From: Thermovirgaceae bacterium
GTDB lineage: Bacteria; Synergistota; Synergistia; Synergistales; Thermovirgaceae
Assembly (NCBI GenBank): GCA_040767805.1
Contig: JAXGNU010000017.1
Location: 1 to 10,314 of the forward strand
Direction of reading: 5' to 3'
DNA length: 10,314 nt
The notes below the pieces were generated by a model. The model made no database searches, was not told where the DNA came from, and saw only the letters and a program-made list of their open reading frames with translations. Below, piece by piece: positions 1 through 10,314 of this stretch. The translations under genes and the position numbers were made by a program. Each line of letters starts with the position of its first letter. The first letter of the stretch is position 1.

Positions 1-44
1 AAAAAACCGTCCCGGCGGGTTGCCCACAGTGGGGTGGCTGTCCG

Positions 45-76
45 GGGGGGCCCGCCGATTTGGGGGCGGGCCCCCC
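45..76. terminator. GC-rich 12-bp inverted repeat downstream of the flavoprotein gene (terminator-like or 3'-stabilising hairpin)
   Basis: GGGGGGCCCGCC (45-56) and GGCGGGCCCCCC (65-76) form a perfect stem with an 8-nt loop, about 30 nt after the stop codon at 105. No U-tract is adjacent: the T6 run on the minus strand is at 1-6, about 40 nt away, so terminator function is uncertain. Confidence 0.45.
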
Positions 77-104
77 GATTCCGACCCCGGACCTGGCCTT
101 TCTG

Positions 105-1589
105 TTAATCCAATCTCCAGTGGTTACCTAGGCTTTCTTTTCTTTTTAAGGCCGCTTCGGCGACTGCTTTCGCCGTCTCGTAAAGTCCCCGCATTTCAAG
201 AGCCAGCAACCTATCGACAGGGGTCTCGATCCGAGTCTTCCGAGCCCTGAAGTCCGAAAGAAATCCCAGGTAGCTCTCCATTTCACTGGTTCTCCTGATG
301 GGGCCCAGGGCTTTCCAGGTTTCCCGCTGCAGTTCTTTCCGCAGCGCCAGGGGACTTTGTCCCACGCTTTGGGATACTTCGTGAAGAAAACCTGGAACAG
401 GTCCGGATCCTGTTCCATTGTATCCCCCGGCCTCTTCGGCGGCGGCCTCCCCGGTACGGAGACCAAAAACGGCAACGCTGCTGAGGGCGTTACCACCCAC
501 CCGACTGGCTCCGTCGATGCCGCCCGTCACCTCACCACAGGCAAACAAACCATCGACAGCTGTACGCCCTCGGCTGTCAATGACGACTCCGCCGCAGAAG
601 TAGTGCTCCAGCGGGGCTACCCTAAGAGGGCGGGCAAAATCCTTGAAGCGCGAGGCGTCCAGTCCCAGGCAGTATCTAACAGCCGGGTCGTCGAAGCTGT
701 TTTCTTCCAGGTCCTCCAGATGAGCATAAACGCCACCTTCCCTGTCCCTTTCGGCCACCAGCCTAGCGCTCCGGTCACGGGCGAAAAGGCCGCCTTCAGC
801 CCCGTTCCGGTAGCCCCATTCGTAGAGGGTTCTTTTCAGGAACTCCACTCCCCGGCAGTCCGTAACCCTGACAAAGTCAACAAGGGAAAGGTCGACTATC
901 CACCGCGGGAAGCCTGGTTCCGCCCAACCCAGAGGATAGAACTGCACGAACTCCATGTCCCGCAGGACCGCCCCTGCTCCCAACGCCAGGGCGTACCCGT
1001 CGCCGGTTATCCTGCCGGGGTTATCGGTATTGCTGAATATCTGTCCACCTCCTCCGGTGGCCAATATCACGGAGCCCGCCCTCAGGAAGCCCTCTTCCCC
1101 GGTCCGCCAATCCTGGACCCTGGCTCCAACCACCCGTCCACTCTTCACGGTAATCTCCGTGACTGAAGTCCAATCCACGAATTCCACCCCGGACCCCTCT
1201 GCGAGCGCGATGAGTTCCGTGGTGAAACCGGCGCCACCCATGACCATGCTGGGGGCCGTGGACAAGACCGAGGCCCCTCCCCTTTCGAACTCGATGGTGA
1301 CCCCCCATCGGACGAGTTCCCTGAGGGTTTTCTCCGCATCTTCGGAGAGGACCTTAACTAGTTTTTCGTCATTTTGGTGATGACCCGTCTCCAGGGTCTT
1401 CCGGTAATGCTCTTCGGGGGAAAAACCACCACAGGCCAATGTGAATATACCCCCGGCATGGGCGGTGCATGTACCAAGGCCCCGCCTTGCCTTTGAGACG
1501 ACCAGAACATCCGCTCCCGACCTCCTCGCCGCGATGGCAGCGACCAGGCCGGCGCCGCCGGACCCGACGACCAGGACACGTTTTTTCAC
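105..1589 (-). CDS. FAD-dependent oxidoreductase, fumarate reductase/succinate dehydrogenase flavoprotein / L-aspartate oxidase family (stand-alone, substrate unknown), 494 aa
   Basis: N-terminal Rossmann motif VLVVGSGGAGLVAA. Family motifs VILATGG, TGDGYALA..AGA.LRDMEFVQFYP, ARD, HYFCGG, GLFACGE, G.SRVGGNAL and C-terminal R.ESLGNH.R.D. GTG start preceded by a strong SD (GGAAGGAGG). No signal peptide and no adjacent Fe-S subunit gene. Confidence 0.88.
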   Translation of the reverse strand: MKKRVLVVGSGGAGLVAAIAARRSGADVLVVSKARRGLGTCTAHAGGIFTLACGGFSPEEHYRKTLETGHHQNDEKLVKVLSEDAEKTLRELVRWGVTIEFERGGASVLSTAPSMVMGGAGFTTELIALAEGSGVEFVDWTSVTEITVKSGRVVGARVQDWRTGEEGFLRAGSVILATGGGGQIFSNTDNPGRITGDGYALALGAGAVLRDMEFVQFYPLGWAEPGFPRWIVDLSLVDFVRVTDCRGVEFLKRTLYEWGYRNGAEGGLFARDRSARLVAERDREGGVYAHLEDLEENSFDDPAVRYCLGLDASRFKDFARPLRVAPLEHYFCGGVVIDSRGRTAVDGLFACGEVTGGIDGASRVGGNALSSVAVFGLRTGEAAAEEAGGYNGTGSGPVPGFLHEVSQSVGQSPLALRKELQRETWKALGPIRRTSEMESYLGFLSDFRARKTRIETPVDRLLALEMRGLYETAKAVAEAALKRKESLGNHWRLD

Positions 1590-1659
1590 GCTGCTCCTCC
1601 TTCCCGTACACGAGCACTAAGGTATCCGGCTGTCGGTATTTTACCGCTCCATAGCCTTT

Positions 1660-1698
1660 AAAAAAGAAAAGGCGACCGGCTCAATTACTCCGGCCGCC
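1660..1698 (-). terminator. Rho-independent terminator after dctM
   Basis: Minus strand reads GGCGGCCGG-AGTAATTGAG-CCGGTCGCC-TTTTCTTTTTT. This is a 9-bp stem with one G-U pair and a 10-nt loop, followed directly by a U-tract, about 25 nt after the dctM stop. Confidence 0.8.
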
Positions 1699-1721
1699 CC
1701 TTGGACCCAAAGAGTGAGCCC

Positions 1722-3002
1722 CTATCTCAACAACCGGACCAGCCCCATGGAAAGGGAGGGGACGTAAGTAAAAAGCATCAAGCAGGCGACCATGGCCACA
1801 AAGGAGGGGATGATCTCTCTTGAGATGCTCTCTATGCTCTCCCCCGATATGGCGGACGCGACGAAGAGGTTTATGCCGTAGGGCGGGGAGATGAAGCCGA
1901 TCGCCAGGTTGACCGTAATGATCAGCCCGAAGTGTATCGTGTCGATGCCTATCATGCGGACCACGGGCAAGAGGATGGGCGTCAGAATGATGACCGCCGG
2001 GATGTTGTCCACGAAGCATCCCAGGACCAGCAGGAATACGTTAATGATCAACATCAGCAGGAAGGGACTGTGCACGAAGTTTACCAGCAGGGCCGCTATC
2101 TTCGCGGGTATCTGCGCCATCGCCAGGTAGCTCGCGAAGGCCATGGAAAGCCCTATCAGGAAGGACGTAGCGCCGTTTATCAGCCCCGTGGATTTCAGGC
2201 AGTCGTAGATGGCCTTCATATCGAGTTCCCGGTAAACGAACTTGCCTATGATGACGGAATAGACGACCGCTACGACCGCGGCTTCTGTGGGAGTGAAAAC
2301 ACCCCCGTAAATCCCCCCCAGTATTATTACCGGGACGAGCAGGGCCCAGATGGCCTCCTTAAAGGCCTTCGATACTTCTGAGAACTTGGGGCGCTCGGTC
2401 ATGGAAATGTAATTGCGTTTCCTGGCGGTGAAATAACATACCGACATCAAGGCGAAGCCGATTATTATGCCGGGTATTATGCCGGCAATGAACATATCAC
2501 CAATGGAACACTGGGCGACGACGCCGTAGATGACAAAGGGGATGCTGGGGGGAATGATGACGCCTATCGTACCCGCGGCGGCAGTGATGGCCGCGGCGAA
2601 ACCAGCGTCATATTTTCTCTCCTTCATCGAGGGGATCATGAAGGAGCCGATGGCCGACACGGTCGCGGGTCCCGATCCGGAGATCGCGGCGAAGAACATG
2701 CAGGCAAGCACGGTCACCATGGCCAGGCCGCCTACGATGAACCCGACAAGGCTTTCCGCCAACGCTACCAGGCGGCGTGAAATACCGCCGGTGCACATCA
2801 AGGCCCCGGCGAGGATAAAGAACGGTATCGCCAGCAGCGGGAATGAGTCCAGGCCCGTAACGGCCTTTTGAGCGATCATCAGCATGGAGATATCGGAAGT
2901 GAGCATCATCGCGATGCACGTCGATAACCCCAGGGTGATGCCTATGGGGATGCTCACTATTATCGTGACGATCAGGATGGAAAAGAGAATTATCGCTTCC
3001 AT
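1722..3002 (-). CDS. dctM: TRAP transporter large permease (DctM), 426 aa
   Basis: Polytopic hydrophobic protein with DctM motifs SFPLLAIPFFILAG, FFAAISGS, GVIIPPSIPFVIYG, GGIYGGVFTPTEAA and GFISPPYGINLFV. Starts 8 nt after the dctQ stop. Confidence 0.95.
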   Translation of the reverse strand: MEAIILFSILIVTIIVSIPIGITLGLSTCIAMMLTSDISMLMIAQKAVTGLDSFPLLAIPFFILAGALMCTGGISRRLVALAESLVGFIVGGLAMVTVLACMFFAAISGSGPATVSAIGSFMIPSMKERKYDAGFAAAITAAAGTIGVIIPPSIPFVIYGVVAQCSIGDMFIAGIIPGIIIGFALMSVCYFTARKRNYISMTERPKFSEVSKAFKEAIWALLVPVIILGGIYGGVFTPTEAAVVAVVYSVIIGKFVYRELDMKAIYDCLKSTGLINGATSFLIGLSMAFASYLAMAQIPAKIAALLVNFVHSPFLLMLIINVFLLVLGCFVDNIPAVIILTPILLPVVRMIGIDTIHFGLIITVNLAIGFISPPYGINLFVASAISGESIESISREIIPSFVAMVACLMLFTYVPSLSMGLVRLLR

Positions 3003-3010
3003 GGCGCCCT

Positions 3011-3520
3011 CTATTCCGGCATGTCCACGGCGGGGCTGGCCTGCTTGGGCAGCCCGCGTTTATAGAGGTCGTACATTTCGACGATCAACCGAAGGCACAT
3101 CAAGGTGCTCGCCACCGGTACGGAGGCGTAGGGCCACGTCATGGGCATACTCATCGCCGTCGATATCTGGCCCGTTCCCTGGAGGAAAATGAGTAGTTTC
3201 GTCCCTTGCCAAGCAAGGAAAAAGCAGAATGAAAACCAGGCCAGCAAGATAATATATTCAAAAAAAACCCGTGTTTTCCCCTTTATCATGTTTACGAACA
3301 TCTCGACCCTGAAATGGCTCCTTTCCCTCACGGCATAACTGGCACCCATCCAGGAAAGCCAGAGGAAGATGAAACGGGCCAACTCTTCGCTCCAGGAGAG
3401 CGAACTCGAGAACACGTATCTCATCACGACCTGGAAAAAGACCAATATGGTCATTATCGCCATGATCCAGACACAGAAGTATTCCTCGAAATTATGAAGA
3501 AATTTTCTTACCGTCATCAT
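3011..3520 (-). CDS. dctQ: TRAP transporter small permease (DctQ), about 169 aa
   Basis: Four hydrophobic segments, motifs QVVMRY...WSEELAR and H.RV. SD GAAAGGGG lies before the tandem ATG-ATG. The gene sits between dctP and dctM. Confidence 0.93.
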   Translation of the reverse strand: MMTVRKFLHNFEEYFCVWIMAIMTILVFFQVVMRYVFSSSLSWSEELARFIFLWLSWMGASYAVRERSHFRVEMFVNMIKGKTRVFFEYIILLAWFSFCFFLAWQGTKLLIFLQGTGQISTAMSMPMTWPYASVPVASTLMCLRLIVEMYDLYKRGLPKQASPAVDMPE

Positions 3521-3544
3521 ACGACCCCTTTCTGACGGAAAAAG

Positions 3545-3572
3545 CCGCTCCCGCCCGGCCGGGCGGGAGCGG
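3545..3572 (-). terminator. Perfect 28-bp palindrome between dctP and dctQ (intercistronic stem-loop or leaky terminator)
   Basis: CCGCTCCCGCCCGGCCGGGCGGGAGCGG is its own reverse complement (12-bp stem with a GGCC loop as RNA). On the minus strand it is followed by CTTTTT. Confidence 0.7.
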
Positions 3573-3589
3573 GGGTACGGAAATGAGGG

Positions 3590-4582
3590 TTATTTCCGTA
3601 CTTGCTTCAGTATTTCCATAACCTCCTCGCCGAAATCCTTTTCGAACATGGGATAGATCTTCTCGGCGGCATCCACAAAGGGTTGTTTCTCCTCGGGCGT
3701 AAGGGAGTTGGCGGTCATTCCAGCCTTGAGCACTTCATCCTTGAAAGCCGCCTCTTCCTCATCCATGAACTCGCGCTGTTTCAACGTGGCTTCCCGGGCC
3801 GACTTGACCACCAGCTCGTTGAGATCGGCGGGAAGGTTGTCCATGAACTTCTTGTTAGCTATCAGGACCTCGAAGGAAAATACGTGGCCCGTTTCGGAAA
3901 CATACTTCTGGACTTCGTAAAACTTGCCATCGACGATCATGGCATAGGGGTTCTCCTGGGCGTCGACGGTACCCTGCTGCAGGGCGGTGTAGAGTTCCCC
4001 CCAGCTCATGGGCGTGGGGTTGGCGCCGACGGCCTTGAAGAACGCGAGGTGTATCGGGTTTTCCATGGTGCGGATCTTTATCCCCTTCAGATCCGCCGGG
4101 GTCCTGACGGGTCCCCTGTTGTTAGTCACGTGGCGGAATCCGTTCTCCTGGAAACCCAGGATCAGCATGCCCTTAGCCGCCAGGTAGGAATTGAGTTTTT
4201 CCCCAAGAATGCCGTCGGCTGCCTCAAAGGCCGCCTGTTTCGTCGTGAAAAGATAGGGCAATTCCAGTACCTGGACCCTCTTGTCGAATCCCGCGAGCGG
4301 AGCGGAGGCGGGGATAGCCATCTGGATCGTCCCCATCTGCACACCTTCCGAGATCTCGCGGTCACCACCAAGCTGGGCGTTGGGGTAGAGTTCGACCTTG
4401 ATCCTACCCTGGGAGCCTTCCTCGATGGGCTTCACAAAGTACTCCTTCATGGCCCTCATTGTCGGGTGCGAATCGGAGCCGATGTAGGCAACCTTGATCG
4501 TATATTCCGGGGCTGCGAGGGCTGCTCCTGCCATTACCGCGACCACCGCCATCACCGTAAAGACCGCAAGAAGCTTTTTCAC
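3590..4582 (-). CDS. dctP: TRAP transporter solute-binding protein (DctP family), 330 aa precursor
   Basis: Sec signal peptide MKKLLAVFTVMAVVAVMAGAALA-A. Motifs YPNAQLG, ELPYLF, ENGFRH, DLKGIKIRTMEN (carboxylate-binding Arg, R171), PTPMSWGELYTALQQGTVDAQENP and YEVQKY. GTG start with SD AAAGGGGG. Confidence 0.95.
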   Translation of the reverse strand: MKKLLAVFTVMAVVAVMAGAALAAPEYTIKVAYIGSDSHPTMRAMKEYFVKPIEEGSQGRIKVELYPNAQLGGDREISEGVQMGTIQMAIPASAPLAGFDKRVQVLELPYLFTTKQAAFEAADGILGEKLNSYLAAKGMLILGFQENGFRHVTNNRGPVRTPADLKGIKIRTMENPIHLAFFKAVGANPTPMSWGELYTALQQGTVDAQENPYAMIVDGKFYEVQKYVSETGHVFSFEVLIANKKFMDNLPADLNELVVKSAREATLKQREFMDEEEAAFKDEVLKAGMTANSLTPEEKQPFVDAAEKIYPMFEKDFGEEVMEILKQVRK

Positions 4583-4651
4583 CGTTCTTTCCCCCTTTTT
4601 TAGTACCTTTTTTTATAGAAACGCCCTTGGGGCGTCGCTACCAAAGGGCCG

Positions 4652-5077
4652 CTACGCGGCTTTCTTCCTGACCCTGACTTCTCCCTTTTCGGCATCGACC
4701 TCTACATGGTCCCCGTCCTCTATCACTTCATAGGGGTCGGCCTCCATCCGGTCCACCATGGTGCATTCGACCATGACGGCGGCCGAAACGATGACCGGCT
4801 CCGTCTCCACCAGTATAATGGCCGCCGGCAGGTTGTGCTTCACCCAAAGCTGGTAGAAACCGTCCACCTGAACCACCGAGCTGCCCTTGCCGGATTTAAG
4901 CACCAGTATCTTGTTCGCGATGCTCTTGCCGTGGATGGCGTGGTTCCTCTCGATCACTTCACCCGTCTCGGGGTCGGTAAGGTAAAAGCACATGGCGTCC
5001 CTGGAAACGACCGCCTCTCCCTCGGCGCATCCCTTGACTATCTTGCGGCACTTATAGACTTTTACATCCTGAGACAT
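4652..5077 (-). CDS. Aconitase X swivel (small) subunit, DUF126 family, 141 aa
   Basis: Motifs G.AEGEAVVS, DPETG.VI...H...GKSI..KILV, GKGSS (putative catalytic Ser, S66), PAAII, EP....AA and I.DGD.V.VD...G.V. I moved the start from the ORF-track position 5170 to the ATG at 5077 (MSQDVKVYKC), which has SD GGGAGG and overlaps the upstream stop as TGATG. Confidence 0.88.
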   Translation of the reverse strand: MSQDVKVYKCRKIVKGCAEGEAVVSRDAMCFYLTDPETGEVIERNHAIHGKSIANKILVLKSGKGSSVVQVDGFYQLWVKHNLPAAIILVETEPVIVSAAVMVECTMVDRMEADPYEVIEDGDHVEVDAEKGEVRVRKKAA

Positions 5078-6294
5078 CAGTCTATCCTCCCTTTTATCGC
5101 TGCCTCGACGCATTCCGAAAGCCTTCGGATGGCGAAAGGCTGCCCACGGCGTTCCCTGTAGTACGCGCACTTCGGGGAGTCCGTCAGGCCAAGGTGCCCT
5201 TCAAAGGACTTCCAGCAGGGCTCATCGATGCAGGTGTCCCCCACCATTCGAACCCCGAGGAGCTCCAGTTTCTGGCGAAGGTGCGAGCGTTCGGCCAGCT
5301 CGACGGCGCCCGCTTCCGCAAGGATCCAGAAAGCTGTGTTATGGCTGACCTTCCTCCCGGCGAAGAGCCTATCGATCTCCAGGATCTGGTCGTAGGTGTA
5401 GTGGGGGCATCCCAGCATGACCAGATTGATATCGCCCGTAGCGGGGGTAAGCTTGGCTTCCCGGTCTTTCAGGTCCTTATCGGTGATGACGGCCGCGGCG
5501 GACGGCACCTTCCCGCCGCCGAAGGCTGCCTCTATCGTGGGCGCTTCCGGGGTAACGCCGACCATGTGATACATGGCGACTGCGCCGCTCGTAGCGGCCT
5601 CGGCCCCGAAGTAGAGGTAGTCTTCCGGCCCGGGGTTGACCTTGTGCTTGAAGCGAAGGACCGGGTTATGATAGCCCGCCAGTTCCCCCACGACGTGCCC
5701 AAGGATCCCCCAATCGTAGCAGTCCTTTAAATCGGCCTCGACCTCGACCAGGAGATGGCCGTGCCTGTTCTCATCGATGTGAAAACCGTAATAGGGTGTT
5801 TTGCCTATCACCGCCGCGGCCAGGGCGCTTATGGACGACTCCCGGTTGGAGCGGGCGCCGAGAGCTCCGTTGACATAGGGCGTAGCGCTGGATTCTGAAT
5901 AGGCGATGTGTTCGCCGAAAAAGGGTACGCCCGTGCTCAGTCCGGGGGCGCAGTGGTAGGTGAGTTTTGCTCCTATTTTGCGGTAGGCCTCACCGGTACG
6001 GTTAGCCAGGTCTAGTTCTTCCTTGGTGACGTCGAAGAATTTCGTGAGGTAGCAGGTGTCCCAGTAGGGGTTCGTCGTCGGCGTAATGGCGCAGGTCGCG
6101 CCGCCGTTAACCAGGAGTTCGCACCAGTAGGTGTCTCCTTCCTGCCCGCTCAGCGCTACGTGAGCGCGCTTTACGGGTATCAACTTTTCCGCGTCGAAGG
6201 TGAGCCCGAGGGCGTAGAGCATTTCCATCGCCTTCTGCTTTCCCGGCCCTTCGGACCCGTCCAGTATCCGCTTCTCTTCGTCTGTGAGAAACAT
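5077..6294 (-). CDS. Aconitase X catalytic (large) subunit, DUF521 family, 405 aa
   Basis: N-terminus M.LT.EE..IL.G..G...Q.AM, then A.KLIPV..AH, TTNP, C115 (HCAP), GEHIAYSESSA..YVN..LGARSNRE, SGAVAMYHMVGVTPEA, LGCPH (C296), DTC (C355) and TDSPK. The three Cys are the expected Fe-S ligands. SD AGAAAGG. Confidence 0.9.
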   Translation of the reverse strand: MFLTDEEKRILDGSEGPGKQKAMEMLYALGLTFDAEKLIPVKRAHVALSGQEGDTYWCELLVNGGATCAITPTTNPYWDTCYLTKFFDVTKEELDLANRTGEAYRKIGAKLTYHCAPGLSTGVPFFGEHIAYSESSATPYVNGALGARSNRESSISALAAAVIGKTPYYGFHIDENRHGHLLVEVEADLKDCYDWGILGHVVGELAGYHNPVLRFKHKVNPGPEDYLYFGAEAATSGAVAMYHMVGVTPEAPTIEAAFGGGKVPSAAAVITDKDLKDREAKLTPATGDINLVMLGCPHYTYDQILEIDRLFAGRKVSHNTAFWILAEAGAVELAERSHLRQKLELLGVRMVGDTCIDEPCWKSFEGHLGLTDSPKCAYYRERRGQPFAIRRLSECVEAAIKGRID

Positions 6295-6310
6295 GGTCAG
6301 CCGCCTTTCT

Positions 6311-7603
6311 TTATTGAGATTTGCCTACGACGGGCAGTGAGATCCCACCCATCGGGATAATGCCGATCGTCGCACCGGGGATGAGCTCCAGGGCCTTGTC
6401 CAGGGCCTCCTGGACCGTGGGGAAGGGCGTGTACCCCATGGCGGCGATGTCCTCCTTCGACAGGCCTTCCGTGACGGAAAAGATCCTCGCCTTGTCCCTG
6501 GCGCGGCAGTTGCATATGGCGAGTACCGCCGATACCGTATCGGCTTCCACGTCCTCCGGCGAGGTCGCTCGCAGCCTCCGTAGCGCTTCGTCCAGGGAGA
6601 GGGAGAGCCATTCCCTGAAGAGGGGGTGGTTATGGGCTAGGCCCTCTCCACAGGGGGCCGCAAAAATGATGATGCCCCCCTTTTTCACGGCGAAATAGGC
6701 GCAGCTGACGCCCTTGGTAGCTTGCCAGTAGTCCATGTCGGAAGGCCACGAACTCACTACAACTATATCCGCGGGTTCGGGCACGGTGATCCTGAAGGAC
6801 TTTTCGGCGAGTTTTATTCCCTCCCTATGGGCCTTTATGAAATCACCGGAGAAAAGGCCGGCGATCTCATCCCGGTAGTTCTTGACTATATTGACAATGA
6901 ACGCCAGCCCGGCGATCCTCGCCACTTCCTCTATTCCCTCGCGGCAGGGGTTGCCGTCGGCCACCCCCAGGGGTATATCGGGACAAAAACCGGCGGCAGC
7001 GTGGGTGGCGGAAGTGGTGACAAAGTCGCAGACCCCGGGCTGCAGGATCTTGGCTCCCCCGGCGTAACCGGCGTCACAATGGGGCACGATGTTCCCTATG
7101 CCGACGAGGAGATCCGAGGCCAGGGCGTAGCGGTTGACGTGGGCGGGTATCTCGTAATCCCCGGCCATGACCGTTCCGATATCGACCATATCCTCCCTGG
7201 CCGTCGCGTCGTGCTGCACGACCTTGAAGCGCCTGACCATCTCGGGGCCAAGTTTTTCAAGGATCTCCCTTTCGGTCATGAGCCTGTGGGTCCCTGGGGC
7301 GGTGAGGAAACTCATCGCGCCGTCGGGTACTCCGTTTTCGTTGAGGTACCCCGTGATCACGGGCATTATGATGTCCAGGGGCGTGCTACGGGTGCTGTCC
7401 TCCACGAGGAAGACGATGTTCTTCTTCCCGCGGGCGAGTTCTTTGAGGGGCGGGGTGCCAAGGGGCGATTCAAGGGAGGCGACGAGGGCCTTTTCGAAGT
7501 GTTCCAGCGGGGGGATGTCGGACATCTCACCCTCGAAGATCACGGACCTCTCGGGGGCCTCGAAGCTGACTCTCCTGTTTCCGTAGGGGATTTCATATCT
7601 CAT
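6311..7603 (-). CDS. larA: LarA-family nickel-pincer-nucleotide-dependent 2-hydroxy-acid racemase/epimerase (substrate probably not lactate), 430 aa
   Basis: Motifs I.YG at the N-terminus, L..PLG.P.L, DSTR (D69, R72), APGTHR (H106), PH..AGYAGGAK..QPG (H175, K185), H201, NP.R, D..WQATK (Q294, K297) and VK.GG.II..A.C.EG. I moved the start from 7684 to the ATG at 7603 (MRYEIPYG), which matches the family N-terminus. The symbol denotes the family only. Confidence 0.9.
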   Translation of the reverse strand: MRYEIPYGNRRVSFEAPERSVIFEGEMSDIPPLEHFEKALVASLESPLGTPPLKELARGKKNIVFLVEDSTRSTPLDIIMPVITGYLNENGVPDGAMSFLTAPGTHRLMTEREILEKLGPEMVRRFKVVQHDATAREDMVDIGTVMAGDYEIPAHVNRYALASDLLVGIGNIVPHCDAGYAGGAKILQPGVCDFVTTSATHAAAGFCPDIPLGVADGNPCREGIEEVARIAGLAFIVNIVKNYRDEIAGLFSGDFIKAHREGIKLAEKSFRITVPEPADIVVVSSWPSDMDYWQATKGVSCAYFAVKKGGIIIFAAPCGEGLAHNHPLFREWLSLSLDEALRRLRATSPEDVEADTVSAVLAICNCRARDKARIFSVTEGLSKEDIAAMGYTPFPTVQEALDKALELIPGATIGIIPMGGISLPVVGKSQ

Positions 7604-7650
7604 CAGGTAACACCATTCCCTAATAGGATCAGTACGTTCAAGACGTGTGG

Positions 7651-7660
7651 CCTGTATACT
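7651..7660. promoter_or_regulatory. Putative GntR operator in the larA leader (CCTGTATACT)
   Basis: 7/8 match to the palindrome TGTATACA. The 9-mer CCTGTATAC is identical to the copy at 7861-7869. Confidence 0.5.
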
Positions 7661-7739
7661 GCTTCCGTTGAAACTCCTGACCATGCAACCTTGAACCGGT
7701 GGCCGTCAATATCGCATGAAAGTCGCTTTCCTGTTTCGG

Positions 7740-7767
7740 ATAATAACACCTGGGATTATTATGTCAA
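7740..7767 (-). promoter_or_regulatory. Sigma70-type promoter for the larA-acnX-dctPQM operon
   Basis: Minus strand: TTGACA (7767-7762), a 16-nt spacer, then TATTAT (7745-7740) with an extended -10 TG (TGtTATTAT). Predicted start site near 7733. Confidence 0.7.
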
Positions 7768-7830
7768 TGAAGGCAAGAGATATCAAGATGATCCAAGGGA
7801 GCGGTTTTAATTTAAATTGAATGGGCTCTA

Positions 7831-7859
7831 TGGACAAATTTGCCTTTTTAATGTATATT
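7831..7859 (+). promoter_or_regulatory. Sigma70-type promoter for gntR-ilvD
   Basis: TGGACA (7831-7836), a 17-nt spacer, then TATATT (7854-7859). An AT-rich tract lies upstream at about 7805-7820. Confidence 0.6.
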
Positions 7860-7870
7860 CCCTGTATACA
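7852..7870. promoter_or_regulatory. Putative tandem GntR operator overlapping the -10 and start site of gntR
   Basis: Perfect palindrome TGTATACA (7863-7870) plus a degenerate copy TGTATATT (7852-7859) 11 bp upstream. This matches the TGTATACA core known for GntR/FCD regulators such as Bacillus subtilis GntR. Confidence 0.6.
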
Positions 7871-7898
7871 TCTGGTTCATCCTTTTGGAGGCGGGGCC

Positions 7899-8558
7899 AT
7901 GAAGGGCAACAATAGGGCCAGTTGGGAGAAGGCATACGGGTGGATCCGTGACGCGATCGAATCGGGACAGATAGTGATGGGATCACCCCTGCCGGAAAAC
8001 CAGCTCGCGAAGGAGATAGGCGTGAGCAGGACCCCTATCCGTGAGGCTTTACGCTGCCTTGAGCAGGACGGTTACGTCACGATAATCCCCCAGAAAGGGG
8101 CCTTCGTTTCGCGGATTTCCCTGGAGGACCTGAAGGAAATTTACGATATCAGGAAGCTCCTGGAACCCTTCGCGGCTTTGTCGGCCGTGAACAGGGTCCC
8201 CGAGAAAAAGATCGATGAAATGGAAAAGGACTGGAAGGCCTTGAAAAAAGCCGCTTCCTCGGGGGAAGTAGACCTTTCCAAGGTCTCCGAGATGGATTAC
8301 CGGACGCACATGACGATAACCGGGTATGGGACCAATAAACGCATCGGAACCATCATCGCGACCTACCACGCCCAGATACAGCTTTTCCAGAGACTCTCGG
8401 CCCAGTCGCTCGCCAACATCTTTGAAACCATCGATCAACACCTGGAGATCCTCGAAAAACTGCGCGAAAGGGACGCCGAGGGCCTGTCAAACCTGCTCTA
8501 CGAACATATCGGTAAAAGCGAGAGCAACATTATGAAGGATTACTTTCTCCGGCAATAA
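7899..8558 (+). CDS. GntR-family transcriptional regulator with FCD effector domain, 219 aa
   Basis: Winged HTH motif G..LPE.QLA..IGVSRTPIREAL..LEQDG.V...P.KGAFV. FCD features EIY.IR.LLE, D...H, QH..I and EH. I moved the start from 7821 to the ATG at 7899, which follows SD GGAGG (7887-7891). Confidence 0.93.
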   Translation: MKGNNRASWEKAYGWIRDAIESGQIVMGSPLPENQLAKEIGVSRTPIREALRCLEQDGYVTIIPQKGAFVSRISLEDLKEIYDIRKLLEPFAALSAVNRVPEKKIDEMEKDWKALKKAASSGEVDLSKVSEMDYRTHMTITGYGTNKRIGTIIATYHAQIQLFQRLSAQSLANIFETIDQHLEILEKLRERDAEGLSNLLYEHIGKSESNIMKDYFLRQ

Positions 8559-8580
8559 AACAGCATGGGGGGAAGGCCCT

Positions 8581-10260
8581 ATGAAGTACAGGAGTTCCGA
8601 GATCCTTTCAGAACTTAAGTTCACCGAGAACAGGGCGTTGTATAAATCCATGGGTTTTTCGAACCGCGATCTTGATGGGCCCCTCATCGGCATAGCCAAC
8701 TCCTGGAACGAACTAGTGCCGGGACACTACAACCTCAGGAACGTGGCCGACTTCGTGAAAAAGGGGATACTCAGGGCGGGGGGCGCCTCCGTAGAATTCG
8801 GAGTCATCGGAGCCTGCGACGCCCAGGCCTGCGGACACATAGGCATGAAGTACATCCTGCCGACGAGGGACCTCATCGCCTTCGACATCGAGTCGATGGC
8901 CGAAGCCCACAGGCTTGACGGTATCGTCCTGTTGGGTTCCTGCGACAAGATCGTGCCGGGGATGCTCATGGCGGCGGCCAGGCTCGACCTGCCGGCGATA
9001 CTGCTCGTGGGCGGCCCCATGGCCGGCGGCATCGAATTCGACGGGCGAAAGAGCGACTCCACGTCTGTATCCGAGGCCGTGGGCATGCTAAGCGCCGGCC
9101 TGATAAGCAAAGAGGAGTTTTCCCGATTGGAAGACTATGCCGCCCCCTCCTGCGGGTCATGCTCCTACTACGGCACGGCGAATTCCATGGGATGCGCGGC
9201 CGAAGCCATGGGCCTGTCGCTCACGGGGTCGTCCCTGATCCCCGCGACCTCCTCGGCGAGGATGAGGGCCGCGGAGGCAACGGGCAGAACCATCGTGGAC
9301 CTCGTCAACGGGGACGTCACGGCCCGAAGGATCATCACGAGGGCTTCCCTCGAAAACACCGCCAGGGTAATGGTCGCCACGGGGGGTTCCACCAATACCT
9401 TTATCCATCTTTCCGCGATAGCCAACGAGATAGGGGTGGATGCGGAAACCATGATGGAAATCTACGACAGGGCGAGCGAAGCGGTCCCCTCCGTGGCGAG
9501 GGTCAACCCCTCCTCCGAGTACGACATGGAAGACTTCTACCGCGCCGGGGGCATCCCCCAGGTAATGAAGGAACTGCTTGACGATTTAGACCTCTCCTGC
9601 CTGACCGTGAGCGGCGAGACCCTTGGGGAGAACCTGGAGAAGTGGACTCACCCCTTCGAGGTCGACAGGAGGGTCATCCGCTCAAAGGAAGATCCCTTCA
9701 GCAGTTCGGGAGGGCTCGCGGTCCTCAGGGGCAACCTGGCGCCGGGCACCGGGATAACTAAACCCATTGCCATAGACGCCTCGATGCATTATTTCTCCGG
9801 GCCCGCGAGGGTCTTCGAGTGCGAAGAAGACGCCAACGAAGCCATCCTCTCGGGGAAGATAGCCGAGGGTGACGTGATAGTCATCCGCAACGAGGGGCCT
9901 AAGGGCGGTCCGGGAATGAGGGAAATGTACTTCGCCATGAAGTTGCTTTACGGGCGGGGCCTGGCGAAAAAGACCGCCCTGATAACGGACGGCCGCTTTT
10001 CGGGAACGAACAACGGATGCTTCGTCGGGCACATCTCGCCGGAAGCCGCCGAGGATGGGCCGATAGCCGCCGTGAATGACGGGGACAGGATAACCATAGA
10101 TATCAAGAACAAGAGGCTTGACGTGGACTTGACGCCCGAGGAGATCGCCTACCGCTTGAAGCAGCGGGTAAGGCCGCCGAAGAAGGAATATAAGGGCATC
10201 CTCGGCCTTTACGCGAAGCTGGCGACATCGGCCGCCGAAGGCGGCATGATCAGGATATAA
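8581..10260 (+). CDS. ilvD: IlvD/Edd-family Fe-S dehydratase (dihydroxy-acid dehydratase-like), 559 aa
   Basis: Motifs P.IGIANSW.E.VPGH, CD....GH.GM.Y.L..RD.IA, CDKIVPG (C121, K123), GSC....TANSM (C194), GGSTN, L.GNLAP, EGPKGGPGMREM and ITDGRFSG...G..VGHISPEA (S474). Starts 22 nt after the gntR stop. The symbol denotes the family; the physiological substrate is uncertain. Confidence 0.92.
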   Translation: MKYRSSEILSELKFTENRALYKSMGFSNRDLDGPLIGIANSWNELVPGHYNLRNVADFVKKGILRAGGASVEFGVIGACDAQACGHIGMKYILPTRDLIAFDIESMAEAHRLDGIVLLGSCDKIVPGMLMAAARLDLPAILLVGGPMAGGIEFDGRKSDSTSVSEAVGMLSAGLISKEEFSRLEDYAAPSCGSCSYYGTANSMGCAAEAMGLSLTGSSLIPATSSARMRAAEATGRTIVDLVNGDVTARRIITRASLENTARVMVATGGSTNTFIHLSAIANEIGVDAETMMEIYDRASEAVPSVARVNPSSEYDMEDFYRAGGIPQVMKELLDDLDLSCLTVSGETLGENLEKWTHPFEVDRRVIRSKEDPFSSSGGLAVLRGNLAPGTGITKPIAIDASMHYFSGPARVFECEEDANEAILSGKIAEGDVIVIRNEGPKGGPGMREMYFAMKLLYGRGLAKKTALITDGRFSGTNNGCFVGHISPEAAEDGPIAAVNDGDRITIDIKNKRLDVDLTPEEIAYRLKQRVRPPKKEYKGILGLYAKLATSAAEGGMIRI

Positions 10261-10314
10261 GAGGTTTTTAGTCCCCGCGGGTTTTTGTGGTTCCCGCTCA
10301 AGAATCCGGCGAGG

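Follow-up and report, generated by a model that had tools for sequence, protein, structure and literature searches.

Which pathway is encoded by a gene cluster that arranges a nickel-pincer epimerase homologue, an aconitase X (AcnX), a TRAP importer and an IlvD-type dehydratase around a single GntR regulator? The cluster occupies the window analysed here, which is the whole of a 10.3-kb contig (G000:C17) of a metagenome-assembled Thermovirgaceae genome; the neighbourhood past both ends lies outside the data. Pfam and NCBIfam profile searches recovered all nine genes, in the families and the layout given by the initial annotation (Table 1). Three start sites were corrected. LarA starts at 7600 (MRYEIPYG), in agreement with homologues of about 429 aa, and the small AcnX subunit at 5077, where GGGAGG precedes a start that overlaps the large-subunit stop, while GntR probably starts at 7899, with GGAGG ahead of it. 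With these starts, the minus-strand gaps from larA onward are 16, -1, 69, 69, 8 and 132 bp, and gntR and ilvD are separated by 22 bp. The hairpin between dctP and dctQ is the top-ranking terminator-like site of the window and possibly serves as an attenuating terminator. Contigs from four RNA libraries map on the cluster, and a single contig bridges acnX and larA, as another does gntR and ilvD; such contigs by themselves do not prove transcription.

Table 1. Features of the window, with profile matches or defining elements
Feature	Position	Strand	Evidence
Flavoprotein, stand-alone, FrdA/SdhA/NadB family	105..1589	-	Pfam FAD_binding_2 and Succ_DH_flav_C
dctM, TRAP large permease	1722..3002	-	PF06808, 391 bits; TIGR00786, 437 bits (cut-off 268)
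dctQ, TRAP small permease	3011..3520	-	PF04290, 128 bits
GC-rich hairpin with T-run, between dctP and dctQ	3545..3572	-	12-pair stem, 11 G-C pairs
dctP, TRAP solute-binding protein	3590..4582	-	PF03480
acnX small (swivel) subunit	4652..5077	-	PF01989
acnX large subunit, two-subunit (type II) form, here type A	5077..6294	-	PF04412, 388 bits
larA homologue, uncurated subfamily	6311..7600	-	Lar_N and LarA_C
Divergent control region	7601..7898		Promoter-like site and two GTATAC-core palindromes
gntR, GntR/FCD-family regulator	7899..8558	+	PF00392 and PF07729
ilvD, IlvD/Edd-family dehydratase, module-linked paralogue	8581..10260	+	Both Pfam domains

The proposal that these genes belong together was borne out for larA, acnX, dctPQM and gntR, which recur side by side across genomes. 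The conserved core comprises gntR, larA, both acnX genes and dctPQM. Of 39 loci fetched, 32 have AcnX next to the LarA orthologue, and three of the seven loci lacking AcnX stop at a contig edge beside LarA. TRAP genes are present in 24 of these 39 loci and a GntR homologue (25–91% identity) in 23. In an order-wide sample of 151 genomes (33 with LarA and 118 without), AcnX lies within 5 kb of LarA in 25 of the 33. Gene order is kept across families and phyla, and Thermoleophilia and a deltaproteobacterial MAG likewise carry the LarA–AcnX pair. No LarA orthologue was found at E ≤ 1e-80 in 16 of 43 AcnX genomes, and in genome G107 larA is a remnant, yet ilvD-gntR and acnX-dctPQM are retained. Several relatives carry a D-2-hydroxyacid dehydrogenase or a faint LarA-like family in place of LarA, and the swap to the dehydrogenase had not been foreseen by the initial annotation. 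Aminotransferase and D-2-hydroxyacid dehydrogenase genes also adjoin the module in relatives, and both enzymes act on 2-oxo acids. Literature searches yielded neither a link between AcnX and LarA nor a characterised pathway with this gene combination, as had been anticipated.

The LarA homologue shares its fold and domains with Mar2/LarAH6 (6d6z) and the LarA superfamily. Equivalents of Arg71, His105, His174, Lys184 and His200 are all present, covering the catalytic His pair, the cofactor Lys and His, and the Arg, and the genome carries larB, larC and larE on contig C2, each above its cut-off. The best PDB match is the malate racemase 6d6z (E 5.4e-66). Unlike curated members of the superfamily, however, the protein falls below the cut-off of all six matching NCBIfam LarA models, including LarAH6 (malate racemase; 288 bits, cut-off 500) and the lactate-racemase model (267, cut-off 460). 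Its specificity positions, assigned from an alignment of low confidence in the second half, read Cys, Asp, Val and Ser and fit no published signature of lactate, malate, 2-hydroxyglutarate or gluconate enzymes. Val-Ser stands where malate racemases have His/Gln-Lys, and an Asp lies in the pocket; an Asp directly follows the catalytic His in 31 of 36 aligned LarAs. PMC11770544 reports C2 inversion by LarA homologues on 2-hydroxy acids that include glycerate, 2,3-dihydroxyisovalerate and the 2,3-dihydroxybutyrates.

For the large AcnX subunit, the best solved relative is the archaeal enzyme 7cnr (5.8e-56), followed by hydroxyproline dehydratase. The window's AcnX shares with known type II enzymes the same two Pfam families, the two-subunit architecture and three cysteines (Cys115, Cys296 and Cys355) that align with Cys residues of 7cnr. 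It differs from the known enzymes in a context without proline or mevalonate genes and in a score far below the hydroxyproline-dehydratase model (203, cut-off 700). According to PMC8184944, both known AcnX reactions remove a beta-hydroxyl and an alpha-hydrogen, and Watanabe 2021 describes the bacterial subclasses IIc–IIf as uncharacterised and devoid of the residues that mark the two known activities. AcnX paralogues are recurrently embedded in histidine-utilisation (Hut) operons of relatives, a tie that had not been foreseen.

IlvD/Edd enzymes dehydrate 2,3-dihydroxy acids. The window's IlvD has both domains of the dihydroxy-acid dehydratases (DHADs) and the IlvD/Edd sugar-acid dehydratases, and it lies just above the curated DHAD cut-offs (654 against 644; 635.5 against 618 for TIGR00110), whereas the canonical IlvDs of relatives score 750–807 against TIGR00110. 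In the tree, the window group forms a nine-row clade with the LarA-linked copies of loci L041 and L021 (100/100 support), separate from the canonical clade (L084–L088). Unlike canonical copies, the window's ilvD is joined to gntR and linked with LarA, AcnX and TRAP genes; in L041 and L021 ilvD follows dctM instead of gntR, and the clade accompanies the module in three different gene orders. It is present in 19 of the 33 LarA genomes as against 9 of the 118 others, and of these 28 genomes, 12 place it within 5 kb of LarA or AcnX. In seven LarA genomes with the clade, ilvD is on a different contig from LarA and AcnX or separated from them by over 5 kb, and IlvD is missing from 29 of the 39 LarA loci. 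A search for ilvC found none in G000 (80.6% complete) or in G004, a genome of the same genus. Judged from its phylogeny and distribution, this IlvD is a module-specific paralogue and not the biosynthetic enzyme that had been named as the finding that would undo the proposed system. Because it passes the curated DHAD cut-off, it may still serve salvage or biosynthesis.

Among solved structures, DctP is closest to its relatives 4p47, 4p9k/4pak, 4pdh, 8t9t (isethionate), 4pdd and 4nq8. Its Asp74, Arg150, Arg171, Trp194 and Asn211 align with positions 76, 152, 173, 196 and 213 of 4P47, which PMC11668362 describes as carboxylate and hydroxyl contacts. Ligands reported for these relatives are pantoate or erythronate, or isethionate, and not dicarboxylates; by sequence, DctP thus resembles the hydroxy-monocarboxylate binders of this pantoate/erythronate/isethionate subgroup. 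A control region shared by larA and gntR had also been proposed, and the divergent region carries the window's best promoter-like site (7767..7740, minus strand; 11/12 matches), directed at larA. GTATAC occurs just twice in the 10.3 kb, at 7654-7659 and 7864-7869, both in the divergent region, where it forms the cores of palindromes at 7654-7659 and 7863-7870 (TGTATACA). Both copies lie inside blocks conserved in all seven aligned orthologous intergenic regions, and we regard these operator-like palindromes as putative binding sites for GntR.

The flavoprotein shows a different pattern. It adjoins the cluster solely in the window and in L011/G004, a 95–96% relative of the same genus, and genome-wide it is no commoner with LarA (10 of 33 genomes) than without (30 of 118). 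It scores below every NCBIfam cut-off (best TfrA, 247 bits against 718), and no Fe-S partner gene was found in the flanks of nine orthologues from outside the window's genus. The protein shares the FAD_binding_2 core and the substrate-carboxylate His and Arg with urocanate reductase (UrdA), soluble fumarate reductases and L-aspartate oxidase. The equivalents of E. coli FrdA His355 and Arg390 are retained, and Tyr replaces His232, as it does in UrdA. At this hinge position, according to PMC7921117, urocanate reductase and fumarate reductases diverge. Unlike UrdA, the flavoprotein has an FrdA/NadB-type C-terminal domain and, by Pfam, no FMN-binding domain, and none of its 35 PDB matches at E ≤ 1e-20 is UrdA. 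The Tyr is shared by all 11 orthologues compared and suggests a substrate other than fumarate, nothing further. Since the flavoprotein is a lineage-specific add-on, its membership in the system, assumed in the initial annotation, is uncertain.

Given the gene content and its conservation, the paralogue status of IlvD, the conserved operator-like sites and the cofactor genes, we infer the following reactions, substrate class and regulation. Our best explanation, which we put a little short of an even chance, is a GntR/FCD-controlled catabolic regulon for an imported small 2-hydroxy monocarboxylate, with a short-chain 2,3-dihydroxy acid or its stereoisomers as the likeliest substrate. The acid would be taken up by the TRAP system and inverted at C2 by the LarA homologue, with nickel-pincer cofactor supplied by larBCE elsewhere in the genome. 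The two-subunit AcnX would then strip the hydroxyl from C3 and the hydrogen from C2, using three conserved cysteines like the archaeal [4Fe-4S] enzyme. IlvD, presumably co-transcribed with gntR and facing the same operators, would perform the chemistry of AcnX on a stereoisomer or close analogue that AcnX refuses. The 2-oxo acid from both dehydratases could be transaminated, reduced or oxidatively decarboxylated and so enter an amino-acid-type fermentation. The trailing flavoprotein would belong to the FrdA/NadB family, act on something other than fumarate and have been recruited in this genus only; it has no place in the dihydroxy-acid scheme, and the generic form of that scheme leaves the link between AcnX paralogues and histidine utilisation unexplained. 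The interpretation of the initial annotation is supported in part: in its conserved core, its dedicated IlvD and its shared control region, but not in the membership of the flavoprotein, and its dicarboxylate candidates are disfavoured.

The replacement of LarA by a D-2-hydroxyacid dehydrogenase or a LarA-like family would fit a route from a 2-hydroxy acid to an enoate at least as well. Along such a route, imidazole-lactate or a related histidine-derived acid might be imported, racemised by LarA and converted by AcnX to urocanate or imidazole-pyruvate, with the product passing into the Hut pathway or, via a urocanate-reductase-like flavoprotein, to imidazole propionate; the dehydrogenase of relatives would make the imidazole-lactate-type acid from imidazole-pyruvate. 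Type-B AcnX and LarA lie within Hut genes in three phyla, as in L047 (GntR–AcnXB–LarA–DctP–two arginases–amidohydrolase–urocanase–DctQM), with similar arrangements in L027, L041, L037, L038, L036, L042 and L049. L103 places type A in a Hut-like string (HAL–GntR–AcnXB–urocanase–2-Hacid_dh–amidohydrolase–FTCD_C–FTCD–AcnXA–DctPQM), its type-A genes being 58–77% identical to those of the window, and G004 has two more AcnX genes and TRAP genes around urocanase. Urocanase lies within 10 kb of AcnX in 9 of the 43 AcnX genomes, from seven genera, against a rough chance expectation of 1–2% for a 2-Mb genome. Aminotransferase, 2-Hacid_dh and LarA beside AcnX would make up a path from amino acid through oxo and hydroxy acid to enoate, and the Asp after the catalytic His and the flavoprotein Tyr are consistent with it. 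However, no Hut gene lies near the window or the other type-A-only loci, the neighbours of the genome's own urocanase are unrelated, and the flavoprotein is unlinked to the module beyond one genus. IlvD would find a role only if there were a dihydroxy imidazole acid. Histidine ammonia-lyase (HAL) is still encoded in all five genomes tested with type-B loci, and the module is therefore not a HAL replacement. To our knowledge, neither the aconitase nor the IlvD family offers an example of an alpha-hydroxyl being removed with a non-activated beta-hydrogen, which also counts against this route, and no paper among the literature matches listed describes an imidazole-hydroxy-acid dehydratase of this kind. 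We consider the histidine-derived substrate unlikely.

Dehydration of dicarboxylates is well precedented for Fe-S hydro-lyases, and D/L-malate or tartrate isomers could be imported and racemised by LarA, with AcnX acting as fumarase or tartrate dehydratase and the flavoprotein reducing fumarate. The malate-racemase matches of LarA, the fumarate reductase/aspartate oxidase family of the flavoprotein, an aspartate aminotransferase and 2-Hacid_dh ahead of AcnX-A in L106 and a DcuC carrier close to L046 point this way. We nevertheless find it quite improbable: LarA is far below the malate-racemase cut-off and has Val-Ser and the pocket Asp, while the fumarate-binding His is missing from all 11 flavoprotein orthologues, and the flavoprotein is not conserved with the module. 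Malate, maleate and tartrate, earlier listed as candidates, are disfavoured by the LarA signature, the flavoprotein Tyr and the ligands reported for the DctP relatives. Mere adjacency of genes that share no pathway, with LarA an ordinary lactate racemase, IlvD biosynthetic and the transporter unrelated, would agree with the DHAD cut-offs that IlvD passes and with the name lactate racemase given to LarA orthologues in public annotations. Against this stand the lactate-racemase cut-off that LarA misses, the gene order conserved across families and phyla, the separate, LarA-associated IlvD clade in a genome where ilvC was not found, and the shared, conserved operator-like sites, and we regard it as highly improbable.

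The proposed regulon for a small 2-hydroxy monocarboxylate has partial counterparts among the LarAH groups of Desguin 2020. Group 5 (Mar1) combines an altronate-dehydratase-family gene with a Tct transporter, and group 22 an IlvD/Edd gene with TRAP; like the window, both join a tripartite carboxylate importer, an NPN epimerase and a dehydratase. The window differs from both in its LarA subfamily, in AcnX as the principal dehydratase and in its GntR/FCD regulator, and from group 22 also in the absence of the sugar-kinase and short-chain-dehydrogenase context. Pairing with AcnX sets the window's LarA apart from the superfamily: no such pairing appears in groups 1–21 and the start of group 22 in Table S1 of that study, and neither the AcnX COG numbers nor 'aconitase' matched in either of its supplement files. 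An importer, a putative nickel epimerase and two Fe-S dehydratases under one regulator form a combination that recurs in many genomes and for which the literature searches gave no characterised pathway.

All nine genes named in the initial annotation were confirmed by an ORF listing and two profile libraries, with revised starts for larA, gntR and the gene of the small acnX subunit. The window corresponds to the entire contig C17 of an assembly that comprises 1.65 Mb in 29 contigs with an estimated completeness of 80.6%, and the source names of close protein homologues point to Synergistaceae. On the minus strand, the gaps separating larA, acnX large, acnX small, dctP, dctQ and dctM were 16, -1, 69, 69 and 8 bp, with a further 132 bp between dctM and the flavoprotein gene; on the plus strand, 22 bp separated gntR from ilvD. 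The 298-bp divergent region contained the window's best promoter-like site, oriented towards larA, as well as two GTATAC hexamers, which occur nowhere else in the 10.3 kb and lie within blocks kept in all seven aligned orthologous intergenic regions. A strong hairpin with a T-run was found in the dctP-dctQ gap. Contigs from four RNA libraries (four studies) covered 30, 29, 26 and 23 of 30 bins of the cluster, and single contigs spanned acnX-larA and gntR-ilvD, although DNA may be present and such contigs do not by themselves prove transcription. In all four runs, dctP had the highest and the flavoprotein gene the lowest summed contig depth; this pattern and the uncovered bins (runs X18-X20) were set aside as evidence because contig depth cannot rank genes and DNA is possible.

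Coordinates of the features in the window and in the loci compared with it
Feature	Sequence	Coordinates	Strand
larA, revised start	window	7600	-
gntR, revised start	window	7899	+
acnX small subunit, revised start	window	5077	-
AcnX catalytic subunit, PF04412	window	5077-6294	-
AcnX swivel subunit, PF01989	window	4652-5077	-
larB, larC, larE	own genome (G000), C2	171469-174374	
larA remnant	G107, L101	8886-9166	
second IlvD-family gene	G000, L008 (contig C5), cluster with this gene	8746-15416	
third AcnX kind	G000, L009 (C2), region with this gene	9227-14183	
transposase-flanked island	G000, L010	2683-13747	
same island, contig numbering	G000, C3	178682-189746	
urocanase with AcnX on both sides (L111)	G004, C4	91000-110900	
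region syntenic with L111 urocanase and one flank	G000, C2	76858-83816	
shorter urocanase paralogue	G005, C7	41735	
shorter urocanase paralogue	G045, C2	815837	
shorter urocanase paralogue	G132, C28	43440	

From an alignment of 14 LarA orthologues, 39 loci were fetched from one-per-species genomes and the window's proteins were mapped on to them. AcnX was present in 32 of the 39 LarA loci (three of the seven others stopping at a contig edge beside LarA), the TRAP genes in 24, a GntR homologue of 25-91% identity in 23, IlvD in 10 and the flavoprotein in 1. By source names, the carriers were Synergistota, including cultured Cloacibacillus, Synergistes and Fretibacterium; the LarA and AcnX pair was also found in Thermoleophilia MAGs, where the ORFs of high-GC loci were picked with a GC3 filter, and in one deltaproteobacterial MAG. 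An order-wide sample of 151 genomes contained a LarA orthologue in 33 and AcnX in 43, and all counts in this sample are descriptive only because related genomes are not independent. Two AcnX types were distinguished: type A, 59-98% identical to that of the window, usually lies just after larA and sometimes elsewhere in the locus, and type B, 42-48% identical to type A, precedes larA. Six loci carried both types, one on each side of a single larA. Among loci without LarA, its place was taken by a D-isomer-specific 2-hydroxyacid dehydrogenase in L104, L101 and L103, and by a faintly LarA-like family of about 410 aa in L102, L106 and L107. The latter family, whose members are 40-65% identical to one another, adjoins type-A AcnX in those three loci and is represented in the own genome by a 426-aa protein that gives a faint Lar_N signal. 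The gene for this protein lies in a transposase-flanked island (GC3 0.28-0.49 versus about 0.78 elsewhere) together with GntR/FCD, amidohydrolase, 2-hydroxyacid dehydrogenase, aminotransferase and DctQM genes and one for a DctP that shares 45% identity with that of the window.

The LarA of the window (429 aa) exceeded the cut-offs for both Lar_N (PF09861, 155.5 bits) and LarA_C (PF21113, 43.9 bits), and larB, larC and larE, clustered elsewhere in the same genome, all exceeded theirs. In LarA1, His108 and His174 are catalytic and Arg75, Lys184 and His200 bind the cofactor (PMC11770544, available text). The equivalents Arg71, His105, His174, Lys184 and His200 were all present and aligned with Mar2, and across the 14 orthologues Lys184 was nearly invariant and the other four completely so. 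Scores fell below the curated NCBIfam cut-offs for LarAH6 (288.5 vs 500), LarAH5 (223.7 vs 462) and LarA (267.5 vs 460). The four residue positions used for predicting LarA specificity in PMC11770544 were occupied by Cys, Asp, Val and Ser, the second pair falling in a low-confidence stretch of the alignment; this set fits no signature published in the available text of that paper.

Aconitase X is encoded on two polypeptides, as in type II, and by overall similarity its nearest relative was the archaeal mevalonate-5-phosphate dehydratase 7cnr, with three Cys aligned between them. It scored 203 against a cut-off of 700 for the hydroxyproline-dehydratase equivalog NF051439, and the window contained no ornithine cyclodeaminase or proline genes. 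The available text of PMC8184944 describes bacterial subclasses IIc-IIf as uncharacterised. Elsewhere in the own genome, a third AcnX kind, about 30% identical to the window's, has an ornithine-cyclodeaminase-family gene, a serine-dehydratase-alpha-like gene and DctM as neighbours, which looks like a hydroxyproline-type context. We also observed an in-frame TGA at codon 353 in five of the 13 type-B large subunit genes examined (L017, L024, L027, L039 and L046). In the alignment it falls precisely on the DT-C-ID motif Cys, which is Cys355 in the window and a putative Fe-S ligand; the other eight genes have Cys there, and the sequence past the TGA is still conserved. One TGA was flagged in AcnX of six further genomes. 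As judged from these alignments, the TGA-bearing type-B genes probably encode a selenocysteine form of aconitase X.

IlvD marginally exceeded the dihydroxy-acid dehydratase cut-offs (TIGR00110, 635.5 vs 618.15; NF002068, 654.3 vs 644), and the canonical IlvD of relatives scored 750-807 bits. A maximum-likelihood tree (26 sequences) placed it with other gntR-linked copies at 100/100 support, in a clade that also takes in those of L041 and L021, whose ilvD follows dctM in the larA operon; canonical IlvD formed a separate clade. Of the 151 genomes in the order sample, 28 contained a member of the window's clade (19 of the 33 with LarA versus 9 of the 118 others), and in 12 of these it was no more than 5 kb from LarA or AcnX. 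No ilvC was found in the own genome, at 80.6% completeness, or in G004, its 95-96% relative; among 26 genomes of relatives, 17 had an ilvC above the cut-off. In genome G107, only two end fragments of larA remain (residues 2-74 and 387-425), beside intact ilvD-gntR and acnX-dctPQM and with a 2-hydroxyacid dehydrogenase gene after dctM. These findings together indicate that IlvD is part of the system in some of the lineage and is not universal. Another member of the IlvD family in the own genome, the second of two, scored 578 bits and so fell below the cut-off; its gene is located in another TRAP cluster with Asp/Glu-racemase-family, ornithine-cyclodeaminase-family and GntR/FCD genes and belongs to a third IlvD clade widespread among relatives.

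For the flavoprotein, the best 25 of 57 NCBIfam matches were all below cut-offs. Its hinge reads QFYPLG (vs QxHPT), with a Tyr, invariant in 11 orthologues, where E. coli FrdA has the fumarate-binding His232; the other carboxylate contacts are kept. A Tyr-for-His hinge change likewise separates the urocanate reductase UrdA from fumarate reductases (PMC7921117, available text). UrdA also has an acidic or amide residue at the imidazole (Asp388); the clamp-domain residues were not alignable with the flavoprotein, and UrdA was absent from its PDB matches. No FrdB-like gene was found in the flanks of nine orthologues from outside the window's genus. Orthologues occurred in 40 of the 151 genomes, 10 of the 33 with LarA and 30 of the 118 without, and of the contexts examined, those of the window and G004 alone had the gene next to the module. 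A fixed partner of the flavoprotein was rejected, the nine contexts outside the genus having no common neighbour.

Pfam scans of flanking ORFs in relatives revealed two themes beside the module. One was enzymes for 2-oxo and 2-hydroxy acids, including aminotransferases, D-isomer-specific 2-hydroxyacid dehydrogenases and an Etf-linked FAD oxidase; the other was histidine-utilisation (Hut) genes. In L027, L036, L037, L038, L041, L042, L047 and L049, type-B AcnX and LarA lay amid genes for urocanase, imidazolonepropionase-like amidohydrolase, formiminotransferase/cyclodeaminase or arginase-family proteins. In L103, one strand carried histidine ammonia-lyase, GntR, type-B AcnX, urocanase, 2-hydroxyacid dehydrogenase, amidohydrolase, FTCD_C, FTCD, type-A AcnX and type-A DctPQM. 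Urocanase lay within 10 kb of AcnX in 9 of the 43 AcnX genomes of the order sample. Replacement of histidine ammonia-lyase by type-B AcnX and LarA was rejected because the lyase is kept in all five genomes tested. In L111, the housekeeping urocanase of G004 is flanked on one side by GntR, two PrpD-family genes, FTHFS, DctQM and an AcnX pair, and on the other by DctP and another AcnX; in the syntenic region of the own genome, the AcnX and TRAP genes are missing. Several genomes carry, near AcnX or LarA, a urocanase paralogue with shorter ORFs (about 573-602 aa) and lower scores (225-232 bits vs about 270 for the common form), which suggests a second, Hut-like pathway set. In the Thermoleophilia loci L042 and L049, the 2-hydroxyacid dehydrogenase, type-B AcnX, LarA and Hut genes adjoin genes for MttB-family methyltransferases and for a second protein resembling aromatic amino acid lyases; frameshifts seem to affect several genes of these long-read MAGs.

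DctP, DctQ and DctM were all identified by Pfam and NCBIfam. The nearest relatives of DctP were binders crystallised with pantoate or erythronate and an isethionate binder; it retains their two Arg, Asn, aromatic and acidic contacts, with Arg150, Arg171 and Asn211 aligning with Arg152, Arg173 and Asn213 of 4P47. A 2,3-dihydroxy monocarboxylate offers the most economical chemistry for a C2 epimerase, an IlvD-family enzyme and AcnX, and we tentatively favour it as the imported substrate. AcnX and IlvD would then take complementary stereoisomers, both giving one 2-oxo acid. A C4-dicarboxylate is disfavoured as quite improbable; in LarA, Val356-Ser357 align with the His-Lys of Mar2 (positions W358/T359 of LarA1), and in this low-confidence stretch the His/Gln-Lys pair of malate racemases, with its Lys, is missing. 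LarA and AcnX were at most 5 kb apart in 25 of the 33 LarA genomes, and 16 of the 43 AcnX genomes had no LarA orthologue at the threshold applied; chance adjacency of the genes is very improbable.

A histidine-derived hydroxy acid would be a bolder and rather unlikely alternative, favoured by the Hut gene linkage. No Hut neighbours were found in the window or in other type-A-only loci, and none adjoin the own genome's urocanase. In its fullest form, which is slightly less likely again, AcnX, together with LarA or, in relatives, a D-2-hydroxyacid dehydrogenase, would act as a CoA-independent Fe-S dehydratase that turns imidazole-lactate or a close analogue into urocanate or imidazole-pyruvate; the Tyr-hinge flavoprotein would lead on to imidazole propionate in the window's genus, and selenocysteine would replace the putative ligand Cys in some relatives. 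If true, this would give the Hut pathway an entry not known before and aconitase X a third, chemically unprecedented activity. No imidazole-lactate or urocanate dehydratase of the AcnX kind was found in the listed titles and abstracts, 25 of 109 matches, and no pertinent passage in the available text of the preprint PMC13320830.

All component families are known, and combining an importer with an epimerase and a dehydratase has precedent (Desguin 2020, Table S1, available part). The LarA-AcnX pairing, the window's IlvD clade and these AcnX subclasses were undescribed in the searched papers (supplements of PMC11770544 and PMC8184944 outside the search), and we found no paper linking aconitase X (DUF521/DUF126) with LarA (DUF2088, lactate racemase). 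Aconitase X has just two assigned activities, most bacterial two-subunit forms having none, and the LarA superfamily is largely without assigned functions. Here the two form a conserved pair with its own transporter, regulator and IlvD paralogue, and therefore offer a concrete, testable path to a new activity for AcnX and a new specificity for LarA. Among the carriers are amino-acid-fermenting Synergistota, and microbial histidine metabolism is of current interest because of imidazole propionate; AcnX paralogues repeatedly occur joined with Hut genes, a hint that this metabolism has an unrecognised branch.

Follow-up and report, generated by a model that had tools for sequence, protein, structure and literature searches.

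A LarA-associated two-subunit aconitase X clade of Synergistota and its possible role in the breakdown of an imported hydroxy acid

Aconitase X (AcnX) has just two known activities, the dehydration of cis-3-hydroxyproline and that of mevalonate-5-phosphate, and the remaining bacterial subclasses of the family were flagged in 2021 as being without assignment. The stretch of DNA analysed here (hereafter the window; 10,314 nt of contig JAXGNU010000017.1 of a Thermovirgaceae bacterium) encodes a two-subunit AcnX next to a LarA-type isomerase and a TRAP transporter, which raises the question of what such an enzyme acts on. A first-pass annotation, made from the sequence alone, had proposed a third AcnX activity on a hydroxy acid whose stereochemistry is set by LarA. 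For one AcnX clade, we add a defined LarA/AcnX/TRAP/GntR unit and its taxonomic range.

The AcnX pair of the window and its clade

ORF calling in the window gave two reverse-strand frames, at 5077-6294 (405 aa) and 4652-5170. The first (5077..6294, with its stop at 5077-5079) is the AcnX large subunit and matches Pfam AcnX (PF04412) along the whole profile (1-400 of 400; E 5.2e-116, 388.1 bits against a cut-off of 31.5), while the second is the small (swivel) subunit and matches AcnX_swivel (PF01989; E 1.9e-23, 82.6 bits against 27), which gives the catalytic and swivel domain pair of the family. Judging from the sequence, M32 of the longer frame (ATG at 5077-5075) is the most likely start of the small subunit, a correction that leaves a protein of 141 aa at 4652..5077; this ATG overlaps the large-subunit TGA by one base and has GGGAGG 8 nt upstream. 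In phmmer comparisons the large subunit matched PDB 7cnr_A with an E-value of 5.8e-56, and the small subunit 7cnr_B with 4.7e-20.

The large subunit holds the cluster ligands C115, C296 and C355, which align with Cys110, Cys283 and Cys342(L) of the Thermococcus kodakarensis enzyme (TkAcnX) as described in Watanabe 2021 (PMC8184944) and are kept by all 13 of the 13 clade members compared. By the same phmmer alignment and source, E134-S135-S136 (the ESS motif) corresponds to Glu129-Ser130-Ser131, K375 (placed by TDSPK at 371) to Lys361, Y379 to Tyr365 and N75 to Asn79. When the small subunit is counted from M32, its residues 63-66 read GKGS, part of GKGSS, with S66 as the catalytic Ser equivalent; S66-S67-V68 matches Ser62-Thr63-Val64(S), and Y32 matches Leu27(S) of TkAcnX, a position occupied by Trp35 in the Agrobacterium enzyme. 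Every cluster and catalytic residue named in the first-pass annotation could thus be located, and the small-subunit Ser (S66) is accompanied by the Glu, Ser, Lys and Tyr that hold the carboxylate and hydroxyl (E134, S135, K375 and Y379), so that the prediction of an active enzyme stands and the window, as read from its residues, encodes an intact two-subunit AcnX, an iron-sulfur hydro-lyase. The three motifs that had been singled out as divergent, HCAPG (at 114), TDSPK and CFYLTDP (at 30 of the small subunit), are all present, but not all are specific to the clade. H114 is confined to near relatives (at least 80% identity), with Cys at that position in more distant clade members, and what sets the whole clade apart in this motif is position 118, where Tyr has given way to Gly/Glu. 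A sister paralogue, AcnX2, also has TDSPK and CFYL, and many further AcnX lineages have Asp at the TDS position.

In a FastTree phylogeny of 177 sequences, the window pair belongs to a monophyletic clade, here called AcnX1 (support 0.957), which forms a superclade with AcnX2 (0.998), both lying apart from the Thermococcus-like P0098 and the 'AHIDG' hydroxyproline-type P0040. The comparison with characterised AcnX proteins that had been suggested as a check therefore places the window pair in a clade of its own, separate from both known types. AcnX1 is almost confined to Synergistota, where 53 of the 268 sampled genomes carry an AcnX1-type gene; genes 80-83% identical occur in relatives belonging to Cloacibacillus, Pyramidobacter or Fretibacterium. 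Among 1.84 billion representatives, the sole close matches to the query, apart from short fragments, came from a single representative of the 50%-identity clusters (P0001, 83%); beyond P0001, the next full-length matches had at most 46% identity.

The hydroxyproline-type AcnX agrees with the window pair in fold and in its catalytic Ser/Glu/Lys/Tyr residues (E 6.4e-37), but there one fused chain carries a [2Fe-2S] cluster, whereas the window AcnX is made of two subunits. The ring-binding set of the hydroxyproline type (Asp203, Thr72, Trp35 and Ile206) is not retained in the window: the residues that hold the pyrrolidine ring, Asp203 and Trp35, are both missing, the equivalent of the former falling in an alignment gap (HIDGCI versus HV--AL) and that of the latter being Tyr32, while the Thr72 position is Val68. 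The corresponding NCBIfam model, NF051439, scored 203 bits against a cut-off of 700, and no hydroxyproline genes adjoin the window AcnX, in contrast to the hydroxyproline type. The closest solved relative, the Type-IIb mevalonate-5-phosphate dehydratase (T. kodakarensis/Aeropyrum pernix; 7CNR, 7CNS), also has two subunits and has in common with the window pair the three Cys ligands, Glu-Ser-Ser, Lys, Tyr, Asn79 and the small-subunit Ser base. However, its phosphate loop (Gly48-Val49-Ser50 with Asn53) is shortened in the window AcnX and reads LSGQE, with Glu52 aligned with Asn53; Leu27(S) is replaced by Tyr, and the Tyr of CTPY after the first Cys ligand by Gly. The window enzyme further differs in being bacterial, in lacking a mevalonate context and in its separate clade. 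Pfam and NCBIfam searches of the window agreed with the earlier statement: they gave no gene for a proline racemase, a pyrroline-carboxylate reductase, an amino-acid ABC transporter or the mevalonate pathway.

The separate clade and the absence of both landmark residue sets support a third AcnX activity, as predicted from sequence. Further activities are already anticipated in print, since PMC8184944 describes bacterial Type-IIc to IIf AcnX that lack both landmark sets. The AcnX1 clade very likely falls among these types, being likewise bacterial, two-subunit and without either set; that paper gives no function or gene context for them, whereas AcnX1 has a defined context.

The LarA-AcnX-TRAP unit and its neighbours

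Gene neighbourhoods were counted over 108 loci, reduced to 25 clusters (90% identity) with at least 3 kb on both sides. The conserved unit is a GntR regulator beside LarA-AcnXL-AcnXS-DctPQM, with TRAP genes in 21 of the 25 clusters, GntR in 20, a LarA of the window type in 16 and any nickel-pincer isomerase in 20, which bears out the proposed coupling of AcnX and LarA. A literature search that omitted about 1.7 million PubMed Central articles returned nothing linking the two, and a 2020 gene-context table of LarA homologue groups contains no AcnX COG.

The LarA gene (6311..7684, reverse strand) encodes a nickel-pincer nucleotide (NPN)-dependent 2-hydroxyacid racemase/epimerase (Lar_N E 1.4e-45, and LarA_C) that starts at 7684 or at M28 (7603), the latter agreeing better with homologues. 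It matches the malate racemase Mar2 (6D6Z; E 5.4e-66) and keeps, like Mar2, both catalytic His (108/174), the Lys184 tether and the NPN-binding Arg75 and His200; the motifs holding R98, H133, H202, K212 and H228 are conserved across 21 clade members, apart from one substitution at the H133 position (L012). LarC is present in the genome, which makes NPN synthesis plausible. The specificity residues, in contrast, are those of neither characterised racemase, and the best NCBIfam models all scored under their cut-offs. Malate racemases (LarAH5/6) have H/Q and Lys at the LarA1 W358/T359 positions, where the alignment with Mar2 gives V/I and S/A, small or hydrophobic residues, and where none of the 21 members has a Lys in the stretch (288 bits against 500 for the malate-racemase model). 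Lactate racemases have F, F, W and E/Q at 175, 176, 358 and 359, versus [C/S] and D at the first two of these (267 bits against 460); the Asp belongs to a PH[C/S]DAG motif, is invariant in 21 of 21 members and is Asp204 of the window protein.

All three subunits of a DctP-type TRAP transporter are encoded on the reverse strand, well over the cut-offs for PF03480, PF04290 and PF06808: the solute-binding subunit DctP (3590..4582; E 5.2e-93), the small permease DctQ (3011..3520; E 3e-37) and the large permease DctM (1722..3002; E 6.1e-117, and TIGR00786 with 437 bits against 268). The closest solved relatives of DctP are 4p47, 4p9k/4pak, 4pdh and 8t9t, and sequence comparison places it nearest to binders of pantoate, erythronate and isethionate, treated here as monocarboxylic hydroxy acids (226 bits against monocarboxylate binders, 164 against C4-dicarboxylate DctPs).

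On the forward strand, divergent from larA, lies the GntR/FCD-family regulator (7821..8558; FCD E 7.3e-23, GntR E 2.5e-18), followed after a 22-nt gap by a co-directional IlvD/Edd-family dihydroxy-acid dehydratase (8581..10260; ILVD_EDD_N and ILV_EDD_C, TIGR00110 635 bits against 618). IlvD adjoins AcnX1 in 5 of the 25 clusters and is probably in the same regulon as the AcnX1 operon in this lineage. At the other end, 132 nt after dctM, a FAD flavoprotein of the fumarate reductase/L-aspartate oxidase family (105..1589, reverse strand; FAD_binding_2 E 7.8e-49) probably stands outside the conserved unit despite adjoining it: it occurs in 1 of the 25 clusters, its gene is limited to the closest relatives, and every NCBIfam model is below cut-off. 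In a 98% identical twin locus (L001) it is followed by an isochorismatase-family gene. Urocanate reductase was considered for this protein and not used, its closest solved relatives being SdhA/FrdA and L-aspartate oxidase, and no urocanate reductase is named among the matches listed (46 sequences, E 1e-15 or better).

Histidine-utilisation genes and the candidate substrate

Histidine-utilisation (hut) genes lie within the flanks of 10 of the 25 clusters, with urocanase in 6. Several loci have them interleaved with AcnX1 on one strand, in the orders HAL-GntR-AcnX2-HutU-2HacidDH-HutI-FTCD-AcnX1-DctPQM (L028, L085 and L088), GntR-AcnX2-LarA-FTHFS-AcnX1-DctPQM-HutU-HutI-FTCD (L030 and L086), GntR-AcnX1-urocanase (L021) and, in a locus 83% identical to the window (L064), LarA-AcnX1-...-urocanase-FTCD_C; a Bacillota locus (L032) reads 2HacidDH-AcnX1-SSF-urocanase. 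Other neighbours of AcnX1 could make or interconvert a 2-hydroxy acid (a D-2-hydroxyacid dehydrogenase, ETF with a GlcD-like oxidase, an aminotransferase and a HisD-type dehydrogenase that passes TIGR00069). Within the subclade of the window (at least 80% identity) hut genes adjoin only in L064 and, weakly, L016, and the genome of the window itself has its hut operon on one contig (C1) and urocanase on another (C2), away from AcnX1. By phylogenetic profile, hutU is found in 52 of 53 AcnX1-type genomes versus 177 of 268 overall, a weak indication because hutU is widespread among Synergistota in general and related genomes do not count as independent samples. A replacement of urocanase by AcnX1 was rejected, given that urocanase co-occurs in the same operons.

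The position of AcnX1 inside the histidine-breakdown genes of relatives suggests a route, as yet undescribed, for an imidazole-bearing hydroxy acid. Our preferred reading, a tentative one with the substrate taken from gene neighbourhood only, is that AcnX1 could be a hydro-lyase that acts on an imported, imidazole-bearing hydroxy acid related to imidazole-lactate and supplies urocanate or imidazole-pyruvate. The TRAP system would bring in a monocarboxylic hydroxy acid, and LarA would invert its C2 hydroxyl so that both stereoisomers become usable. AcnX1 would then dehydrate it by the family mechanism, the Ser66 alkoxide of the small subunit taking the proton and the unique iron of a [4Fe-4S] cluster (Cys115/296/355), with Glu134 and Lys375, accepting the hydroxyl, and the product would enter the histidine-utilisation pathway. 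Glu52 does not vary within AcnX1, and in one alignment its counterpart in TkAcnX is Asn53(L), which binds phosphate, MAFFT placing the loop differently; Glu52 and, in LarA, Asp204 may each present an acidic residue toward the distal group of the substrate.

In its simplest form, the reaction would convert imidazole-lactate to urocanate. Chemically easier would be a 3-hydroxy or 2,3-dihydroxy imidazolyl-propanoate going to urocanate or imidazole-pyruvate, a task in which the neighbouring IlvD-type dehydratase may have a part. We regard as rather unlikely the bolder version in which AcnX1 is an iron-sulfur imidazole-lactate dehydratase forming urocanate, LarA the first imidazole-lactate racemase and AcnX2 an enzyme with selenocysteine at an Fe-S ligand position. 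Loss of an alpha-hydroxyl from imidazole-lactate, which the simplest form would need as well, is unlike the canonical AcnX reaction, in which the beta-hydroxyl leaves after alpha-proton abstraction, and imidazole-lactate has no carboxylate that would activate its beta-hydrogens. In regards to AcnX2, which adjoins AcnX1 in 9 of the 25 clusters, the gene has in relatives a TGA at the position of a cluster-ligand Cys, a candidate selenocysteine codon on sequence grounds, and a hairpin lies downstream of this TGA.

Pseudomonas degrades imidazole-lactate by oxidation to imidazole-pyruvate and transamination to histidine, followed by histidase. The 2-hydroxyacid dehydrogenase, aminotransferase, HAL and urocanase that recur around AcnX1 in relatives resemble this route, but it needs no hydro-lyase, whereas the AcnX1 hydro-lyase is the most conserved gene of its cluster. 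No urocanate-forming imidazole-lactate dehydratase was found in a literature search with the same omission of about 1.7 million PubMed Central articles; among the matches listed, titles and abstract starts mention no dehydratase in work on imidazole-lactate and no TRAP transport of urocanate or imidazole. If the imidazole-acid reading is true, an AcnX clade and a LarA group that are both orphans would gain a function, and histidine catabolism in anaerobes that ferment amino acids would gain a new entry point, among them Synergistota of the mouth and gut such as Fretibacterium, Cloacibacillus and Pyramidobacter. A conversion of imidazole-lactate to urocanate, if true, would, with the TRAP importer, provide anaerobes with a histidase-independent Hut entry for a common cross-fed histidine metabolite, and imidazole-assisted loss of the alpha-hydroxyl would be chemistry new to the aconitase superfamily.

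Several neighbours also suit a substrate without imidazole. A 2,3-dihydroxy or polyhydroxy monocarboxylic acid (glycerate, erythronate/threonate, 2,3-dihydroxybutyrate or 2,3-dihydroxyisovalerate), epimerised at C2 by LarA and converted to a 2-oxo acid when AcnX1, the IlvD-type enzyme or both take away its C3 hydroxyl, would follow the canonical AcnX chemistry described in PMC8184944, with the alpha-proton removed before the beta-hydroxyl. It agrees with the nearness of DctP to erythronate and pantoate binders, with the co-transcribed gntR-ilvD pair divergent from the operon, with the HisD-like, SDR, Fe-ADH and sugar-type ABC neighbours in L093 and L103, and with the published accounts of LarA homologues that epimerise 2,3-dihydroxybutyrates, glycerate and 2,3-dihydroxyisovalerate. 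No ilvC was found in the genome (80.6% complete), which makes a biosynthetic IlvD unlikely, and the recurrence of IlvD and AcnX2 beside AcnX1 looks as if a second dehydratase were required. We nonetheless consider this substrate class doubtful, since it leaves the repeated interleaving with HAL, urocanase, HutI and FTCD unexplained and the neighbours scanned include no aldolase or kinase of a sugar-acid pathway.

The specific proposal of the first-pass annotation, maleate/D-malate (de)hydration coupled to malate racemisation, fares worse. In a wider form, LarA would racemise malate or epimerise tartrate, AcnX1 would yield fumarate, maleate or oxaloacetate, and the FAD protein would reduce fumarate; the passage from tartrate through oxaloacetate, malate and fumarate to succinate is a known anaerobic route. 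Malate racemases are the best NCBIfam and PDB relatives of LarA, the flavoprotein after dctM is fumarate reductase-like, and in L009 an aspartate aminotransferase Ic (580 bits against a cut-off of 435) and a D-2-hydroxyacid dehydrogenase adjoin AcnX1, the aminotransferase pointing to oxaloacetate/aspartate and so against an imidazole acid. However, LarA lacks the H/Q-Lys signature, with its invariant Asp at the F176 position and its low model score, the acidic E52 stands where the second carboxylate would sit, DctP prefers monocarboxylate binders to C4-dicarboxylate ones by the scores given above, the FAD gene is found in a single cluster, and the recurrent neighbours in relatives are hut genes. 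The genome also already encodes a class I fumarase-family protein and two proteins of the Lyase_1 family, on which grounds AcnX1 as a gap-filling fumarase was set aside too; we judge the malate/tartrate reading improbable. A methylaspartate route with AcnX as mesaconase was dropped, as a search of the genome (80.6% complete) gave neither a glutamate mutase nor a methylaspartase and the tertiary alcohol of citramalate is not a possible LarA substrate.

That the window AcnX performs one of the two known activities is highly improbable in spite of the common family and catalytic core, given the deleted Asp203 equivalent, the Trp35 to Tyr change, the shortened phosphate loop with Glu for Asn53, the NF051439 score, the separate clade, the absence of hydroxyproline or mevalonate genes from the window and a second AcnX pair elsewhere in the genome that has an ornithine-cyclodeaminase/mu-crystallin neighbour.

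Expression signals along the operon

RNA-library contigs cover the operon in four runs, with one 2492-nt contig extending from dctP to larA; this is consistent with expression in sludge and digester communities, bearing in mind that RNA libraries may hold DNA and that such contigs cannot prove a single transcript. The gap between dctP and dctQ holds a terminator-like GC-rich hairpin followed by a T run (3545..3572, reverse strand; a 12-pair stem with 11 GC pairs), which is possibly an attenuator giving surplus binding protein. The summed contig depth of dctP exceeds that of dctQM in 4 of 4 runs; as genes cannot be ranked by contig depth, this amounts to no more than a weak hint. The gap between the divergent larA and gntR (7685-7820) has two overlapping sigma-70-like promoter matches upstream of larA (7740..7786, reverse strand), TTGACA-16-TATTAT (11/12) and TTGATA-17-CATAAT (10/12), and at 7680 and 7705 there are RNA-library contigs that terminate in adapter sequence.

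The AcnX1 clade and its active-site residues

The two-subunit aconitase X of the window (AcnX1) is a functional variant within a known family, for which a testable substrate hypothesis can be put forward, and its gene unit is conserved in content, keeps its catalytic residues and is covered by RNA-library contigs. Among 1.84 billion representatives searched, 2085 relatives were found at E <= 0.001; apart from short fragments, a single 50%-identity cluster representative (83%) came near the query among the matches listed, and the next full-length matches were at most 46% identical. We built a FastTree phylogeny of 177 sequences, made up of the window AcnX, 41 large subunits encoded at related loci, the second AcnX of the genome and 134 representatives (135 of the 150 listed matches lay within 370-620 aa, the 15 outside this range were left out, and P0019, which is without its N-terminal third, was dropped). 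AcnX1 (35 sequences) is monophyletic with a support of 0.957, and the superclade that unites it with its sister groups (0.998) includes neither the Thermococcus-like representative nor the 'AHIDG' hydroxyproline-type group. The phylogeny proposed in the first-pass annotation thus does not place the window AcnX with the characterised enzymes, and its suggestion of a third AcnX activity stands, as the landmark residues are absent, the clade is separate and the window protein reaches 203 bits on the NCBIfam hydroxyproline-dehydratase model, whose cut-off is 700. A further activity was already to be expected, since the available text of Watanabe et al. 2021 (PMC8184944) describes bacterial Type-IIc to IIf enzymes in which both sets of landmark residues are missing and which are still to be characterised.

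All the residues singled out in the annotation were found in place. Alignments to the solved AcnX structures, read against the residue roles in the same text, equate C115, C296 and C355 with the three cluster ligands of Thermococcus AcnX, E134-S135-S136, K375, Y379 and N75 with its Glu129-Ser130-Ser131, Lys361, Tyr365 and Asn79, and small-subunit S66-S67-V68 with its catalytic Ser62-Thr63-Val64. The small-subunit numbering presupposed a start at M32, which is the most likely start, since its ATG overlaps the large-subunit stop codon and is preceded by GGGAGG. The motif differences the annotation had pointed out are real, but not every one is diagnostic: His114 is limited to the nearest relatives, the whole clade has Gly/Glu instead of Tyr at position 118, and TDSPK and CFYL are common to the sister paralogue AcnX2. 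In comparison with the Agrobacterium cis-3-hydroxyproline enzyme, Asp203, which holds the ring nitrogen of the substrate (Watanabe et al. 2021, PMC8184944, in the text available), falls in a gap of the window protein and Trp35 is replaced by Tyr. Relative to Thermococcus AcnX the phosphate-binding loop is shorter, and the phmmer alignment puts Glu52 at the place of Asn53, a one-to-one equivalence that is uncertain because MAFFT puts the loop elsewhere.

The gene unit, its RNA-library contigs and its neighbours

The window is the entire contig C17 of a 1.65 Mb, 80.6%-complete Synergistota genome in 29 contigs. On the minus strand, in transcription order, lie a LarA homologue (6311-7684), the AcnX large (5077-6294) and small (4652-5077) subunits, and the TRAP transporter genes dctP (3590-4582), dctQ (3011-3520) and dctM (1722-3002), with gaps of -1 to 69 nt throughout the block. 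Two sigma-70-like promoter matches (7786-7740, minus strand) precede larA, and a strong terminator-like hairpin (3572-3545, minus strand) separates dctP from dctQ. After a 132-nt gap dctM is followed by a flavoprotein gene of the fumarate reductase/L-aspartate oxidase family (105-1589, minus strand), whose product resembles TfrA, NadB and FrdA and passes no curated model; in L001, a 98% twin, an isochorismatase-family gene comes after it, so that the flavoprotein may just as well have an NAD-related role as a tie to the AcnX unit. Divergent from larA are a GntR/FCD regulator gene (7821-8558, plus strand) and, 22 nt beyond it, an IlvD/Edd-family dehydratase gene (8581-10260, plus strand). The genome has a second IlvD-family dehydratase on contig C5 (54763-56367); because no ilvC was found in the 80.6%-complete genome and both genes adjoin GntR/TRAP clusters, catabolic rather than branched-chain biosynthetic roles are suggested.

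Six metatranscriptomic runs contain 66-97% of the sampled words of 3590-7684, and in four of them, which come from the same year and habitat and perhaps from a single campaign, contigs of at least 95% identity (mostly at least 99%) span the window completely or almost so. A single contig of 2492 nt covers 4268-6759, from dctP into larA. RNA libraries can contain DNA, and genes on one contig need not share a transcript; the contigs are consistent with expression and are no proof of operon structure. Summed contig depth, which cannot rank genes, dips at the divergent intergenic region, peaks over dctP and is there several-fold higher than over dctQM in all four runs. At 7680 and 7705, close to both the predicted promoter and the annotated larA ATG (7684), contigs of two runs stop in Illumina adapter sequence, which weakly hints at the 5′ end of a transcript and would favour a larA start at M28 (7603).

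We retrieved 36 loci from a genome scan, of which three lie outside Synergistota, and 78 more from a metagenome scan; 108 loci carry an AcnX1-type large subunit (at least 55% identity), and clustering at 90% identity left 25 clusters with at least 3 kb on both sides in some member. At the same identity threshold, the gene occurs in 53 of 268 Synergistota genomes. Neighbours were counted by tblastn with a panel of query proteins, and the counts cover these proteins only. TRAP genes accompany AcnX1 in 21 clusters and a GntR homologue in 20; the proposed coupling to LarA is borne out by a LarA of the window's type in 16 and by any nickel-pincer isomerase, including NCBIfam 'group 22', in 20. The 'group 22' isomerase replaces or joins LarA at L009, L010, L014, L064 and L068. 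No paper treating aconitase X and LarA together was found in the literature searched, the available part of Desguin et al. 2020 lists no AcnX COG where it tabulates the gene contexts of groups of LarA homologues, and a 2024 paper on LarA homologues nowhere mentions aconitase or dehydratase. The remaining counts are histidine-utilisation (hut) genes in 10 clusters, AcnX2 (43-46% identical) in 9, urocanase in 6, IlvD in 5, D-2-hydroxyacid dehydrogenase in 4, aminotransferase and HisD-type dehydrogenase in 3 each, ETF with a GlcD-like oxidase and a formate channel in 2 each, and the FAD gene in 1.

The hut genes are interleaved with the AcnX1 cluster on one strand, in an order that varies by lineage: HAL-GntR-AcnX2-HutU-2HacidDH-HutI-FTCD-AcnX1-DctPQM (L028, L085, L088); GntR-AcnX2-LarA-FTHFS-AcnX1-DctPQM-HutU-HutI-FTCD with HAL divergent (L030, L086); HutI-FTCD-FTHFS-GntR-AcnX2-LarA-AcnX1-DctPQM (L078, and similarly L076, which adds an IlvD-family gene); GntR-AcnX1-urocanase (L021); LarA-AcnX1-group-22 isomerase-two transporters-urocanase-FTCD_C (L064, 83% identical to the window); and 2HacidDH-AcnX1-SSF symporter-urocanase-AraC-urocanase (L032, Bacillota). 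By our estimate, which is a judgement rather than a computed test, it is very unlikely that 10 of 25 clusters would adjoin hut genes by chance, since a hut operon occupies only a few kb of a 2-3 Mb genome. The presence of hutU in 52 of 53 AcnX1-carrying genomes, against 177 of 268 overall, is compatible with the link but weak, as many genomes have hutU and relatives do not count as independent cases. The window's own genome carries its hut operon on C1 and a long-form urocanase on C2 (81815-83452, L041), both apart from the AcnX1 unit. The long form, also present in many Synergistota genomes, makes up most of the urocanase matches listed (open frames of ~670-700 aa, N-terminal extension of ~90 aa), among which the 570-600 aa form of AcnX-containing hut operons is a minority.

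Candidate substrates

In LarA, both catalytic His are conserved, as are the Lys tether and the Arg and His that bind NPN, and a LarC gene was found in the genome. At the specificity positions defined in the available text of Urdiain-Arraiza et al. 2024, residues 175/176 are Cys/Ser followed by an invariant Asp (21/21); where malate racemases have His/Gln-Lys, the window LarA has small or hydrophobic residues, and in the second specificity stretch, for which the alignments to two templates differ by three residues, Lys occurs nowhere. DctP scores highest (212-226 bits) against 4P47, 4P9K/4PAK, 4PDH, the isethionate binder 8T9T, 4PDD and 4NQ8, compared with 164 bits for C4-dicarboxylate DctPs; according to the available part of the IseP paper, this group is open (4P47) or bound to pantoate or erythronate. 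Glu52, invariant in AcnX1, belongs to the loop with which the Thermococcus enzyme touches the distal group of its substrate. The conserved acidic residues of two enzymes and the monocarboxylic-hydroxy-acid type of DctP argue against a dicarboxylate, and a cationic or hydrogen-bond-donating distal group, for example an imidazole ring or hydroxyls, would fit these residues.

The TRAP system would import a hydroxy monocarboxylate and LarA would invert its C2 hydroxyl; AcnX1 could then dehydrate it by the family mechanism, with the Ser66 alkoxide as base and the hydroxyl taken by the unique iron with Glu134 and Lys375, and the product may enter histidine catabolism. That the substrate is an imidazole-bearing hydroxy acid in general we regard as plausible, short of an even chance. 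Imidazole-lactate to urocanate in particular, which we consider rather unlikely, is the simplest reading where an operon pairs AcnX1 with urocanase and has neither histidase nor aminotransferase. Its weak point is chemical, as an alpha-hydroxyl and an unactivated beta-proton would leave; characterised AcnX proceeds by alpha-deprotonation and then beta-hydroxyl loss (available text of Watanabe et al. 2021, PMC8184944). The reaction would be easier with a 3-hydroxy or 2,3-dihydroxy imidazolyl-propanoate, and AcnX2, the IlvD-type dehydratase that is co-transcribed with gntR, and the neighbouring D-2-hydroxyacid dehydrogenase, aminotransferase and HisD-type enzymes would then have a role as well. 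To our knowledge, propanoates of this kind are not common nutrients.

A non-imidazole 2,3-dihydroxy or sugar acid, somewhat improbable in our judgement, fits the AcnX chemistry, the DctP relatives, the gntR-ilvD pairing and the failure to find ilvC, but leaves the hut interleaving unexplained. Malate, maleate or tartrate has in its favour the nearest relatives of LarA, the FAD neighbour gene and an aspartate aminotransferase of type Ic adjoining AcnX1 in L009; the specificity residues and DctP relatives speak against it, the FAD gene is rare and the genome has other fumarase-family genes, so the malate/maleate option of the first-pass annotation is not supported and we hold this class to be decidedly unlikely. 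Either known AcnX activity is extremely improbable, and what likelihood is left falls to another substrate.

In-frame TGA codons in AcnX2 and further loci

Outside the window, the reading frame of AcnX2 in related loci contains a TGA codon at residue 353, which shares an alignment column with the third cluster-ligand Cys (C355 of the window protein). Of 16 loci checked, 10 have TGA (L024 5088-6296, L025 6961-8169, L027 7023-8237, L030 5257-6471, L057, L074, L080, L081, L086 and L120) and 6 have TGC. A GC-rich hairpin (GCCGCC-TTGTT-GGTGGC) begins ~11 nt downstream of the TGA, and seven AcnX2-type matches of a phylum search were likewise marked '1 TGA'. From the codons and the hairpin, residue 353 looks like a candidate Sec/Cys pair at an Fe-S ligand position.

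The second AcnX pair of the window's genome (C2 ~182816-184497, L038) is ~30% identical and has an unusual TESHA instead of ESS; it adjoins an ornithine-cyclodeaminase/mu-crystallin gene, a serine-dehydratase-alpha-like gene and TRAP genes, and lies beside glycine-reductase-type genes and an aldehyde:ferredoxin oxidoreductase. On contig C3 (~178685-189200, L037), Amidohydro_3, D-2-hydroxyacid dehydrogenase, aminotransferase and 'group 22' nickel-pincer isomerase genes continue into DctQ, DctM and, further on, DctP, with two DDE transposase genes alongside.
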